From Candidatus Altimarinota bacterium (GTDB taxonomy: Bacteria > Patescibacteriota > Gracilibacteria > UBA1369 > GCA-2718715): 64,000 nucleotides of DNA. The position numbers were made by a program, and so were the translations under genes. The stretch lies in NCBI GenBank assembly GCA_041242255.1, contig JBESAV010000001.1, positions 896,001-960,000 on the forward strand, read 5' to 3'. Below the pieces are notes generated by a model that searched no databases, was not told where the DNA came from, and saw only the letters and a list, made by a program, of their open reading frames with translations. Positions 1 to 64,000 of this stretch are shown here, piece after piece (within the stretch, counting starts at the first letter, position 1; each line of letters opens with the position of its first letter).

Positions 1-1470
1 CAACTTGCTGAATATTCAGACACATTGATCCAAAGAAGTACAGTTAGACTTAACAGCAAACCTCATAAACCAACCAAACAACTAGACAATCTTGTAGATA
101 AACTCTCAGAAGATCCAGCTACTATGAAAAAATTAGCTGAACTAACAATCTACAACATTGAAAATGGTCAAAGAATAGACCACGAGGGTGCAGCCAAACT
201 GATTGGAGAAAAACTAAAAGAACAAGGAATCAAGGAGTTATCCAAAGAGGATTACCTATATATATACGGTAACCTCCTACCTGACACTTTCAGATCAATC
301 AACTCTCTGAGCACACAAGAAAGAATTGAAGCAATCAACAAACTTTCAACTCAATACGTAGAAGAGTACGTAAGATCATTATGTAAATACAACACTAAAC
401 CAAACGGTGAAAAATTTACTGAAGCTGAACAACAAATCATAATCCAAAACTTATCTAAGCACAGTGGAGTTAAGGAAAGCTTTAAGTCTTCCCTACTCGC
501 ACCAAACGTTCTAACCGAAGGTGCCGGTGGTGCCAACAACAAACTAGACCTAAACGGATACAACCTTTACACAACAGCCCATAGAAAAAATTTAAAAGGT
601 TTAAGAAATTCACAAATCACAAGAACTTTCGAAAACCAAATCGTAAAAGGATCCCTAACTAAGTTCGATTCAAACACAATCTCAAACAAAGCCGAAAGAG
701 ATCTCGTTAATCAATTCTTATACGGACTAAGTGAAAGCATTCCTTCAATTGACTCCAACTCAGTCACACCTGAATCAATCCAAAACCCTGAAACAAGAAA
801 ACAGATTGAAGAAATCTTAAACTCAAAAACAGGTCTACTAATGATGAGTACAACTCCTTTCGCACACGAAGGAAATAAAATCTCACTTTTAGGAGCAATG
901 TACGGTCCAGATGACCTTCAACTTATCGAAGGAATTTACGAAAAAATGGACAATCTCGGACAACTACCTACAGGAATGATAATCAGCAACCCAAAAGCAT
1001 TCAAAGCTATGATGCAACTTACTAAAGATATTCAAGAGCTGCACAATGCCCAAGGAAAGGTTACAAAAGAAACCTACAAAGGCGCACCACTTGAACTAAA
1101 CATCAAAGAAGAGTCGGGTGTAGTCCTTATAGGAAAATGTGCCAATCCTACTTACCTTTACAAAAGAACTCTAGGAGCCAAACTAGAAGTTTCTGAATCA
1201 GCTCCAGCAGCAGCTAAAGCAAAAGCCAAACGAATCTACAACTTGAAAGACGCTAGAAGAGAAAACATGAACAGAATCGGATTTGGAACAAAACTTAGCC
1301 TAACTCCTAAACCTCCAACAATACCACCAGAAACACCAGATAAACCAAACACGCCTAGAACACCAGATACACCAGACACTCCTCCAGACACCCCTCCAGG
1401 AGAAACACCACAAAAAACTAATACAACTAGGGCTCCTCAAACGGACACAAATGATATACCAGAATTTTAA
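1..1470 (+). CDS. Large hypothetical protein, 5' end outside the window; Pro/Thr-rich C-terminal linker
   Basis: Frame 1 is open from base 1 to TAA at 1468-1470; tail PETPDKPNTPRTPDTPDTPPDTPPGETP follows a GKCANP motif. Confidence 0.8.
   Translation, partial: QLAEYSDTLIQRSTVRLNSKPHKPTKQLDNLVDKLSEDPATMKKLAELTIYNIENGQRIDHEGAAKLIGEKLKEQGIKELSKEDYLYIYGNLLPDTFRSINSLSTQERIEAINKLSTQYVEEYVRSLCKYNTKPNGEKFTEAEQQIIIQNLSKHSGVKESFKSSLLAPNVLTEGAGGANNKLDLNGYNLYTTAHRKNLKGLRNSQITRTFENQIVKGSLTKFDSNTISNKAERDLVNQFLYGLSESIPSIDSNSVTPESIQNPETRKQIEEILNSKTGLLMMSTTPFAHEGNKISLLGAMYGPDDLQLIEGIYEKMDNLGQLPTGMIISNPKAFKAMMQLTKDIQELHNAQGKVTKETYKGAPLELNIKEESGVVLIGKCANPTYLYKRTLGAKLEVSESAPAAAKAKAKRIYNLKDARRENMNRIGFGTKLSLTPKPPTIPPETPDKPNTPRTPDTPDTPPDTPPGETPQKTNTTRAPQTDTNDIPEF
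1300..1410 (+). repeat. Imperfect coding repeat of PDT/PET/PNT units
   Basis: Recurrent ACACCAGAY/CCAGACAC units encoding TPD/PDT. Confidence 0.7.
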
Positions 1471-1478
1471 TTTGACAT

Positions 1479-1709
1479 ATGAATAAAAAAATTGCATTAT
1501 TAGCGACTATCATAGTTTTGATAGCAGTAGTAATTACATCAATCTACTACAACTCTCCAGATAAGGAATTTGCTAGAACTCTTGAAGACCAAAATGAAGA
1601 AGTTGGACCATTAGAAATTGAAGAAGAATTCACTGGGCCAAATACAAATTATTCAAGAGCTCCAGAGACAAATACTGAAGATCTAAATTTAAATTTTGAT
1701 AATGAATAA
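1479..1709 (+). CDS. Small membrane-anchored or secreted protein (76 aa)
   Basis: MNKK followed by hydrophobic IALLATIIVLIAVVITSIYY, then an acidic tail; tightly packed between neighbours. Confidence 0.8.
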   Translation: MNKKIALLATIIVLIAVVITSIYYNSPDKEFARTLEDQNEEVGPLEIEEEFTGPNTNYSRAPETNTEDLNLNFDNE

Positions 1710-4700
1710 ATTAAGAAGTCTCTTATTTCTTGGGATAATAGTACTCGCCTTTACTGGAGTGAGTGTTGCCCAAAATTCAAGTGTATGTAACCAACCTTGG
1801 TTTCCAAATGGTGTAAGCCATGCACAGTGTCCTGAGGGTTTAGAATACCCAACCTTAAATGCTTACAATGACTCACTATTTCTAGACCCAAATACTACTT
1901 TTGAAGAGAAGAACTTTGCCTTAGTTAGAGATCTAGATAATCAAACAGGAAGATTATCTGGGTTTAGAGACCAAATTACTTTTACTGATGAAGATAAAAC
2001 CTACGAGGGTTATTTTTACGTTCATAATTCAGGACGTCCAGATTGTAATTTCCCAGCAAACTCTCCTCAATTAGCAAGAAACAATTGTCAAGAATCAACA
2101 ATTCTAAGAAACGTAGACTTACAATTAAGAGATACATTCAGGAGAGATAGAACTGCCGACGGAAGAACAATTCTTATCAGTGATGGTATAGTTGACTCTC
2201 AAAATAACAGAAGAGTTCACACTTTCACAGCTGACCTAACTACAGCAAACGGAGATCCTAGAGATCTTACAGATTCATTTACAATTTACACACCAATTGA
2301 TAAAAGTATTTACCTAAATGCCACAACATTTAATCAAATATGTACTAGCTTCAACCAAACAACAGTAAACGGTAGAGTTCAAGATCAATGTATAACTTCA
2401 TCAATCAAAAGACATGATGAATCTACTCTAGAATTAGTAAACTCAGGAATTGACCTTACATCAAGATATGCTGGCGGAGAAGTAACTGGAGATGTTTTTT
2501 ATGCAAGTGAACGTTACATAAGAGAAGTTAAAATCTTTATGAAACTTACTGACGCCCCAGACGAACAACTAGTCTGTGAAGGCATCACAGCATCACCTAT
2601 CAGAGGAAACAACGCAACAAGCACTACTCAAACTTACAGAGTGCAGTTCGACCCAAATGAAAGAGATTTCCATGACGCCATCAGAGTACAAGGTGCATCA
2701 AACACTACTAGTTTCTCAAACAGATCAATAGTACTAGGAGGAAGATACACAGATGTAACCCTAACAGGACTTACAGCAAACTCTAGAGTAACAATCAGCT
2801 CAGCTGGTTCAAGCTCAGCATGTTCTACTGTCCTAACTTTCCCAGACATTCCTAACGGACAAGCTTGTAGAGATCTTGAGATTGTACAAGTAAGTGAAAC
2901 TGAAAACTCAATTACTTTTGATATAGATGCTACTCCATCAAGATTTGAAAGCTTGGCTGAAGTAAGCACTACTCAAGGAACATTAGAAGAAATATCTACA
3001 AACAGATATAGAGTTACAGGACTAGATAACAGCACAACTATTACAGCCCAAGTTCCATCAAACTTCCAAGGATCTGAAAATTGTAATGACACATTAGAAT
3101 TTACCCCAGAACCACCACTAGTTTGTGAATCAATCACTCTCAACACAGATACATACGACTACAAAGCAAACCCAAGGCCAACATTCAGAGTTACCGACAA
3201 ACAACCTGCCGGTTTCCAAGCTGACTTCAGATGGACAGTAGTTGGAGAAAACAATCAAACAATTCAAACAACAACTGGTGACGACTTACTAAGCTTTAGA
3301 CCAAACTCCCCTCTTACAGGTAGAGAAACAGTTAGAGTTCAAGTAGTTGGTTCAGACAATTCAAACTGTAGAGCCGAGGCTACTTCAGAAAGACCTCCAA
3401 TTGAAGAAGTTTGTGAAGACTTGGAATTAAACAGAAGGCTAAATCCACAACTAAAAAGAACTATCCCAAGTAATGGTCAACCAGCTATTTTCCAAATCGA
3501 CGGTGGATCATACGAAGGTGATATTACTTTCCGAGCCGAAGGTGAACCAGACAGAACAGTCTTTATCACAAACGGTCAAAGAACCAGAGGTGAAATCACT
3601 GTTGGTATCGACGAAACAGTAATCATCCTAAATACAGGAGAAGACAATGTGATCAGAGTATTCGCACAAGAACAAAACCAATACACAGAAGATTGTTTCC
3701 TAACTCTTAGAGCTGACGAAAACGACGAAGGTGATAAACTTACTGAAATTGAAAAAACAGTAGATAAACCATTCGCAACAGACGGAGATATCCTTACTTA
3801 TACTATTAAGTACACGATCAGCCCGGTATTTGGTAGCTCAGAATTCAGAGAAGCTCTAGAAGGACTTGATACAGCTGTCCTAAAAGATGACATCAAAAAC
3901 GTATTTGGTCTTCAAGACAGACTTTCAAACCCTCTTGAATCAAGAGATAGTAGCCTACAAGTTCTAGATCTATTCATTGATGGAAGACTATCAGATTCAT
4001 CTGGTGACCTATTCAATCTTCAAGAAGGTCTAACTATCGAGAACCTAACTGAAAAAGCTGGTAACACTTATACAATCACTTATACCGCAAGACTTGATGC
4101 TGACATTATAGAAGAATGCCAAGTTATAACAGACTCATGTGGATTTGAATTCCTCAATACAGTAGTTGATAACTTCAACAACTTTGACTCAGCTTCAGTA
4201 CTAGCAACTTGTCCATTCGTAGTTTCAAGAAGCTTCGGAGACGTATTCCTAGAAGAAGAATTCGAAGGAACAATCGACATCGCTAGATGTACAAATAGAA
4301 GAAATACAGAAGGACCAGTATTCACTCCTAAACCAAGAACACCTCAAGAACTGATTAGTTCTGGTACCGGAGCTCTAAGTGCCCCTACTCATAGAATCTG
4401 TAGAGAAAGTATTAAAGAAAATCCAAACCTTGATTCTAGAGAACTAGAAGGATACAAAAATCCACTAGCTAACTTCTCTTCAAGCGTATGTGAGGTATCA
4501 CTCTTCACATCATCAAGTTGGACTTCTGAAGACATTGAAAGAAACCTTAGAAGTAACGCTAGCCGATTCAACAACGTTACAAATCTAAATAGCACCAACA
4601 CTCTTTCAAACCTGAACAGCTCAGCATTAGCCACTTATGACGCAATAAATCCAAACAGCGACACTAAGGTATACAGAAAAACAAACGGTAACCTAACGAT

Positions 4701-5145
4701 CAATAATGATTCACCAATAATCCTAAACGATGGATTAGCTAAAACAATCATTATTGAAGGAAATGACTTGATCATTAACCAAAACATTTCTTACCAAAGA
4801 TCTACTTCACAAGCCTTCCCATCTCAAATCGCCTTCATCGTCATCGGTGGAGATGTAGTGATCGGACCAAATGTAACTGAAGTAGTAGGAGCTATTGCCG
4901 CAGTACCTGACGCAGACGGTAACGGAGGATTCCTAAGAAGATCAGAACAAACCAACAACCTTCTTACAATCCAAGGTTCAATCTTCGGAGACTCAGGACC
5001 ACTGTTCGCAGGAACAAGCAACCCTGGTGACCTACTAGCTGACAGAGGATCTGTAACAGTAATCTACGACAGTGGAATCATACTGAACACTCCTCCAGGA
5101 CTGCAAAGTATTATCCAATTCAACCAGTACCAAACAGTAAGATAA
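1702..5145 (+). CDS. Large secreted multi-domain surface protein with Cys-bracketed modules and a DUF11-like domain
   Basis: Signal peptide MNKLRSLLFLGIIVLAFTGVSVA; EKTVDKPFATDGDILTYTIKY is DUF11/TIGR01451-like; C-terminal VIYD...TPPGL; ATG 1702 preferred over TTG 1696. Confidence 0.8.
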   Translation: MNKLRSLLFLGIIVLAFTGVSVAQNSSVCNQPWFPNGVSHAQCPEGLEYPTLNAYNDSLFLDPNTTFEEKNFALVRDLDNQTGRLSGFRDQITFTDEDKTYEGYFYVHNSGRPDCNFPANSPQLARNNCQESTILRNVDLQLRDTFRRDRTADGRTILISDGIVDSQNNRRVHTFTADLTTANGDPRDLTDSFTIYTPIDKSIYLNATTFNQICTSFNQTTVNGRVQDQCITSSIKRHDESTLELVNSGIDLTSRYAGGEVTGDVFYASERYIREVKIFMKLTDAPDEQLVCEGITASPIRGNNATSTTQTYRVQFDPNERDFHDAIRVQGASNTTSFSNRSIVLGGRYTDVTLTGLTANSRVTISSAGSSSACSTVLTFPDIPNGQACRDLEIVQVSETENSITFDIDATPSRFESLAEVSTTQGTLEEISTNRYRVTGLDNSTTITAQVPSNFQGSENCNDTLEFTPEPPLVCESITLNTDTYDYKANPRPTFRVTDKQPAGFQADFRWTVVGENNQTIQTTTGDDLLSFRPNSPLTGRETVRVQVVGSDNSNCRAEATSERPPIEEVCEDLELNRRLNPQLKRTIPSNGQPAIFQIDGGSYEGDITFRAEGEPDRTVFITNGQRTRGEITVGIDETVIILNTGEDNVIRVFAQEQNQYTEDCFLTLRADENDEGDKLTEIEKTVDKPFATDGDILTYTIKYTISPVFGSSEFREALEGLDTAVLKDDIKNVFGLQDRLSNPLESRDSSLQVLDLFIDGRLSDSSGDLFNLQEGLTIENLTEKAGNTYTITYTARLDADIIEECQVITDSCGFEFLNTVVDNFNNFDSASVLATCPFVVSRSFGDVFLEEEFEGTIDIARCTNRRNTEGPVFTPKPRTPQELISSGTGALSAPTHRICRESIKENPNLDSRELEGYKNPLANFSSSVCEVSLFTSSSWTSEDIERNLRSNASRFNNVTNLNSTNTLSNLNSSALATYDAINPNSDTKVYRKTNGNLTINNDSPIILNDGLAKTIIIEGNDLIINQNISYQRSTSQAFPSQIAFIVIGGDVVIGPNVTEVVGAIAAVPDADGNGGFLRRSEQTNNLLTIQGSIFGDSGPLFAGTSNPGDLLADRGSVTVIYDSGIILNTPPGLQSIIQFNQYQTVR

Positions 5146-5177
5146 TACAAACTTAAAAATCGTTTCGACTTAATCTT

Positions 5178-5222
5178 AAAAACCCCTCTCTTATGGTGAC
5201 TTATACGAAAGGGGTTTTTCTT
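5178..5222. terminator. Intrinsic terminator, potentially bidirectional
   Basis: AAAAACCCCT (5178-5187) pairs with AGGGGTTTTT (5210-5219), with an imperfect inner stem. Confidence 0.75.
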
Positions 5223-5263
5223 TATCCAAATTCCCTCTAAACTATTTTCAAATAAATACTCAA

Positions 5264-6229
5264 ATGATCTACTTATTCCACGGAACAGACAAAGCCCAAA
5301 TCCAATCAACCATCCAAAACTGGGAAAAAGGCTTTTTAGAAAAAAATCCCAACAGCACCAACCTAACCAAATACACTCCTGACCAAGTAGACCTACCTAA
5401 CCTCATCTCAGAGCTCAAGTCACTCCCCTTTTTAGAGGATAAAAGACTTATCATTCTTCCAGAATTCACAGACAAGGCCTCCAAAGAAGATCAAAAAAAA
5501 TTATCCACAGAATTCAAAAACCTTCCAGACTCAACAATTCTTTGCTTAGTTAGTTACCAAAAACTACCTAAAACCACCAACCCAATCCACAAAGAACTAA
5601 TCAAACTCTCCAAAAAAGATTCAAAAACCTATCAAATCCAAGAAATCTCCAGTAACGAAAAAGACCTAGCCCAAAAAGTTCAAAAGATAATCAAATCTTA
5701 TCAAAAAGAAATCCCTTCCCACCTAGCCCAAGAGCTTGTTGAAAACCTACAAAAAAACTCAATCAAAATCCAATCCGAATCTCACAAACTAGGCCTATAT
5801 TCACCAAACAACCAAATCCAAAAAGAAGACATCCAAACCATCTGTAGCTACAGCACCGAAACAAACGTCTTCCATCTCATGGACCACATCACTCTAGGTC
5901 AAACCAAACAAGCCCTCCAAAAAATCCAAGAACTCGAAGACAACGGCGAAGATCTAATGAAGATTTTTTACCTAATCATTCGCCAATACCGTATCCTAAT
6001 CCAACTTAACTCCCTCAGCCAAGAACGCATTCCCCAACCACAAATAGTAAAACTAACCAAACTCCACCCATACGTAGTTAAAAAAACAATTCCTCAAGCT
6101 CAAAAATTCCACCCAAACCAACTCCTAAAAACCTACAATCAACTCCTTCAAATCGATCGTAAGATCAAAACAGGCCTACTCAAACCAGACCAATTAAATT
6201 CTGAGTTCACTAAGCTAGTTGTAAGCTGA
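5264..6229 (+). CDS. holA: DNA polymerase III subunit delta
   Basis: MIYLFHG start, SLPFLEDKRLII, NVFHLMD, LHPYVVKK, LLQIDRKIKTG; 321 aa. Confidence 0.9.
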   Translation: MIYLFHGTDKAQIQSTIQNWEKGFLEKNPNSTNLTKYTPDQVDLPNLISELKSLPFLEDKRLIILPEFTDKASKEDQKKLSTEFKNLPDSTILCLVSYQKLPKTTNPIHKELIKLSKKDSKTYQIQEISSNEKDLAQKVQKIIKSYQKEIPSHLAQELVENLQKNSIKIQSESHKLGLYSPNNQIQKEDIQTICSYSTETNVFHLMDHITLGQTKQALQKIQELEDNGEDLMKIFYLIIRQYRILIQLNSLSQERIPQPQIVKLTKLHPYVVKKTIPQAQKFHPNQLLKTYNQLLQIDRKIKTGLLKPDQLNSEFTKLVVS

Positions 6230-7183
6230 AGCACTTGTAAAACTAATATTCACACCAGGCAAAGTTTCACGAGCATTACAAACCGATTCAAAACTCAATC
6301 CATCACAAGATCTCAAAACAATATTTTTTACTGAGTCCAAAAATCCTGTCTCCAGTAAGATACCAAAATCATCATCAGCAAAATTACTTTCAGAAACCAT
6401 AAAGTTCTCAACCATTAAACCTTCAATATCGTAAAACCTTGAGGCCATATTTAAAGTAAAAAGATCTCCATCCACTATCCCACCATCTAGAACCAAACTT
6501 CGTAAACCAGAATTCTGAGCTACCATTTCACCTATATGCAACCCATCATTACCATCAAGCATTATCCCCCTCACAATCATATCTGCCACTTTAACATCAT
6601 GTAAAAACTCCAATCTATCTGGATCATCCATATGATAAGCCGCAAGCAAATCAATATGATTTACTAACTCAAATCTTTTCACATTTCCATTTCTCAAACC
6701 TTCCAAATCTTTATATCTCTCAAAAGGAAAAGTACATGCAAAACATTTCAAATGACTCACTCCGTCAGCAAAATTATTTAAATCATCTGCCACAATATGA
6801 AACTCTCCTTCATTTAAACCAATCAAAGTCACTCTCTTCGTTATATCCGATATACAACTACTTATACTCTCTCGTATCCGACCAACTCTAATACTTTCCG
6901 CTCTTAGAGGATCAATCAACTTCTCCACGAATTCAGCATCCACATACACTTCATCAACATCAAAATACCTCAAAACACTATGGATCTGACCTTTCCTAAG
7001 AGCATAATTCACAAGCCATGGCATTCTTCTGATCATTGAACCAATATAAACGTCATATCTTTCTCTCATCTCATCAGATCTGCTTACAACATCCATTTGC
7101 TCCATAAAAACATCCGCAAATTTCTTTGGCTCTTCAGCATGCAAAAACTCCCTAACTGATCCAAAATTAAATACACTCTCCAT
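6215..7183 (-). CDS. Hypothetical protein with weak LRR/RNI-like C-terminus
   Basis: 322-aa ORF; LRSLVLDGG and VKNIVLRSCDGLSFESV...LPGVNI. Confidence 0.7.
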   Translation of the reverse strand: MESVFNFGSVREFLHAEEPKKFADVFMEQMDVVSRSDEMRERYDVYIGSMIRRMPWLVNYALRKGQIHSVLRYFDVDEVYVDAEFVEKLIDPLRAESIRVGRIRESISSCISDITKRVTLIGLNEGEFHIVADDLNNFADGVSHLKCFACTFPFERYKDLEGLRNGNVKRFELVNHIDLLAAYHMDDPDRLEFLHDVKVADMIVRGIMLDGNDGLHIGEMVAQNSGLRSLVLDGGIVDGDLFTLNMASRFYDIEGLMVENFMVSESNFADDDFGILLETGFLDSVKNIVLRSCDGLSFESVCNARETLPGVNISFTSASAYN

Positions 7184-7204
7184 AACCGTTTTTAAATAGA
7201 TCTT

Positions 7205-7232
7205 ATTATAAAACCTATTCCTAAAAAGTCAA
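7205..7232 (-). promoter_or_regulatory. Sigma70-type promoter for the 322-aa orphan
   Basis: Minus strand TTGACT-N16-TATAAT. Confidence 0.6.
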
Positions 7233-7237
7233 ACTAG

Positions 7238-8674
7238 CTAAGATACCTCTTTCCAAAATTCTGTCTCTTTCTCATAAGCATCTCCCACTTTGAATAACAA
7301 GTCTTCTCTAAATTGAGGAGCCAATATCTGCAAACCAACTGGGAGCTTAGCTCCATCCTTCTCTACAAACCCACATGGTACAGATAAACCAGGAATACCA
7401 GCACAACTTGAAGGAATCGTGAGCATGTCAGCCATGTACATTTTCACCGGATCATTAACAAGCTCTCCAACTTTAAAAGCAGGACTTGGTGATACCGGCC
7501 CCATTATTACATCTACATCTTTAAAAGCTTCCTCAAATTCATTCAATATAAGGGTTCTCACTTTTTGAGCCTTCAAGTAATAATCATCATAACTACCAGC
7601 CGATAAAGCAAATGTACCTATCATTATTCTTCTTTTCATCTCATCTCCAAATCCTTCAGCACGACTTCTCAGAAACTGATCAGCTACACTCGAAGCTTCA
7701 GGATCTAATTCTCTCCCAACTCTAATCCCATCATATCTAGCCATATTTGCACTTATTTCAGCAGGTGCAACAAGATAATAAACCGCCACCCCATACTTTG
7801 TCATAGGCAATGAAATCTCCTTCACAGTAGCACCTTTACTCTCCAACACAGCCACTGCCTCCTTAACTTTTCTTGCAACTTCAGGATCTACTCCATCTCC
7901 AAAATATTCTTTTGGCAAACCAATCCTCAATCCTTCCACATTCCCATCCATAGCCTTCATATATTCTCCAACCTCCACATCAACTGAAGTAGAATCATTT
8001 TCATGCTTTCCAGCAGTCACCCCCAACACCAAAGCAGCATCCTCTACAGTTTTAGTAAAATGCCCAATAGTGTCTAGAGATGAAGCCATCGATATCACCC
8101 CACTTCTAGGAACTCTTCCGTATGTAACCTTTAAACCAACAGCATTACAAAAACCAGCTGGTTGTCTAATCGACCCACCAGTATCAGTCCCCATTGAGAA
8201 AACAGCAAGATTTGATGGTATAACCGCAGCAGAACCTCCTGACGAACCACCTGAAACTCTACCATGATCATATGGATTAACAGTAGGACCAAAACAAGAT
8301 GTCTCAGTCGAAGCTCCACACGTAAACTCATCGGTATTCACTTTCCCAAGACATATAGCACCAGCCTCATATAATCGATCTACAACAGGAGCATTAAATT
8401 TAGGAACATATCCCTTCAAAATATTAGAACAAGCCGTAGTCTCAACACCTTCTGTTGTAAACACATCTTTCAAAGCCATAGGAATACCAGCCAAAGCACC
8501 TCCTTTACCATCTTTAACTTGCTTTTCAGCTAGATCCTTTGAAACATTTACATACGCATTCAGGTCACCATCAATTTCTGCGATTCTATCAAAATAATCT
8601 TTAACAACCTCTTCAGGACTAACTACCCCATCAGTATAAGCTTTCAATAAACTCTTTATTGTATAATTTTCCAT
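7238..8674 (-). CDS. gatA: Asp-tRNA(Asn)/Glu-tRNA(Gln) amidotransferase subunit A
   Basis: Amidase signature GGSSGGS and GTDTGGSIRQPA; RRIMIGTFALS; YYLKAQKVR. Confidence 0.97.
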   Translation of the reverse strand: MENYTIKSLLKAYTDGVVSPEEVVKDYFDRIAEIDGDLNAYVNVSKDLAEKQVKDGKGGALAGIPMALKDVFTTEGVETTACSNILKGYVPKFNAPVVDRLYEAGAICLGKVNTDEFTCGASTETSCFGPTVNPYDHGRVSGGSSGGSAAVIPSNLAVFSMGTDTGGSIRQPAGFCNAVGLKVTYGRVPRSGVISMASSLDTIGHFTKTVEDAALVLGVTAGKHENDSTSVDVEVGEYMKAMDGNVEGLRIGLPKEYFGDGVDPEVARKVKEAVAVLESKGATVKEISLPMTKYGVAVYYLVAPAEISANMARYDGIRVGRELDPEASSVADQFLRSRAEGFGDEMKRRIMIGTFALSAGSYDDYYLKAQKVRTLILNEFEEAFKDVDVIMGPVSPSPAFKVGELVNDPVKMYMADMLTIPSSCAGIPGLSVPCGFVEKDGAKLPVGLQILAPQFREDLLFKVGDAYEKETEFWKEVS

Positions 8675-8683
8675 CAACTAATA

Positions 8684-8977
8684 TTACTTATTCAAAATTT
8701 TCTTCACAAGAACCTGATACGCTCTTTTCTCTAAAGGAGAATTCTCCAAAAGCTTATCTGGCTCACCAAATCTCTCCTCTTCATCACTTCTCATAACACT
8801 ATCAATTCCAGTAACCTGATAAGTAGGTGCAACCCCATCAGTATCAACCTCATGCAACATCTCTACCCAATCAAGAATCCCAGAGACCTCGCTACCTAAC
8901 TTATCCATCTCTTCATCAGTCAACTCAATCATAGCCAACTTTGCAATTTTCATAATTTGCTCTTTCGTAAGTGCCAT
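8684..8977 (-). CDS. gatC: Asp-tRNA(Asn)/Glu-tRNA(Gln) amidotransferase subunit C
   Basis: IAKLAMIEL...ILDWVEML.EVDTDGV.PT; directly upstream of gatA. Confidence 0.93.
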   Translation of the reverse strand: MALTKEQIMKIAKLAMIELTDEEMDKLGSEVSGILDWVEMLHEVDTDGVAPTYQVTGIDSVMRSDEEERFGEPDKLLENSPLEKRAYQVLVKKILNK

Positions 8978-9068
8978 TTCTTTAATTTAAAACATAAACA
9001 ATCTATAGAAATTCTTTTTTCTTTTCAAGGCTCCATACTATATAATCCAATCAATAAAAAGATTCTTT

Positions 9069-9398
9069 ATGAATTCAACCACCAAATTCTACAAAAACCT
9101 CCAAGAAGCAACTCTATATCTCACGCTACCTCTTGGCCTTACCTGCTTGATAAGTGGGCTGTTGTACATAAATCAAATCTCCATGAAAAACAGCTGGCTG
9201 GTCAATCGCACAATAGATACCCCCTTTTTCATGGTTCTCACTTTGTATCTCTTTTCTAAAGTAAAACTCATCCAACTCCAAAGCTCTGAGAAACCACAAA
9301 GTAAATTCACTCAAATCCTTGAACTTACCCTACTCATAGGAGCAATTGCAGCTCTGATACTTTTCGATATATTCTTCACAAATAAAATACCTACTTAA
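9069..9398 (+). CDS. Small membrane protein (about 3 TM segments)
   Basis: Three hydrophobic stretches; stop overlaps the next start (TAATG). Confidence 0.7.
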   Translation: MNSTTKFYKNLQEATLYLTLPLGLTCLISGLLYINQISMKNSWLVNRTIDTPFFMVLTLYLFSKVKLIQLQSSEKPQSKFTQILELTLLIGAIAALILFDIFFTNKIPT

Positions 9399-9793
9399 TG
9401 AAAGTTCTTACCTTCGGAACATTTGACCGATTACATCCAGGGCATATTTTCTATCTAACTGAGGCTAAAAAACTTGGGACACAACTATATACAATTGTTG
9501 CACTAGACCAAACAGTTCAAAAAACAAAGAAACAAATACCTAGATTCAACCATTCTAAACGACTTCAAAATCTCAAAAATCTAAAATTAGACAATCACAC
9601 AATAATTCTAGGTCACCCAAACGACCCATACCATTTCCTTAACATAATACAGCCTGATATAATCGCACTAGGATACGATCAAACTCATTTCACAAAAAAA
9701 CTACAAACAAAATTCCCAGATACCAAAATAATCCGAATTAAGAACCATCACCCACATTTATTCAAATCATCCATAATCGCTAAATTCAAATAA
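9398..9793 (+). CDS. HxGH nucleotidyltransferase, archaeal-type FAD synthase (RibL) / cytidylyltransferase-like
   Basis: TFGTFDRLHPGH, PDIIALGYDQ, C-terminal KSS. Confidence 0.8.
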   Translation: MKVLTFGTFDRLHPGHIFYLTEAKKLGTQLYTIVALDQTVQKTKKQIPRFNHSKRLQNLKNLKLDNHTIILGHPNDPYHFLNIIQPDIIALGYDQTHFTKKLQTKFPDTKIIRIKNHHPHLFKSSIIAKFK

Positions 9794-9794
9794 A

Positions 9795-10679
9795 ATGAAC
9801 ACTTTCAAAGAAAGCTGGACCAATCTAAAAAGACATAATCTTCTTACTTTCGCTACAGTAGTCAGCCTTGGACTTATACTAGTAGTATTCAACGTACTTA
9901 TTAGTCACCACATCAAAGCTAAAGAGTTCATTGATGAATTATCCCAAAAAATCAACTACACCATCTACCTCCAACCAGAAATATCAGAAGATGAAATAGA
10001 CCAAATCCAAACATATCTCCAAAACCAACCTGAAATTCAAGAGGTAACTTTTTACTCACAAGATCAGGCCTTGGAAAACTTACAAGAAAAATCTCCAACC
10101 AGCGTAGATTTCTTAAGAGATTACGATTTAGAAAATCCTTTACCAAACTCTTTCAAGATAAAAACAACCAACCTAGAAGACCAAAAAACAATCCAAAACC
10201 GAATCCAAAACTCAAACTTTTCAGACAACCTCCTCCAAACAAAAATGGAACGAGAACACACCGACACAATCCAAAAAGTCATTCAAAACCTTATCAAGAT
10301 CAAAGAAACAAGTCTCAACGCCTTCATAGGAATTCTAGCGATCTTCACCTTAGCAGGAAGCCTAATCACGTTTAACGCTATCAAAACCAGTCTATACAAT
10401 AGAAAAAACGAAATACAAATCATGCAATTAGTAGGTGCAACCTTAAGCAGAATTCGATCCCCATTCCTACTCGAAAGTGCACTGATCGGAGTATTTAGCT
10501 TCTCAGTAAACCTACTTCTTCTTATCCCAATAGGACAACTTTTCCTTACTTCCTTTCAAACTGACCAGAACCTCCTTATCCTAGGTATACAACTAGCAGC
10601 CTCTATTCTAATAAGCTTCATTACCAGTTTACTCCTGGTTAACAAACACCTAAGATCTAAAGAAATCTACCAAGACTAA
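9795..10679 (+). CDS. ftsX: Cell division permease-like protein FtsX
   Basis: N-terminal TM, ENPLPNSF, RKNEIQIMQLVGAT..IRSPFLLES. Confidence 0.9.
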   Translation: MNTFKESWTNLKRHNLLTFATVVSLGLILVVFNVLISHHIKAKEFIDELSQKINYTIYLQPEISEDEIDQIQTYLQNQPEIQEVTFYSQDQALENLQEKSPTSVDFLRDYDLENPLPNSFKIKTTNLEDQKTIQNRIQNSNFSDNLLQTKMEREHTDTIQKVIQNLIKIKETSLNAFIGILAIFTLAGSLITFNAIKTSLYNRKNEIQIMQLVGATLSRIRSPFLLESALIGVFSFSVNLLLLIPIGQLFLTSFQTDQNLLILGIQLAASILISFITSLLLVNKHLRSKEIYQD

Positions 10680-11392
10680 TGTCCCAAAAACTAACAAATG
10701 ACCAGTTAATCATACTTCGTAAATTCCCAATAAACGAAAGTGATTTACTCATAGTAGTCTTCGGCAAACAACTTGGTAAAATACTTATCAAAGCCAAAGG
10801 AGAAAGAAAAACTAAAAGCCAATTCAAAGGAAAAATCAATATTTTCAACCACCTAAACGCTACCATTTACGACAGTGGAAGATCTTTCACACTTACTGAA
10901 GCCAATCTTATCACTCCTGGACCTGACGGAACAAACCTCTTCCAATTCCAAAGCTTCCAACAAATCTCAAAAATCCTAAACCAAATTCTTCAAGATCAAC
11001 ATCCACAACCTCAAATTTTTGAGCTACTCACCCAACTCACTCAGCTTGAATCAGAACAACTTCTCGAGATATTCATCATAAAACTCCTTTACCTTGAAGG
11101 ACACATTTATCCAGTTCAACCTCCAGAAAAAATCCCTGAGGGTAAATCACTCTACTTCTACATAGACAAAAACGGATCTATCAATTCAACTTTAGACACA
11201 CAAGTTGACCCTAATAACCTTATCCCTCCAAAAATAATAAAAGCTATAAACTTTTACCTAAAAGCTCCAATTCAAACATGCTCAAAACTTAAATTATCCC
11301 AAGAAGAACAAGAAGAACTGCATAAAACAGTAAAAAACCTATACCAAAACAACCTTAACCTAGAACTAAAATCAATTCCAAAACTAGTCTAG
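10679..11392 (+). CDS. recO: DNA repair protein RecO
   Basis: IILRKFPINESDLLIVVF...GKILIKAKG.RK.KS OB-fold pattern. Confidence 0.85.
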   Translation: MSQKLTNDQLIILRKFPINESDLLIVVFGKQLGKILIKAKGERKTKSQFKGKINIFNHLNATIYDSGRSFTLTEANLITPGPDGTNLFQFQSFQQISKILNQILQDQHPQPQIFELLTQLTQLESEQLLEIFIIKLLYLEGHIYPVQPPEKIPEGKSLYFYIDKNGSINSTLDTQVDPNNLIPPKIIKAINFYLKAPIQTCSKLKLSQEEQEELHKTVKNLYQNNLNLELKSIPKLV

Positions 11393-13653
11393 ATCTGCCT
11401 TACAGCAATAACACTCTCTACCCGCTCTAACTTAGACATAATTCTTTGAAGCTGCTCTTCATCATCGACTGATATACTCAAAAGCCTCATTTTTATCTTA
11501 TCTCCAGAATTCTTATCAAGTGATAGATCCTTAATATTTATACTTTCATCTCTCAAGATTTGAGACACATCAAACAAAAATCCAACTCTATCCACCAACT
11601 CAATACACAAATCCACATCCAGCTTTTGATCACGCTCTTCACCTTTCCAGTAAACAGGTATAGTCCTATCACTCAAACCATTCAGCATAACCTTACAGTC
11701 TTTCCTATGCACACTAATTCCACTCCCCCTGGTGACATACCCCACAATCTTTGATCCAGGCTTAGGATTACAACAAGTGGCATATCTTATTTTAAGATCC
11801 TCTCCTCCATCAATCACAACCTCACGATTGCTAGAAGCTTTAACAACCTTTTTTTTCTTAGCTTTCTTAGGCTTTACATCATAAAGATATACATTCTTAA
11901 ACACAGTAGAAGGCAAGATAACTCCAGCCCCAACTTCCTCAACAATCTTCTCTCTCTGCTTTAAAGTAAGATCTTTATCTCCATACTTCTTCATAACTGA
12001 AAACTCTGAATCCAATGGCTCTTTATCCATCTTCTCAAAGAAAGCATTCAAAAGTTCTTTACCTTCTTTCATGTTCTTCTCAACATCCTCACTCTTAAAG
12101 AAAGATTTTATTCTAGATTTAGCCCCAGATGTAACCACAAATGAGAGCCAATACTGATTTGGCTTACTATCCTCTTTAGTAATAATATCAACAACTTCAC
12201 CATTCTTCAGCTTGTAGTCCAAAGGCACAATCGCACCATTCACTTTAGCCATAACACATTTATGACCAACATCAGTATGCACAGCATAAGCAAAATCAAC
12301 TGGAGTAGCACCTCTTGGTAAATCTTTCGTATCACCATGAGGAGTTATCACAAAAATCCTATCATTAAAAACATCTCTTTGCAGATCCTCAATCAACTCA
12401 TCTCCATCAGGAGTATTTCTTTGCAATTCTTCTAAAGCATTAACCCATGCTGTTCTAGAAGCAGAAACTTTCTTCTTAGATAACTTAGACTTATCCTCTG
12501 ATGAATTTTCCTTCACAAATTTTGATTTCAACTCATCCCAAATACCTCTTTTTGAATCCGTTGCAACAGCCTTACTCCCTCCGGTATCCTTATATAACCA
12601 ATGAGAAGCAATCCCTCTCTCTGCTTCATCATGCATTATCTCATTTCTCAACTGAATTTCGATTGGATTATTGTATCCATCAGGACCAAGTCCAATAACA
12701 GTCGTATGCAAACTTCTATATCCGTTAGGTTTCGGCATAGCTATATAATCTTTAAACCTGTTTGGTAGTGGAGTCCATCGATTGTGAATATCTCCCAAAA
12801 TCTTATACAAATCACTCACATCCTCTTCCCCTAAATTATTAACCTTAGTTGGGGTAACTATTCTTATAGCAAAAATATCGTAAACCTCATCCACCACCGC
12901 ACTCCCCTTCCTCTTCAATTTCTTATAAATACTATACCTACCCTTCACTCTAGAACTAATATCAAAACTGTAACCTTTTGTTTGCAAATATTTAGTTAGC
13001 GAAGCCTCAACAGACTTTATAAGATTCCCACTAGATTTCGAATAAGACTTAAGTTGCTCATCGATCTCTTCATACATATCAGGATAAATGTATTTGAAGC
13101 ATAAATCCTGCAAATCAGATTTAATACCATAAATACCAAGCCTAGATGCTATCGGTACATAAACATCCATAGTCTCTTTAGCAATTCTCATTCTTTTATG
13201 ATCTGAAACTGCGTCCAAAGTAGTCATATTATGCCATCGATCACAAAGCTTAATAATAATAACTCTCAAATCGGATGCCATAGTCACAAACATCTTTCTA
13301 AGATTCTCCACATTAGGTTCATCGATTCTCGATCTAACTTGCCCAACTTTCTCAAGTCCGTAAACCATATTTCTTACTCCTTTTCCAAACTCTTTTTCTA
13401 TATCATCTAACGTTCTCTCAGTATCTTCCGAAACATCATGCAATAAACTCGCAATAACCATATCCTCATCAGGATTGAACTCAAGAAGCTTCAAAGTTAC
13501 AGCAATTGGGTGAATATAATATGGCTCACCAGTTTTTCTTTTTTGACCATCATGTGCTGCTTTACCAAACTCAAACCCCTTCAACAAACGAGCCTTATCA
13601 AATTTAGGATTATAATCTAACACTTTCTTTACAAATTGGTTTGCAGACAACAT
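11389..13653 (-). CDS. rel: Bifunctional (p)ppGpp synthetase/hydrolase (long RSH)
   Basis: GEPYYIHP, LLHDVSED (HD), IKLCDRWHNM, RFKDYI, NGYRSLHT, TGS motif TPVDFAYAVHT, CCNP, C-terminal ACT; ATG 13653 preferred. Confidence 0.95.
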   Translation of the reverse strand: MLSANQFVKKVLDYNPKFDKARLLKGFEFGKAAHDGQKRKTGEPYYIHPIAVTLKLLEFNPDEDMVIASLLHDVSEDTERTLDDIEKEFGKGVRNMVYGLEKVGQVRSRIDEPNVENLRKMFVTMASDLRVIIIKLCDRWHNMTTLDAVSDHKRMRIAKETMDVYVPIASRLGIYGIKSDLQDLCFKYIYPDMYEEIDEQLKSYSKSSGNLIKSVEASLTKYLQTKGYSFDISSRVKGRYSIYKKLKRKGSAVVDEVYDIFAIRIVTPTKVNNLGEEDVSDLYKILGDIHNRWTPLPNRFKDYIAMPKPNGYRSLHTTVIGLGPDGYNNPIEIQLRNEIMHDEAERGIASHWLYKDTGGSKAVATDSKRGIWDELKSKFVKENSSEDKSKLSKKKVSASRTAWVNALEELQRNTPDGDELIEDLQRDVFNDRIFVITPHGDTKDLPRGATPVDFAYAVHTDVGHKCVMAKVNGAIVPLDYKLKNGEVVDIITKEDSKPNQYWLSFVVTSGAKSRIKSFFKSEDVEKNMKEGKELLNAFFEKMDKEPLDSEFSVMKKYGDKDLTLKQREKIVEEVGAGVILPSTVFKNVYLYDVKPKKAKKKKVVKASSNREVVIDGGEDLKIRYATCCNPKPGSKIVGYVTRGSGISVHRKDCKVMLNGLSDRTIPVYWKGEERDQKLDVDLCIELVDRVGFLFDVSQILRDESINIKDLSLDKNSGDKIKMRLLSISVDDEEQLQRIMSKLERVESVIAVRQI

Positions 13654-13734
13654 ACGAAAAAATATTAACAAATACTTTTCATCACTGTGCAACTAATAAT
13701 ATGTCAATTCAACCAAATAATAAACAGCAAATTA

Positions 13735-14964
13735 CTACTGACCATCAATAATCAAATCCAAATCAACATTCCTATAATCCACAACCCTTACTCCCTGTAT
13801 AAACGCCTCTCTATTTAACTCAATCGCTGTGATTCGATCAGTCACAATCGATTCAATTCCATTATATCTATCTAAAATAGCTTGTCTTGCCTTAAGTTCA
13901 GAAGTGAGTACAACTTCCCTTCTTCCTAGTTCCTGAAAGACTCCTAATAATTCACTCACTCTACTTGAATTTAAAGCTTCAACCTCACCAAAAAACTCTA
14001 CCTCCACAGCTTCAAGCTCAAGCTCTAAAGCATTTAATCTAACTAAATACTGGTTTATTTCTTCTTCCAAATCACTTTGAGCCATCAAAGCACTCTCATA
14101 ATTACCTCTAAGATTCAAAACATAGTTTTCATAAGCCGCCTCTCTATCATTTACTACGGAAAGATAAGCAAACAGATCCGTATTAAAGACAGATCTCAAC
14201 TTCCTGTAAGTATCTAGATATCTACCAATTTTTGACTGGCTTTGGTTCGACATACCAACAATTCCAATCAACTCTATTGCTTCACTATCCAATCTTTCCA
14301 ACTCATCACGACCAATACTTCCGACATCTCCCACTCCACCAATTCCATCATCTTTATTTTCAACAGGCTCCTCCACCACAGGCTCGCTTGGCTCTTCGTC
14401 AGTTGGTTCTTCTTCATTTCCAGAAAACCACTCAGAAATCCTATCCCACAAACCAGGTCCTTCATCGACAACTGGTTCCTCAATCAAAGGCTCATCTGGC
14501 TCATTGGTTATATCATCCGGAGTACTAGAAAATAAGCTCAACAAATAATAAAAACTTAAAATCACTCCAATTACAAAACATAAAATAATCGCAAGAAAGA
14601 TGTACAATTGCCTTCTAGTAATACCTACATCTCCCAAAAACTCATCTAATTTTGATGGGTTTTCAATTTCGAGCATTTGATTCAAATCTTCTTCAGTAGT
14701 CTTTGGCTCAACAGGTTTATCAACATCAACATTCTTTCTTACCTTTGAAGCTATCTCCCCAGAAATCTCACTGAAATCAACATTTTCATTAACAGTATTG
14801 TCAGCTACCTCTGGATTATCAGAAACCTGCTCTGCAAAATCCCCTAAAGTTTTACTAATCTCAGCATCTTTTATATCAAGTTGTTCAGATTCATTGAGAT
14901 TTTTATCAAGTTTATCATCTTGATTATCTTTTCCTTCTGGATTTAGATTAACATCTTTCGGCAT
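13735..14964 (-). CDS. Single-pass membrane protein with acidic linker and coiled-coil C-terminus
   Basis: TM LYIFLAIILCFVIGVILSFYYLL; EEP repeats; helical C-terminal region. Confidence 0.75.
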   Translation of the reverse strand: MPKDVNLNPEGKDNQDDKLDKNLNESEQLDIKDAEISKTLGDFAEQVSDNPEVADNTVNENVDFSEISGEIASKVRKNVDVDKPVEPKTTEEDLNQMLEIENPSKLDEFLGDVGITRRQLYIFLAIILCFVIGVILSFYYLLSLFSSTPDDITNEPDEPLIEEPVVDEGPGLWDRISEWFSGNEEEPTDEEPSEPVVEEPVENKDDGIGGVGDVGSIGRDELERLDSEAIELIGIVGMSNQSQSKIGRYLDTYRKLRSVFNTDLFAYLSVVNDREAAYENYVLNLRGNYESALMAQSDLEEEINQYLVRLNALELELEAVEVEFFGEVEALNSSRVSELLGVFQELGRREVVLTSELKARQAILDRYNGIESIVTDRITAIELNREAFIQGVRVVDYRNVDLDLIIDGQ

Positions 14965-15104
14965 AAACCTTTTTACACTCCCTTAATTATACCACAAAAC
15001 ACCTAAAAGGCGAAACTAGAACTAAAGATCAAAACTATATATATGACGACCCAGTTTTAGCATTTGAACTAAATTTGTATCCATAAAAGTTATATCATGC
15101 AGAT

Positions 15105-15461
15105 ATGATAAATACACAAGAAATCAGTAAGTTTTTCACCCAAGAAGAAGCTAACAAAAGCTTAGTCTTAGTTAGCAAAATTGCTAATGATATAGAAAAC
15201 AAATCTCAACAACTTCAACTAATCAAGTCAAAACTACTAATCGACCAAGAAGACCAACAACTTCTCGAAGAAGTTCAAAACCTTGGTAATCAGATCATTC
15301 ACCACGCCCACGAACTAGAAGATATAGGAGCTCAGATCTTAAACATTGCTCCTCTAATAATAGGATTCCCACAAATAAAAGGTGATGAAGTTAGCTTTTT
15401 AACATGGAGCCTCGGACAAGACGAAGTTAGACCAGAATTAAGTGATCACCTTGTAAAATAA
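15105..15461 (+). CDS. DUF2203-like protein
   Basis: FFTQEEANKSL...ELEDIGA...IGFP...LTWSLGQ pattern. Confidence 0.6.
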   Translation: MINTQEISKFFTQEEANKSLVLVSKIANDIENKSQQLQLIKSKLLIDQEDQQLLEEVQNLGNQIIHHAHELEDIGAQILNIAPLIIGFPQIKGDEVSFLTWSLGQDEVRPELSDHLVK

Positions 15462-15553
15462 TACATAAAATATATTTCTGCATACCTTATCTTTAAGGTC
15501 TTATTTGTCATATCAAGAATTTCCAAATAACATATTCTCCTTAATCAAATTTC

Positions 15554-15763
15554 ATGCAGGAATTCAAACTAAACTTCACCTTAAAAGATTTTCAAGAAAG
15601 AAACGTAGTATTAGAAAACCCAAAACTAGGTCAAATCCTATGGCCAATAAAGCTTTTTCCAGATGATATCCATAAAGGAGATCAAGTCAGCTTAGGAATC
15701 CTAACTAAGAACTACCAAACCAAAGAAAACCACATCAAAGAAGCTCTCAAAGAACTACTCTAA
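15554..15763 (+). CDS. Small hypothetical protein (DUF3006-like)
   Basis: ILWPIKLFPDDIHKGDQV pattern; 69 aa. Confidence 0.55.
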   Translation: MQEFKLNFTLKDFQERNVVLENPKLGQILWPIKLFPDDIHKGDQVSLGILTKNYQTKENHIKEALKELL

Positions 15764-17067
15764 CCTTCCCATATCCAATCCGCTAGAAGCTTCTTCTCCT
15801 TCACACCAAAGTAACTAATGTATTCTCCAAAAGCTAAACTGTAGGCAGACTTAGCACCAAACTTACCATCGAAAATGGTAAACTTAGAAACATCCTTCAC
15901 AGGCATCCTCAAAAATCGATCTTTAGTATATTTTATTTTATACTCTGCTCTCACCATTTCGGGCCACTCTTCAAGACTTACACCAAACACTTCCTCAGCA
16001 AGCTCCCAAATACCTTCCCATCTATTTACCCTAATTTCACAACCTAACCTTGTTGCAATATTTTGCAATGTATAGCCATTGTAAATAGGAATTGTTCTAT
16101 TCTCTATTGAACTAAAAACCATATCCAAGACTTCAGGATAAACACCTTTTAACACTTCAATAATCTCTTCATCCTCCATATTTTCCATAGATCTTATATC
16201 TAGATCAGGCCAAATCATAGCCGCCATACTCATTTTTTGCTCTATACCAAAAGTACTATCAATATCTATTTTCAGTATAAACCTAGCATATTGAGCCAAA
16301 CTTAAATCACAATCAAATAACTCCTCAATCTGAGCAATCTCCAATTCCAAAAATTCTTTGGCAGTATACTTACTTTTAATCATCTCATGTTTCTCTAAAA
16401 TAAATTTTTCGAACTTCTCAGGCGCAATTTGCTCCAACAACAATAATTCAAAAATATATGGTTTCCTTTCACTATATCCTATCATATTTTCACCATACGA
16501 AGACTTAGACAAACTCAAATCAGCATCTATTTCCAAAACATAAGTTCCACGCCTTTTTTCTTCAGAGAATACAATCATTTTTCCAACATCAGATAAAGTG
16601 ACACAACAATACGGTAACTTTCCCCAACTCTCAGTCACCTTCCCCACTTTTACTTCCAATGAACCCTTACTATATCCAGCTCTTTCTAAACCTCTAATCA
16701 AAGCTTCCAATTTACCTGGATGCACATAATCCATTCTTTCAATACTAGATTCACCAACCCGAATATCATCTGATCCAGAAGACTCCGGCGGCAAAAACTC
16801 TGTAGATTCATAGGTTACTCTAAACCAATCTCCAAAGGCTTTACCCTGACTAACCATCATCTTAGGCAGCAAACCATACCTTTCCGCAAAATCAGAAAAA
16901 CTTACACTGACCTTAGGAGTTAACTTTGAATTTTCATATTCAAAAACAGATAATAATTCTTCTAGCTTAACTTCTCTTAAAACCGAAGCAACAGTATCCA
17001 CTGGAACTTCCTTATCATAGATAAGTATCCCAAATTCAACTGCTGATTCTATTATTAATCTTTCCAT
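15760..17067 (-). CDS. Hypothetical protein with three C-terminal ~65-70 aa repeats
   Basis: 435-aa ORF; repeats end MAAMIW, LAEEVF and LADWIW. Confidence 0.75.
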   Translation of the reverse strand: MERLIIESAVEFGILIYDKEVPVDTVASVLREVKLEELLSVFEYENSKLTPKVSVSFSDFAERYGLLPKMMVSQGKAFGDWFRVTYESTEFLPPESSGSDDIRVGESSIERMDYVHPGKLEALIRGLERAGYSKGSLEVKVGKVTESWGKLPYCCVTLSDVGKMIVFSEEKRRGTYVLEIDADLSLSKSSYGENMIGYSERKPYIFELLLLEQIAPEKFEKFILEKHEMIKSKYTAKEFLELEIAQIEELFDCDLSLAQYARFILKIDIDSTFGIEQKMSMAAMIWPDLDIRSMENMEDEEIIEVLKGVYPEVLDMVFSSIENRTIPIYNGYTLQNIATRLGCEIRVNRWEGIWELAEEVFGVSLEEWPEMVRAEYKIKYTKDRFLRMPVKDVSKFTIFDGKFGAKSAYSLAFGEYISYFGVKEKKLLADWIWEG

Positions 17068-17113
17068 TATTCAAAGTTAGACCAAACTCTAACACTTTAA
17101 ATAAAACAGTCAA

Positions 17114-17833
17114 CTACACAAATAATTTTTCAAGTATATCACCGACATAGAAAGAAACCAATGCCGCAACTCCACCTAACATCAAAGTTTCAGCTACAGC
17201 TCTAAAAATATTTTCTTCAGTTAAAACACTTTTCAAAACTCCTATCAGCACAAAACCAATCGAAGTAAATAGGCATGAAAGAGGAAATAACTGCTCATCT
17301 CCAAGATTCAAAGCATCCTGAAAAATATATGTAAGCAAAGGTATAAAACCAACCAAAACAAATGCAGCATAAGTCATCACACCATTCCAAACAGGGTGAG
17401 ATTGCTCAAGCACCTCTTCATGTTCATGCTTAAGTACAACATCGACAGCCACATCTTTATTTTCACCAATTTTCTTAACAACATCATCTTTCATTTTCCC
17501 TTCAAATCCCATCTTTCCAACAATTCCTTCCAAAACTTTCATAAAACCTGATCTGTTCTTTTTATAATCTAAAGCAACCTCATTCTTCAATCTTGAGAAA
17601 TTATGCATACTTGATTTTGTTGAAAGATAACTCCCAATACCCATAGAAAGTCCATCTGCAAGCATATTTGCAATCCCAAGAATCAATACAACCTTAGTAT
17701 CCAATCCACCACCTGCAGACCCAGCAACAACAGCAAAAGTAGTTACAGATCCATCAATACCTCCATATACAAATTCTCCTAGGTATTCTCTAGACTTAGC
17801 CAACAATCTCTCTCTCTTATTTTGTTTATTCAT
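17114..17833 (-). CDS. VIT1/CCC1 family Fe/Mn transporter
   Basis: VYGGIDGSVTTFAVVAG, LGIANMLADGLSMG.GSYLS, GFIPLL. Confidence 0.92.
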   Translation of the reverse strand: MNKQNKRERLLAKSREYLGEFVYGGIDGSVTTFAVVAGSAGGGLDTKVVLILGIANMLADGLSMGIGSYLSTKSSMHNFSRLKNEVALDYKKNRSGFMKVLEGIVGKMGFEGKMKDDVVKKIGENKDVAVDVVLKHEHEEVLEQSHPVWNGVMTYAAFVLVGFIPLLTYIFQDALNLGDEQLFPLSCLFTSIGFVLIGVLKSVLTEENIFRAVAETLMLGGVAALVSFYVGDILEKLFV

Positions 17834-17947
17834 AATAGTTTTTAAATTTATACGCTATACTACAACATTTCCGGAACTTCTCAAACATTTTTTCAGGTTC
17901 ATTATTCCACTTAAAACCCTTAAAATAAACCCAATTAATCAAACAAA

Positions 17948-18721
17948 ATGACTAAAATCTATTCATGGAACGTTAACGGAATCCGAGCAGTATACAAAAA
18001 AGGATTTATGGACTTCCTAAAAACACAAGACCCAGACATACTATGCCTTCAAGAAATCAAAGCTAATCACGATCAACTCCCCCAAGAACTACAAAACCTT
18101 GAGGGTTACCACGCTGTATTCAATTCTGCTGAAAAAAAGGGCTACTCGGGTACTGCCATCTACTCTAAAGAGAAACCTACAATGGTAGCCTATGAAATAC
18201 CAGAACTAGAGCCTCAAAACGAAGGAAGAGTTATCACAGCTGAATTCAAAAATTTTATTTTAGTTAACGTATATACTCCAAATTCAAAAAGACAACTAGA
18301 ACGTTTAGGCCAAAGACAAATTTGGGATAAAGGCTTCACCAGCTACCTCAACCAACTTCGCCAAGAAAATCCAAACAAAGCCATAATATGTTGCGGAGAT
18401 TTAAACGTAGCTCATCAAGAAATTGACTTAGCTAGACCAAAACAAAACACCAAAAACGCAGGATTCACCCAAGAAGAAAGAGCGGGTATACAGCGACATA
18501 TCGACAACGAATTCATAGATACTTTTAGACACCTCCATCCAAAAAAAGCAGAAGAATACACCTGGTGGAGCTATCAAGCAAAATCCAGAGAAAGAAATGT
18601 AGGATGGAGAATCGATTACTTCCTTCTAGATAAAAACCACCTTGATATACTTCAAAAAGCTGAAATTCATCAAGATGTACATGGCTCAGATCATTGCCCG
18701 ATTAGTATTCAAATCAAGTAA
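17948..18721 (+). CDS. xth: Exodeoxyribonuclease III (AP endonuclease)
   Basis: SWNVNGIRA, LCLQEIK, GDLNVAH, GWRIDYF, SDHCP. Confidence 0.96.
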   Translation: MTKIYSWNVNGIRAVYKKGFMDFLKTQDPDILCLQEIKANHDQLPQELQNLEGYHAVFNSAEKKGYSGTAIYSKEKPTMVAYEIPELEPQNEGRVITAEFKNFILVNVYTPNSKRQLERLGQRQIWDKGFTSYLNQLRQENPNKAIICCGDLNVAHQEIDLARPKQNTKNAGFTQEERAGIQRHIDNEFIDTFRHLHPKKAEEYTWWSYQAKSRERNVGWRIDYFLLDKNHLDILQKAEIHQDVHGSDHCPISIQIK

Positions 18722-18754
18722 AACATGTTAAAATAATTAGATATAACAAATAAA

Positions 18755-19669
18755 ATGTCTAATTTTAAAATATCTATTATTGGATGTGGAAACGTAGGAG
18801 CTACTACCGCATACACACTACTATCAGAAGAGATTGCCAGCGAAATATGCATTTTTGATATTAATCGAGATAAGACCAGAGGTATTGTTTTAGATTTTCA
18901 ACATGCCCAACACTTCTTACCAAACACAAAAATCACAGCAGCAAAAGAACTAAAAGATACAACAGCCTCAGATTTAATAATAATAACCGCTGGTGCCAAA
19001 CAAAAGCCTGGTCAAACACGTGAAGACCTAACTATCAACAACAAAAAAATTTTTGAACAGCTTATTCCAGAAATTGCTCAACACTCACCAAACTCAATTC
19101 TTCTAATCGTTACAAACCCTGTAGATGCACTAACTTTCTATGCTAAAGAGTTAAGTGGCTTTTCTAAAGAAAAAGTAATAGGAACTGGAACCTTATTAGA
19201 TACATTCAGATTCAAATACCATCTAAGTCAAGATTCTAAAATCAATCCTCAAAATATTCATACCTATGTACTTGGAGAACACGGCGACTCTTCCCTTCCT
19301 TACATATCAGGGGCAAATATTGCTGGTAAACCAATTACTAAAATACTACAAAAGCAACAAATCAACTCATCTTTCAAAGATACACAACAAGCAGCCTACA
19401 GAATCATTAATGATGTCGGATATACATGCTATTCCATAGCACAAGTTTGCAAAGAAATAACCAAAGCCATCGTTCAAGACTCAAATAAAATTCTACCTGT
19501 ATCCACATATTTAAACGGAGAGTATGACTTAAAAGATATAAGCTTGAGCGTTCCATGCCAGATAAACAAACAAGGAGTCGCAAAAGTAATAGAAATACCT
19601 TTATCTAAAAACGAAACTAAATTACTTAAAAACTCAGCTACAAAAATCAAAAGCATGATTAATAGTTAA
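18755..19669 (+). CDS. ldh: L-lactate dehydrogenase
   Basis: IIGCGNVG, TAGAKQKPGQTR (Gln at the LDH specificity position), NPVD, GEHGDS. Confidence 0.9.
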   Translation: MSNFKISIIGCGNVGATTAYTLLSEEIASEICIFDINRDKTRGIVLDFQHAQHFLPNTKITAAKELKDTTASDLIIITAGAKQKPGQTREDLTINNKKIFEQLIPEIAQHSPNSILLIVTNPVDALTFYAKELSGFSKEKVIGTGTLLDTFRFKYHLSQDSKINPQNIHTYVLGEHGDSSLPYISGANIAGKPITKILQKQQINSSFKDTQQAAYRIINDVGYTCYSIAQVCKEITKAIVQDSNKILPVSTYLNGEYDLKDISLSVPCQINKQGVAKVIEIPLSKNETKLLKNSATKIKSMINS

Positions 19670-19676
19670 CTAAAAA

Positions 19677-20195
19677 CTAACCGTTTGATTTGACCAAAAT
19701 ATCATCGATAGCCTTATCTATATCAAACTTTGAGGGTTTCCAACGCCTATCATCTAAAGAGAAAATGTTATCTCCTTTTTCTCTAACTATATCCTGGATT
19801 CTTCGAACTAAAACATGACTTTTAGAAATGGACTTTAAGAAAAAATCTTCAAGAAAATTTCGAATTTCAAACTCATCCAAATTCCCATCCAGATAACCAT
19901 TCAATACAAGGTTTAACCGTAATCTATGTACATTCTCAACAGCAACATCGTATTCACCTTCAACACCATCTACCAAAATACCAAATTCCCTAAAACCAAA
20001 ATAATTAGCAAACTGAGAACTAAGCTCCATAAAGTAATACTCATACTGGCTTTCCACATTAAAATCAGCCAATACAAAACTCAAAGCCTGCTCCAATTCA
20101 TCTTCAGACAGATCTAAACACTCTAAAATTTCTTTAGTTTTTAACTCATAAAAACGTTTCAAACTAAACCTTTCTGGAAAATCAATAATATCCAT
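19677..20195 (-). CDS. Hypothetical protein
   Basis: Acidic orphan ORF; upstream TTGACA-N17-TAGAAT favours ATG 20195. Confidence 0.6.
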   Translation of the reverse strand: MDIIDFPERFSLKRFYELKTKEILECLDLSEDELEQALSFVLADFNVESQYEYYFMELSSQFANYFGFREFGILVDGVEGEYDVAVENVHRLRLNLVLNGYLDGNLDEFEIRNFLEDFFLKSISKSHVLVRRIQDIVREKGDNIFSLDDRRWKPSKFDIDKAIDDILVKSNG

Positions 20196-20247
20196 ATAAC
20201 TTCTTAATAGATACAATTCTAACCACCTAACCCCAAAGTGTCAAAGT

Positions 20248-23200
20248 TTATATCCTTCGATTTAATAAATCATCCACAAACTCCATCGTTCCCATAAAAT
20301 CAGCCGTATACCTAGATACATCTGGAAAATCCAAGCTTACAATCTTTTCATACACAATCTCCACCAAACTCTCCAACTTATTCAATTCCTCCTCCCCTAC
20401 TTGCAAACTCAAATATCGACTAGACTCATCAGCTTCTAAAAAATACAAACCACACTCTTGAATCAACACTTTAGACAAACGCCTATGGCCCTTCATCAAA
20501 AGGTAGTAAAACCCAAGCTGATTTCTATACTTCCAAGCTTTAGTCTTTTTATATTCATCATAATTTTTATCCCAACTCTCCAATGCAGAACCAGTCTTAA
20601 AATCTATCACTTTCATAGACTCTATACTCTTTCCATCCTCCCCTAATTCAAAACTAACCCAATCCATAGCACCACTCAAGAAGGCATTTTCCCCCAACTT
20701 CACATTTTCATTATAAAAACTAACCTCAGACAAATCCGCCAATCCAAACTTACCACTTAAAAAGATATCTCTATGAACTACCTCTAGATATTTCTTACCT
20801 TTGGCTAAATACTCCTTCAACTCCTTCGAAGTAAGCCTGGCTCTCTTCAATTTAGCCTCGAATTGTTCAATCATTACATTCTTATCAACCAGTTTCCCCT
20901 CACTCTTACAAGCCACCATATACTGAGAAATCCCAAAATGCATAGCAGTACCATACTCAGCCGCTACACTTTTAACTTGAGGAAAACGAAGCAAATTCTT
21001 CTCCAAAAAATACTTAGGACCACCCTTAGATAAATCCAAAAAGTTATTCAAAGCCGTCACACTTAACTTATAATCCACCACCAATGTTTTCAAAAACGAA
21101 AACTCATCACTATCTTTCTCAACATCAACATTTTCAGCCAAATCAACTCCAAGCAAAAGCCCCAAATCAATCTCCACACTTCTAGAATCCAGCCCCTCAC
21201 TCTCCTCAGACCTACCAACTTTATCAAAAAACTCACCTTCAATCACATCTACTAAAAACCTAAACGGTTTCACATCTTTACCATCACTTTTCATTAGATA
21301 AGTACTTAAGAACAAATTCTCTTTTGCTCTACTTAAAGCCACATAAAACAATCTCAAAAAGTCATCCAATTCATCAGCATTCGTTTGAACATTCACGTTC
21401 TGCAGTGTCTTCAGCTTATCAACCCTACCTCTACTTTCCCAACTCCTAGCATTACAAGACAACACATACACCGTCTCAAACTCCATACCTTTTGATTTAT
21501 GAGCAGTCATCAAATTCACTGAATCCTTCCCAGAGACGACATTAAAGCTATTATTTATTCTCAGTCCATGATCCAAATGAGCAGATAGATACTCTACAAC
21601 TTCATGAACCCTCAAAACTTCACCTACTTTATAATCCTTCAATCGATCAAACAAAGTCTTCAAATCCATCAAAAAATTCAAATAATCCTCTTCCTTTTCA
21701 GCCCAATTATCACTTGGGAAATAAAACTCTTTAATCGGAGAAACAAACTTTCCACTCATATCCAATTCGATTTCCTTCCCAGCAATCAAATACTCTAATA
21801 TCTCAAAAACTGACATCTCATTTGAAAGCTGCCCCAAAGTAACCAAAAACTCAATCACCACCTTAATCTCCGGACTAACCACCTCTTCCTCCTCGATCAA
21901 CTCAATCAAATCCTTCTTTTGCTTGTAAGCCGCATGCACATACTTCCACAACTCCAATCTTGGCACATCCCAAAAATCAAAACTCAAAATCTCAACCAAA
22001 AGATCATCCACCCCATACTTCTCACGATCAAACTCAGCATCTAAGTATAAAAGAATTTTATAAACCTTCTCAATTACCTCACTTTCCAAAATATTTTTAG
22101 AATGCTCATAATTAAAAGGAATCCCTTTTTCATGTAAAAATTTCGAAAGATACCTCAAGCTCCTATGACTTCTAGATATAACAGCAATTTCAGATAACTC
22201 CTCACCTGACTCCTTGCGCCTCAAAACCTCTTCAGCAACCCATTCCATCTCTTGAAGTTCATAGTTAAACTCCTTATATGTTATTTCTCCATCTTTCAGT
22301 CCAGTATTTCCAGCTTTAAGCTCTTTCGATAATTCATCTACATAATTCTCAAGTCGATCATCCCCTTGAACTATCAAAGCTCTAATAAGATCTAAAATTC
22401 GTTGCGTTGAACGATAATTTTTATCTAAAACAATCAACTCAACACTTGGATATTTCTTTTTAAAACTCAAAACATTTGAAACCTTCGCTCCTTGAAATTT
22501 ATAAATCGACTGATCATCATCCCCCACTACCATAATATTTGGATCAGACTCTTCACCTAAAACTAAACTAATGATCTCCATTTGAACTCCACTAGTATCC
22601 TGGAACTCGTCCACCATCACGTACAAATATTTCTCCTGAACCATTGCTCGAAAAGTATCATCTTCCTTTAGCTTTAATCGAACATCCATCAACAAATCAT
22701 CAAAATCCACCAACCCTCTCTCATCCATAATCCGTTCATACTCAGCAAAAACAAAACTCAGCTCTTCATTCTTATCCAACCTAGCAAAGTCTTTCAAAAC
22801 ATGATTCTTATCTTTATCCTTGGTAATCCATTCTCTTTTCCAAGCCGTAAAAGGTTTAGTAGATTCTTCATTCTTCATCTCAACAATCATCTCACCAAAA
22901 GATTCTACAAAAACTTCTCCCCAAGATTTTTTCCCAACTAAATTATTATCATTATCATCTTTCACATTTATCTCAGAAGCAATCTGTTCAAAAAACAAAA
23001 CCACTTCATCAATCCTCCCCTTACTCATGCGTCCTAAATCATCTAGAAACTTACCTAACACCACTTGAACACCTTCAATCTCTTTCCTAGCACTAGCAAT
23101 AGCTTCATTAAACTCAACCGCTGAATAAGCTCCTCTCTTAAGTTGTGAAATTTTAGATCGCACATCCGACATATACAAATAACCTTCACCAGGAATCTGC

Positions 23201-23634
23201 TTCCTAAGATTAGCCTCAATATCCAACCTCTCTAAAATAGACTCGATGATCAAAACTTGCTCCAAATCATCAACTACCTTCAACTCTCTTTCATCATAAA
23301 AAAATTCTGCAAAATCACTCCTTAACTGGGAGGCAAAACTATGAAAGGTAAAAACTGATACATCATAAGCAGCATTCCCTATAAAACTCTGTAACCTCTT
23401 TTGAAGATTTTGCGTAGCTGAATCAGTAAATGTTAAACACAAGATAGAATCTGCCATCACATCTGTCCTTCTCAAGATATTAGCTGCTCTCAAACTCATC
23501 ACCTGAGTTTTCCCAGCCCCAGGACCAGCCACTACCATAACTGCACCTTCAATCTTATCTACAACCTGCTTTTGCTCAGCATTCAAAAACTCATAAGCCT
23601 TCTCAAACCTACTCTCAAACTTATTAAAATTCAT
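20248..23634 (-). CDS. UvrD/PcrA-like SF1 helicase fused to a C-terminal PD-(D/E)XK (RecB-type) nuclease
   Basis: AGPGAGKT, VDEFQD, VGDDDQSIYKFQGA, NYRS, MTAHKSKGMEF, LFYVALSRA; nuclease GAMD...IDFKTG...QLGFY. Confidence 0.92.
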   Translation of the reverse strand: MNFNKFESRFEKAYEFLNAEQKQVVDKIEGAVMVVAGPGAGKTQVMSLRAANILRRTDVMADSILCLTFTDSATQNLQKRLQSFIGNAAYDVSVFTFHSFASQLRSDFAEFFYDERELKVVDDLEQVLIIESILERLDIEANLRKQIPGEGYLYMSDVRSKISQLKRGAYSAVEFNEAIASARKEIEGVQVVLGKFLDDLGRMSKGRIDEVVLFFEQIASEINVKDDNDNNLVGKKSWGEVFVESFGEMIVEMKNEESTKPFTAWKREWITKDKDKNHVLKDFARLDKNEELSFVFAEYERIMDERGLVDFDDLLMDVRLKLKEDDTFRAMVQEKYLYVMVDEFQDTSGVQMEIISLVLGEESDPNIMVVGDDDQSIYKFQGAKVSNVLSFKKKYPSVELIVLDKNYRSTQRILDLIRALIVQGDDRLENYVDELSKELKAGNTGLKDGEITYKEFNYELQEMEWVAEEVLRRKESGEELSEIAVISRSHRSLRYLSKFLHEKGIPFNYEHSKNILESEVIEKVYKILLYLDAEFDREKYGVDDLLVEILSFDFWDVPRLELWKYVHAAYKQKKDLIELIEEEEVVSPEIKVVIEFLVTLGQLSNEMSVFEILEYLIAGKEIELDMSGKFVSPIKEFYFPSDNWAEKEEDYLNFLMDLKTLFDRLKDYKVGEVLRVHEVVEYLSAHLDHGLRINNSFNVVSGKDSVNLMTAHKSKGMEFETVYVLSCNARSWESRGRVDKLKTLQNVNVQTNADELDDFLRLFYVALSRAKENLFLSTYLMKSDGKDVKPFRFLVDVIEGEFFDKVGRSEESEGLDSRSVEIDLGLLLGVDLAENVDVEKDSDEFSFLKTLVVDYKLSVTALNNFLDLSKGGPKYFLEKNLLRFPQVKSVAAEYGTAMHFGISQYMVACKSEGKLVDKNVMIEQFEAKLKRARLTSKELKEYLAKGKKYLEVVHRDIFLSGKFGLADLSEVSFYNENVKLGENAFLSGAMDWVSFELGEDGKSIESMKVIDFKTGSALESWDKNYDEYKKTKAWKYRNQLGFYYLLMKGHRRLSKVLIQECGLYFLEADESSRYLSLQVGEEELNKLESLVEIVYEKIVSLDFPDVSRYTADFMGTMEFVDDLLNRRI

Positions 23635-23635
23635 A

Positions 23636-24013
23636 TTATTTATACAGCTTATTTTTCCCACTCTCTCGATACTTCGCCCTTCTTAAGCTAACACTTTCTC
23701 GATCAATTCCAACAGGATACTTCTCAGCCAATAAAGGCATTTTTAGCTCGTACATTTCTTGCAAATCTACTCCACAATTTTCAGCTAAGAGCATCAAATA
23801 ATTCAAGACATCAACCATCTCAAATCCAATCTCTCTTTTCATATCATCATCCGACTTAATCCGTTCAAAACTTTTACCTTTATTCAAAGATTCAGCTAGC
23901 TCACCGACCTCCCCCATCAAACTCATCATTGAAGCACCAACATCTTGATCACCCCAACCTCTAACCTCAATGAACTCATGTAATTCTTTCTGAATCTCAG
24001 ATAAACTCTTCAT
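23636..24013 (-). CDS. MazG-like nucleotide pyrophosphohydrolase
   Basis: RGW, GEVGELAE (ExxE), EMVDVLNY (ExxD), KYP. Confidence 0.85.
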   Translation of the reverse strand: MKSLSEIQKELHEFIEVRGWGDQDVGASMMSLMGEVGELAESLNKGKSFERIKSDDDMKREIGFEMVDVLNYLMLLAENCGVDLQEMYELKMPLLAEKYPVGIDRESVSLRRAKYRESGKNKLYK

Positions 24014-24044
24014 AAAAAATGCGGACTATTTAACTGACCGCATT
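24014..24044 (-). terminator. Intrinsic terminator of the SLH gene, abutting the MazG-like start codon
   Basis: Minus strand AATGCGG...CCGCATT then T6 immediately followed by ATG; a TATAAT at 24042-24047 overlaps the 5' arm. Confidence 0.6.
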
Positions 24045-24072
24045 ATAAACCATCTAGATTTTATTTTAAGTC

Positions 24073-26709
24073 CTAAAACCCATAGAACTCTTTCAAACGC
24101 ATATAAAGCTCTTCACCATTAATTTCCTGATCTAATCTATCTTCTTGCACCACATTAGTGACCTTAATATAATCTGCATACCATGGATTAGAATCAAGAA
24201 TATCCCTCTCAACACTTCGATACATAAGAGCACTAAACTCAACATAGTTAAGATTCTTATTTGGTCTAAAGTAACCATCAGGATAACCTTTAATGATACC
24301 TAAACCATATCCAGCTCTAAGATATTTTAATTCTTCATCAGTCATCAAACCGATATCTAAAAATGGTAACTCAACCTCATATTCTTCAATATCTGCGCAC
24401 ATGAAGTCCACAAACATTGCAACAGCTTCAATCCTAGTAACATTTGTAGGATCAAAAGTTCTTCCCATCTCTAAATCATTTACACAGAACTCTCCCCTAT
24501 CTGTAGTAGTTCGAACTTTATCTTTATTAGGTATTACTACATCCTCAGCTTCAAACTCATTTAACTCACCTTCAACTTCACCATCTGAAGCCTCATTATC
24601 TTGGGTAGCAAACGGACTTGAAGTCGACGCCCCACCTGAACCATTACTCGGCGGAACTCTAACTACAGTTACATCTACAGTCTGTTCTGTAAACCCATCA
24701 AATTCATCAGTTGAACGAACTATCACTTCATATGTCTCTCCTAGATCACCATCTAAACTAATACTCAATAATCCATCCGATGTAATACTAAACAAACCAG
24801 AATCAGCACCTCCAGAAATACTAAATTCAACATCATCATCTTCTGGATCTGAAGCCTCAAACCGTCCAACTGCCTCTCTATTTTGAGGAACATCTATTGA
24901 AACATTAGCATCTCCATTCCCAATTACAGGAATTTCATTCTCAGACAAACTAACATTATCTACAATCACAAGCTCTGTTCCATCACTATTCAAGAAAATT
25001 TTCCAATTAAAGACCCCTTCACCATAAGTATCAAAAAATTCAAATAAATTATCATTTACTTCAGTAATAGTATTCGACTCAAGTACTCCATCCACAGTCT
25101 CAACCCATGAATTACCATCATAATAATACCAATTCACCCCATCATTATTTGAAATCTGTAAACTTATAGAACCTTCACTATCATCATCTAAATCAACAGT
25201 AAAAGTCCTTAAAGCTTCATCATACGCCACACCAGTTCCTAAACTTACAAAAGGAGAAGTATCAGGGTAAAACTCTTCAACATTTGGCTGATAAATCTTA
25301 CCTGAAATATAAATCGAATCATTATCTGTATCCGCGTATGTGAAATCATAATTTGAATATGCTACCAATAGATTTCCAGTAGTTGTAGAGACCGCAGGAT
25401 AACTTTGCACTTGAAATGTTCCAATCGCGTCATTCACCTGGAACTCATCTTTAACCACGTTTAAAGTATCATCTAAAACTATACCTGCAACATGATAAAA
25501 CTGATCGTCATCACCAGAGTGATTCGTGTCTAAAGATGACCAAGTTACAAACACGTCACCATTTGCTAACTCTGCCAAAATAGCAAACCTTTGATCACCT
25601 TCAATCTCTTGATTAATCTGTGTCTCACTTACTAGTTCAACTAAATTTTCATCATAAACTTTCGCAGCAATGTAATCACCATCATTATCAGTAAAAGGGT
25701 TACTATTATCATCTGACTCCCAACTAATCACCACCTGACCACTAGACAATTGCAAAACATCCATATTCCATTGACCATTCTCAATTTCATCATTTACCTG
25801 GAACTCAGGCAAAACAACATCCCCGGCAGAATCAAACAATTTAGCAGCAACATAACTCTGCGAATTATCAGTAAAAGGATTGTTCAAATCATTCGAATAC
25901 CAAGACACTACAAAATTACCATTACTTAAACCTCTTACATCCGAACCAGCTTGAATATTTTCAATCTCATCATTCACCTGAAATTCAGACACTACTGTAG
26001 CACCAGTATTATCGATAATTTTAGCAGCTACATATCCACCAGAATTATCATTTCCCACACTAGGATCTAATACTGTATCAGCAGAACTCCATGTAATAAC
26101 AATATTACCATTTGCTAATTCAGACACAGATGGACTACCTTGAATACCAGTAATCTCATCATTCACCTGAAACTCTGGAACTACAGTAGTACCAGCAGTA
26201 TCAATTATTTTAGCAGAAATCAAAGCCTGACTATTATCAGTTCCAAAAGTTGTATCTTGAGACTGCCAAACAACAATAATATTATCATTACTCAAAACCT
26301 CAACATCAGCCACAAACTGCTTCCCAACATAATTATCATTAACAACTATCTCCGATATAACTTCGTCTCCATTGGAATCAATGATCTTCAAACCTACAAA
26401 TGCTTCACTTGTATCAGCAGTTGAAACTGTGTCATTAGACTCCCAAACAATTACATAATTACCATCATTCATTGAGTCGACAATTGGAATCGCCTGTCCC
26501 CCAACAACATTATCATTTATCTGAAATTCCTTAATATTATCAATCAGAAGCTGATTCCCAGCAATCTCGACATCATCCTCATCCGACACATTATAGTCTG
26601 CTGGATTACTAAAGTTCCATGTAGTTATTATAGCCGAAAAAGCTGTCATTGAACCAAAAACCAATAAACCAAGTACTAAAAATGCACTTAAATGCTTAAA
26701 ATACTTCAT
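24073..26709 (-). CDS. Secreted surface protein: 7 EFQVND repeats, cadherin-like domain, C-terminal SLH domain
   Basis: Signal peptide; 7 repeats; ASDPEDDDVEFSISGGADSGLFSI; GIIKGYPDGYFRPNKNLNYVE. Confidence 0.85.
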   Translation of the reverse strand: MKYFKHLSAFLVLGLLVFGSMTAFSAIITTWNFSNPADYNVSDEDDVEIAGNQLLIDNIKEFQINDNVVGGQAIPIVDSMNDGNYVIVWESNDTVSTADTSEAFVGLKIIDSNGDEVISEIVVNDNYVGKQFVADVEVLSNDNIIVVWQSQDTTFGTDNSQALISAKIIDTAGTTVVPEFQVNDEITGIQGSPSVSELANGNIVITWSSADTVLDPSVGNDNSGGYVAAKIIDNTGATVVSEFQVNDEIENIQAGSDVRGLSNGNFVVSWYSNDLNNPFTDNSQSYVAAKLFDSAGDVVLPEFQVNDEIENGQWNMDVLQLSSGQVVISWESDDNSNPFTDNDGDYIAAKVYDENLVELVSETQINQEIEGDQRFAILAELANGDVFVTWSSLDTNHSGDDDQFYHVAGIVLDDTLNVVKDEFQVNDAIGTFQVQSYPAVSTTTGNLLVAYSNYDFTYADTDNDSIYISGKIYQPNVEEFYPDTSPFVSLGTGVAYDEALRTFTVDLDDDSEGSISLQISNNDGVNWYYYDGNSWVETVDGVLESNTITEVNDNLFEFFDTYGEGVFNWKIFLNSDGTELVIVDNVSLSENEIPVIGNGDANVSIDVPQNREAVGRFEASDPEDDDVEFSISGGADSGLFSITSDGLLSISLDGDLGETYEVIVRSTDEFDGFTEQTVDVTVVRVPPSNGSGGASTSSPFATQDNEASDGEVEGELNEFEAEDVVIPNKDKVRTTTDRGEFCVNDLEMGRTFDPTNVTRIEAVAMFVDFMCADIEEYEVELPFLDIGLMTDEELKYLRAGYGLGIIKGYPDGYFRPNKNLNYVEFSALMYRSVERDILDSNPWYADYIKVTNVVQEDRLDQEINGEELYMRLKEFYGF

Positions 26710-26747
26710 AAATCACATTAAATTATCTGATAATTATACCAGAAAAA

Positions 26748-27284
26748 CTAAATTTCGTACACCCTCACCTCACAATTCCCAATCTTTTCTGCATGCCCCT
26801 TTTCTATATCTTCCATCAATAAACTTTCAATAGACCTCATCACTCCAGAATGAGCAACTACAAGCACACAAGCCAAATCATTTTCTAGCAAAAACTCCCA
26901 AAACTCACCTACTCTTTCGACCATCTCAAGATAACTCTCACCACCGACATGCTTATGACCAATCGGGTCTTTTTTATACTCAGCATCAATATCTTTAGGA
27001 ATATCATCAATACAAACTCCAGCCATCTCCCCAAAATCCTGCTCCTTCAAACGGTCATCATAAATCACTTTCGCACAATCCACATCCATCAGTTCCAAAG
27101 TATCCTTCCCTCTCTGATTGCTACTACAAAAAATCGCATCAAACTCCACACCTCTTAAATTTTCACCCAGCTCTACAGCTTGTTTTTTACCTAATTTTGT
27201 TAAAGGAAAATCCATACTACCTCCCATCAGAACCCTATCTCGATTCGCCTCAGTCTGCCCATGCCTACATACGTACACCTTCAT
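26748..27284 (-). CDS. Histidine phosphatase (phosphoglycerate mutase-like) family protein
   Basis: RHGQTEAN, LKEQDFG, GGES, VVAHSG; ATG 27284 preferred. Confidence 0.9.
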   Translation of the reverse strand: MKVYVCRHGQTEANRDRVLMGGSMDFPLTKLGKKQAVELGENLRGVEFDAIFCSSNQRGKDTLELMDVDCAKVIYDDRLKEQDFGEMAGVCIDDIPKDIDAEYKKDPIGHKHVGGESYLEMVERVGEFWEFLLENDLACVLVVAHSGVMRSIESLLMEDIEKGHAEKIGNCEVRVYEI

Positions 27285-28026
27285 AATACTTCTTACATAC
27301 CAAAAACATAATAACAGAACCAACCCCAACTGAAATCCAATAACCTTCTCTCACCAAAACCCCAGACCAATAAGCAACACTCAAAGTTATTGGACTAACC
27401 CACATCCAAAAACCAGCCTCAGAAAAATTCTCCCAAAACCTTCCTGCTCGAACCTTCTCAAAGACAAAAGCACTCAAACTACCTGTCATAAACCAACCTA
27501 TAAAGTTTTGCACAGGCACTTCATACAATCTCCAAGGCAAAAACGCATCCCCCCATTCCCAAACACCTACAGCAGTAAGTCCTGGATCTATACATACATC
27601 AAACATCATCAAACCAAAGCCACACCCCAACACCTTTTCCCAAAAACTCAAACCTTTTAACAAGTAAAGAATGCCCAAAACCATAGGCACATAGATCAAC
27701 GGCAGAACCAACGGCACCTCTCCAAGTACCTTGATTCCACCCATCAGATCCAAATATTCAAACTTTCCATAAGGAAAACCAAAATTAATCGAAGCTAATT
27801 CATATCCATAACTCATCAACCCAACCACCCCAACAGCCACAAAATCTCTCCACTCAAACTTAGAAAACTTTCCCCCAAAGCAAATCCAAAACGGCAAAAA
27901 CATCAACACACTAAACAGCATCCCAAACCTAGCCATCGCCGGAAACAACTCAATCAAATTCTGCAAAGGGAATAAATAAGCACAACTAAATAAACCAATA
28001 CTAATCAAAATATAGCTAAACAACAT
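27265..28026 (-). CDS. CruF-like (DUF422, carotenoid hydratase family) membrane protein
   Basis: E....FGFPYGKFEY, VPLVLP, DVCIDP...GVWEW, VPVQNFIGW. Confidence 0.8.
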   Translation of the reverse strand: MLFSYILISIGLFSCAYLFPLQNLIELFPAMARFGMLFSVLMFLPFWICFGGKFSKFEWRDFVAVGVVGLMSYGYELASINFGFPYGKFEYLDLMGGIKVLGEVPLVLPLIYVPMVLGILYLLKGLSFWEKVLGCGFGLMMFDVCIDPGLTAVGVWEWGDAFLPWRLYEVPVQNFIGWFMTGSLSAFVFEKVRAGRFWENFSEAGFWMWVSPITLSVAYWSGVLVREGYWISVGVGSVIMFLVCKKYYEGVRM

Positions 28027-29197
28027 GATACTTAATTAATTTTCTATAAGGTATCACCGACAGCACCCCAAACACAATCGCCACAATCAAAAATCCATTC
28101 CCAACTCCTCTAGTATCCACAACCCATCCAAGCAAAGGCGCAACTACAGCAAAAACCAACCTAAAAAACATACTATCCATCGACAGGATAGTCGCTCTTA
28201 AACTACTTGGGACACGATCATTCAAAAGCACACTCGTAAACACACCTCGAGCAGCCCTTGCCCAAGTTACTGCTAGATAAAACAAAAGGCTAATTAAAGC
28301 ACCCCAAACACCTATCAGTACCATCCCAACACACGTCAAAATAGGAATCATCAACAAAGAAAACTTCAAACTAAATTTCTTCTGCATCCAAGGCACAGTC
28401 ATTACCATCAATCCAACCGACAAATTCATAGCAGCCCAAAACCACCCAAACAATCCAACTGAAACTCCATTTTCTATAAGCACAGGCTGAAACAACCAAA
28501 CCGAAGAAAAAGTCATCCCAGAAATTGCAGTCCCATACATCAACACCCAAAAAATCTCACGCTTTTCCACAAACACTATCCGTAAAGCCTTCTTGATTTC
28601 ATCCAAATGCACCAATTCCTCTTCTCTATGAATCGGAGGCTCTACCAACCAAAGGGCTACCAAAAACCCTAACAACATAGCAAAACCCTGCAAATAAGCT
28701 GCATACACTAAACTCAAGATAGCAACTAAACCACCAACTACACCTGCAAAAGCCTCCATAAAGTTTCCAACTGACGACATTGAAGACTTATGCTTCACAT
28801 ATTCATGTGATTTCCCCATTGAAAGCAAGGAATCATACATCAAAGCATCATTAGAACCTGATATACAGCATGCTCCAAAACCAATCACAGTCTGTAAAAT
28901 TGCATAATACAAAAAACCATCCATCAACCCATACAAACTATACGACACCCCACATAAAAGAAAACCTATCTGTATCGAAAGCTTCCTACTCAACTTATCA
29001 GATATATAACCGGTCGGCACCTCAAACAAAAACACTGCTATTCCAAAAACTGCCTGCAAGTAAATCACTTCACCAGTACTCAAACCTTGGGATTGGTAAA
29101 ACGGTACAAGCACAGGCAGCAAAAACAACAAATACTGAAACCCCTTCAAAGATTTCAGTATATTAATATTCCTCCTCAAACCATATTCTATATTCAT
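28016..29197 (-). CDS. MFS transporter
   Basis: FEVPTGYISDKLSRK, SG..DALMYDSL, RATILS; about 12 TM segments. Confidence 0.9.
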   Translation of the reverse strand: MNIEYGLRRNINILKSLKGFQYLLFLLPVLVPFYQSQGLSTGEVIYLQAVFGIAVFLFEVPTGYISDKLSRKLSIQIGFLLCGVSYSLYGLMDGFLYYAILQTVIGFGACCISGSNDALMYDSLLSMGKSHEYVKHKSSMSSVGNFMEAFAGVVGGLVAILSLVYAAYLQGFAMLLGFLVALWLVEPPIHREEELVHLDEIKKALRIVFVEKREIFWVLMYGTAISGMTFSSVWLFQPVLIENGVSVGLFGWFWAAMNLSVGLMVMTVPWMQKKFSLKFSLLMIPILTCVGMVLIGVWGALISLLFYLAVTWARAARGVFTSVLLNDRVPSSLRATILSMDSMFFRLVFAVVAPLLGWVVDTRGVGNGFLIVAIVFGVLSVIPYRKLIKYHVV

Positions 29198-29263
29198 AGT
29201 ATCTTTTTATATTTCATCACAAGATACTACACTCTAGAGATTAACTAAAGTTAAAAATCCATT

Positions 29264-29758
29264 TTACCCCACCAACTTCCCAAATCTCTCAGCATGTTTC
29301 TCATTCTCAGTCGAACCATCTTCATCAAACTCATCCCCAACATGCCCCACATTCATAGCCCCCATCCATCTAAACCCAACCGAAGTTAGATATAACCTAA
29401 GCATCTCCACAAGTCTAACTCCTGCAAATCCACCAGCTGAAACACTTACCACATAAAGTGGTTTATCCTTATATTCATCAACTAACCTATCAAACAAAAT
29501 CTTCAATTCCCCAGGGTAACTATAGTTATATTCTGGACTAACCAGTAAAAGTCTATCCGCCCATTCAACCTTTTCGGCCCATTTTTTAGAAACATCATCA
29601 GGCGCCCACTTCGCAACAGTTCTAGAAGATTCATAATCTCTCACATCTACAGTTTCCACTTCGTCACCCATAGATTTCAACTGATTCAAAGCAAACTTAA
29701 AGACTCTCTCCGACATTCTCCCTTCACGACCAGTCCCAAGCACAACTAAAGTTTTCAT
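29264..29758 (-). CDS. NADPH-dependent FMN reductase
   Basis: LGTGREGRMS, SPEYNYSYPGELK, GFAGVR. Confidence 0.88.
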   Translation of the reverse strand: MKTLVVLGTGREGRMSERVFKFALNQLKSMGDEVETVDVRDYESSRTVAKWAPDDVSKKWAEKVEWADRLLLVSPEYNYSYPGELKILFDRLVDEYKDKPLYVVSVSAGGFAGVRLVEMLRLYLTSVGFRWMGAMNVGHVGDEFDEDGSTENEKHAERFGKLVG

Positions 29759-29761
29759 ATT

Positions 29762-30733
29762 CTAAACAATTAAATAAATCATATACCCAAAGTATATCAT
29801 CAAAAACAAAACACCCTGCCATTTTTGCAGAACATGTTTTTTTCCAAGAAACAAAAACACCAAAAGCAAAGCCGCCGACAATATTGCTACAATCGCACTC
29901 ATGTCACTCTCCGAAGGATTATACGGCAAAGGACTAATCATTGAACTCACACCCAAAATCCAAAAAACATTAAATATATTCGAACCAGCCACATTCCCTA
30001 CTGCAATATCAGCATTACCTCTCATCGCAGCCACAACCGATGTAGCAAGCTCAGGAAGCGATGTACCAATCGCTACAATCGTAACCCCAACCAAAGCCTC
30101 TGGCCATTCAAAATAATCAGCCAAAGCAGTCGCCCCATCCACAATCCACTTACCACCAAAAGCCAAGCCTAAAGCACCCAAAACTATAAAGAAGATAGAT
30201 TTATTCCATGACATCTTAACAATATCCTCATCTTTAGTTTTGTCTTTATTAGCTCTCACTAGACCAAAAGTATAATACATAAACACCACAAAGAAGGACA
30301 AAAACACTACCCCATCAGCCCTCGACAAAACATTTCCAATCGCATTCTGACCCGATGGATCCATCAAAACATCATTCCCCATGAAAAACAAAAGAACAAC
30401 CGACAAAAGTCCAAGCGGTATCTCCTTCCAAACCGTATCTGATTTCACTGTTAATGGAGTTATCAAAGCTGCAGCTCCTAAAATAAGCAAAATATTTGCA
30501 ATATTACTCCCCAGCACATTTGCAATTGCAAGGTCAGTTGCGCCCGAAAGCGAAGCCAAAACATTTACAATCAACTCCGGCGCAGAAGTCCCAAAAGATA
30601 CAATAGTCAAACCAATTACAATATCCGAAACCTTAAGCCTCTTTGCAATCGAAGAAGACCCATCTACCAAAAGATCAGCCCCTTTAATCAAAGCCGGAAA
30701 CCCTATAACAAACAAAATACCCTCTAATAACAT
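29762..30733 (-). CDS. Ca2+/Na+ antiporter (YrbG/CaCA family)
   Basis: Two alpha repeats GTSAPE...GSNIAN and GTSLPE...GSNIFN. Confidence 0.93.
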   Translation of the reverse strand: MLLEGILFVIGFPALIKGADLLVDGSSSIAKRLKVSDIVIGLTIVSFGTSAPELIVNVLASLSGATDLAIANVLGSNIANILLILGAAALITPLTVKSDTVWKEIPLGLLSVVLLFFMGNDVLMDPSGQNAIGNVLSRADGVVFLSFFVVFMYYTFGLVRANKDKTKDEDIVKMSWNKSIFFIVLGALGLAFGGKWIVDGATALADYFEWPEALVGVTIVAIGTSLPELATSVVAAMRGNADIAVGNVAGSNIFNVFWILGVSSMISPLPYNPSESDMSAIVAILSAALLLVFLFLGKKHVLQKWQGVLFLMIYFGYMIYLIV

Positions 30734-30780
30734 TCTAAATAGTTAATTTGAGGGTATCTTACCAAACTTCTTAATCAATT

Positions 30781-32577
30781 TTAATCTTTTTGAACACTTC
30801 TAAATTCTCCTGAATGTCTTGGCAAAGTTTTTTGATCAGAAGAATTTCTATCAAAAGGATTCTTACCTTTATCTAAACTCCCAACCAATGCATCAATATC
30901 ATCTTCATCCATTTCACCATCAAACAACATTCCAGCATCAGTACTTTCTTCTAAACCTTGCGGAAATTCTTCAATAGATTCACTCAAACTATCAAGTGAA
31001 ACAATACTAGAACCAGCTAACCTCCAATCAAATCCATCACCACTCGTCCTAAACAAATCTCCTTTAAAGCTTCCATCACTTGAAACATCATAAGGGATCA
31101 AATCATCAGCCTTACTAGCAAAAGCTTTGGTTATCTCTCTAGTTCTTGCCAAACCTCCAATAATCTCGTGGTTTATTCTCAAAGCTTCATCAGCTTTTTC
31201 TTCTACTCTATCCACTCTATTATCAACTTCATCAATTCTTAAAGTATTACCTTTTACAGCTTCTTCAAGGTCAGCAATACGCCTCCTAGCTTCTTCCAAT
31301 TCATTTTCTAACTGCTCTTTTTCTTCAGCTGCAAGTAATGCTTCAAAATCTAAACTTCCAGCCATTGTTTCTCTTAAATGATCAGTCTCATTAGTCATAG
31401 CATAAGCCACATCTTCCTCTTCCGACTCAGAAACTTCAGAAACATATTCCTCCAATGTCATAATCTTAGGCCCATTACTAGACTCAGTATCTTCTTCTAA
31501 ATCAACCCCAACTCCCTCTAAAGCTGTAACATCTACAAATGGCAAAGTACGTTCATCATTATTAAACCCCTCAAACAAACCATCATTATTTTGAAATTCC
31601 ATCTCAACTGGCTCCAAAAACTCAGGCTCAATTTCAAGTATATTATTTTCATTATTAACTGCAGCTGCATACTTAACCGCATCTCTACAGATCCTCATGT
31701 TTTCAGCAGAATCATAACCAAATCCAACTACATGCTCCACAATAGAAGTTAGAGGTTCTAAATTTAAAGCACCTTGATTATAAAGATTTTCAAGCTTTTG
31801 GTTTATCAATTTAACAAACTCATCGATTTCACTTGCAGGAACTCTTCTTTCTAAAACTCTGAGTAAATTATCCGATGACTCAACATTATTTTCATAAGCA
31901 ACAGTTAGTTGTTTAGTATCAATCCCATGCCTAAGCATAAGCAAAGATTGAACACCAGACTGCTCACTTGGTCGAACTTGATAAAGCCTATTCAACTTTG
32001 ACTCAACAGCAGGAAAAGCCTCCACTGAATCAGTTCCAGTTCTTCGTACAGGAGTTTTTGGTTTGTTTTCATTTCTTCTCATAAATTCAGACCATATTGA
32101 ACTTGAAGCTCTTCTAGCTCTTCGAGGAGCTGATCTATCAACTCTTCTAGTTCCGACTACAGTACCAGATTTAGCATCATAACTATCTTTATCAGCACTA
32201 CTATATAAACCTTCTTGTGTAGTATAATAAACAGCATCATCCGCTTCACTTATTACTGTTGTCCCGGCATTACCACTCAATGCTGCTTGTTGAGCAATCT
32301 CTCTTAATTCATTTAATCTAGAGGCACGCTCTTTCTTTTTTTCTATCTTCTCAAAGTATTCATTTCTAATAGCGATATTTTCATCACTCAAATCAGCTAA
32401 TACACTATCTACTTTTTTACTAAAAGCACCTCTAAGACTATTCACTAAACTAGAAGCTTTCTCAGAAACTCTCTCAAATAGACCTTTCTTCTCCTCTACG
32501 GTATCTACACTCCCTTGAAGGTTCTCTTGTTCATTATCAACTGAACCAAGTCCTAACAAATTTTTAAATAATCCCAT
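30781..32577 (-). CDS. Acidic hypothetical protein with coiled-coil segments
   Basis: 598-aa ORF; heptad stretch LENELEEARRRIADLEEAV...VDNRVDRVEEKADEA. Confidence 0.75.
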   Translation of the reverse strand: MGLFKNLLGLGSVDNEQENLQGSVDTVEEKKGLFERVSEKASSLVNSLRGAFSKKVDSVLADLSDENIAIRNEYFEKIEKKKERASRLNELREIAQQAALSGNAGTTVISEADDAVYYTTQEGLYSSADKDSYDAKSGTVVGTRRVDRSAPRRARRASSSIWSEFMRRNENKPKTPVRRTGTDSVEAFPAVESKLNRLYQVRPSEQSGVQSLLMLRHGIDTKQLTVAYENNVESSDNLLRVLERRVPASEIDEFVKLINQKLENLYNQGALNLEPLTSIVEHVVGFGYDSAENMRICRDAVKYAAAVNNENNILEIEPEFLEPVEMEFQNNDGLFEGFNNDERTLPFVDVTALEGVGVDLEEDTESSNGPKIMTLEEYVSEVSESEEEDVAYAMTNETDHLRETMAGSLDFEALLAAEEKEQLENELEEARRRIADLEEAVKGNTLRIDEVDNRVDRVEEKADEALRINHEIIGGLARTREITKAFASKADDLIPYDVSSDGSFKGDLFRTSGDGFDWRLAGSSIVSLDSLSESIEEFPQGLEESTDAGMLFDGEMDEDDIDALVGSLDKGKNPFDRNSSDQKTLPRHSGEFRSVQKD

Positions 32578-32602
32578 GTTTGTAAGGTTATTGTTGTTCT
32601 AG

Positions 32603-32630
32603 ATTCTACCATTGATGAGTAAATTGTCAA
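32603..32630 (-). promoter_or_regulatory. Sigma70-type promoter with extended -10
   Basis: Minus strand TTGACA-N16-TAGAAT, with TGG just before the -10. Confidence 0.6.
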
Positions 32631-32704
32631 CACGAATACCACTATAAAACCCACAGACATCAATTCTATACTATAATGCGACTGAAATTAGTTAACTTTG
32701 GCCT

Positions 32705-33433
32705 ATGGATAATACAAATCCTAATTCTTCTGTAGAAAATACAACTACAAAGAATCAAAGCACTGAACCTTCCAGTTCACCAATAAAAACTGAAGGTATC
32801 AACACAAAAGATATCGATACTGACTCAATCATGAGTTTTATTAAAGAAATCTTTTCAAAATCAATTAAGACATTCCAAGATAGCAAAACTATGACACCTC
32901 TTTTATTAGCGGGGTTAGTTAGCTGGATAATTGTTTTAATACCAATGCTAGGATTCTTTAGCTTGAGTCTGATCACATTGCTTTTAACTGCCTCAGCAAT
33001 CGCAAGCATAATTTTTTCATTCTCAGTAGCAAACATTGCTCTTAAATCAGCTAAAGGAGAAGTTGCAAAAATGGAAGATGCAACTAAACCTCTTTCAAGA
33101 ATAGTAGATTACATCATTACTTATATTCAAATCCTAATTCAATTTATAATCAGATTATTCCAACCACCTTTTATTATCCCAGGTTTCAAATACCTAATAG
33201 GATCTGCTCTTTTCCTTATGGAAAACCTAGATAATGACACTCCAAACGACAAAGCAGTTAAAAAGAGTTTGGAACTGACAAAAGGAAACGTACTAAACAT
33301 TTTCTGTCTTGGAATTGCAATAGCTTTACTTTCAATCGTTCTTGGACTTATACCATTTGCAATTGGAACAATCTTTACAACACCATTCGGAGCCCTATGT
33401 CTAGCTCACGTTTACTTAAAATTAAAAAAATAA
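32705..33433 (+). CDS. Integral membrane protein (DUF975-like), paralog 1
   Basis: Multiple TMs; AVKKSLELTKGN...AHVYLKL. Confidence 0.75.
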   Translation: MDNTNPNSSVENTTTKNQSTEPSSSPIKTEGINTKDIDTDSIMSFIKEIFSKSIKTFQDSKTMTPLLLAGLVSWIIVLIPMLGFFSLSLITLLLTASAIASIIFSFSVANIALKSAKGEVAKMEDATKPLSRIVDYIITYIQILIQFIIRLFQPPFIIPGFKYLIGSALFLMENLDNDTPNDKAVKKSLELTKGNVLNIFCLGIAIALLSIVLGLIPFAIGTIFTTPFGALCLAHVYLKLKK

Positions 33434-33451
33434 ACATTTAACAATATAAAA

Positions 33452-34360
33452 ATGCACACTTTCAATTTTAGTGAAGCAATCTCTGGAGGACTTAAAGCCT
33501 TTGGTAAAAAAGCTCTTCCACTTATACTTATCACCTTAGTAGGAGGAATCCTTTCAGTAGGAGTACAATTCCTATTCATGGGAGGTTCAATGATGCAATC
33601 ATCAATGCAGGGATCTGAAAGCAGATATGCTAATGAAGTAGAATCAAGCTTCGGAAACCTAATGAACGTTATCGAAAACGCTGAGAATTATGACAACGAA
33701 GAAGAAATGTCTAGAGACATAGCAGAATCATTTGGAATGAACTACGACGATGTAATGGAAATTACAGAAGATGGTGAAGTTTCAAACATGGAAGCTTTAA
33801 GCGTTTACAATAGCTCTACCATGAATCCTTTCGGAGAAGTTAGCTTTGGTAAACTCGCTCTAGGATTCTTACTATCAGTAATTATTGGTGCAATATTCGG
33901 AATCGCTCTAGCAACAGCTGCTCTTGATGCAGTATTCGACAGAAAATTTGCAGTAGAAAACATTACTAAAAACTTCTCAAGGCTTCCTAGTCTAATACTA
34001 TTTGCAATCCTTATGGGACTACTTTCACTGATTAACATTATCCCATTACTTGGATTTATCATTTACATGGTAGTTTACTATATGGTTATACAAGCACCAT
34101 TTGTAATCCTTGAAGAAAAAAAAGGTGCAATTGATGCAATCAAAAGATCAAACGAACTTATGAAAGGAAACAAACTTAGAATGTTTGGACTAACAATCGT
34201 TATAGCTATCGTTGGTGCTATTTTATCAGTGGTTACTCTAGGTATCGGTATGCTAGTTGTAGCTCCTGCCGTTGCTTGTATTATGGCACACATCTACAAA
34301 CAACTTACTCAAGGACCAGTTGCAACTGCTGCTAAAAAAGTAAAAGAAGCCGTTAGCTAA
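33452..34360 (+). CDS. Integral membrane protein (DUF975-like), paralog 2
   Basis: Multiple TMs; AIKRSNELMKGN...AHIYKQL. Confidence 0.78.
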   Translation: MHTFNFSEAISGGLKAFGKKALPLILITLVGGILSVGVQFLFMGGSMMQSSMQGSESRYANEVESSFGNLMNVIENAENYDNEEEMSRDIAESFGMNYDDVMEITEDGEVSNMEALSVYNSSTMNPFGEVSFGKLALGFLLSVIIGAIFGIALATAALDAVFDRKFAVENITKNFSRLPSLILFAILMGLLSLINIIPLLGFIIYMVVYYMVIQAPFVILEEKKGAIDAIKRSNELMKGNKLRMFGLTIVIAIVGAILSVVTLGIGMLVVAPAVACIMAHIYKQLTQGPVATAAKKVKEAVS

Positions 34361-34380
34361 TTCTACTTATCTTGAACTCC

Positions 34381-34411
34381 AACACACCTCAATCTAGAGG
34401 TGTGTTTTTTT
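34381..34411 (+). terminator. Intrinsic terminator
   Basis: AACACACCTC-aatcta-GAGGTGTGTT followed by a T run. Confidence 0.85.
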
Positions 34412-34464
34412 ATATGACAACTTACATTTCACGACACTCACAAAATTTACAGTAAAATGTAAAT

Positions 34465-35640
34465 ATGAAAAATTTTCAAGAAATAGAAAACAGCAAAGTC
34501 ATTCTAAGAGTTGATTACAACGTTCCAGTCAAAGACGGCCAAATCACAGACTTCACTCGTATTCAAAAAAGCATACCAACTATCCAAACCCTTCTATCCA
34601 ACAACAATCAAGTAGTACTCTGCAGCCACTTAGGCAGGCCCAATCTAGATGAACCTCTAGACTCCCCGCATAATTCTAAATTATCTTTTCAAAACTACAT
34701 TTCTCAAATCCAATCAGCTTTAGATACAGAAATAAAGTTCGTAAAAAACTACCCAACCACAGACCTACAACTAGACATCCAAAACCTCCAATCAAACCAA
34801 TTAATTCTCCTAGAAAATACTAGATTCTTTCCAGAAGAAAAATCCAACGACCCCAAATTCTCAAAAAACTTAGCACAATATTTTGATTATTTTGTCTTTG
34901 ACGCATTTGGAACCGCCCACCGCAAACACGCCACAACTTACGGCCTCACCCAACATCTACCATCCTGCTTTGGACAATTAGTTGAAACCGAAATACAAGA
35001 GCTAGACCTCTCCATAAACAACCCCCAAGAACCTCTTATCCTCATCCTTGGTGGAGCCAAAATTAAAACCAAAATAGGAATAATCGAAACCTTCCTTTCA
35101 AAAGCATCTCACATCTGCATAGGTGGAGCTTTAGCCAACACATTCCTATACGCAGTTGGATACGAACTAGGACAATCCCTAGTTGAAAAAGATGAACTAG
35201 ATACAGCCATCAAACTAATAAACAAAGCCAAAAATTCCAAAGCTGAACTTATCCTGCCGATCGACCTAGTCACAAACAACGGTGAAGAAAAAAGCCTCAT
35301 GAACTTCACCAAAAACGATAACGGACTAGACATAGGCCCATTAACCAACGCTAGATTCCTAAATCTCATCAAAAAAGGAAAGACAATCATCTTCAATGGC
35401 CCAATGGGAGTCTACCAAGACAACCTCTACTCAAACGGTACAGAATCAGTCCTCAAAACAATCAGCCAACTAGACCAAATATCCATCTTAGGTGGAGGTG
35501 ACACATTGGATGCCATTAGAAAATTCGCTATTGATCCATCTACATTCACACATGTATCAACTGGAGGCGGAGCAATGCTAAAATACCTAGAAACAGAAGG
35601 GAAACTCCCTGTTCTAGAAGCTATTCAAAATCAGTCCTGA
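34465..35640 (+). CDS. pgk: Phosphoglycerate kinase
   Basis: RVDYNVP, SHLGRP, LLENTRF, DAFGTAHR, GGAK, NGPMG, GGGDT, HVSTGGGA. Confidence 0.97.
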   Translation: MKNFQEIENSKVILRVDYNVPVKDGQITDFTRIQKSIPTIQTLLSNNNQVVLCSHLGRPNLDEPLDSPHNSKLSFQNYISQIQSALDTEIKFVKNYPTTDLQLDIQNLQSNQLILLENTRFFPEEKSNDPKFSKNLAQYFDYFVFDAFGTAHRKHATTYGLTQHLPSCFGQLVETEIQELDLSINNPQEPLILILGGAKIKTKIGIIETFLSKASHICIGGALANTFLYAVGYELGQSLVEKDELDTAIKLINKAKNSKAELILPIDLVTNNGEEKSLMNFTKNDNGLDIGPLTNARFLNLIKKGKTIIFNGPMGVYQDNLYSNGTESVLKTISQLDQISILGGGDTLDAIRKFAIDPSTFTHVSTGGGAMLKYLETEGKLPVLEAIQNQS

Positions 35641-37520
35641 TTCTTCACAAACCTTCCAATCTTCTCTTCAACTTTGCTTTTATCAGTTGTATATCTATCT
35701 CGAACTGCTCTTAGAATTTTTTCAATCTCAGCTTTATTCTCATGCAGCTCAAAAGGCTCCTTACAGTATAAAGTAAATACAGGAGCAACCTCCCCATCTA
35801 CTAGAGTCTTAACCAAAGCCTTAAACTTAGGCATATCAAGTAGATTATCCACATGAACATTTCCACCCAAATATTTTGAAATCAACTCAGCATCTTTCAA
35901 ACCAAGTCTGAAACTCAAAAGCGTTCCCACATTACCAAGCAAAGCTTCTCTTGTAGTTTCTTCCAACTGACTTAAGAACTGATTTGCAACCACAAGTCCT
36001 AAACCATATTTACGAGCTTCAGACAGTAACACTTCAAAAGACGAAGTCGCAAAATTCTGAAACTCATCCACATAAAGATAAAAATCTCTACGATCTTCCA
36101 TCTCAATACTTTGTCTTCGCATAACTTGCAACTGCAAGAAAGTCAGCATCATAGCACCTAGCAAAGTAGCGTTTTCTTCTCCTAGTTGGCCTTTTGGAAG
36201 TTTAATCAAAACAACTTTACCTTTGTTCATCATCCAAAAGAAATCCACCTTAGACTTAACCTGCCCAAGAATATTCCTTATGTAAGAAACCGACATAAAC
36301 TGACCAATCTTATTCAAAATCGGAGCAACATATTCTTTCTTAGCTCTATTATCTAATTTACCGAACTCCTCATCCCAAAACTTCCTAACCACAGGATCTT
36401 TAACTTGTTTCACAATCTGTCCACGATAAGCATCTTCAACCAAAAACCTTTGAAGACTAAGCAGAGTCTGCCCCTGCACCTCAACTAAAGCCATCAAAGC
36501 ATTTCTCATTATGTACTCCATCCGTGGCCCCCAACTATGTCCATAAAGCTTTTTAAACACATCAATCACCCCTGCCACAACTAAATCTTTAGAATCATCC
36601 AATGAATTATCTAAGATATTAAAAGCAAACGGGAAAGTAGAATCAGTAGGATCAAGTATCACCAGATCATTCACACGGTTTCTTGGAAAATTCTTCAAAA
36701 TCTGCTCAACCAGATCCCCATGCGGATCAACCACACAACACCCCTTACCATCCAAAACGTCCTGCATAAACATGTTGTACATCAAAGTAGACTTCCCCAC
36801 CCCGGTTTTACCAAGAATGTACATATGCCTCATCCTATCCTTCTCAGATATCTTCATTGAGGCAACATCACCCAAATAATCAGTTCTAACATTCCCAAGT
36901 TCAAGACCTTTCTCTTTACGGTATTTCATATCATAAAACCACACCTTATCTTCAACTAAACCAAGTTCAGTTTTATCAAACATAGGCCATGGCAATGCAT
37001 TCGACTCAACCAAAACTTCCTTTTCAATCTTTTTAGCTAGTACAAATTTGAAACTAGACTTTTCAAAAGCCACATTCCAGAAACTCTTCAACCATCTCTT
37101 ATTTCTTAAACTAGACCTAAGAACTAATTTGCCTGAGAAAAATGGCTTTTTTAAACTTATCCAAGCACCTACTCGCCCAAACTTAGCCATCATATCTATC
37201 AATGTATTCCAATCACACATTTGTCCTTCCACGTGCTCACCAACCTCAATTTTCCATGAGAGAATATCAGTTGGACTGCTTTCCATTTTGTAATCCATCA
37301 AAAACAAATCATCAAAATTACTCTTAATCAACGACTCAAGCAACGACTTATTCCCAGCAGAAACACCAATAATCACATCTACCTTTCTTTTGTTATTCAG
37401 TTTCAATACATACTCAAAACTCATCCCAGCACCAAGCAGAGTCTTCCACCAATTTTTAACATCATCCGATTCAATATTATAGCCTTTCACAACACCTACT
37501 CGAAGCCAAACTTTTCCCAT
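35631..37520 (-). CDS. VirD4/TrwB/HerA-like P-loop ATPase (T4SS coupling-protein-like), short paralog
   Basis: RHMYILGKTGVGKS, DPHGDL, LYVDEFQNF, LSEARKY, ANQ. Confidence 0.88.
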   Translation of the reverse strand: MGKVWLRVGVVKGYNIESDDVKNWWKTLLGAGMSFEYVLKLNNKRKVDVIIGVSAGNKSLLESLIKSNFDDLFLMDYKMESSPTDILSWKIEVGEHVEGQMCDWNTLIDMMAKFGRVGAWISLKKPFFSGKLVLRSSLRNKRWLKSFWNVAFEKSSFKFVLAKKIEKEVLVESNALPWPMFDKTELGLVEDKVWFYDMKYRKEKGLELGNVRTDYLGDVASMKISEKDRMRHMYILGKTGVGKSTLMYNMFMQDVLDGKGCCVVDPHGDLVEQILKNFPRNRVNDLVILDPTDSTFPFAFNILDNSLDDSKDLVVAGVIDVFKKLYGHSWGPRMEYIMRNALMALVEVQGQTLLSLQRFLVEDAYRGQIVKQVKDPVVRKFWDEEFGKLDNRAKKEYVAPILNKIGQFMSVSYIRNILGQVKSKVDFFWMMNKGKVVLIKLPKGQLGEENATLLGAMMLTFLQLQVMRRQSIEMEDRRDFYLYVDEFQNFATSSFEVLLSEARKYGLGLVVANQFLSQLEETTREALLGNVGTLLSFRLGLKDAELISKYLGGNVHVDNLLDMPKFKALVKTLVDGEVAPVFTLYCKEPFELHENKAEIEKILRAVRDRYTTDKSKVEEKIGRFVKNQD

Positions 37521-37641
37521 CTACATCTATTTATTCTCTATATATTATAACACTTATTCTACTACCATTCAATTTCATAAATTAAAAATCCTTTTAAACA
37601 AGACTTCATGAAATGTAAAATCCTATTAGTTAAAACTTCAA

Positions 37642-37923
37642 ATGGAAAAATTCAATTGGGAAACTCTAAAAATTGTTACTAGACAAGGAGATATTAGTTA
37701 CATATCAACTGAACAATACAAGGATCAAAAAATTCGACTAAAAATCGCCAATCAATTCAACTCATTACAAGAATTCTACTGTTTATCCTTAATCTACGAA
37801 AATCCATCCATCTTTATATTTCTTGCCTACGATAACTTAACCGAACAGTACTGCCACCATATCATCCCAAAAGAAAGATCAATATACAAAAAACAAATCT
37901 TAAATTCAATTCACCTAAGCTAA
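37642..37923 (+). CDS. Small hypothetical protein (93 aa)
   Basis: ORF fills the gap between the ATPases; stop overlaps the next start (TAATG). Confidence 0.55.
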   Translation: MEKFNWETLKIVTRQGDISYISTEQYKDQKIRLKIANQFNSLQEFYCLSLIYENPSIFIFLAYDNLTEQYCHHIIPKERSIYKKQILNSIHLS

Positions 37924-38135
37924 TGGAATTTTCTGATATATGGACCAGCAAAGAAATCATCAAAAAAGTCCATCCCGAATTGGGTGAAATGCATGTTGCT
38001 ATAAAAATGATAAAACTTCAAATCTACACATTAACTATCGTTGCAACTAAACACATAAAAACAGACTACATAGACGTAGATTATTTCATGATAGAACTAG
38101 ACCATGTCACCCACTTAGAGTTTGAAACAAACTAA
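37923..38135 (+). CDS. Small hypothetical protein (70 aa)
   Basis: Translationally coupled to the upstream ORF. Confidence 0.5.
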   Translation: MEFSDIWTSKEIIKKVHPELGEMHVAIKMIKLQIYTLTIVATKHIKTDYIDVDYFMIELDHVTHLEFETN

Positions 38136-40657
38136 AAATCGAACCCAATTCTAAATCCAATCTCTTTCTCAACAAATTCTCTTTTACGACCATAACGCAA
38201 TTTCGCAATCTGCTTAATCTTAGCAGCCAATTCTTCATTTGCTCTAGAAGTATCATACAAGGTCTGCAATGAGAAAGGTCTTGAAGTTGTATTGTTTATA
38301 TTCAATTTCAAGTAAGCCTTGTAGTTAGCAATATTTATCACATCTTGCTCACTCAAAACAGGAGCATACTCTTTTGCAAGATACTCAGCATCCTCAGCAC
38401 CAACCTTGAAAGACATCATCGATCCCACATTACCAAACACGGCATCTTTGATGGCACTACTCGTATTTCCAAATTTAGAAACCGTCAACTGATTGATATA
38501 CTGATGGGCCATGATCAAATTCAAACGATACTTCCTTGCCTCAGACAAAATAGTCGCAAACGAATCCGTAGCAAAATTCTGAAACTCATCCACATATAGA
38601 TAGAAATCCTTCCTTTGATCTTTAGGCATATCCGCCCTACTCATAGCCGCCATCTGAATCTGCGCCACAATAATCAACCCTAAAAGCTGCGTGTTCAGAT
38701 CACCAATCTTACCTTTAGATAAATTAATCAAAAGAATCTTTTGATTATCCATTATCTCACGAACATTGAACCCAGACTTAGCCTGCCCAATAGTATTACG
38801 CATTATAGAATTCGTAATAAACGGACCAAATTTACTCGAGAAGTAAGGAATCATTTCCTGCCTTTCCCTCTCACCCGTATTCGCATATTCATGTTCCCAG
38901 AAAGACTTCACTACAGGATTTTTAATCTTCTTGATTTTAGATTTCAGGAAAGCCTCATCCGTAAATATCCTTGGCACATCAATAAGCGTCGCCCCATCTT
39001 CTGGACTTTCCATCAGAGTCAAACAAGCATTCCTAAAGTAATGCTGAATCCTCGGACCAAAAATCTCATCTCCAAACAACTTAATGAAAATCTCAGTAGC
39101 CTGTGAAGAAGCCATATCCATCTGTGTTGGATCAGTTGCCTCCAAGATATTTAGTCCAACTGGTCTTGTCTGATCAGCTGGATCAAAGAGAACTACATCT
39201 TTTGCTCTCTCTTTTGGAACATAAGTCAAAACATCTTCAATCAAATCCCCATGAGGATCAATCACACATACTCCATCTCCATTCCACACATCCTGACGAG
39301 CCATAAAAGTCAAAAACACCGATTTACCTGCACCAGATTTCCCGATTATATAGAAATGCCTCGTACGATCATCTCTCAACATATGAACTTTTGTCTTATC
39401 CCCACGGTAGATATTATCCCCAAGGTAAAGCCCCTCTTTTGGAGTATCAGGCGGAGCTGGAAGAACTTTATATTTAAGCCATTTTATCGAGGGAGTAAAA
39501 TTATAAATACTATCCGGGAAATGAATCACATTGGCCAACTCATCCGGCACAAGCAAAGACTCTTTCTCCCCAAACTTGAAAAACTTATTCACATAACTAT
39601 TCACCATCAACTTATTATTGATGAAATCCAAAGGAACAATCCTTCTCATCTGAAACCAATTCGAATTAGCCGCTTTCAAGGAGTTAAATGCAACAAAAAT
39701 ACTATTCAAAATCTGCACAGTTCGATCCTTAGTAGGAGTCGTCGCAAAAATCCTTATCACAGTATTGAAACCAACCTGAGCCGCCTTCGTACCCACACTC
39801 TTCGCCAACTCCTCGTCAGTCTGAAGCATCCTTACATACGAGTCACCTGATGAAGCTCCAGGAGCATTTGTATCAACAGGCTTCACTTTGTCAGGACCAA
39901 AAATCAATCCAACAAAGATACTATTCAAATATCCAAGAATGGGGATTTTCCTCATGAAACCACCCATTGGCTTCTTACCTTTAAACAACTGGTTACCAAA
40001 AGCATTTGCTTCATTTTGCCAACGATTCGAAGCAGGTTGAATAGACATATGAATCGAAGCAGTTTCATCCTCCTTCAGCTTTGACAAAGCATTGGTTATA
40101 ACGTTCAAAGGATCATTCTCAATCTCTTTATACATCTTGATTGGGTACCAATTTGTCTTATTTAAATAAGCAAAATACCCTCTTGTATGATAACCCTTCT
40201 TTCTCATATCTTTTGGTTCATACACATCAATCGAAGCTGATGGATAATAAGAAGTTATCTGCTTCTCCAATAAATCTTGATATTCCTTATAAGTACAAAC
40301 TCTAAACTCAATCAAAGAATTCTCACAATAAATCTCAAAATGCAAAGTATCCAATTGAAACAACCAAACTCTAATCCTATTCCCCAAATTCAACTCAGAC
40401 ACCTCGTGCAAAGACCTAAAGAATTGAGACATTATCCCAATTTTCTCCTTAAAATCCTTCTCAACTTCTTCCTGCCTATCTTTCTGAGAGTCATTTCTAG
40501 GAAGCTCAATCTTCAAGTAAACTAGATCCTTGGTAGAAGTCTTCTCCATCACATGATGCAAAACCCACCTCAACACTTTCAAAGCATAGAAGAAACCTAT
40601 CCCAAACAAAATCAGTAAAACCCATTGATTTGTAAGTATTGCTCGCAAAGTATCCAT
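38132..40657 (-). CDS. VirD4/TrwB/HerA-like P-loop ATPase with N-terminal TM, long paralog
   Basis: N-terminal TM; RHFYIIGKSGAGKS, DPHGDL, LYVDEFQNF, LSEARKY, AHQ. Confidence 0.9.
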   Translation of the reverse strand: MDTLRAILTNQWVLLILFGIGFFYALKVLRWVLHHVMEKTSTKDLVYLKIELPRNDSQKDRQEEVEKDFKEKIGIMSQFFRSLHEVSELNLGNRIRVWLFQLDTLHFEIYCENSLIEFRVCTYKEYQDLLEKQITSYYPSASIDVYEPKDMRKKGYHTRGYFAYLNKTNWYPIKMYKEIENDPLNVITNALSKLKEDETASIHMSIQPASNRWQNEANAFGNQLFKGKKPMGGFMRKIPILGYLNSIFVGLIFGPDKVKPVDTNAPGASSGDSYVRMLQTDEELAKSVGTKAAQVGFNTVIRIFATTPTKDRTVQILNSIFVAFNSLKAANSNWFQMRRIVPLDFINNKLMVNSYVNKFFKFGEKESLLVPDELANVIHFPDSIYNFTPSIKWLKYKVLPAPPDTPKEGLYLGDNIYRGDKTKVHMLRDDRTRHFYIIGKSGAGKSVFLTFMARQDVWNGDGVCVIDPHGDLIEDVLTYVPKERAKDVVLFDPADQTRPVGLNILEATDPTQMDMASSQATEIFIKLFGDEIFGPRIQHYFRNACLTLMESPEDGATLIDVPRIFTDEAFLKSKIKKIKNPVVKSFWEHEYANTGERERQEMIPYFSSKFGPFITNSIMRNTIGQAKSGFNVREIMDNQKILLINLSKGKIGDLNTQLLGLIIVAQIQMAAMSRADMPKDQRKDFYLYVDEFQNFATDSFATILSEARKYRLNLIMAHQYINQLTVSKFGNTSSAIKDAVFGNVGSMMSFKVGAEDAEYLAKEYAPVLSEQDVINIANYKAYLKLNINNTTSRPFSLQTLYDTSRANEELAAKIKQIAKLRYGRKREFVEKEIGFRIGFDF

Positions 40658-40840
40658 CAAATAATTTTATTCTCTTAATTTTAACACATTATACTGTCTT
40701 TCTCTATCTATTCACCTGATTCCCCTTTACAGGCCTGGCAGGATTACCTACAGCTATCTTTTCAAAAAAATTACTTAACTAGTCAATATTCGACAAAATA
40801 CTACACCCTTGATATATTCCTCACAAACAAACCAACTCAA

Positions 40841-41461
40841 ATGGACTTCTCAAAAATCGTACAAAATCGCCGTGCCTGCCACTATTTCCAACCCGGAGTA
40901 AAAATCCCTCAAAAAGATTGGGAACAAATCTTTCAAGAAACCTCCCTCTCACCTTCCGGCTACAACTTACAACCATGGGAATTCATCCTGATTCAAGAAA
41001 CCAAAAACATCCAAAAAATCTCAGAAATAGCCTACAACCAAAGACATGTGCAAGATGCCTCAGCTATAATAATTGCTCTTGCTGACACCAAAATAGACCG
41101 TCACGCCGACCGCATTACCCAACAATGGCTAGACCACAACTACCTAACCCCAAAGAAAGCTGACAGCTTCAAAGCTTCCCTCACTAAAGAAAGACCTCAA
41201 GAAAAAAACGAAATCATGGCTCTGCGCAGCACATTACTTGCCTGCATGACCCTAATATACTCAGCTGAAAACCTAGGCTACGCCACCTGCCCAATGATGG
41301 GCTTCCGCCAACTCCAAATGAAAAAACATCTAGAAATACCCGACGACAGAAAAATAGCTTTAATGATCGCCATCGGAAAACGAGCCAAAGAACCGCTTCC
41401 AAGATTACCTAGAAAAACCTTTGAGGAATTAATTCACTTAGAGAAGTTTAAAGAGAAATAG
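40841..41461 (+). CDS. Nitroreductase family protein
   Basis: RRACHYF, SPSGYNLQPWEF, GYATCPMMGF, RLPR. Confidence 0.92.
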   Translation: MDFSKIVQNRRACHYFQPGVKIPQKDWEQIFQETSLSPSGYNLQPWEFILIQETKNIQKISEIAYNQRHVQDASAIIIALADTKIDRHADRITQQWLDHNYLTPKKADSFKASLTKERPQEKNEIMALRSTLLACMTLIYSAENLGYATCPMMGFRQLQMKKHLEIPDDRKIALMIAIGKRAKEPLPRLPRKTFEELIHLEKFKEK

Positions 41462-42077
41462 TATTATCTCTCAAAACCAGCCCCAGTCTCCCACTAATAT
41501 CCTCCTTTATCGACTTCAAAATCTCTCCTACCTCCAAGCTTCCATCCACTTCCACTACTCTACCGGACTCAAAGCTTTCTTCCATAAACTCCTCATACTC
41601 ATCAAAGTATTGAAGAATGTTATTTCTTCTGAACTCAGCTTTCCAGTTTCTTTCACCGTTTAACCTTTCTAGCAAAGTATCACGATCAACCCTCAAAAAA
41701 TAAACTACATCAGGCAAAAATGGTCTCTCAACATTCATACCAGTAAACCTTTCACTGAAAAACTCATTCGACAAATAACATCTATCCATAAGCATAACTC
41801 TATTTCCAAACAATAAATCAAACTCATACAATTCTTCATTTATTGTTGAAAAAGCCTGACTCCAATCTTCTGATCTAGTCAGCCTATCTTTACTGAACTT
41901 TCTCCAATATTCACTGTAAGGATCATAATAATCAGTGTTCTCAACACCTTTTCCTGATCTACAAGCAGCCCCACGCACAATAACTGGCTCAAGCTTTTGA
42001 GTCTCAAACCAGTCTTTCAGTAATGCCAATTGAGTGCCTTTTCCTGACCTATGCATTCCTTCTAAAGCTACTCTCAT
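41448..42077 (-). CDS. Thymidylate kinase-like P-loop kinase (divergent)
   Basis: ALEGMHRSGKGTQ, MDRCYLS, PDVVYFL.V...LLERL, VDGS. Confidence 0.75.
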   Translation of the reverse strand: MRVALEGMHRSGKGTQLALLKDWFETQKLEPVIVRGAACRSGKGVENTDYYDPYSEYWRKFSKDRLTRSEDWSQAFSTINEELYEFDLLFGNRVMLMDRCYLSNEFFSERFTGMNVERPFLPDVVYFLRVDRDTLLERLNGERNWKAEFRRNNILQYFDEYEEFMEESFESGRVVEVDGSLEVGEILKSIKEDISGRLGLVLRDNTISL

Positions 42078-42133
42078 TTTTCAGTTCTTATTATTTACAA
42101 ATCTAATCTACCTAATATAAACCAACATTGAAA

Positions 42134-43588
42134 CTATCTTTTTCTACCACCACGATTACGGCCACCTCCACCTCTTCTTCGCCTTCTTCTACCACCTGAT
42201 CTTCCTCTTCTACGAGATCTACCACTTCTACCTCCACCTTTTCTGTCTAGATCTTTTATAAATCTTGAAAGTTTTTCTCCATATACTCCAATCTTATCTG
42301 GACCATCAACGCTAAATTCATCACTAACCAGATTCAAACTAACCAACTTCATAAACATTTCTTCCAAGTCCATCTCTTTTCCAAACTGCTTTGCAAATTC
42401 AACAGCTTCCTTACTTATCTTTTGATTTCTCAAAGATTCCATCAAACTATCCAGTTTCCCTGAAGCCAATGAACCTTTCGAAGGAAGTTCGACGTAAGAC
42501 ATTCTTTCACCCACATCTTTTCTAATCTTTCTAAGATCTCTATTTTCTCTTGGTGTAACCAAAGTAATGGCTTTCCCAGATTTACCTGCACGACCAGTTC
42601 TACCAATCCTGTGTACATAACTATCTGAATCAAAAGGAATATGGAAATTAATTACATGAGTAATCTCCTCCACATCCATACCACGAGCAGCAACATCAGT
42701 TGCCACTAAAACTTCTACATCTTTATTTTTAAAACTATCTAAAACTTTTTCCCTATTTCTTTGGTCAATATCTCCATGCAAAGCCTTAGCCACATAACCA
42801 CGTCCCATCATCAAAGATGAAAGACGATCTACTTCTCTTTTAGTTCTACAGAAAATCACAACTTTATCAAAATCTTCCGCATCTAAAAGTCTGAAAACAG
42901 CATCATCACGCTCATTTTCTTCAATCACACAATAAAGCTCTTCAATACTATCATTAACTCTACGAGCATCATTATCTACCAAAGAAATATGCTCTGGATC
43001 AAACAAAATATTTCTACTCAAATTTTTAATCTTATCAGACATAGTCGCAGAAAAAAGCAGTGTCTGCCTTTTCTTAGGAGTAAAACTAATTATCTCATGA
43101 ATATCATCCGAAAACCCCATATCCAACATCTCATCTGCCTCATCCAATATCACCACTGATGGTGCAAAATCTTTAATTTTCTTACCCTTAAGAAGATCAA
43201 GCATTCTCCCCGGAGTGGCAACAACAACTTGTGCTCCTCTTCGAATATGATCAATCTGTCTTTTATAAGAACTTCCACCATAAACAGTAACAGTCTTGAT
43301 ACCAAGATTCTTACCAAAATTATACAATTCATCACTAACCTGATTTGCAAGCTCTCTCGTTGGAGTCATCACCAACACCTGCACTTCTTTTTTAGTTGAT
43401 AAATTATTTAGCACAGGCAAACCAAAAGCAGCTGTTTTACCAGTACCAGTATGTGCTTGTGCAATTAAATCTTTCCCAGCCAAAACAACCGGAATAGCTT
43501 TTTCTTGAATAGGACTCGGCTCTTTAAAGCCCATCTTATCAATACTTTCTAAAATTTCTTTTTTTAAACCTAAATTTTTAAAACTCAT
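42134..43588 (-). CDS. DEAD-box RNA helicase with Arg/Gly-rich tail
   Basis: Q motif PSPIQ, AHTGTGKT, PTRELA, TPGR, DEAD, SAT, ARGMD, HRIGRTGR. Confidence 0.96.
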   Translation of the reverse strand: MSFKNLGLKKEILESIDKMGFKEPSPIQEKAIPVVLAGKDLIAQAHTGTGKTAAFGLPVLNNLSTKKEVQVLVMTPTRELANQVSDELYNFGKNLGIKTVTVYGGSSYKRQIDHIRRGAQVVVATPGRMLDLLKGKKIKDFAPSVVILDEADEMLDMGFSDDIHEIISFTPKKRQTLLFSATMSDKIKNLSRNILFDPEHISLVDNDARRVNDSIEELYCVIEENERDDAVFRLLDAEDFDKVVIFCRTKREVDRLSSLMMGRGYVAKALHGDIDQRNREKVLDSFKNKDVEVLVATDVAARGMDVEEITHVINFHIPFDSDSYVHRIGRTGRAGKSGKAITLVTPRENRDLRKIRKDVGERMSYVELPSKGSLASGKLDSLMESLRNQKISKEAVEFAKQFGKEMDLEEMFMKLVSLNLVSDEFSVDGPDKIGVYGEKLSRFIKDLDRKGGGRSGRSRRRGRSGGRRRRRRGGGGRNRGGRKR

Positions 43589-43596
43589 ATTTTTTA

Positions 43597-43685
43597 TTAA
43601 TCGAATAGTTTTATCAACTACTCAGCATTCTTCCAGTCTAATCCTCAAGCTATCCTTTCAACAAGAATGCGATAATCCGACTAAT
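43597..43685 (-). promoter_or_regulatory. Putative structured 5' leader of the DEAD-box helicase
   Basis: Three nested helices on the minus strand (see findings). Confidence 0.45.
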
Positions 43686-43814
43686 TTTCTCCTTTCATTG
43701 ATTTTACGAAGCACACAGTAACACCCTTAACCATAAAACACAATAAAATTAAAATATTGCAAACAAAATAAATCCCACATGAAACTAACCTAAAGGTTTA
43801 TAGACCTTAATTTA

Positions 43815-45485
43815 CTAAAGCCCGCCACCTCTTACACTTGGCTCTCTGAATGAAAGCTCATAACTATAAGTATAATCAGGCCTTTCCTCAGCTGTATACT
43901 GACTATTTAAATATCTATTAATAGCTCTTTCAATCTCACTATCAACTATCACATTATCGGAGATTTGTTCTTTAGCTGACTCTGGCAAAGACAACCATAT
44001 ATTAAGATCATACAAGTCCTCACCTTCTACATCCAATCTCCTTACATCAGACCTAATAACATACCAACCTTGTGCAAGCTGGGACTCTAAAAACTCTCTA
44101 ACATCTTCTTCCATAGACTCAGCATCTTCATCAACTTCAGCTACATAATTCAAAGGCACCCAGCTCAACTGAAACCGAACCTCTTCAAACTCATCAAATA
44201 AATCATCTAACAACTCTTCCTTTTCAGCATCACTAAAATCTTCGTTATCCTCCAAAGCATACACAAGCCTCAACCTTACATTATCTTCTTCCCTCAAACT
44301 TTCATAATTAACCAAAACCTTTCCATCATACTCTGCAAAAGTTTTCCTTACAAAATCACCAATCATTCCCTCTAATTCCTGATTATCATCAATTTGCTTA
44401 TTCAAAGTAGCTGTTCTAATAATATCTAAATTCAAATTAACCTCCCTATCTAGTCCTGTAGAAACCAAATCAATAAATCTCTGCAAATCAGTCTCAAACA
44501 AAGTAACTTCCTCAGGCACCCTCAAGTCCAATCCAATCTCAATCTCATTTGGACTACCATTTACTTCAAGCTCACTTATCTCACCAGAAGGAATCACAAC
44601 CGCTAAAGAATTATCCAACTGATCCTCTACTGTATTATATAAGCTAATCCGAGACTGCTGAGCCTGTATACTCGCCACCAAAGGAACCGAAAGTCCAACA
44701 GTTACAACAAGTAAAAACATTCCCCTAGCAATCACACTATATGACTTTTCTTTATGCGGATGAAAACCATACAAGATAAACATTAAAACTCCCACCAAAA
44801 TAATCGCTACAATATTTGTTGTATACAAAAGCGTAGCCCCTAATGCTTTTTCAATATTTCCAAAACCAATCTGAATTCCAATTACCCCAAGCGGAGGCAT
44901 CAAGGAAGCAGCCATCGCCACCCCTGCAACACTTTGAGATAACCTCTTATAAACTAAAGCAAGTAATGCTATTACCGCAGAAAAAGCAGCTATAAACAAA
45001 TCATATATATTCGGACTCACTCTCGCCAAAATCTCTGAAGTCTCTACCTGCAAAGGCACCAGTAAAACAACAAACATAGCAATACCAACCGACAAAATAG
45101 AACTAGCCACAATCACACCCAAAGCCCTCCAAAACAAAGAACTTTTCCCTTCTGTTATAGCAAAAGCAAGAGCCTGCAAAGGTATAAATAAAGGCGCCAA
45201 AAGCATCGCTCCAATTACTACAGCAACGGAATTTTGTAGAAGCCCCAAAGTCGCAATCAAAGCTGACAATACAATCTGAGACCAATACAAAAGATCAACC
45301 TTTGAATCTTCCACCACAGTCCTAGAAATCTCTTCTTTTCCTTCATTACTTTGATCCATTAATGCAATCTTCTCAAAAGCATATGCTAATCTCTCATTCC
45401 ACTTATCCCAAAAATCTTTCCCTTTCTCATCAATGGTTTTATCTAGATCCCCCAAAACTTTATCCTCTTTTTTATCAGTATTCAT
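43815..45485 (-). CDS. DUF389 (TIGR00341-like) membrane protein with large C-terminal extension
   Basis: IATLGLLQNSVAVVIGAMLLAPL, EILARVSPN, GVAMAASLMPPL. Confidence 0.88.
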   Translation of the reverse strand: MNTDKKEDKVLGDLDKTIDEKGKDFWDKWNERLAYAFEKIALMDQSNEGKEEISRTVVEDSKVDLLYWSQIVLSALIATLGLLQNSVAVVIGAMLLAPLFIPLQALAFAITEGKSSLFWRALGVIVASSILSVGIAMFVVLLVPLQVETSEILARVSPNIYDLFIAAFSAVIALLALVYKRLSQSVAGVAMAASLMPPLGVIGIQIGFGNIEKALGATLLYTTNIVAIILVGVLMFILYGFHPHKEKSYSVIARGMFLLVVTVGLSVPLVASIQAQQSRISLYNTVEDQLDNSLAVVIPSGEISELEVNGSPNEIEIGLDLRVPEEVTLFETDLQRFIDLVSTGLDREVNLNLDIIRTATLNKQIDDNQELEGMIGDFVRKTFAEYDGKVLVNYESLREEDNVRLRLVYALEDNEDFSDAEKEELLDDLFDEFEEVRFQLSWVPLNYVAEVDEDAESMEEDVREFLESQLAQGWYVIRSDVRRLDVEGEDLYDLNIWLSLPESAKEQISDNVIVDSEIERAINRYLNSQYTAEERPDYTYSYELSFREPSVRGGGL

Positions 45486-45509
45486 ATATTTTGTTATCAC
45501 ATTATTATA

Positions 45510-45962
45510 TCACATTCCTTCCCATACTAAAAGAACCTCCTTTAGTTTCAAATCATAAAAATACCCACCTAGTTTCCCACCAGAAGCTACAACTCTATGA
45601 CAAGGAATTACAAATGCAAAAGGGTTTCTAGAGCATGCATTTGCTACAGCCCTGAAAGACCTAGGCCTACCAATCTCTTCAGCAACCTCCCCATAACTCC
45701 AAGCCTCACCGCGTGGTATTACACATATTTTCTTCCAAACACTTTCCTGAAACTCAGTTCCACTCCAGTTAAATCTATCTAAATGCTCAGCTACTTCTGT
45801 CTTACCTTCTACACAATCTTCTAAAAACCCTAAGTCATTCTCAGATAACTCATCACCTATCCAAACAAATTCAACCTCAGGCTTACCAGTTATTTCAAAC
45901 TTATCTAAATATATTTTCTCATATTTACCCCCAACTTTTCTAACCATCACCCAGATTCTCAT
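45510..45962 (-). CDS. ogt: Methylated-DNA-protein-cysteine methyltransferase (start uncertain)
   Basis: GTEFQESVW, IPRGE..SYGEVA, RAVANAC..NP, IPCHRV. Confidence 0.9.
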   Translation of the reverse strand: MRIWVMVRKVGGKYEKIYLDKFEITGKPEVEFVWIGDELSENDLGFLEDCVEGKTEVAEHLDRFNWSGTEFQESVWKKICVIPRGEAWSYGEVAEEIGRPRSFRAVANACSRNPFAFVIPCHRVVASGGKLGGYFYDLKLKEVLLVWEGM

Positions 45963-46042
45963 TGTTGTAAAGTTAACTTTCAAAACCTATGGTGACTATA
46001 CTCTCACCTCAATATATAATCAATTCAAACTAATTTACAAAA

Positions 46043-47293
46043 ATGAATTCTAACCTCCAAAGCCAGATCAAGTGTCCTCATTGCCAAAACCAGATAAGCT
46101 TAGACCAAGCACTCCAAGGACAACTCCAAGAACACATGCAACAAGCTATCAAAGACCAAGAAAAAGAATACAAAGCTTCCATACAAGAGCTCAACAAAAA
46201 ACTTGAATCCCAACAACAAAACCTCCAAAAAAAACATCAAGAAGAACTTCAAAAGAAAGAAAATCAGATCAAAAAAGAACTATGGGAAAAAGCTCAACTT
46301 GAAGCCAAAAAGAAACAAGACCTACAAGTAAAAACCCTCCAAGATCAAACCAAAGAGCAAGAAGAACTAATCCAAAAACTCTCCAAAGAACAATCCGAAT
46401 TACTCAAACAACAACGCCAACTTCAACAAAAAGAAAAACAACTCGAATTAGACTTACAAAAAAGACTAAACCAAGAAACCGAAAAAATACAAAAAGAACT
46501 CACCAAAAACCTCCAAGAGGAACAAGCTCTCAAAATCAAAGAAAAAGACCAACAAATGGAGCAACTTCGAAAAACAATCGAAGAACTTAAAAGGAAATCA
46601 GAACAAGGATCTCAACAAACCCAAGGTGACGCCTTAGAAAACGACATTAAAGAGATTCTTCAAAGAGAATTCTTCCAGGACAATATCGAAGATGTACCAA
46701 CCGGAATAAAAGGAGCAGACCTAATCCACAAGATCAATAACTCTCTAGGCCAACACAGCGGTACTATTCTGTGGGAGATCAAAAACACTAAAGCCTGGAA
46801 TCAAGATTGGATCAAAAAACTCAAAGACGACCAAGCCAAATCACAATCAGATCTGTGTATCATCGTATCCAGAACATTACCAGATGACATAGAAAACTTC
46901 GCCTTCCAAGATGGAGTTTGGATAACTCACACACGTTACGCTCTTGAAGTAGCTAGATTAACTCGGAAATACATTCTAGACCTATCCAATGCTAAAGAAT
47001 CACAAGCTAACAAAGGCTCCAAAATGGAACTCCTCTACGACTACCTATCATCCAAGCAATTTAAAAACAGAATTGAAAATATCGTTTCAGCATTCGACAC
47101 AATGCGTACAGATTTAGAAAAAGAAAGAAGAGCCATGGAAAGAATTTGGGCTAAAAGATCAAAAGAAATTGATCGTGTAATTCTAAACACCTCAGGTATG
47201 CACGGCGACTTCCAAGGAATAATTGGAAACTCACTCGACCACATCAACCTTCTTCAACTTGAAGAAGATGTATCGCTAGATGATATTGCTTGA
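46043..47293 (+). CDS. DUF2130 coiled-coil protein
   Basis: IKCPHC, long Q/K/E coiled coil, GSQQTQG..LE, GAD, ILWEIKNTKAW...WIKKLKDDQ. Confidence 0.88.
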   Translation: MNSNLQSQIKCPHCQNQISLDQALQGQLQEHMQQAIKDQEKEYKASIQELNKKLESQQQNLQKKHQEELQKKENQIKKELWEKAQLEAKKKQDLQVKTLQDQTKEQEELIQKLSKEQSELLKQQRQLQQKEKQLELDLQKRLNQETEKIQKELTKNLQEEQALKIKEKDQQMEQLRKTIEELKRKSEQGSQQTQGDALENDIKEILQREFFQDNIEDVPTGIKGADLIHKINNSLGQHSGTILWEIKNTKAWNQDWIKKLKDDQAKSQSDLCIIVSRTLPDDIENFAFQDGVWITHTRYALEVARLTRKYILDLSNAKESQANKGSKMELLYDYLSSKQFKNRIENIVSAFDTMRTDLEKERRAMERIWAKRSKEIDRVILNTSGMHGDFQGIIGNSLDHINLLQLEEDVSLDDIA

Positions 47294-48681
47294 TTCTTTC
47301 TCCATACATAAGCACTCAATAGCAAAATCATCACCAAGACATATAAAGACACTAGCAAACCTCTATCTAAACCATCCAACTCTACCACTAAAAACTCCCA
47401 TCTACTCACAAGCTCAACAATCACAAAGAAAACTCTTCCTAAAATTTCAATTATAAAAACGACCAGCCACGTAAATACACCAAATGGAAAAATAAACTCC
47501 CCAAGAAAAACTAAAACTCCTAAAAACATTAAAACCGGTAAAAAAGGGGCCACCAAAACATTTGCCACCGGAGAAACCAAAGAAAAATAATCAAACTTCA
47601 AAAGTATCAAAGGAGTAGTAAAAACTTGAGCAAACATAGTCATCAAAAAAGCTTCTTTTAAACCAAGGAAGTCTTTTTCCGGATCAAAATCAATAATTTT
47701 ACCACCCATTACTACACCAATTGTAGCTAAAACAGATAAATGAAATGATGCATCGAAATACAAATAGGCAGGATTCCAAAACCCCATCATCAAAACACAT
47801 ACCAATAAAATCCTCCAAAAATTTCTCACATTACCAGACCTCACACCCCACAGTGTCAAAACACCCATTATACAAGCTCTCAAAACACTTGCAGATAACC
47901 CTGTTAAGAACGCAAATCCAACCAAACTTAAAACCTCAATATAAAATCTAGACCTCCTTGGCACCCACCAAAACAACTTTTCAATAACCAACAAAACTAA
48001 AGCCACATTATATCCAGAAACCGCAATAATATGAGTCAAACCAGTTCTGGCAAAATCATCCATTATATCCTCAGCAAAACCTCTCCTTGAACCCAAAATA
48101 ATACCATTCATCAAACTACTAACCGGCTCCAAAAGAACATCATCAAAATAACCAATAGTATAATTCTTAAAGCGTAAGATACTTTTCCTCAAATCAAAAC
48201 CACCTCTCACAAATTCAATCAATTCTCCTACACACAACCCTTCAACCTTAAAAATCCTCAAATAATTTTTATACGAAAAACCATCCTCCTCAAAAGGCTC
48301 CTCTAAAACACAATTCAAAACAACTTCATCTCCTATCTCAAACATATTCTCCAAATCATCCTTCCACAAAATCCGAGTATCAAACTCATCACTACACACC
48401 ACATACCTAACGTCATTTCGCCTAATATCAGGCTCCAAACAAATTTCACCAGAAACTATGACCACATCACCATTATCCAATACACCATCCAATTCCCCTA
48501 CTCCCATAAAACTAAAAACTCTCAAAATCACAAAACCAACTAACAACAAATACCACCAACTCAAGCTATACCCCTTACATAAAGTCAATAATAAACATAA
48601 CCCTAAAACACTCCACCAGAAAGGCACATAAAAAATTAAATAAAAACATCCAACCAAAAATACTAAAAATGTTAATTCCAA
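47254..48681 (-). CDS. comEC: Competence protein ComEC (no lactamase domain)
   Basis: GLTHIIAVSGYNV, SVLRACIM, DASFHLSVLAT, ANVLVAP. Confidence 0.9.
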   Translation of the reverse strand: MELTFLVFLVGCFYLIFYVPFWWSVLGLCLLLTLCKGYSLSWWYLLLVGFVILRVFSFMGVGELDGVLDNGDVVIVSGEICLEPDIRRNDVRYVVCSDEFDTRILWKDDLENMFEIGDEVVLNCVLEEPFEEDGFSYKNYLRIFKVEGLCVGELIEFVRGGFDLRKSILRFKNYTIGYFDDVLLEPVSSLMNGIILGSRRGFAEDIMDDFARTGLTHIIAVSGYNVALVLLVIEKLFWWVPRRSRFYIEVLSLVGFAFLTGLSASVLRACIMGVLTLWGVRSGNVRNFWRILLVCVLMMGFWNPAYLYFDASFHLSVLATIGVVMGGKIIDFDPEKDFLGLKEAFLMTMFAQVFTTPLILLKFDYFSLVSPVANVLVAPFLPVLMFLGVLVFLGEFIFPFGVFTWLVVFIIEILGRVFFVIVELVSRWEFLVVELDGLDRGLLVSLYVLVMILLLSAYVWRKNQAISSSDTSSSS

Positions 48682-48820
48682 TAATTCAAACTTAGTAACA
48701 ACTCAATTTTAAATCTCACAATTTACCAAAACTTTAAAACCAAGCCACAAAAACCTAAAAAAACAAATTCTTTTTCCTAAAAGTTTGCTAGAATACACTC
48801 ACATTCTCGTAATTCAATTT

Positions 48821-50404
48821 ATGAATTTTCAAAGTCATAAAGTTCCCAAAAACAAACTTAGCAAAGAAGATAAACCTAAAAGAAAGATAAGATACAAACT
48901 GATATTGATACTTTTAATACTAATATCAGGTACCACATTTGCCTTAAAATCCGAACTACCACAAAAGGTCATTAAAGATGCAGTCGTAAACAACATAGCC
49001 AAAGAACTCAAACAAGATGAACTCGGCTACACAAACTTCCTACTCATGGGAACCGGAGGAGAAGGCCATGACGGAAGCGACCTAACAGATACTCTAATTA
49101 TAGCTTCAGTAAATCCATCAACCTCATCAAGCATCCTTACTTCAGTACCACGTGATTTATACGTATCCCATCCAGAGATTATCTCCCAAAGAATAAATAG
49201 CGTATACGCAAACCAAAAATATCAATCTTCACACCAAGAAGCAGCTCTAGTTCTCGAAGAAGTTTTAGAAGATCTTACCAATATCGATATTCACTATAAT
49301 ATAAAAATAGACTTCCAGGCCCTCGTAGAAATAGTCGACGAACTAGGTGGAGTTACAGTCGAGAACCAAGAAGCTATTTATGATCCTGAATATCCAGGAC
49401 CAAATCACACCTATCAAACCTTCTCACTACCAAAAGGTATTCAAGAACTTGATGGAGCAACAGCACTTAAATTTGCTAGAAGTAGAAAATCCACAAGTGA
49501 TTTCGACAGATCCAGACGTCAACAACAACTTATCTACGCAATGAAGGATAAAGCAATCAAAAGTAACCTAACTTCAAATCCAACCTTATTAACCAACATT
49601 TACCGAAGTGTATCCGAACATATTGAAACAAACTTAGAGCTCAGAGAAATTCTTACTTTAGCCAAACTTGCTCAAGAATTCCCAGTTGAAGGATTAGTCA
49701 ACCTACCAGTACACGATGACCCAAACCAAAAAGGAGGATTCTTATACAATCCACCAAGATCAGAATACTCCAATGCCTACGTACTTATCCCAGCAGACAC
49801 AACAAATAGCCAAATACACACCTACTTCAGCCTACATCGTAAGTACCCATTCTCAATGGAATCAAATGCAGAAATCAATCTATTCAACGGAACAGACATT
49901 AACGGCTTTGCTGGATCAGTTAAACAAAACCTAAAACGCTTTGGATTCACTGTTAACCGCACAGCCAACGCAGACAATGACCAATACGAACTTTCTCAAA
50001 TCGAAATCATTGGTCAAAATGAACTATTAGCTCAACAAGTAACAGAAAGTATAAATCAACTACTTGAAATACCAACATCTCAAATCACCTACACTCCCAT
50101 AGAACTAGATGAAAACCAAACACCTGTCCAAGAATCAGATATACTAACTGATCAAGTTACAATCAATATAACTCTAGGACAAGACCTCAAAGAAATAACT
50201 CAAAAACTCGATGTTTACTCTTCTCTAAACAGTCGAATTCAACAAGCAATCCAAGAAAACCGAGAAGCTCAAAACCCAACCGAAAGCGAAGAAGAAACAG
50301 ACGAAGAATCAACAGAACCTCAAGAAGAATCATCTGACTCAAGTGACGAAAATCAAGAAAACCCAGAAAGTACTTCTGAAACAGAAGATAATCCAACTAC
50401 ATGA
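48821..50404 (+). CDS. LytR-CpsA-Psr (LCP) family protein with LytR_C domain
   Basis: N-terminal TM; LTDTLI, SVPRDLYV, DGATALKFARSR, SDFDRSRRQQ; LFNGT..NGFA. Confidence 0.92.
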   Translation: MNFQSHKVPKNKLSKEDKPKRKIRYKLILILLILISGTTFALKSELPQKVIKDAVVNNIAKELKQDELGYTNFLLMGTGGEGHDGSDLTDTLIIASVNPSTSSSILTSVPRDLYVSHPEIISQRINSVYANQKYQSSHQEAALVLEEVLEDLTNIDIHYNIKIDFQALVEIVDELGGVTVENQEAIYDPEYPGPNHTYQTFSLPKGIQELDGATALKFARSRKSTSDFDRSRRQQQLIYAMKDKAIKSNLTSNPTLLTNIYRSVSEHIETNLELREILTLAKLAQEFPVEGLVNLPVHDDPNQKGGFLYNPPRSEYSNAYVLIPADTTNSQIHTYFSLHRKYPFSMESNAEINLFNGTDINGFAGSVKQNLKRFGFTVNRTANADNDQYELSQIEIIGQNELLAQQVTESINQLLEIPTSQITYTPIELDENQTPVQESDILTDQVTINITLGQDLKEITQKLDVYSSLNSRIQQAIQENREAQNPTESEEETDEESTEPQEESSDSSDENQENPESTSETEDNPTT

Positions 50405-51246
50405 TAGAAATCATATTATCCATATTTATCAATTTATTGTTCAACCCACACTCAGCTGATCTACAAGCAACTCAAGCTGAACAAATCACTCAACCAACTT
50501 TCATCTCTAGCGAAAGACCAGTTTTAACTGCTAAAAGTTATCTACTATTCGATCAAAACTCAAATTCAGTACTAATTTCCGAAAACCCTAATCAGAAACT
50601 ACCAATTGCCAGCCTAACTAAACTCATCACAGCTCACATCATTTCTCAAGAAAACGACCTTCAAGAAGTTGTAACCGTACCACTCGAAGCTACTCGAGTT
50701 GGTGGATCAACTATGTATTTAAGAGCAGGAGAAAGAATCACTATTGAAAATCTACTTAAAGGTCTTCTAATAAACTCAGCTAATGATGCAGCCATAACAC
50801 TAGCCGTTCACAACGCAGGAAGCACAGAAGAATTTGTCCAAAAAATGAACCAGTATGCTCTTGATTTAAACATGAACGATTCACACTTCAGCAATCCAAT
50901 GGGGTATGACTCACCTGAAAATTACTCAACCGCAAGCGACCTTCTTAATATAACACTACAAGTTATCCAAAACCCAAACCTCACAAACTTCGCTAATATC
51001 CAATCAACCACAGTAACCTCATCTAACGGACTCATTTCACATAATCTCAGAAATACAAATAAAGAACTACAAAACTTCCAACAAATCAACGGTCTTAAAA
51101 CTGGTACAACCAACACAGCCGGACAATGCCTAATCTCTACAACCAATCAATCCAACCCTCAAATATCCATAATTATAGGTAGCAACAGTCGTTTCCAAGA
51201 CACAAAAACTATGCTAGATTGGGCCAAAAATAACATTAAGTACTAG
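50401..51246 (+). CDS. D-alanyl-D-alanine carboxypeptidase (peptidase S11)
   Basis: ASLTK (SxxK), SAN (SxN), KTG. Confidence 0.92.
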   Translation: MIEIILSIFINLLFNPHSADLQATQAEQITQPTFISSERPVLTAKSYLLFDQNSNSVLISENPNQKLPIASLTKLITAHIISQENDLQEVVTVPLEATRVGGSTMYLRAGERITIENLLKGLLINSANDAAITLAVHNAGSTEEFVQKMNQYALDLNMNDSHFSNPMGYDSPENYSTASDLLNITLQVIQNPNLTNFANIQSTTVTSSNGLISHNLRNTNKELQNFQQINGLKTGTTNTAGQCLISTTNQSNPQISIIIGSNSRFQDTKTMLDWAKNNIKY

Positions 51247-51248
51247 TT

Positions 51249-52307
51249 ATGAACTCACAAATTTTTAACGAACTCTCTACAAACTTAACCCTAATTCTAG
51301 GATCGTCAGCATTTACTTTCCTTTTAGTTACAACTCTAACTGGACCATTCACCAGAATTTTAAAAAAATTCCAATTCGGCCAACAAATCCGTGAAGAAGC
51401 CATGGACGGAAAAGATGCAAAACTTTTTAAAGATCTTCACAAACACAAAAAAAACACCCCAACAATGGGAGGATTACTCATATGGGGGTCAATCCTAGTT
51501 TTATCAATCGTGACATTCATTCTACAAGAACTAGATATCATCCAGTACGGACTAATCAACAGAAGAGAAACATACCTTCCTTTATTTACACTTTTCTCAT
51601 TTGGACTTCTTGGACTTGTAGACGACATTTTCAATGTAAAAAAAATCGGAACAGTCAAAGGAATAAGATCTCTTCCCAAACTAACCTGGATGTTACTTCT
51701 CAGTGGATTAGGAGCTTGGTGGTTCAATACGAAACTTGGTTACAGCAGCATCGACCTACTAGGAATGAACCTAGAGCTAGGTGTATTCTACATACCTCTT
51801 TTCATTCTTTTTGTAACTGGATTTGCCAACGCTGTAAATTTTACTGATGGACTAGACGGCCTTGCAGCAGGACTATCAATCATGTCATTTGCCTCACTTG
51901 GTTTCATAGCCTTCCTGAACAGCCAATGGATACTATTCACCTTCTGTGCCAGCCTCTGCGGAGCAATAGCAGGGTTTCTATGGAACAACATACCACCAGC
52001 CAAATTCTTTATGGGTGACACCGGAGCTCTCAGCCTTGGAGCAACCATGGCCGTCACAGCTTTCATGATAGATGAAGTCCTTTTATTACTTTTCATTGGA
52101 TTTATTTTCATCATCGAGACTCTATCAGTTATCATCCAACTAACTTCAAAAAAATTACGTAATAAAAAAGTATTCCACATTGCACCACTACATCATCATT
52201 TTGAATATCTTGGATGGCCAGAGTTTCGTGTAACGATGCGTTTCTGGACCATAAGTATGTTCTCATGCATGCTTGGACTGATCCTAACTCTAGCCAACAT
52301 CATCTAA
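51249..52307 (+). CDS. mraY: Phospho-N-acetylmuramoyl-pentapeptide transferase
   Basis: TPTMGG, GLVDD, NAVNFTDGLDGL, FMGDTG, APLHHHFE. Confidence 0.96.
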   Translation: MNSQIFNELSTNLTLILGSSAFTFLLVTTLTGPFTRILKKFQFGQQIREEAMDGKDAKLFKDLHKHKKNTPTMGGLLIWGSILVLSIVTFILQELDIIQYGLINRRETYLPLFTLFSFGLLGLVDDIFNVKKIGTVKGIRSLPKLTWMLLLSGLGAWWFNTKLGYSSIDLLGMNLELGVFYIPLFILFVTGFANAVNFTDGLDGLAAGLSIMSFASLGFIAFLNSQWILFTFCASLCGAIAGFLWNNIPPAKFFMGDTGALSLGATMAVTAFMIDEVLLLLFIGFIFIIETLSVIIQLTSKKLRNKKVFHIAPLHHHFEYLGWPEFRVTMRFWTISMFSCMLGLILTLANII

Positions 52308-52311
52308 AACT

Positions 52312-52345
52312 AAAAAGCCCTCTCCAATAAAGAAAGGGCTTTTTT
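52312..52345. terminator. Bidirectional terminator between convergent genes
   Basis: AAAAAGCCCT...AGGGCTTTTTT. Confidence 0.8.
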
Positions 52346-52360
52346 CATCTATAAACTATT

Positions 52361-54193
52361 TTAATTTTCTTCTCTACTAGGAATAATAACTTCCTCTACT
52401 TCAGGCACTTCAACATTTTCTTCACCATCTAGCTCAGCTTCTTCTTCCTCTGAGCTATTTTCAGTTTCAGTCACAACTTCATTCTCCAACTCATCCAATT
52501 CTATTTTAGTCTTGATAACATCTTCCTCCACAATCTCACTCTCTTCAGAAACTTCTTCATCAATCTCAATTCCAATTTCCTTAATCTTATCTTTAAGCAC
52601 TGGAGCCTCATCTTCATCAACTAACTCACTCAAATCAATAACTCTCTCCTGAATCAACTTAGACAAATCCTCATCCAACTCTTCTCCACTCATCTGAGCT
52701 TCTTTTAGTGTTTCCGTAAAATCTACCACAACTTTATTTACCTTTTCTTTTTGTTGCTCAATTGTATTATCATCTACAACAAGATCAGTATCCACACTGG
52801 TAATCTTATCAATTTCCTCATCCAACTGTTTCAACTTAACTTTAACCTTTTCACCTGAAGCCTCAGCTACTTTAAGCTCTGTATTCAATAAAGCCTCTTT
52901 AATATCATCTTCTTTATCCTCAGCCAAGATTTCTCTCTTATGATTTTCCACAAGCACTTTAGCATCATTCTTAAGTTTAGCTGACCCTTCAACATCTTTC
53001 TTATCTGTCTCAACTTTTGAAGCAATATCCAACACATTACCTAAGTTTTTCTGATAAGCATCAATAGTCTTTTTCGCTAAATCTTTTTTACCTTCTACAG
53101 AAAGTATTCTAGCTTCATGAAGCTTCTCATCAGCAATCTCCAACTCAACCTCAGCCTTCCTAACCGGATCAACAGTTAAAGCCAACTTAGCGGCTCTCTG
53201 AGCTTCCTTTAATGGATACCACAAACTATCAGGAGTCACTTTCACCTTATCTTTACTAGCCAATATACTTGTCTCCACTAAAGACTCCTCATAAAGTCTA
53301 TCTTTCTTCATATTATCCAAATACCAAGTTCTTTGATTAATCTTCAAGTCATCCGCCATAAGTACGGTATCTACTACAGATATTGAGTCTTGCTCTTTTT
53401 TAACTTTAATCAAATCCCCTTTTCTCAAAACCGAAGTTTGAAACTGACCTTTATTCTTGTAATTAACCTCAGCACTCTCTCCAAAAACAGCAACCTGACC
53501 AAATAAATCATTAACTTCTAAATTAATCACAGAATCATCATCAACTTCAATCAGCATCTCAGCCGTCTTAAAATTATACTCAGACAAACGGTCTGCCCCT
53601 CCAAAAGCATTAAACCAGAGACTTCCTCTCTTAACAGTCATAGATGAATCTGTCTTTCCAGAAAAGTTATCCACATCATCAATAACTATCTCGGAATTAC
53701 TATCTAGTCTCATTATAGATTTATCTGCAAAAATCATTTCCACAAACCCTCCATCAGTCATAATCCTATCACTAGGGTTGACATTAAAGCCAGGATAAGC
53801 CAAAAGCTCTTTCCCCAATCGGATAACCTTAACTTCACCGCTCACAGCAGATATAGAAATAGGAGAACTCGCATTCGCAGTCTCAATACCATCTCCATAG
53901 TCAAAAACAGACGTAAAGACTAGGGCCAATGCCATAAAACCAGCAGCAAAAGTCTGCATATAAGATTTCCACCCTAAAGCATTCTCTTTGATATTCATTA
54001 TTGTATAAAGCTTCTCTTTCAAAAGAACCTTATCTCTTAAACTCATTGTAGGTTCATTAAAAGCCTTACTCAAACTATTAACTTCAGAAATTTTCTCATC
54101 AACCAAAAAAGATCTAAAATCCCCAGTTTTCTGGTATTTTTTAGACTTAAAAGTCTGATCCAAATCTGATAAAAATTTCTTATTTATATTCAT
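52361..54193 (-). CDS. Putative anti-sigma factor: TM + FecR-like + DUF5667 + acidic tail
   Basis: SGEVKV...DRIMTDGG...FADKSIMRLDSNSEI (FecR-like); TPDSLWYPLKE...KAEVELEIADEKLHEA (DUF5667-like); follows the ECF sigma gene. Confidence 0.78.
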   Translation of the reverse strand: MNINKKFLSDLDQTFKSKKYQKTGDFRSFLVDEKISEVNSLSKAFNEPTMSLRDKVLLKEKLYTIMNIKENALGWKSYMQTFAAGFMALALVFTSVFDYGDGIETANASSPISISAVSGEVKVIRLGKELLAYPGFNVNPSDRIMTDGGFVEMIFADKSIMRLDSNSEIVIDDVDNFSGKTDSSMTVKRGSLWFNAFGGADRLSEYNFKTAEMLIEVDDDSVINLEVNDLFGQVAVFGESAEVNYKNKGQFQTSVLRKGDLIKVKKEQDSISVVDTVLMADDLKINQRTWYLDNMKKDRLYEESLVETSILASKDKVKVTPDSLWYPLKEAQRAAKLALTVDPVRKAEVELEIADEKLHEARILSVEGKKDLAKKTIDAYQKNLGNVLDIASKVETDKKDVEGSAKLKNDAKVLVENHKREILAEDKEDDIKEALLNTELKVAEASGEKVKVKLKQLDEEIDKITSVDTDLVVDDNTIEQQKEKVNKVVVDFTETLKEAQMSGEELDEDLSKLIQERVIDLSELVDEDEAPVLKDKIKEIGIEIDEEVSEESEIVEEDVIKTKIELDELENEVVTETENSSEEEEAELDGEENVEVPEVEEVIIPSREEN

Positions 54194-54216
54194 ATTTTTC
54201 TTACTTCACACAATTG

Positions 54217-54241
54217 TACGAAAGTTTTACAAAAATGTTAC
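54217..54241 (-). promoter_or_regulatory. ECF-type promoter upstream of the anti-sigma gene
   Basis: Minus strand GTAAC-N16-CGTA in the 55-nt sigma/anti-sigma gap. Confidence 0.6.
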
Positions 54242-54248
54242 TTATTAT

Positions 54249-54824
54249 TTAAAAATCCTCATAGTCAAACCCCATTTCAGTCAAAACATCCTTCAACTCA
54301 TTCAAAGCTCTATACTGCATTACCCTTACAGTCCCCTCTTTCTTTTTTAATATTTTAGAAACCTCTGTATAAGATAATTCCTCCACAAATCTGAAAATAA
54401 CTAATTCTTTATTATTTTCAGAAATCTTATCCAAAGCTTCTTTCAAAACATCAGAGTTCAAAGTACCATCAACTTTATCCTTAATGTCTCCACCATCAGT
54501 TTCAGAATGACTAACAGGAATCTCCACGGTCTCTTTTTTTGTCCTGTAAAAGTCAATCACCGTATTCCTAGCAATATTATAAAGCCAAGTCCCAAACGAA
54601 CTCTTCTTAGGGTTAAAGCTATCTTTACTTTCAAATACCTTCAAGAAAGCAATCTCAACCAGGTCCTCCACGTCTTTTTCATCTTTAACTTTGTAATAAA
54701 TAAAACGATATAGATTATCAATATAATAATCATATAGCTCACCAAAAGCCTCATTCTCTCCTTTCAACCATCTAGTAACTAACTTTTGGATATCCTTCTC
54801 GCTCTTCTTTTTGGGTGTATCCAT
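54249..54824 (-). CDS. ECF RNA polymerase sigma factor
   Basis: AFGELYD, DVEDLV..AFLK, FGTWLYNIARN.VID, region 4 LSYTEVS.IL...EGTVRVMQYRAL. Confidence 0.93.
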   Translation of the reverse strand: MDTPKKKSEKDIQKLVTRWLKGENEAFGELYDYYIDNLYRFIYYKVKDEKDVEDLVEIAFLKVFESKDSFNPKKSSFGTWLYNIARNTVIDFYRTKKETVEIPVSHSETDGGDIKDKVDGTLNSDVLKEALDKISENNKELVIFRFVEELSYTEVSKILKKKEGTVRVMQYRALNELKDVLTEMGFDYEDF

Positions 54825-54897
54825 TCAAACTTTTATACACCCAATTAATAGATTATTTATCCACTCTTGTCAATCAAGACAAGCCCTTATTCACAAG

Positions 54898-55812
54898 CTA
54901 ACTACTCAATATATCCTGTAGTTTCTTAGCTAAACTTAAAGCATTATCCATTTCTCTTTTCCACATATTCCGCCCATAAATCAACCCAAATGCCCCAGCC
55001 TCCTTTGCATATTTTGTATTTTCAATAACTTCTTTTTCATCTTTCTTTCCACCTCCACTAAAAAGAACTGGAATACCAGCCGCAGCCTCCACCACTCTCT
55101 TTGTTCTGATCAACTTCCTCTCATGTTCGGTCTTTTTCATCATTTCCTTTTCAAAATCCCTAAACTCTTTCGGAATCAACTTATTTTCTATAAAACTATC
55201 TTCAGGATCAGATGGAATATTTGATTTCACAACGGTAGCACCCATTTCAACTGCCAATCTAGCCGCACTTTCCAAGGCATAACTAGTTTTAGTTCCACCT
55301 TTAGCATCCATAGCTTCTCCTCTCGGATAAGCCCAAACTATTAAAGGAAGATCATACTTCTCACACTCCTGACGTACTCTCGCCAACTGAGGAAGATCTT
55401 CATCTTGTCTATCAGAACCGTAGTACAGTGTATAACCTATACCAGAAGCTCCTAACTCATAAGCATCTTTCACAAAGCTAGTGTGTGTACTTAATGCATG
55501 ATCTTGTGATGGAATGGAAGTCTTACCATTTACCTTTACCACAAGTGGAATCTTCTTATTCCATTTTTTCCAAAATCTTTTTGCAACACCATAATGCACA
55601 GCAACTGCGTTAAAACCACCTTTCACCGCTAGCTCCATAATAAAATCAGGGTCATTAGCTCTCTTATGTGCAAAACTATGTCTGTTATCATGCTCCACAA
55701 ACTGATCATAAGGAAGCATCATACAATGACCACTATCCATAACCATCTTCATCATATTTTTCTTTTCTCCTTTACTAAACCAAGCTTTTTCGAAAAATTT
55801 CATTCTACTCAT
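54898..55812 (-). CDS. Class I (DhnA/archaeal-type) fructose-bisphosphate aldolase
   Basis: LPYDQFVEH, GYTLYYGS, VWAYPRG, Schiff-base Lys in VVKSN, FSGG, GRNMW. Confidence 0.88.
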   Translation of the reverse strand: MSRMKFFEKAWFSKGEKKNMMKMVMDSGHCMMLPYDQFVEHDNRHSFAHKRANDPDFIMELAVKGGFNAVAVHYGVAKRFWKKWNKKIPLVVKVNGKTSIPSQDHALSTHTSFVKDAYELGASGIGYTLYYGSDRQDEDLPQLARVRQECEKYDLPLIVWAYPRGEAMDAKGGTKTSYALESAARLAVEMGATVVKSNIPSDPEDSFIENKLIPKEFRDFEKEMMKKTEHERKLIRTKRVVEAAAGIPVLFSGGGKKDEKEVIENTKYAKEAGAFGLIYGRNMWKREMDNALSLAKKLQDILSS

Positions 55813-55838
55813 AACAAATATTTAAATATCTATTTATT

Positions 55839-56084
55839 CTACCACAAAAACTCAATATTTTCAGGCTCAACCATCCCCTCCCCTCCTTTCACTCCATCTA
55901 AAGATTGAAGGTCAGATAACCTTTGCTGTTCATCCTGCCTATTCTCCATCAACTGAGATCTTTCGTATTTAAGTTTATAACTCTCTTTCTCAAAATCAGA
56001 TTGAACATGAAAAGTCATCACATAACCAACAAACAAAACTCCAATAAAAATCAACCACATACTTACCAAAGAAAATCTCCCCAT
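55839..56084 (-). CDS. Putative FtsL-like cell division protein (start uncertain, possibly up to 56159)
   Basis: Single TM plus short coiled coil, directly downstream of rsmH, ending GMVEPENIEFLW. Confidence 0.55.
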   Translation of the reverse strand: MGRFSLVSMWLIFIGVLFVGYVMTFHVQSDFEKESYKLKYERSQLMENRQDEQQRLSDLQSLDGVKGGEGMVEPENIEFLW

Positions 56085-56168
56085 ATAAAAAGAATAGAGA
56101 AGCCCATAAGACTTCCCTATTTTTCCATGACCCAATATCTGAGGCGTTTCTTTTTTCAAATTTCTAAC

Positions 56169-57086
56169 TTAGAGCTTTTCAATTACTCTCATTTTAGCAC
56201 TTCTAGCTCTTGGATTTTCTTCAATCTCCTTGTCTGAAGGAACAATTATTTTTCTATTTACCAATTTTATTAGTGGTTCACCATGTACCGATTTAAGTGC
56301 TTCCATTTCATTCTTAGGCTCAGGCTTCAAAAGTTCGTTGAAATACTGCTTCACTATTCTATCCTCCAATGAATGATAACTAATCACAGCCATTCTTCCA
56401 CCTGGATTCATTAGCTCAAACATTTTTCTAATACCTTTGTAAACTTTATTAAGCTCATCATTTACAGAAATTCTCAACGCTTGGAAAATACAAGCTAATC
56501 TCTTCGATCTATGCTTTACTGGTAAATAATCATCAATTCTCTCCACAAAGTCCAATGTATACTTAAATGGAGCTTTTTCCCTTTCTTCTACAATAATAGT
56601 TGCTAGCTTAGGAGCCGCAGGTAATTCACCATAATTTCTAAACAACTCAGTCAATTTCTCATGACTAAGGTTATTCAGAATCATTGCAGCTGTGATGTTT
56701 TCATTTTGATTATATCTCATATCTAAAGGCCCATTGTGCTTGTATGAAAACCCATTTTCAGCATTATCCAAATGCGGTGAAGACAACCCAAGATCAAGCA
56801 ATATTTTATCCAAACCATCCAACTTCATAACCTTAGAATAATGATCAACTCTATCAAAACTATCGTTTATATATGCAATTTTACCCTCAAACTTCTTCAA
56901 ATTTTGACGAGCTTTTTGCATATTTCTTCTATCCAAATCAAAAGCATACAATTTACCACCATCAATAAGTTTAACCATCTCTTTCGTGTGACCACCAAGT
57001 CCAAGAGTTCCATCAACTACAATATCATTTGGCTGAATATCAAGCCTTTTCAAAACCTCATCTAAAAGGACAGGTACATGCTTCAT
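56169..57086 (-). CDS. rsmH: 16S rRNA m4C1402 methyltransferase
   Basis: HVPVLL, DGTLGLGGH, DLGLSS, PLDMR, FQALRISVN, SYHSLEDRIVK, NPRARSAKMR. Confidence 0.96.
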   Translation of the reverse strand: MKHVPVLLDEVLKRLDIQPNDIVVDGTLGLGGHTKEMVKLIDGGKLYAFDLDRRNMQKARQNLKKFEGKIAYINDSFDRVDHYSKVMKLDGLDKILLDLGLSSPHLDNAENGFSYKHNGPLDMRYNQNENITAAMILNNLSHEKLTELFRNYGELPAAPKLATIIVEEREKAPFKYTLDFVERIDDYLPVKHRSKRLACIFQALRISVNDELNKVYKGIRKMFELMNPGGRMAVISYHSLEDRIVKQYFNELLKPEPKNEMEALKSVHGEPLIKLVNRKIIVPSDKEIEENPRARSAKMRVIEKL

Positions 57087-57226
57087 AGATAGTCCCACTT
57101 CATCAAAATACATATGTTAATTCAAAATTATAGTGTGCAATTTATAACATCAAACCCACCCCAAAGTCAAATTATCGCAGCACCAAAACAATCAGAATCA
57201 GGCTTTTTATAAAGCAATACTCAAAT

Positions 57227-57898
57227 CTAATTTTCTTTCAACTTATACCTTCCAACTAGCTCATCCGATACTCTACCAGACCTCAAAACGGATATAACAT
57301 TATCATCAACCTTCACCACAGAAGAAGGAGCCTCATATTCAAGTACACCTGCATCAACAATCAGATCGATCTCCAAAAAGCTATCTCCCATCTGCTCCTG
57401 CAACTCATGCAACGAGTAACAACTAGGCTTACCATGCACATTCGCAGAAGTCGTAAACAATGGCTTTCCAAGCTTCCTAGATAGTTTCGTCATCAAATTA
57501 TGTTCAGGTAAACGAACCCCAACAAACTTCCCCTCCTTCATATTCTCATATTCTAAACACCCATCATCAAAATCCAAATCATTATCTTTGTTACCTCTCG
57601 CCACTATCGTCAAAAACCCAGGTAAATACTCCTCTACCAGTTCAGCTGTCACAAGATCCAAATCCAAGAAATCAACCAGCATTGCCTTATCTCCCATACA
57701 CAAACTTATCATTTTATCCTCAGGCATCTGTTTTAACTTCCGGATCTTGTCCCTAACCTCATAGTTACTTGAGTCACCCGTAAAACCATAACAAGTATCT
57801 GCCGCCATAAGAACAACCTTTCCTGATTCTATGTACTGATAGATCTCATCAAATATTTTCTCAAAATCAAATTTACCCTCAAGTTTCAAATGCCTCAT
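57227..57898 (-). CDS. tsaC: L-threonylcarbamoyladenylate synthase (YrdC/Sua5)
   Basis: DTCYG, LPGFLT, VGVRLP, TTSAN, PSSVV, LRSG. Confidence 0.88.
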   Translation of the reverse strand: MRHLKLEGKFDFEKIFDEIYQYIESGKVVLMAADTCYGFTGDSSNYEVRDKIRKLKQMPEDKMISLCMGDKAMLVDFLDLDLVTAELVEEYLPGFLTIVARGNKDNDLDFDDGCLEYENMKEGKFVGVRLPEHNLMTKLSRKLGKPLFTTSANVHGKPSCYSLHELQEQMGDSFLEIDLIVDAGVLEYEAPSSVVKVDDNVISVLRSGRVSDELVGRYKLKEN

Positions 57899-57956
57899 GC
57901 TCTATAAATTAGATCAATAATAAGTTATAATTAGTACAATAATTTAACAAAATTTT

Positions 57957-58973
57957 ATGACTCCTGTCAAAGTTGCCATAAACGGATTCGGAAGAATCGG
58001 TCGACTTAGCTTCCGCGCCCATCTTAAACATAAAAAAATAAACATAGTAGCCATCAATGACCTTGCACCTATCGAACAAGCTACCCACCTACTAAAATGG
58101 GATTCTATCTACGGTCAGATTGGTCATGAAATATCCCACGACGAAGAAAACATATATATAGACGGTAATCCAGTAAAATACACTCAGATCAAAGACCCGG
58201 CTGAATTACCATGGAAAGAGAACCAAATTGACATTGTATTAGAGTGCACAGGAATCTTTAAAACCAAAGAACTTGCCTCCAAACATCTAGAAGCTGGAGC
58301 TAAAACCGTAATCCTATCAGCTCCAGGAAAAGGAGAAATCCCAACCTTCTGCTACGGTATCAACCACCAAAAGTACAACCCAGATCGCCAAACCATAATC
58401 TCAAATGCTTCATGTACAACTAACTGTATTGCCCCAGTAGCTAAAGTCATCGATGAAAACTTCCAAATCATCAACGGGTTCATGACCACAGTTCATTCCT
58501 ATACAAACAGCCAAGTTCTCGCCGACAGCTTCCACAAAAAAGACAACCGCCGTGCTAGAGCCGCTGCTCTATCTATTATCCCTACCTCAACAGGTGCAGC
58601 AAAAGCGTTAAGCTTAGTTCTACCAAACCTCAAAGATAAAATAAGCGGATCTGCGCTAAGAGTACCAACACCAACAGTTTCTATGATCGAGTTAATCTGT
58701 AACGTAAAAACTCCAACCACAGTTGAAGACATAAATTACGTTCTAGAAAAAGCTTCAGAAGGAACTCTTAAAGGGGTACTATCTGTTTCGCACGAACCAT
58801 TAGTTTCAACAGACTACACAGGTAACCCACACTCCTCAATCGTCGACGCAGAACTGACAGAATGTTTAGAAAAACACACCTTAAAAGTTGTAGCCTGGTA
58901 CGACAACGAATGGGGTTATTCCGAAAGACTGATCAACATGGCCGAATACGTTGCTGATCAAATGAACGCATAA
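57957..58973 (+). CDS. gap: Glyceraldehyde-3-phosphate dehydrogenase (type I)
   Basis: INGFGRIGR, SNASCTTNC, RVPT, WYDNEWGYS. Confidence 0.97.
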   Translation: MTPVKVAINGFGRIGRLSFRAHLKHKKINIVAINDLAPIEQATHLLKWDSIYGQIGHEISHDEENIYIDGNPVKYTQIKDPAELPWKENQIDIVLECTGIFKTKELASKHLEAGAKTVILSAPGKGEIPTFCYGINHQKYNPDRQTIISNASCTTNCIAPVAKVIDENFQIINGFMTTVHSYTNSQVLADSFHKKDNRRARAAALSIIPTSTGAAKALSLVLPNLKDKISGSALRVPTPTVSMIELICNVKTPTTVEDINYVLEKASEGTLKGVLSVSHEPLVSTDYTGNPHSSIVDAELTECLEKHTLKVVAWYDNEWGYSERLINMAEYVADQMNA

Positions 58974-58994
58974 AAAAAGCCCCCACAGGGGCTT
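58972..58994 (-). terminator. Intrinsic terminator for the small basic protein gene
   Basis: Minus strand AAGCCCC-tgtg-GGGGCTT continuing into a T run. Confidence 0.75.
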
Positions 58995-59015
58995 CATTCA
59001 AACTAGAAAAAGAAG

Positions 59016-59219
59016 TTATGCTTTTGCAGCCTCTTTTTTCTTTGTTGTTTTCTTAGCAGTAGTTTTTTTAGCTACTTTTTTCTTATCTTTCTTTGCATCT
59101 TTTGCTTCTTCCTCTCTTCTTTTTCTAGCTAAGAATTTGTTTCTTCTTTTTCTCTTTTTTGCTTTAGGAAAACTTTTCCCTACAAAACAATGTTGTTTTG
59201 ATGATGATCTATTACTCAT
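59016..59219 (-). CDS. Small highly basic Lys/Arg-rich protein (67 aa)
   Basis: KAKKRKRRNKFLARKRR and AKKTTAKKTTKKK; has its own terminator. Confidence 0.75.
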   Translation of the reverse strand: MSNRSSSKQHCFVGKSFPKAKKRKRRNKFLARKRREEEAKDAKKDKKKVAKKTTAKKTTKKKEAAKA

Positions 59220-59318
59220 TTCAAATGATTTACTTATTAGTGCCGCAAATATACAGATTTGCCAAACCTAAATCAAGTAATTATAATTTCGACACAATTC
59301 AAAACTGATTTATAAATA

Positions 59319-60035
59319 ATGCGCGAAAGACAACAAAAAATACTCAAAGCCATAATTCAAGAATTCATTAAGTCAGCTCAACCTGTTGGATCAAAAACCA
59401 TCATGGTTGGCTACAACTTTCAAGTAAGCCCTGCCACTATTCGTAGCGATATGGCCTCTCTAGAAAAAGAAGGCTTAGTTATTCAGCCACATACTTCAGC
59501 TGGAAGAATTCCTACAGACCTAGGGTACAGAGTTTTTGTTAACGACCTCCTCGACCTAGAAGAAGCAAGAAAAATTGCCAAACCACTACTTCAAGATGTA
59601 CGTCAAAAATTCCTGAAAGAACAAGTCAAAAAACGTATCCAAGATGCTGTATCAGTTCTATCAGAATCAACTCAAAACATCAGTTTTGCCACATTTCCAG
59701 ATTCAAGAGCCTTTTACTTAGGACTTAGTAACGTTCTAAAGAAACCAGAATTTTTCCAAGACCCACTTCAAGCCAGTCAAGTTATAGAAGTTTTTGAACA
59801 CAACGACAACTTCCTAAAAACAATCGACTCATTAGAGATAAGCCCAAACAAATCAGAAATATTCATCGGACAAGAAAATATTATCCCCGAAATCCAAAGT
59901 TGTAGTATGATCATATCCAAATACGCCCACCAAGACATCCAAGGTTATATCGGAATACTTGGGCCAACTAGAATGAATTACGCTACAAACTCTGTAATTC
60001 TCGAAGAAATAACTAAACTAATCAATCATGAATAA
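59319..60035 (+). CDS. hrcA: Heat-inducible transcription repressor (short form)
   Basis: RQQKILKAII, PVGS, SPATIR..M..LE, QPHTSAGRIPT, GILGPTRMNY. Confidence 0.95.
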   Translation: MRERQQKILKAIIQEFIKSAQPVGSKTIMVGYNFQVSPATIRSDMASLEKEGLVIQPHTSAGRIPTDLGYRVFVNDLLDLEEARKIAKPLLQDVRQKFLKEQVKKRIQDAVSVLSESTQNISFATFPDSRAFYLGLSNVLKKPEFFQDPLQASQVIEVFEHNDNFLKTIDSLEISPNKSEIFIGQENIIPEIQSCSMIISKYAHQDIQGYIGILGPTRMNYATNSVILEEITKLINHE

Positions 60036-60510
60036 AGACGACAAAAAAACTGAAACTACAGAACAAGATATTCAAACTCTTCAAGCAGATCTAGAAAATA
60101 TGACTAACACTGCCAAAAGAGCCTTAGCAGATCTTCAAAACTTCAAAAGACACGCCGAAGAACAACGCTCAACTCTTATGAACATGGGGCAAATCGACAT
60201 TATTACCAAAATAATGCCAATCTACGACAACCTTCAAAGAGCCATCTCACAAACCCCAGAAGAAATAAAAGATAACGACTGGGTAAAAGGAGTTCATAGT
60301 ATCCAAGAACAATTCCTCAAACTCCTCCAAAACTCAGGCCTAGAACTTCTTCCTGGAACCGGAAAACAAGCTGACCCAAACCACCACGAAATCATCACAG
60401 CAGTTCCAGGAGCACCTCAAAACCAAATCATAGAAACCCTAGAGCAAGGCTTCACATTTAACGACAAATTAATCAAACCATCAAAAGTAGTTGTAGGTTC
60501 AGATCAATAA
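60028..60510 (+). CDS. grpE: Nucleotide exchange factor GrpE
   Basis: RALADLQNFKR, DNLQRA, DPNHHE, GF......IKPSKVVV. Confidence 0.93.
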   Translation: MNKDDKKTETTEQDIQTLQADLENMTNTAKRALADLQNFKRHAEEQRSTLMNMGQIDIITKIMPIYDNLQRAISQTPEEIKDNDWVKGVHSIQEQFLKLLQNSGLELLPGTGKQADPNHHEIITAVPGAPQNQIIETLEQGFTFNDKLIKPSKVVVGSDQ

Positions 60511-60532
60511 AAAGCCTCTTCAGAGGCTTTTT
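60509..60532. terminator. Bidirectional terminator
   Basis: AAAAAGCCTC-ttca-GAGGCTTTTT. Confidence 0.85.
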
Positions 60533-60534
60533 CT

Positions 60535-61497
60535 TTACCTTCTTGGTGGCCTACCACCAGGTAACTCACCACCTGCCCCTCCAGGTGCTGCTTCTACAAA
60601 CTCTCCCTTCAAACATCGAGGAACATATGGATATTCATTTGTAATGAAGTATACATATTCATCACCTACAAAACCTCCATTACACTCATCCAAATCACCA
60701 CTACCTTCCACATAATTCCAATCAGACGTAAATGTTCCAGCTGGTGAGTTTTCATCAACAGATACTACATTTCCACCACCAGGGGTTGTATAACTACAAT
60801 TTACACCACTTCTATCATTTCCATCTAAAAAATAACTAGACTCATAAGCACCCGATTTCGAATAAACCATTAAATGTCCATCAGATGCAAACCCCACATG
60901 AACTATATCGTCATTCGAATCAAAGGCTGAAACAAGCATCTCCGAAACTCCATGATAATGATAAGCTCCACTTGGTTGAACATGGGCATTATTAAAGTCC
61001 AAACCAAGATCAGTCACATCTTGCAAAGCTTCAATTCTATACTGCACACCGTTATCACAATAAGCAACTTCAGCAGTTCCAGGCTCAAACTTAACACCAT
61101 TTAAAGCAACTCCTGGAGTCCTTGCCTCTTTACTAACTCCAGTATAAACAGGATTCAAAGCAAACTCATATCTATCACTTTGCTCTTGAATAGTATTTGG
61201 ATTTCCAGAATTCGGAAAAGCACCAGTCTCATGATTTGGCAATGCATTAGAAGTCATTACTCTTTTATCCCCAACCAACTCTACTCGAACTTGAGTGCCT
61301 GTTGCTTGATTGTCAATCCCATAATCACCAAGAAAATCACTTTCAAAAGCACTTTGTACAACATTTTCTTCTACCAAAGCCTCATCAGCCAGCTCAATCT
61401 CAACTGGAGCAACAGAAGGCTCCATACTCAATACATATATCCCACCTACCAAAACAACCACACCTCCTAACACTGATATAAAAGTATTCATTTTCAT
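60535..61497 (-). CDS. YHYH domain protein, N-terminally anchored
   Basis: SNALPNH.TG.FP...NPN, GVALNGV, NNAHVQPSGAYHYHG, GDLDECNG, YPYVPRC. Confidence 0.9.
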   Translation of the reverse strand: MKMNTFISVLGGVVVLVGGIYVLSMEPSVAPVEIELADEALVEENVVQSAFESDFLGDYGIDNQATGTQVRVELVGDKRVMTSNALPNHETGAFPNSGNPNTIQEQSDRYEFALNPVYTGVSKEARTPGVALNGVKFEPGTAEVAYCDNGVQYRIEALQDVTDLGLDFNNAHVQPSGAYHYHGVSEMLVSAFDSNDDIVHVGFASDGHLMVYSKSGAYESSYFLDGNDRSGVNCSYTTPGGGNVVSVDENSPAGTFTSDWNYVEGSGDLDECNGGFVGDEYVYFITNEYPYVPRCLKGEFVEAAPGGAGGELPGGRPPRR

Positions 61498-61501
61498 AAA
61501 C

Positions 61502-61942
61502 TTAAATTAAACCACTCGTAGCTAAAAAATATCCGACCCCAGCAGCAAAACAAGCAATCCATACCAACTTCCAAATATTCATCTCAAAATTATTTGGCAT
61601 TCTCTGAATAGCACCATCTCTAACAGGATTTAAACTAACATCAGTTTTTTTGCTATTAACTAAGTTCATACTCCCTTTCACATCTGGCTCAACCGTATCT
61701 TGATTAGAACCTAAATACTTCACTCTAACATTAGATTCATCAAATTCATCCGTTTCAATACTATCAAAAAAACCACTAGGCTTACGATTTTCAAACACAT
61801 CTAGTTTACCATCTCCATCACTATCTAAAAATCTTCTAAACTCTTCTGGAACATCCTCCAAAGAGGTGTACTCCTTGTCTCCAACTCTATAAACCGTATT
61901 ATCAGTAAACAAAGAACCAAACTCAACCTTTAGTTTTTTCAT
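61502..61942 (-). CDS. Hypothetical protein with EF-hand-like loop and C-terminal TM
   Basis: DSDGDGKLDVFE; C-terminal IWKLVWIACFAAGVGYFLA; ATG 61942 or 61960. Confidence 0.7.
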   Translation of the reverse strand: MKKLKVEFGSLFTDNTVYRVGDKEYTSLEDVPEEFRRFLDSDGDGKLDVFENRKPSGFFDSIETDEFDESNVRVKYLGSNQDTVEPDVKGSMNLVNSKKTDVSLNPVRDGAIQRMPNNFEMNIWKLVWIACFAAGVGYFLATSGLI

Positions 61943-61991
61943 AAATAGAATTAATTTCATCTATTCTACATCATTTTAAATCTCAATCTAC

Positions 61992-62019
61992 TTGACATAT
62001 TGTAAATCTAAAATAAAAT
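61992..62019 (+). promoter_or_regulatory. Sigma70 promoter of small-ORF cassette A
   Basis: TTGACA (61992-61997)-N16-TAAAAT (62014-62019). Confidence 0.65.
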
Positions 62020-62076
62020 AACCAAGTACTTATTAGTCAGGATTGGCCTGTGCTAATACTTCAATTGGAGGACAAA

Positions 62077-62211
62077 ATGTCTGAGTACGAAAGTAAGGCT
62101 GCCATCGACCATGAATATGTATGGCTCAACGAGAAAATCAAAACTGAAGATCAAAAACGAGAAAAAAAAGATAAGCCTAAACCAAAAGATATAGACCCTC
62201 ACATCAAGTGA
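62077..62211 (+). CDS. Small charged protein A (44 aa), not in the ORF track
   Basis: GGAGG SD at 62067-62071; MSEYESKAAIDHEYVWLNEKIKTEDQKREKKDKPKPKDIDPHIK; flanked by promoter and terminator. Confidence 0.7.
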   Translation: MSEYESKAAIDHEYVWLNEKIKTEDQKREKKDKPKPKDIDPHIK

Positions 62212-62227
62212 GACTTGTACTCCACCC

Positions 62228-62257
62228 AACCGCCGTCATATGACGGCGGTTTTCTTT
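62228..62257 (+). terminator. Intrinsic terminator of cassette A
   Basis: Perfect 24-bp palindrome AACCGCCGTCATATGACGGCGGTT followed by TTCTTT. Confidence 0.85.
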
Positions 62258-62300
62258 AATATCCAATTTAAAATTTAAACAAACCATTCTATCCTAAAGC

Positions 62301-62441
62301 TTATACTTGCACTGCATTGATAATCAAATCATAGACCTGAACTTGAATCTTCCTAAGTAAAATAAAACTAGCATCCAAAAGTCCTCCTCTTTCATCCCGC
62401 AACTTATCAACTATTTCTTCAGCTAATTTTTCTAAATTCAT
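62301..62441 (-). CDS. Possible small protein (46 aa), not in the ORF track
   Basis: MNLEKLAEEIVDKLRDERGGLLDASFILLRKIQVQVYDLIINAVQV; G/T-rich codons like other minus-strand genes; fills the gap between cassettes. Confidence 0.45.
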   Translation of the reverse strand: MNLEKLAEEIVDKLRDERGGLLDASFILLRKIQVQVYDLIINAVQV

Positions 62442-62507
62442 GTCTTCAATCACATCAACCTTTCCATTTCCAAACTTTCACACCTAATGCAATAAATCTA
62501 TTTAAAA

Positions 62508-62536
62508 TTGACAAAATTAAATTCCTAAAATAAATT
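62508..62536 (+). promoter_or_regulatory. Sigma70 promoter of small-ORF cassette B
   Basis: TTGACA (62508-62513)-N17-TAAATT (62531-62536). Confidence 0.6.
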
Positions 62537-62599
62537 CACGAATATCTTTCTCAGAAGATCAAGCATTCCGCTTGCGTCACGAGAAGATAAGGGGAAATC

Positions 62600-62773
62600 A
62601 TGGAAGACTTCGAGGAACTTAGAAGACAACAAGAACTACAAGAAGACGCTGAAGACCTGAAATGGTCTCCACAAAAGAACAAACACCATAAACGCAGAGA
62701 ACAAAAACCTCATAACCACCACCTCGACCCACCAACTAAAATTAACTTCAACGAGGACCTACCATTCAAATAA
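62600..62773 (+). CDS. Small charged protein B (57 aa), not in the ORF track
   Basis: AAGGGG SD at 62589-62594; MEDFEELRRQQELQEDAEDLKWSPQKNKHHKRREQKPHNHHLDPPTKINFNEDLPFK; flanked by promoter and terminator. Confidence 0.7.
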   Translation: MEDFEELRRQQELQEDAEDLKWSPQKNKHHKRREQKPHNHHLDPPTKINFNEDLPFK

Positions 62774-62786
62774 AACTTCCCCACTC

Positions 62787-62812
62787 AAACCGACCCTCAA
62801 AAGTCGGTTTTT
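62787..62812 (+). terminator. Intrinsic terminator of cassette B
   Basis: AAACCGAC-cctcaaaa-GTCGGTTT followed by TT. Confidence 0.8.
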
Positions 62813-62841
62813 CCTTGAATTATAAATTCATAAAATTTAAA

Positions 62842-62868
62842 CTAGCACTCTCTAAAAATGAGTGCTAA
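62842..62868 (+). promoter_or_regulatory. CIRCE operator (HrcA binding site) upstream of dnaK
   Basis: CTAGCACTC-N9-GAGTGCTAA, one mismatch to TTAGCACTC-N9-GAGTGCTAA; overlaps a putative promoter TTGAAT (62815-62820)-N17-TAAACT. Confidence 0.92.
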
Positions 62869-62904
62869 TATCAAGTTACAAATTAAAATTTAATCACTAA
62901 TTAA

Positions 62905-64000
62905 ATGGGAAGAATTATAGGTATCGATCTAGGTACAACTAATTCATGTTTCGCAATCATGCAAGGTGGTGAAGCAACAGTTATCAACAACCAAGAAGGT
63001 AACCGTACTACTCCATCCATGGTTGCCATGAAAGATGAAGAAAGATTAGTAGGTACACCTGCCAAAAGACAAGCAGTTGTAAATCCACTAAACACTATTT
63101 TCTCAGCTAAAAGATTAATTGGTCACAAGTTCGACGAGATCAAAGACATCGTCGACAAACTTCCATATGAAGTAAAAAAAGGACCAAAAGGTGAATGTCT
63201 TATCATCATGAATGGTAAAGAATACAGACCAGCTGAAATCTCAGCAATGGTACTCCAAAAAATCAAATCAGACGCCGAAGCCTACCTAGGAGAACCAGTA
63301 ACTGATGCAGTTATAACTGTTCCAGCTTACTTCGACGACTCTCAAAGAAAAGCAACCAAAGACGCAGGAAAAATCGCTGGGCTAAACGTACAAAGAATTA
63401 TCAACGAACCAACAGCTGCTTCCCTAGCCTACGGTATCGACAAAGAAGGCGGAGACAAAAAAGTAGCAGTTTACGATTTAGGTGGAGGTACATTCGACGT
63501 ATCCATCCTTGAGATCGCCGACATAGACGGCGAAAAACAAATCGAAGTACTAGCCACAAACGGTAACACACAATTAGGTGGAGATGACTTCGACAACGTT
63601 ATAACTCAACACATTTTAGACGAATTCAAAAAAGACCAAGGTATTGATCTTTCTAAAGACAAAGCAGCACTTCAACGTATCAACGAAGCTGCTGAAAAAG
63701 CTAAGATCGAGTTATCTTCAGCTCAAGAAACTGAAGTAAATCTTCCATTCCTTACCGCCGACGCATCAGGTCCAAAACATCTAAATCTCAAAGTAACAAG
63801 AGCCAAACTTGAAGAATTAGTAGATGAACTTCTAGAAAAGACAGTGGAACCATGCAGAACAGCTATCAAAGATGCTAAAATCTATGAATCGGACATCGAC
63901 GAAGTAATCCTAGTTGGAGGAATGACTCGTATGCCAAAAGTAGCAGAAAAAGTTAAATCAATCTTTGGTAAAGAACCACACAAAGGTCTAAACCCTGACG
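62905..64000 (+). CDS. dnaK: Chaperone DnaK (Hsp70), runs off the window end; not in the ORF track
   Basis: [66 protein letters not shown]. Confidence 0.97.

What the first reader, a model, noticed from the sequence alone, without database searches (positions are those of the whole stretch)
61992..62812. Twin self-contained small-protein cassettes hidden between grpE and dnaK: candidate undescribed system
Seen: two units, both absent from the ORF track, share one layout. Each has TTGACA followed 10-11 nt later by CTAAAATAAA, a ~50-60 nt hairpin leader, a strong SD (GGAGG or AAGGGG), a short hydrophilic ORF (44 aa at 62077-62211; 57 aa at 62600-62773), and ACTT..CCAC(C/T)CAA(A)CCG running into a GC-rich terminator. 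Most other genes here have A/T-rich leaders with no SD. The peptides look like distant paralogs: M-x-[ED]-[YF]-E start, acidic N-half, one central Trp, a basic stretch with KR(R)E, then KPxxxx[IL]DPxxK (KPKPKDIDPHIK / KPHNHHLDPPTK). Inference: an old duplicated family of independently transcribed, leader-controlled microproteins. They have no TM segment, so they are unlike type I membrane toxins. I do not recognise the family.
Basis: partly seen in the sequence, partly recalled or inferred. Interest (0 to 1): 0.8.

Follow-up and report, generated by a model that had tools for sequence, protein, structure and literature searches.

The report
Two orphan small-protein gene cassettes
Two short, self-contained genes with their own strong promoters, ribosome-binding sites and terminators sit just upstream of dnaK in a tiny marine bacterial genome; they most likely encode species-specific microproteins whose translation is held back by folding of their own mRNA, and their function is unknown.

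Summary
The described anatomy is real. Each unit has a near-consensus sigma-70 promoter, a 5' hairpin, an SD-like box, an ORF (44 or 57 aa), a C-rich box after the stop codon and an intrinsic terminator. The shared promoter motif and the shared 3' box each occur only twice in the 1.0-Mb genome, both times in these units.

SD sequences are rare in this genome. Both ORFs are longer than in shuffles (131 and 88 of 5000 reach them) and use the genome's codons, so coding is likely.

The two peptides are not detectably related: BLASTP E = 0.51, and about 30% of shuffles score as well. Neither has a homologue in any search.

The units lie in a ~2.3-kb insert that a related strain lacks. They share pieces with other small-gene cassettes in the same genome. 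The unit 1 leader hairpin (UUAGUC…GCUAA) recurs, with covarying stems, before three other SD-led small ORFs.

In silico, each unit's 3' box pairs with its own ribosome-binding region, as in icaR mRNA.

Verdict: real, lineage-specific small-protein mRNAs with structure-based translational control. Function is unknown, there are no expression data, and interest is moderate.

The parts
61992..62019 (+). Unit 1 promoter: TTGACA-N16-TAAAAT. It contains the shared CTAAAATAAA at 62008-62017.
   Evidence: 11 of 12 matches; the motif occurs only twice in the genome; unit 1 and unit 2 promoter similarity is reached by 1 of 2000 shuffles.
62031..62058 (+). Unit 1 leader hairpin: UAUUAGUCAGG-AUUGG-CCUG(U)GCUAAUA.
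   Evidence: dG -10.2, z -2.9. The motif TTAGTC..GCTAA recurs in the leaders of three other SD-led small ORFs with covarying upper stems.
62067..62071 (+). Unit 1 SD, GGAGG, 5 nt before the ATG.
   Evidence: The 16S 3' end keeps CCTCC. SD sequences are rare genome-wide.
62077..62211 (+). ORF1, 44 aa: hydrophilic, acidic N-half and basic Pro-rich tail.
   Evidence: Codon score 0.33/0.385 per codon, rank 8 of 162 intergenic small ORFs. An ORF this long arises in 131 of 5000 shuffles. AF2 predicts a helix at 3-32 followed by coil.
62213..62232 (+). Unit 1 box after the stop codon: ACTTGTACTCCACCCAACCG.
   Evidence: Its duplex with its own ribosome-binding region has dG -14.0, reached by 39 of 3000 and 30 of 2000 shuffles.
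62228..62257 (+). Unit 1 intrinsic terminator: 12-bp perfect palindrome plus T-tract.
62508..62536 (+). Unit 2 promoter: TTGACA-N17-TAAATT. It contains CTAAAATAAA at 62525-62534.
   Evidence: 10 of 12 matches..
62543..62589 (+). Unit 2 leader hairpin, unrelated in sequence to that of unit 1.
   Evidence: dG -13.8, z -3.15; the two leaders are not alike.
62589..62594 (+). Unit 2 SD-like box, AAGGGG, 5 nt before the ATG.
   Evidence: In the folding ensemble about 80% of its pairing goes to the 3' UTR.
62600..62773 (+). ORF2, 57 aa: hydrophilic, acidic helix followed by a basic His/Pro-rich tail.
   Evidence: Codon score 0.23/0.25, rank 19 of 162. An ORF this long arises in 88 of 5000 shuffles. 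AF2 predicts a helix at 4-21 followed by coil.
62775..62792 (+). Unit 2 box after the stop codon: ACTTCCCCACTCAAACCG. UUCCCC is complementary to the SD GGGGAA.
   Evidence: Duplex dG -11.1, reached by 97 of 3000 and 63 of 2000 shuffles.
62788..62812 (+). Unit 2 intrinsic terminator: 7-bp stem, 8-nt loop, T5.
   Evidence: The stricter scan missed it because it allows loops of at most 8 with other limits.

Best explanation
The two units are real, autonomously transcribed genes for lineage-specific microproteins of 44 and 57 aa. Each peptide is predicted as one acidic helix followed by a basic, disordered tail.

Each mRNA would start about 7 nt after a near-consensus sigma-70 promoter. It opens with a stable 5' hairpin, inferred to protect the 5' end and/or to bind a regulator. 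It is one of the few mRNAs in this organism that uses a Shine-Dalgarno sequence. It ends 16-17 nt after the stop codon in an intrinsic terminator.

The short C-rich box between stop codon and terminator is predicted to fold back on the mRNA's own SD and start region. The finished transcript would then be poorly translated until the pairing is opened, or it would be cut as a duplex by RNase III. This is the logic shown experimentally for icaR mRNA.

Shown here: the sequence anatomy, its statistical rarity, the coding signal and the lack of any homologue. Inferred: transcription, translation, the 5'-3' clamp and any role of the peptides.

The units belong to a loose, genome-specific set of small-gene cassettes that exchange or inherit regulatory pieces while their ORFs differ completely.
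For: Anatomy and rarity.
- Only 11 promoter-to-terminator units of 450 nt or less lie outside long ORFs in the genome. Besides these two they include the genes that I read as HU, S15 and an RRM protein (those names are my reading, not tested).

Coding signal.
- ORFs as long arise in 131 of 5000 and 88 of 5000 dinucleotide shuffles.
- Codon log-odds are 0.385 and 0.25 per codon. Windows of real genes have a median of 0.34 (5th-95th percentile 0.05-0.58). The 162 intergenic ORFs of 40-70 aa have a median of -0.04. The two ORFs rank 8 and 19 of those 162.
- Both have an SD 5 nt before the ATG in a genome where 2% of genes have one, and the 16S rRNA keeps its anti-SD.

5'-3' clamp.
- The MFE folds pair the 3' box with the SD (unit 2) or with codons 3-4, alternatively the SD (unit 1).
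- Duplex energies are reached by 39 of 3000 and 97 of 3000 shuffles of the 3' UTR, and by 30 of 2000 and 63 of 2000 on repeat.
- Each unit's own ribosome-binding region ranks 47 and 83 of 2179 such regions as a partner of its own box.
- Unit 2 SD accessibility rises from 0.19 to 0.43 when the 3' UTR is removed.
- RNase III is encoded in the genome.

Conserved ends in relatives.
- Contigs of run X5, from another study, keep both ends of both units. A T>C change turns the unit 2 box into the unit 1 form CCACCCAA.

Family context.
- TTAGTC-N3-14-GCTAA occurs 8 times in the genome, 4 of them intergenic. Three of those 4 sit in leaders of SD-led small ORFs; four scrambled control patterns gave 0, 1, 1 and 0 intergenic hits.
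- A fourth leader copy (u6) came from another scan.
- The upper stems covary: CAGG/CCUG, CUGAG/CUCAG, CAC/GUG and C/G.
- Hairpin plus GGAGG is found 3 times in this genome and 4 times in the other 204 genomes of the order, where the reversed control pattern hits 20 times.
Against: No expression data.
- No RNA run holding the stretch is listed, so no transcript, translation or peptide has been seen.

No homologues, so no test of frame conservation.
- 57-aa peptide: only itself in the word-indexed search and among 1.84 billion representatives. 44-aa peptide: only itself.
- Order-wide six-frame searches gave best non-self E-values of 0.026 and 0.013 per genome, several with internal stops.

Related contigs.
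- In X5 the middle of each ORF is not alignable at 80% identity (joints 62115->62193 and 62636->62717, 'between: not known').
- If these were plain deletions of 77 and 80 nt they would break both frames.

Limits of the coding and clamp evidence.
- Lys/Glu-rich, A-rich sequence scores well in codon tests by composition.
- For unit 1 the SD is predicted to be sequestered mainly locally, and removing the 3' UTR does not free it.
- I framed the clamp hypothesis after seeing the folds. It fails for two sister cassettes, u6 (1787 of 2000 shuffles) and u7 (1229 of 2000), and is weak for u3 (177 of 2000).
- An SD may mean little in an organism that hardly uses one.
Confidence: 0.5

Rival explanations
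1. The units are small regulatory RNAs, or dual-function RNAs. The functional parts would be the conserved ends: the 5' hairpin and an unpaired C-rich box just before the terminator that could act as a seed against G-rich sites. The ORFs would be incidental or secondary.
For: Between the two units, and between this genome and the X5 relatives, the ends are conserved while the ORF interiors are not alignable. The peptides have no homologues. The shared box CCACYCAA goes beyond what pairing to two different SDs would require. Transcripts of 230-270 nt with z-scores of -3.4 and -3.1 fit sRNA sizes.
Against: ORFs this long are rare in shuffles (131 and 88 of 5000). Codon usage is gene-like in the SD-led frame. 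The SD spacing is exactly 5 nt in both units. There is no Rfam match, no Hfq and no CsrA. A scan of 2179 ribosome-binding regions found no convincing shared trans target; the top hits were spurious antisense ORFs.
Confidence: 0.2
2. They are young, weakly selected or unselected 'moron-like' insertions or proto-genes. The promoter-ORF-terminator modules would have arrived with a strain-variable insert and be drifting, without an established function.
For: The whole 60505-62832 segment is missing in a related contig that joins grpE directly to the CIRCE-dnaK region. In three related species hrcA-grpE-CIRCE-dnaK is contiguous. All the proteins are orphans. The ORF interiors change fast.
Against: Near-consensus promoters, strong terminators, hairpins with compensatory changes, and conserved ends in another study's strains all argue for maintained signals. 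GC content (0.37 and 0.41) is close to the genome's 0.36, so there is no sign of recent foreign origin. There are no PHROG hits.
Confidence: 0.15
3. They are type I toxin-antitoxin-like loci. The mRNA would be kept inert by 5'-3' pairing and encode a toxic peptide, controlled by an antisense RNA.
For: Strong promoter, structured leader, sequestered SD and long-distance 5'-3' pairing resemble hok- and AapA1-type mRNAs (my recollection of those systems). One sister cassette, u5 downstream of smpB, encodes a hydrophobic 55-aa peptide and has a weak converging promoter-like site (9 of 12).
Against: Both peptides here are strongly hydrophilic with no TM segment. No minus-strand promoter-like site lies inside either unit. 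No known toxin family matches.
Confidence: 0.05
4. Unit 1 is a heat-shock gene controlled by HrcA through a degenerate CIRCE. Its leader hairpin would be an operator rather than an RNA element.
For: The hairpin arms TTAGTCAGG / CCTGTGCTAA resemble the CIRCE arms TTAGCACTC / GAGTGCTAA. The unit lies in the hrcA-grpE-dnaK locus next to a true CIRCE at 62842-62868. A perfect CIRCE controls another 53-aa ORF in this genome. In Levilactobacillus a true CIRCE is followed by ATTGGAGG, as in unit 1.
Against: The arm spacing is 5 nt, not 9. In the four related hairpins the distance between TTAG and CTAA varies from 7 to 17 nt, which fits an RNA stem and not a dimer operator. Unit 2 has no such motif. 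Two of the related hairpins lie in unrelated loci.
Confidence: 0.07

Closest known systems
icaR mRNA of Staphylococcus aureus: a 3'-UTR UCCCCUG motif pairs with the SD (PMC3868564, abstract read)
   Same: A C-rich box downstream of the stop codon is complementary to the mRNA's own SD. Unit 2 pairs UUCCCC with GGGGAA; unit 1 pairs CUCCA with UGGAG. RNase III is encoded in the genome.
   Different: [quoted passage not shown] Here the spacer is 16-17 nt, the products are microproteins, and nothing has been tested experimentally.
hbs (HU) mRNA of Bacillus subtilis: strong SD, structured 5' UTR and a 14-bp 5'/3'-UTR interaction (PMC5737220, abstract read)
   Same: A small, autonomously transcribed mRNA with a strong SD, a structured leader and pairing between its ends that links stability to translation initiation.
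   Different: In hbs the pairing modulates RNase Y cleavage in the leader rather than occluding the SD. RNase Y and RNase J were not looked for here.
Type I toxin mRNAs (hok, AapA1 and others; recalled, no paper read)
   Same: Structured leader, SD sequestration and a long-distance 5'-3' interaction in a short mRNA, with several copies per genome.
   Different: The peptides here are hydrophilic and no antisense RNA gene is evident.
Phage 'morons': a promoter-ORF-terminator module inserted between genes (recalled, no paper read)
   Same: A self-contained transcription unit inserted between two conserved genes and missing in relatives.
   Different: There is no prophage context and no PHROG match. 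The regulatory pieces are shared with cassettes elsewhere in the chromosome.
CIRCE/HrcA operator
   Same: The arms of the unit 1 hairpin resemble CIRCE arms, and a true CIRCE lies 780 nt downstream, before dnaK.
   Different: Spacing and sequence do not fit (see the membership test).

Membership tests
Type I toxin-antitoxin | Small hydrophobic or membrane-active toxin peptide | tested here: not met
   GRAVY is -1.69 and -1.98. AF2 predicts one soluble-type helix followed by coil.
Type I toxin-antitoxin | Overlapping or adjacent antisense RNA gene | tested here: inconclusive
   No minus-strand promoter-like site of 9 of 12 or better lies within either unit. A consensus scan cannot exclude one.
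Type I toxin-antitoxin | Translationally inert full-length mRNA through 5'-3' pairing | tested here: inconclusive
   Predicted for unit 2 and ambiguous for unit 1. In silico only.
icaR-type 3'-UTR anti-SD control | A 3'-UTR motif complementary to the mRNA's own SD | tested here: met
   Duplex energies are reached by 39 of 3000 and 97 of 3000 shuffles. Each unit's own ribosome-binding region ranks 47 and 83 of 2179.
icaR-type 3'-UTR anti-SD control | The pairing blocks initiation and gives an RNase III substrate | not testable with these tools
   Only the presence of an RNase III gene was shown.
CIRCE (HrcA operator) | Inverted repeat TTAGCACTC-N9-GAGTGCTAA | tested here: not met
   The unit 1 hairpin is TTAGTCAGG-N5-CCTGTGCTAA. 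The regex for true CIRCE finds other sites only. Unit 2 has no such repeat.
Any Rfam RNA family | Covariance-model match | tested here: not met
   No match near a gathering score on 61400-63100; the best scored 23.4 bits against a cut-off of 85.
Any Pfam, PHROG or PADLOC protein family | Profile match | tested here: not met
   0 families for both peptides in all three libraries at E up to 1.
Target of a diversity-generating retroelement | Reverse transcriptase and a template repeat in the genome | tested here: not met
   No RVT_1 match in the genome. There is no second copy of the unit interiors.

The most novel reading that the evidence does not exclude
This SD-poor, reduced genome keeps a private regulon of SD-dependent microprotein mRNAs. 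The regulon would be marked by a conserved leader hairpin (UUAGUC-stem-loop-GCUAA) and, in some members, by a 3' anti-SD clamp. A dedicated RNA-binding factor, or a change in ribosome state, would then switch on a whole set of otherwise silent small proteins, for example under stress. That would be a translation-level control circuit not described for such organisms.
Probability: 0.15. Interest if true: 0.7.

Novelty: new variant of a known kind. Interest (0 to 1): 0.42.

Why it matters
Small proteins of reduced, uncultured bacteria are almost unexplored and are often missed by annotation. This genome hardly uses Shine-Dalgarno sequences, yet a handful of strongly promoted small genes combine an SD, a shared leader hairpin and, in some cases, a 3' anti-SD box. 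If they are expressed, they offer a compact natural test bed for two questions: how SD-led translation is used selectively in an SD-poor organism, and how regulatory mRNA ends are reused while the coding part turns over. If they are not expressed, they illustrate how promoter-ORF-terminator modules are born and lost next to core genes.

Tried and rejected
Known families. Rfam, Pfam, PHROGs, PADLOC and the ESM Atlas (no usable hit) gave nothing.

Homologues.
- Word-indexed searches of the 57-, 44- and 92-aa proteins returned only themselves.
- phmmer of the 57-aa peptide against 1.84 billion representatives returned only itself.
- Six-frame searches of 205 genomes of the order gave chance-level hits only.
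- A genome-contig scan with the 57-aa peptide gave 75 pattern matches, none confirmed by tblastn.

Motif scans.
- The unit pattern in metagenome contigs gave 1 hit, L027. That contig's main ORF looks to me like a Ras/Rab-type GTPase (my reading, not tested) and has no terminator after the box, so it is a chance match.
- Viral contigs gave 0 hits for three patterns.
- The 3' box in the order gave 6 hits in 204 other genomes against 8 control hits, none followed by a terminator.
- The hairpin pattern with 1 mismatch gave 5 hits in the other genomes against 9 control hits.
- A strict hairpin-plus-SD pattern over all GTDB species gave 42 stretches. 31 are Levilactobacillus or Lactobacillus true CIRCE sites and 11 are scattered.

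Expression. No RNA holder is listed for the stretch. This is no evidence either way.

Other ideas rejected or left open.
- DGR hypervariation: rejected, no reverse transcriptase.
- CsrA or Hfq control: neither is encoded.
- Bacteroidetes-style rpsU autoregulation through an SD: rpsU has no SD here.
- The 152-aa neighbour has only a weak relative in another context, without cassettes nearby.
- A trans-target search for the 3' boxes was uninformative.
- 'ACTT after the stop codon' as a family mark: rejected as non-specific (308 of 9610 ORFs; 29 carry both it and an SD, as expected by chance).
- A C-terminal motif [ILFVM]DPxx[ILVT]?[KN] ends only 2 of 3226 ORFs. I take these to be unit 1 and u3, whose ends fit it; the script printed only the count. 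I defined the motif after seeing both sequences, so it is a lead only.
- The MAFFT alignment of the four leaders was not structure-aware. I therefore built no covariance model, and the covariation is read from single-sequence folds.

No supplements of papers were consulted.
Full report
Setting. The window is bases 896001-960000 of a single-contig genome of 1,000,477 bp with 36.4% GC. Runs that hold the stretch are labelled marine metagenome. The locus reads as follows:
- hrcA at 59319-60035 (Pfam HrcA, 4.6e-24);
- grpE at 60028-60510 (1.7e-35);
- a minus-strand YHYH-family gene at 60535-61497 (4.5e-43);
- a minus-strand 152-aa orphan at 61502-61960;
- the 944-nt stretch that holds the two units;
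- a CIRCE element, CTAGCACTC-N9-GAGTGCTAA, at 62842-62868;
- dnaK from 62905 (HSP70, 8.7e-166).

Checking the observation.
- The promoter scan ranks TTGACA-N16-TAAAAT (61992-62019, 11 of 12) and TTGACA-N17-TAAATT (62508-62536, 10 of 12) as the two best sites in the region. The total number of promoter-like sites (5) is not above shuffles (5.9 +/- 2.6).
- TTGACA followed 10-11 nt later by CTAAAATAAA occurs twice in the genome, both times here. CCAC[CT]CAA(A)CCG also occurs twice, both times here, among 91 occurrences of the 8-mer core alone.
- Both leaders fold into stable hairpins: 62031-62058, dG -10.2, z -2.9; and 62543-62589, dG -13.8, z -3.15.
- Both ORFs start 5 nt after GGAGG or AAGGGG. 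Both units end in terminator hairpins. My own genome-wide scan found 158 such sites on both strands together.
- SD sequences are indeed rare. GGAG lies upstream of 10 of 589 ORFs of 200 aa or more, and a 4-nt SD core upstream of 22 of 903 ORFs of 100 aa or more. The 16S rRNA 3' end still carries CCTCC.

What fails. The peptide resemblance does not hold. BLASTP gives E = 0.51 over 12 residues. 1524 of 5000 (local) and 1383 of 5000 (global) composition-matched shuffles score at least as well. What the two peptides share is composition and layout. Each has an acidic first half (charge -2.4 and -4.5) and a basic second half (+1.5 and +2.2). Each is predicted as one N-terminal helix followed by coil: helix 3-32 with pLDDT 79.7, and helix 4-21 with pLDDT 70.7, both single-sequence AF2 models of limited weight. 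At the DNA level only the promoters are clearly alike (1 of 2000 shuffles) and the 3' ends weakly so (77 of 2000). The leaders (1912 of 2000) and the ORFs (1583 of 2000) are not alike.

Are the ORFs genes? Three independent signals say probably yes.
- ORFs of this length arise in only 131 of 5000 (unit 1) and 88 of 5000 (unit 2) dinucleotide-preserving shuffles of the transcribed stretch.
- A codon log-odds score trained on 722 long ORFs gives 0.385 and 0.25 per codon. Windows of real genes have a median of 0.34 (5th-95th percentile 0.05-0.58). The 162 intergenic ORFs of 40-70 aa have a median of -0.04. The two ORFs rank 8th and 19th of those 162, in a list whose top also holds what I read as the ribosomal proteins L34, L35 and S21 (those names are my reading).
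- In each unit the ORF fills the space between leader hairpin and terminator and has a correctly spaced SD.

Against this, A-rich Lys/Glu codons inflate such scores, and there is no comparative test because there are no homologues.
- The word-indexed search returns only the query for each peptide.
- phmmer of the 57-aa peptide against 1,835,955,588 representatives returns only itself.
- Six-frame searches of the 205 genomes of the order give best non-self E-values of 0.026 and 0.013 per genome, several with internal stops.
- A scan of all GTDB species confirms nothing.
- Pfam, PHROGs, PADLOC, Rfam and the Atlas are blank.

Population evidence. Four runs of one study hold the stretch identically and may be its source. 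A fifth run from another study (X5) holds 18% of the sampled words. Laid at 80% identity, X5 shows three things.
- One 1366-nt contig, about 80% identical in hrcA and grpE, joins 60504 directly to 62833 with 18 other letters between. A relative therefore lacks the whole 2.3-kb insert. Three species of the order also have hrcA-grpE-CIRCE-dnaK contiguous.
- Other contigs join 60512 to 61498, so they lack only the YHYH gene.
- Some contigs carry both units. Their ends agree closely with the window, with few listed differences: five in the unit 2 promoter spacer, G>A at 62232 in the unit 1 terminator stem, and T>C at 62785, which turns the unit 2 box into the unit 1 form CCACCCAA. The middle of each ORF does not align (joints 62115->62193 and 62636->62717, 'between: not known').

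The tool warns that joints at less than 95% likeness can come from other organisms. I could not see the contig sequences, so I cannot say whether the frames survive. If the gaps were plain deletions of 77 and 80 nt, both frames would break. The same pattern of conserved ends and a free middle holds between the two units themselves. A diversity-generating retroelement is excluded as the cause: the genome has no reverse transcriptase and no second copy of the unit interiors.

The 5'-3' clamp.
- The minimum-free-energy folds of both predicted transcripts (z -3.4 and -3.1) contain a long-range helix between the box after the stop codon and the translation start region. In unit 2, UUCCCC pairs with the SD GGGGAA. 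In unit 1, GUACUC pairs with codons 3-4, and CUCCA with UGGAG is an alternative.
- The duplex energy between the region from -20 to +10 around the start and the stop-to-terminator spacer is reached by 39 of 3000 (unit 1) and 97 of 3000 (unit 2) shuffles of the spacer. On repeat the figures are 30 and 63 of 2000.
- Among 2179 ribosome-binding regions of the genome, each unit's own ranks 47th and 83rd as partner of its own box.
- In the ensemble about 80% of the unit 2 SD pairing goes to the 3' UTR. Removing the 3' UTR raises SD accessibility from 0.19 to 0.43.
- For unit 1 the SD is mostly held by a local mini-hairpin, and truncation does not free it.
- RNase III is encoded in the genome.

This is the design shown for icaR mRNA, where a 3'-UTR UCCCCUG motif pairs with the SD, blocks initiation and creates an RNase III substrate (PMC3868564, abstract read). 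It is also akin to the 5'/3'-UTR interaction of the small, strongly SD-led hbs mRNA (PMC5737220, abstract read). I formed this hypothesis after seeing the folds, so the p-values are only suggestive.

The units are not alone. I screened the genome for promoter-to-terminator units of 450 nt or less outside long ORFs and found 11. I read three of them as the genes for HU, S15 and an RRM protein. Four are SD-led small ORFs: the two units plus two more. I name the sister cassettes as follows (genome coordinates, minus strand).
- u3: ATG at 587215, 92 aa, acidic, pI 4.6.
- u5: ATG at 51335, 55 aa, hydrophobic, just downstream of smpB.
- u6: ATG at 594064, 75 aa.
- u7: ATG at 538866, 108 aa.

Cassettes u6 and u7 came from a looser scan. 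All are orphans: no Pfam family, and u3 and u5 have no relative in the order. u6 and u7 were not searched in other genomes.

Unit 1 shares pieces with these cassettes.
- Its leader hairpin is alike to that of u3 (2 of 2000 shuffles).
- The motif TTAGTC-N3-14-GCTAA occurs 8 times in the genome. 4 are intergenic, although only about 10% of the genome is intergenic, and 3 of those 4 lie in the leaders of unit 1, u3 and u5. Four scrambled control patterns gave 0, 1, 1 and 0 intergenic hits.
- u6 has the motif too.
- Folded singly, the four hairpins share the lower stem UUAG/CUAA and then a U.G or U-A pair, followed in three of the four by a one-base bulge. Their upper stems differ but stay paired: CAGG/CCUG, CUGAG/CUCAG, CAC/GUG and C/G (z -2.9 to -4.7).
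- The distance between TTAG and CTAA varies from 7 to 17 nt, which fits an RNA stem better than a dimer operator.
- Unit 1 and u6 share TTGACATATT and ATTGGAGG. Unit 1 and u7 share 14 nt across the start (GACAAAATGTCTGA). Unit 1 and u3 share the context around the stop codon.
- Hairpin plus GGAGG is found 3 times in this genome, but only 4 times in the other 204 genomes of the order, where the reversed control pattern hits 20 times. The set is therefore specific to this lineage.

The clamp does not extend to the whole set. It is weak for u3 (177 of 2000) and absent for u6 (1787 of 2000) and u7 (1229 of 2000). The automatic cut of the 3' UTR was wrong for u5. Unit 2 lacks the hairpin motif.

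Relation to CIRCE. The hairpin arms recall CIRCE arms, and true CIRCE sites exist here: before dnaK, at 688878-688904, and before a 53-aa ORF at about 639645. A strict pattern (TTAGTC…GTGCTAA…ATTGGAGG) searched across all GTDB species found 42 stretches. 31 are Levilactobacillus or Lactobacillus sites, where an ordinary CIRCE (TTAGCACTT-N9-AAGTGCTAA) happens to hold TTAGTC in its spacer and precedes ATTGGAGG. The other 11 are scattered. This shows convergence or distant ancestry of leader design at most. The spacing in the units (5 nt between the arms) does not fit CIRCE.

Interpretation. The best-supported reading is two real, autonomous small-protein genes of a young, lineage-specific kind, built from a reusable regulatory kit. 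The kit has a strong sigma-70 promoter, a 5' hairpin, an SD that is exceptional for this organism, and a terminator. In these two units it also has an anti-SD box after the stop codon that should throttle translation of the finished mRNA.

What the peptides do is open. They have no TM segment, no signal for export that I could see, no Cys or metal motif, and they are predicted to be largely disordered beyond one helix. My guess is that they bind a larger partner, as many microproteins do. The position next to dnaK suggests a link to stress, but u3, u5, u6 and u7 lie elsewhere, and the insert is dispensable in relatives.

The main rival is an RNA-level function of the conserved ends, as an sRNA or dual-function RNA. 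The free-running ORF interiors favour it; ORF length, codon usage and SD spacing disfavour it. Drifting moron-like modules and type I toxin-antitoxin loci are less likely, for the reasons given under the rivals.

Novelty and score. Small orphan proteins, moron-like modules and 5'-3' anti-SD pairing are all known kinds. What is new here is their combination as a small family with a shared, covarying leader hairpin in an SD-poor reduced genome.

No paper supplements were consulted.

Noticed in passing
window 62842-62868: CIRCE element CTAGCACTC-N9-GAGTGCTAA lies directly after a -10-like TAAACT and 37 nt before dnaK. It is the only part of the 944-nt stretch with DNA matches in relatives.
   Followed up: partly
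window 60505-62832: The whole segment (YHYH gene, 152-aa gene and both units) is a strain-variable insert. One related contig in run X5 joins 60504 to 62833, and others join 60512 to 61498, lacking only the YHYH gene. Three species of the order have grpE-CIRCE-dnaK contiguous.
   Followed up: partly
window 62301-62441 (-), or 62301-62453 from a GTG start: A 46/50-aa minus-strand ORF between the two units has a gene-like codon score, rank 6 of 162 intergenic small ORFs. It has no predicted promoter or terminator and no family. The X5 relatives show no depth over it.
   Followed up: partly
G000:C1 about 639443-639660 (-), locus L037: A perfect CIRCE (TTAGCACTC-N9-GAGTGCTAA) overlaps the -10 of a TTGACG promoter in front of a 53-aa acidic orphan ORF with its own terminator. 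This is a candidate HrcA-controlled microprotein.
   Followed up: partly
G000:C1 about 51120-51440 (-), locus L038 514-832: Directly downstream of smpB, where a tmRNA gene might be expected, lies a cassette with a TTGACA promoter, a UUAGUC hairpin, an SD and a 55-aa hydrophobic ORF. ARAGORN and Rfam find no tmRNA there. A weak converging promoter-like site (9 of 12) lies just beyond its terminator. This is a possible type I toxin-like locus.
   Followed up: partly
G000:C1 586880-587320 (-), 593840-594135 (-), 538540-539000 (-): Three sister cassettes, u3 (92 aa), u6 (75 aa) and u7 (108 aa): strong promoters, SDs, orphan proteins and terminators. Each shares a different piece with unit 1.
   Followed up: partly
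whole genome: Upstream of long ORFs the bases -13 to -10 are enriched in T-T-A-A and G is depleted throughout. rpsU has no SD. The organism seems to use short A/T-rich leaders without an SD although its 16S rRNA keeps CCTCC.
   Followed up: partly
window 61502-61960 (-): The 152-aa neighbour has a C-terminal hydrophobic tail and a DxDxDG-like stretch (weak EF-hand hit, E = 0.49). A 103-aa relative of the same layout sits in another context in a genome of the same family.
   Followed up: partly
whole genome, + strand: Strong strand asymmetry: GGAGG occurs 336 times on the + strand and 1015 times on the - strand. GC skew is negative across the end of the window.
   Followed up: no

What the first reader, a model, noticed from the sequence alone, without database searches (positions are those of the whole stretch)
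62022..62599. Shared covarying RNA hairpin in both cassette leaders
Seen: leader A (62035-62054) reads AG-U-CAGG-[AUUGG]-CCUG-UG-CU and leader B (62557-62578) reads GA-U-CAAGC-[AUUCC]-GCUUG-CG-UC. Both have a 5-nt AUUnn loop, a stem opening CA/UG, a U opposite YG 1x2 internal loop, and compensatory flanking pairs (AG/CU vs GA/UC). Each sits in a longer stem ending next to the SD: UAUUAG/CUAAUA in A, UAUCU-U-UCUC/GAGAAGAUA in B. In B the AUCUU segment has two alternative partners (AGAAGAU at 62553 and 62582), which is switch-like. Inference: a cis-regulatory motif (protein-binding site, thermometer or switch), or the RNAs themselves are functional.
Basis: partly seen in the sequence, partly recalled or inferred. 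Interest (0 to 1): 0.7.

Follow-up and report, generated by a model that had tools for sequence, protein, structure and literature searches.

The report
Recurring leader hairpin before small genes
The two look-alike RNA hairpins are real and belong to a set of about ten similar hairpins that sit just behind strong promoters and ahead of small orphan genes in this tiny uncultured bacterium, probably a shared mRNA stability or control element whose partner is unknown.

Summary
ViennaRNA draws the "1x2 internal loop" as a U.G wobble plus one bulged pyrimidine.

Taken as a pair they are only suggestive. Fold z-scores run from -1.3 to -2.8. A covariance model built from hairpin A alone does not find B. 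Rfam has no match.

The 1.0-Mb genome settles it. The same architecture, RR-U.G-(Y bulge)-C-G-stem-loop, occurs 7 times in 76 kb of intergenic DNA. Shuffles give 0.18 and the reversed control gives 0. Looser variants bring the family to about 11. Most copies lie 15-82 nt behind TTGACA-N16/17-TAnnnT promoters and ahead of SD-led orphan small ORFs, as A and B do. Five family members give the five most stable leaders among 102 promoter-like sites.

A related species keeps hairpin A at 30 of 32 bases while the flanks diverge.

The thermometer and switch readings are not supported. No copies were found in family or order relatives, which are Peregrinibacteria.

Best reading: a lineage-specific 5'-leader hairpin that protects the mRNA 5' end, is recognised by a factor, or both. 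Function is untested.

The parts
61992..62019 (+). Promoter of cassette A: TTGACA (61992-97), 16-nt spacer, TAAAAT (62014-19)
   Evidence: 11 of 12 matches to consensus; one search shows variants in the spacer and -10 region (62002, 62017) in related strains
62031..62058 (+). Leader hairpin A. Lower stem UAUUAG/CUAAUA, U62037.G62052 wobble, bulged U62051, upper stem CAGG/CCUG, loop AUUGG.
   Evidence: -9.7 kcal/mol, z -2.83; 62032-62063 kept with 2 differences in a diverged cassette; 62051 U>C in other strains
62067..62211 (+). SD GGAGG (62067-71) and small ORF A (ATG 62077, stop ends at 62211; 44 aa; KAAIDHEYVWLN motif)
   Evidence: homologue P0003 carries the motif twice
62228..62258 (+). 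Intrinsic terminator of cassette A (10-bp stem AACCGCCGTC/GACGGCGGTT followed by a T run)
62508..62536 (+). Promoter of cassette B: TTGACA (62508-13), 17-nt spacer, TAAATT (62531-36)
   Evidence: (5 changes at 62517-62524 in the spacer of a related strain, with both hexamers unchanged)
62543..62589 (+). Leader hairpin B. Outer helix UAUCU-U-UCUC/GAGAAGAUA encloses the conserved core 62557-62578 (GA-U.G-bulged C62575-CAAGC/GCUUG, loop AUUCC).
   Evidence: -13.8 kcal/mol, z -2.06; no difference listed between 62525 and 62606 in the related strain
62590..62773 (+). SD AGGGG (62590-94) and small ORF B (ATG 62600, stop ends at 62773; 57 aa, charged, orphan)
   Evidence: only itself in 5.8 billion protein clusters
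62788..62812 (+). Terminator-like hairpin of cassette B (AACCGAC / GTCGGTT followed by a T run)
   Evidence: read from the sequence; not listed by the scan

Best explanation
Hairpins A and B are two members of a lineage-specific family of about 11 RNA hairpins in the 5' leaders of this Peregrinibacteria-like genome.

Shared architecture: an AU-rich lower stem that ends in two purine-pyrimidine pairs (AG/CU, GA/UC or AA/UU); a U.G wobble; one bulged pyrimidine on the 3' strand; a C-G pair; 2-4 further pairs that differ between copies; and a 3-6 nt loop.

Most copies begin within roughly 5-25 nt of the predicted transcription start of a near-consensus sigma-70 promoter. They precede an SD-led orphan small gene that often has its own terminator.

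Proposed mechanism (inferred, not shown): the hairpin acts at the RNA level as a 5'-proximal element that protects the mRNA 5' end. Its conserved U.G / bulged-Y / C-G core is probably also the docking site of a common trans-acting factor, either an RNA-binding protein or a nuclease. That would place these small-gene cassettes in one post-transcriptional group. The modules probably spread by local duplication.
For: Shown:
1. The hairpins exist and fold.
2. Strict-descriptor hits in intergenic DNA (75,981 nt): 9, of which 7 have GA/AG outer pairs. 100 dinucleotide shuffles of the intergenic segments give a mean of 1.79 for all hits and 0.18 for GA/AG (max 2). The reversed genome gives 7 intergenic hits and 0 GA/AG. 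In coding DNA only 3 of 31 hits are GA/AG. Leaving out A and B, 5 further copies against 0.18 expected gives p of about 1e-6 by my Poisson arithmetic.
3. Among 101 sites with the fixed ends AGTC..GYGCT or GATC..GYGTC, 7 of 17 intergenic sites have a stem of at least 3 pairs and a loop of at most 7. Only 4 of 84 coding sites do.
4. Further variants were found near promoters. 565862 has a 2-pair inner stem. D at 471784 has C-G in place of U.G and the same AUUCC loop as B. E at 51431 has no bulge.
5. 8 of 11 copies lie 15-82 nt behind a promoter-like site with at most 2 mismatches of 12. All lie on the sense strand of the next ORF.
6. Of 102 promoter-like intergenic sites, the five most stable 60-nt leaders are all family members: C, 565862, E, A and B.
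7. The wobble and the 3'-side bulge exist only on this strand. Stems differ between copies, which fits RNA and not a double-stranded DNA operator.
8. In a related species' cassette (start MSENKA = P0003), 62032-62063 is kept with 2 differences while both flanks fall below 80% likeness. One of the two differences is the bulge U>C, which keeps it a pyrimidine.
Against: - No family member was found outside this genome in GTDB or JGI, so there is no test on independent homologues.
- The yebC leaders of 8 family relatives lack the hairpin seen at 314366.
- 105 GATC..GYGTC strings from 5 relatives show no excess of stems, judged by eye.
- 15 hrcA-dnaK loci of relatives (111,337 nt) have none.
- The 100% pairing and the invariant U.G and C-G follow from how the copies were selected. 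They are not evidence.
- The total count of intergenic descriptor hits (9) barely exceeds the reversed control (7). The excess lies only in the GA/AG subclass, and that subclass was defined from A and B.
- The model from A alone did not find B. With model R2, B scores only 10.4 bits, which is within the window's noise.
- Transcription starts are predicted, not mapped. No RNA run was available.
- Nothing identifies a binding factor.
Confidence: 0.55

Rival explanations
1. Pure 5' stabiliser inherited by duplication. The promoter-leader modules are paralogues. The hairpin only needs to be a stable stem near the 5' end. The shared U.G, bulge and C-G are leftovers of common descent, and no factor recognises them.
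For: - Copies occur in nearby pairs: 535716/537778, 594094/597762 and 958035/958557.
- B, 535716 and 537778 are the only 3 of 88 intergenic TTGACA sites followed by AAATT.
- A and C share TTGACATATT, UUAGUC..GUGCUAA and AUUGGAGG.
- The hairpins start close to the predicted 5' ends.
Against: - Stems and loops have diverged completely, yet the wobble, the bulged pyrimidine and the C-G remain. Ascertainment inflates this, because copies were found by requiring those features.
- 30 of 32 bases of hairpin A are kept in a cassette whose flanks have diverged. That is more than a structure-only constraint needs.
- BLAST finds no DNA-level paralogy of the A/B region within the genome.
Confidence: 0.25
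2. Chance resemblance of ordinary leader hairpins, with no shared element.
For: - Modest z-scores.
- The A-only model misses B.
- The strict descriptor is post hoc.
- The reversed control gives 7 intergenic hits of the general descriptor.
- No copies in relatives.
Against: - 7 GA/AG-type intergenic copies against 0.18 in shuffles and 0 in the reversed control.
- 7 of 17 intergenic sites have a stem, against 4 of 84 coding sites.
- Sense orientation behind promoters.
- The top five most stable leaders are all members.
- Conservation in a diverged cassette.
Confidence: 0.1
3. RNA thermometer or structural switch that controls ribosome access. In B this would include pairing of the pyrimidine-rich loop (AUUCC) with the SD or AUG.
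For: - The cassettes lie between grpE and CIRCE-dnaK.
- When the first codons are included, the MFE folds bury the SD. The unpaired probability of 6 of the 7 SD positions scored is 0.02-0.07 in both leaders; the seventh is 0.99-1.0. In B the CAUUCC segment pairs with GGG..AUG.
- The UUCC-containing loops of B, D and 535716 are complementary to GGAA or GGAG in their SD regions. I read this.
Against: - The conserved hairpin itself does not contain the SD or AUG.
- The extended folds are not better than shuffles (z -1.69 and -0.82).
- The folds are essentially unchanged from 10 to 45 C.
- Most family members lie far from heat-shock genes.
- No ROSE, fourU or other Rfam match.
Confidence: 0.07
4. 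DNA-level operator, such as a degenerate CIRCE bound by HrcA or another palindrome-binding repressor.
For: - A-type copies end in TTAGTC..GTGCTAA, which is close to the CIRCE arms TTAGCAC..GTGCTAA.
- The position just after the -10 box suits a repressor.
Against: - The arm spacing varies: 24, 26 and 21 nt overall against a fixed 27 in the 5 CIRCE copies of this genome.
- B-type copies have unrelated arms.
- Stems covary in place of keeping base identity. The T.G mismatch and the bulge make a poor double-stranded DNA palindrome.
Confidence: 0.03

Closest known systems
5'-terminal stabiliser stem-loops of bacterial mRNAs (E. coli ompA 5' UTR; B. subtilis aprE and ermC leaders). Recalled from textbook knowledge, not from a call.
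   Same: A stable hairpin within a few nucleotides of the predicted 5' end of a strongly promoted mRNA, upstream of and separate from the SD.
   Different: Those elements are defined by position and stability. They are not known to share a wobble-bulge core across many genes. Here the 5' ends are only predicted and no half-life data exist.
Protein-binding leader hairpins with a bulged base (phage MS2/PP7 coat-protein operators, ribosomal-protein autoregulatory leaders, RAT/LicT). Recalled.
   Same: A short hairpin with variable stem sequence, a conserved bulge and neighbouring pairs, placed in the 5' leader.
   Different: The bulge is a pyrimidine on the 3' strand next to a U.G wobble. No Rfam family matches. 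No cognate protein is known. The element sits before about 11 unrelated orphan genes.
CIRCE (HrcA operator, TTAGCACTC-N9-GAGTGCTAA)
   Same: Same locus (CIRCE at 62842-62868 before dnaK). A-type hairpins share TTAG...GTGCTAA.
   Different: The fixed 9-nt spacer and perfect 9-bp arms are not met. B-type copies are unrelated to CIRCE.
RNA thermometers (ROSE, fourU)
   Same: A leader hairpin near heat-shock genes.
   Different: The SD and AUG are not inside the conserved hairpin. No Rfam match. Folds are insensitive to temperature.

Membership tests
RNA thermometer (ROSE / fourU type) | SD and/or AUG held in the hairpin by weak or imperfect pairs | tested here: not met
   Hairpin A ends at 62058 and its SD is at 62067-71. 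The outer helix of B ends at 62589, just before the SD.
RNA thermometer (ROSE / fourU type) | Match to the curated Rfam models | tested here: not met
   No such family at E<=10 in 59000-64000.
RNA thermometer (ROSE / fourU type) | Temperature-dependent opening in the physiological range | tested here: inconclusive
   Predicted MFE structures are essentially unchanged from 10 to 45 C. This is prediction only.
CIRCE / HrcA operator | 9-bp inverted repeat TTAGCACTC / GAGTGCTAA with a 9-nt spacer | tested here: not met
   A scan allowing 2 mismatches per arm finds 5 CIRCE sites in the genome and none at hairpin A or B. The A-type span is 21-26 nt, not 27.
Any Rfam family (riboswitch, leader, sRNA) | Covariance-model match at or near the gathering score | tested here: not met
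   Best hits in 59000-64000 and in 6 other family loci are 13-24 bits against gathering scores of 39-134. None overlaps a hairpin.
REP / MITE-like repeated palindromes | Many copies alike in sequence, in either orientation, mostly 3' of genes | tested here: not met
   No other DNA match to 61960-62905 in the genome. Stems differ between copies. All copies are sense and 5' of an ORF.
5'-terminal stabiliser stem-loop (functional class) | Stable hairpin within a few nt of the true mRNA 5' end | not testable with these tools
   Hairpin cores start 15-30 nt after the -10 box in 7 copies. No RNA run held the locus, so 5' ends are unmapped.
5'-terminal stabiliser stem-loop (functional class) | The hairpin raises mRNA half-life | not testable with these tools
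   This needs an experiment.
Type I toxin-antitoxin mRNA leaders | Small hydrophobic toxin ORF plus an overlapping antisense RNA | tested here: inconclusive
   D, E and 535716 encode 37-56 aa hydrophobic peptides. A and B are charged and hydrophilic. Antisense promoters were not examined systematically.

The most novel reading that the evidence does not exclude
A Peregrinibacteria lineage runs a private post-transcriptional regulon. About ten fast-evolving orphan small-protein genes, several encoding membrane peptides, each have their own consensus promoter and terminator. They share a 5'-UTR operator hairpin (RR / U.G / bulged Y / C-G) read by one unknown RNA-binding protein or nuclease. That factor would switch the whole set of small, possibly host-directed, proteins together.
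Probability: 0.22. Interest if true: 0.6.

Novelty: new member of a known kind. Interest (0 to 1): 0.45.

Why it matters
Gene regulation in CPR/Patescibacteria is almost unknown. These organisms are uncultured and have few recognisable regulators.

A structured leader element shared by about ten independently promoted small orphan genes would be a concrete, testable handle on post-transcriptional control in such a genome. It could also guide annotation of real small genes.

If it turns out to be only a duplicated stabiliser hairpin, it remains a useful marker of a family of strongly expressed small-gene cassettes, but it is otherwise ordinary.

Tried and rejected
Rfam. cmscan at E<=10 on 59000-64000 and at E<=1 on six other family loci found nothing relevant.

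Homologues of the small proteins.
- ORF A, ORF B and the ORF of cassette C each found nothing in the genomes of the order searched: 200 relatives for A and B, 204 for C.
- ORF B is alone in the 5.8-billion-cluster protein set.
- ORF A has one relative, P0003.

Searches for relatives' DNA.
- JGI metagenome scan with the 24-nt hairpin A pattern: 0 hits.
- JGI scan with the A/P0003 profile: one locus, L011. It is high-GC and lies antisense in a 262-aa ORF, so I judged it a false positive.
- GTDB scan with the same profile: none.
- The 28-nt hairpin A pattern with up to 3 mismatches in all 205 genomes of the order: only G000 itself.

Covariance models.
- The model from A alone (R1) did not return B.
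- The 20-nt model R2 gave 0 candidates in the genome search 'own', because the first-look filter is unsuited to so short a model. On held loci it ranks the family members among window noise.
- The pair counts are circular, because the copies were chosen for pairing. I do not use them as evidence.

Other checks.
- Proteins A and B are not significantly alike (E 0.51). MAFFT of the two leaders is uninformative.
- The CsrA GGA-loop, IRE-like and RAT-like ideas were considered from memory and dropped, because the loop sequences differ.
- Window hit 59291-59310(-) of R2 lies upstream of the promoter predicted there and has an A-C outer mismatch. I treat it as noise.
- The look-up of sequencing runs listed no RNA holder.
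- Paper search listed 10 of 272 papers. I saw titles and abstract starts only. None concerned Patescibacteria leader motifs. I read no paper, and supplements are closed.

Full report
SETTING

The window is G000:C1:896001-960000 of a single-contig genome of 1,000,477 bp with 36% GC. The HrcA relatives found in GTDB are titled Candidatus Peregrinibacteria, Peribacteria, Gracilibacteria or Patescibacteria group (one record has no taxon in its title), at 50-58% identity.

The local gene order is:
- hrcA (59319-60035) and grpE (60028-60510);
- two minus-strand genes, a YHYH-domain protein and a 152-aa orphan;
- cassette A;
- a small minus-strand ORF;
- cassette B;
- CIRCE (62842-62868) and dnaK (62905 onward).

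In two relatives (G002, G026) grpE is followed directly by CIRCE-dnaK. The cassettes therefore lie in a lineage-specific insertion.

THE OBSERVATION

Each cassette consists of a near-consensus promoter (TTGACA-16-TAAAAT in A; TTGACA-17-TAAATT in B), a leader of 55-65 nt, an SD, a small ORF (44 aa and 57 aa) and a terminator.

ViennaRNA forms both hairpins. The 1x2 internal loop is better described as a U.G wobble plus one bulged pyrimidine on the 3' strand: U62051 in A and C62575 in B.

Stability against dinucleotide shuffles is moderate. Hairpin A has z -2.83, the B core z -1.54, the long B hairpin z -2.06, and the whole leaders z -1.3 and -1.55.

IS THE A/B RESEMBLANCE MORE THAN CHANCE?

As a pair, only suggestively.
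- A descriptor fitted to both hairpins hits only A and B in 2 Mb of both strands, against 0.2 in simulated genomes. It is post hoc.
- I ranked all 4580 sites of compatible architecture by identity to A. B scores 11 by my count. Eight sites score higher, including A itself, and 13 sites score 11.
- A covariance model made from A alone did not return B at E<=10 in the window.
- Rfam has nothing.

THE GENOME-WIDE FAMILY

The top non-self hit of the rank test, at 594094(-), turned out to be a third cassette, C. It has TTGACA-16-TATGAT, then UAUUUUAGUC-UGAG-GUAGG-CUCA-GUGCUAAAAUA, then AUUGGAGG, a 75-aa orphan ORF and a terminator.

I then used a descriptor that fixes only the core: two Watson-Crick outer pairs, U.G, a bulged Y, C-G, 3-5 further pairs and a loop of 4-7 nt. 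It gives 40 sites in the genome, of which 9 lie in the 7.6% of the genome not covered by ORFs of at least 100 aa. Seven of those nine have the same purine-purine outer pairs as A or B.
- AG type: A, C, 314366.
- GA type: B, 535716, 66491, 597762.

Controls, all:
- 100 dinucleotide shuffles of the 474 intergenic segments give a mean of 1.79 hits (max 6) and 0.18 of the GA/AG type (max 2).
- The reversed genome gives 7 intergenic hits, none GA/AG.
- In coding DNA, 3 of 31 hits are GA/AG, which is about the share expected from composition.

The excess is therefore specific to the GA/AG class in intergenic DNA. Discounting A and B, which defined that class, 5 further copies stand against 0.18 expected.

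Among 101 sites with the fixed ends AGTC..GYGCT or GATC..GYGTC, 7 of 17 intergenic sites have a stem of at least 3 pairs with a loop of at most 7. Only 4 of 84 coding sites do.

Relaxed scans add further members.
- 565862(-): AGUC-GG-UGAG-CC-GUGCU.
- 537778(+): AA/UU outer pairs.
- Cassette D at 471784(+): AUAAGC-CUC-AUUCC-GAG-C-GCUUAU. U.G is replaced by C-G and the loop is identical to that of B. It precedes a 56-aa hydrophobic ORF.
- Cassette E at 51431(-): CGUUUAGUC-UAU-GGCUAAACG, with no bulge. It precedes a 55-aa hydrophobic ORF.

CONTEXT OF THE MEMBERS

Eight of the 11 lie 15-82 nt behind the -10 box of a promoter-like site with at most 2 mismatches of 12. Two more, 535716 and 66491, have weaker promoter matches that I read by eye. 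314366 has none.

All are on the sense strand of the next ORF. In A, B, C and 535716 the start codon follows 20-29 nt after the core.

Of 102 promoter-like intergenic sites, the five most stable predicted 60-nt leaders are C, 565862, E, A and B. D ranks 12th.

The downstream genes are orphans without Pfam domains, except a YebC-family gene at 314366.

Members occur in nearby pairs: 535716/537778, 594094/597762 and A/B. B, 535716 and 537778 are the only 3 of 88 intergenic TTGACA sites followed by AAATT. Both points suggest spread by local duplication of promoter-leader modules. BLAST nevertheless sees no paralogy of the A/B region.

COMPARATIVE EVIDENCE

No relative in GTDB or JGI carries the cassettes. 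Public marine runs do hold variants.

- Run X5 comes from a different study. One of its contigs covers 62474-62636 with 9 differences. Five of them are in the promoter spacer (62517-62524). None is listed between 62525 and 62606, so both hexamers and the whole of leader B are unchanged. The middle of ORF B (62636-62717) is replaced by unlike sequence.

- For cassette A, two X5 contigs show changes at 62002, 62017 and 62023, and the bulge change 62051 U>C.

- In runs X1 and X2, a low-depth contig matches only 62032-62063, with 2 differences. One of them is again 62051 U>C. Its flanks fall below 80% likeness. The downstream loose end reads an SD followed by MSENKA, which is the start of P0003, the only protein relative of ORF A.

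So in a diverged homologous cassette the hairpin is the best-conserved noncoding block, and the bulge remains a pyrimidine. This is one relative only, and I could not see its full sequence.

At family level the motif was not found.
- The yebC leaders of 8 relatives lack it.
- 105 GATC..GYGTC strings from 5 relatives show no excess of stems by eye.
- 15 hrcA-dnaK loci, 111,337 nt in all, give only 2 weak hits, both inside ORFs.

MECHANISM

RNA level. The U.G wobble and the 3' bulge exist only on the transcribed strand. Stem sequences differ between copies while pairing is kept, though pairing was a selection criterion.

Thermometer or switch: not supported. The conserved hairpin does not include the SD or AUG. 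Longer folds that do bury the SD are no better than shuffles (z -1.69 and -0.82).

CIRCE: A-type ends (TTAGTC..GTGCTAA) resemble the CIRCE arms. Their spacing varies, however, and B-type ends are unrelated.

My preferred reading is a 5'-proximal hairpin that protects the mRNA 5' end, with a conserved core that is probably read by a common factor. This is inference. The pure-stabiliser version is the main rival.

WHAT REMAINS OPEN

Transcription starts are unmapped. There is no expression data (no RNA holder was listed). There are no independent homologues for a covariation test, and no candidate binding protein.

One paper search (I saw titles and abstract starts only) showed nothing on such a motif in Patescibacteria.

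Noticed in passing
window 60535-62840: The stretch between grpE and CIRCE-dnaK holds a YHYH-domain gene, a 152-aa orphan, the two cassettes and a small reverse ORF. It is absent in relatives G002 and G026, where grpE abuts CIRCE-dnaK. It looks like a lineage-specific insertion into the heat-shock operon.
   Followed up: partly
window 62077-62211; protein P0003: The only relative of ORF A is a 55-aa protein that carries the KAAIDHEYxWLN motif twice. This suggests a small repeat-forming peptide family with a fast-evolving charged tail. In a related strain the middles of both ORF A and ORF B are replaced by unlike sequence.
   Followed up: partly
G000:C1 ~314400-314480 (L019) and L020-L024, L026, L027: Upstream of yebC, between it and a divergent gene, 7 of the 8 family relatives (not L025) and G000 share a conserved inverted repeat of the form CAC(C/T)CACCATT-n-TAGGTGAG...CTCACCGTCAA. 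It looks like the operator of a transcription factor.
   Followed up: no
G000:C1 597700-597760(-) and 537800-537850(+): The long leaders behind hairpins 597762 and 537778 share a second block (AAAAUCAGAUAUUCUGCUUAUUAG against AAAUUCAGAUGUUCUGCCUACUAUG). These may be paralogous structured leaders or small RNAs.
   Followed up: no
G000:C1 264451, 639619, 660124, 688878 and window 62842: The genome has five CIRCE elements. None precedes hrcA itself, whose promoter at 59259-59287 has no CIRCE.
   Followed up: no
G000:C1 471870-472040, 51170-51335, 535972-536082: Three of the hairpin-led cassettes (D, E, 535716) encode 37-56 aa strongly hydrophobic peptides. They could be small membrane proteins or type I toxin-like peptides.
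   Followed up: no
window 62228-62251: The terminator of cassette A is a perfect palindrome (AACCGCCGTCATATGACGGCGGTT). It matches itself on the minus strand, but only the plus strand has a T run after it.
   Followed up: no
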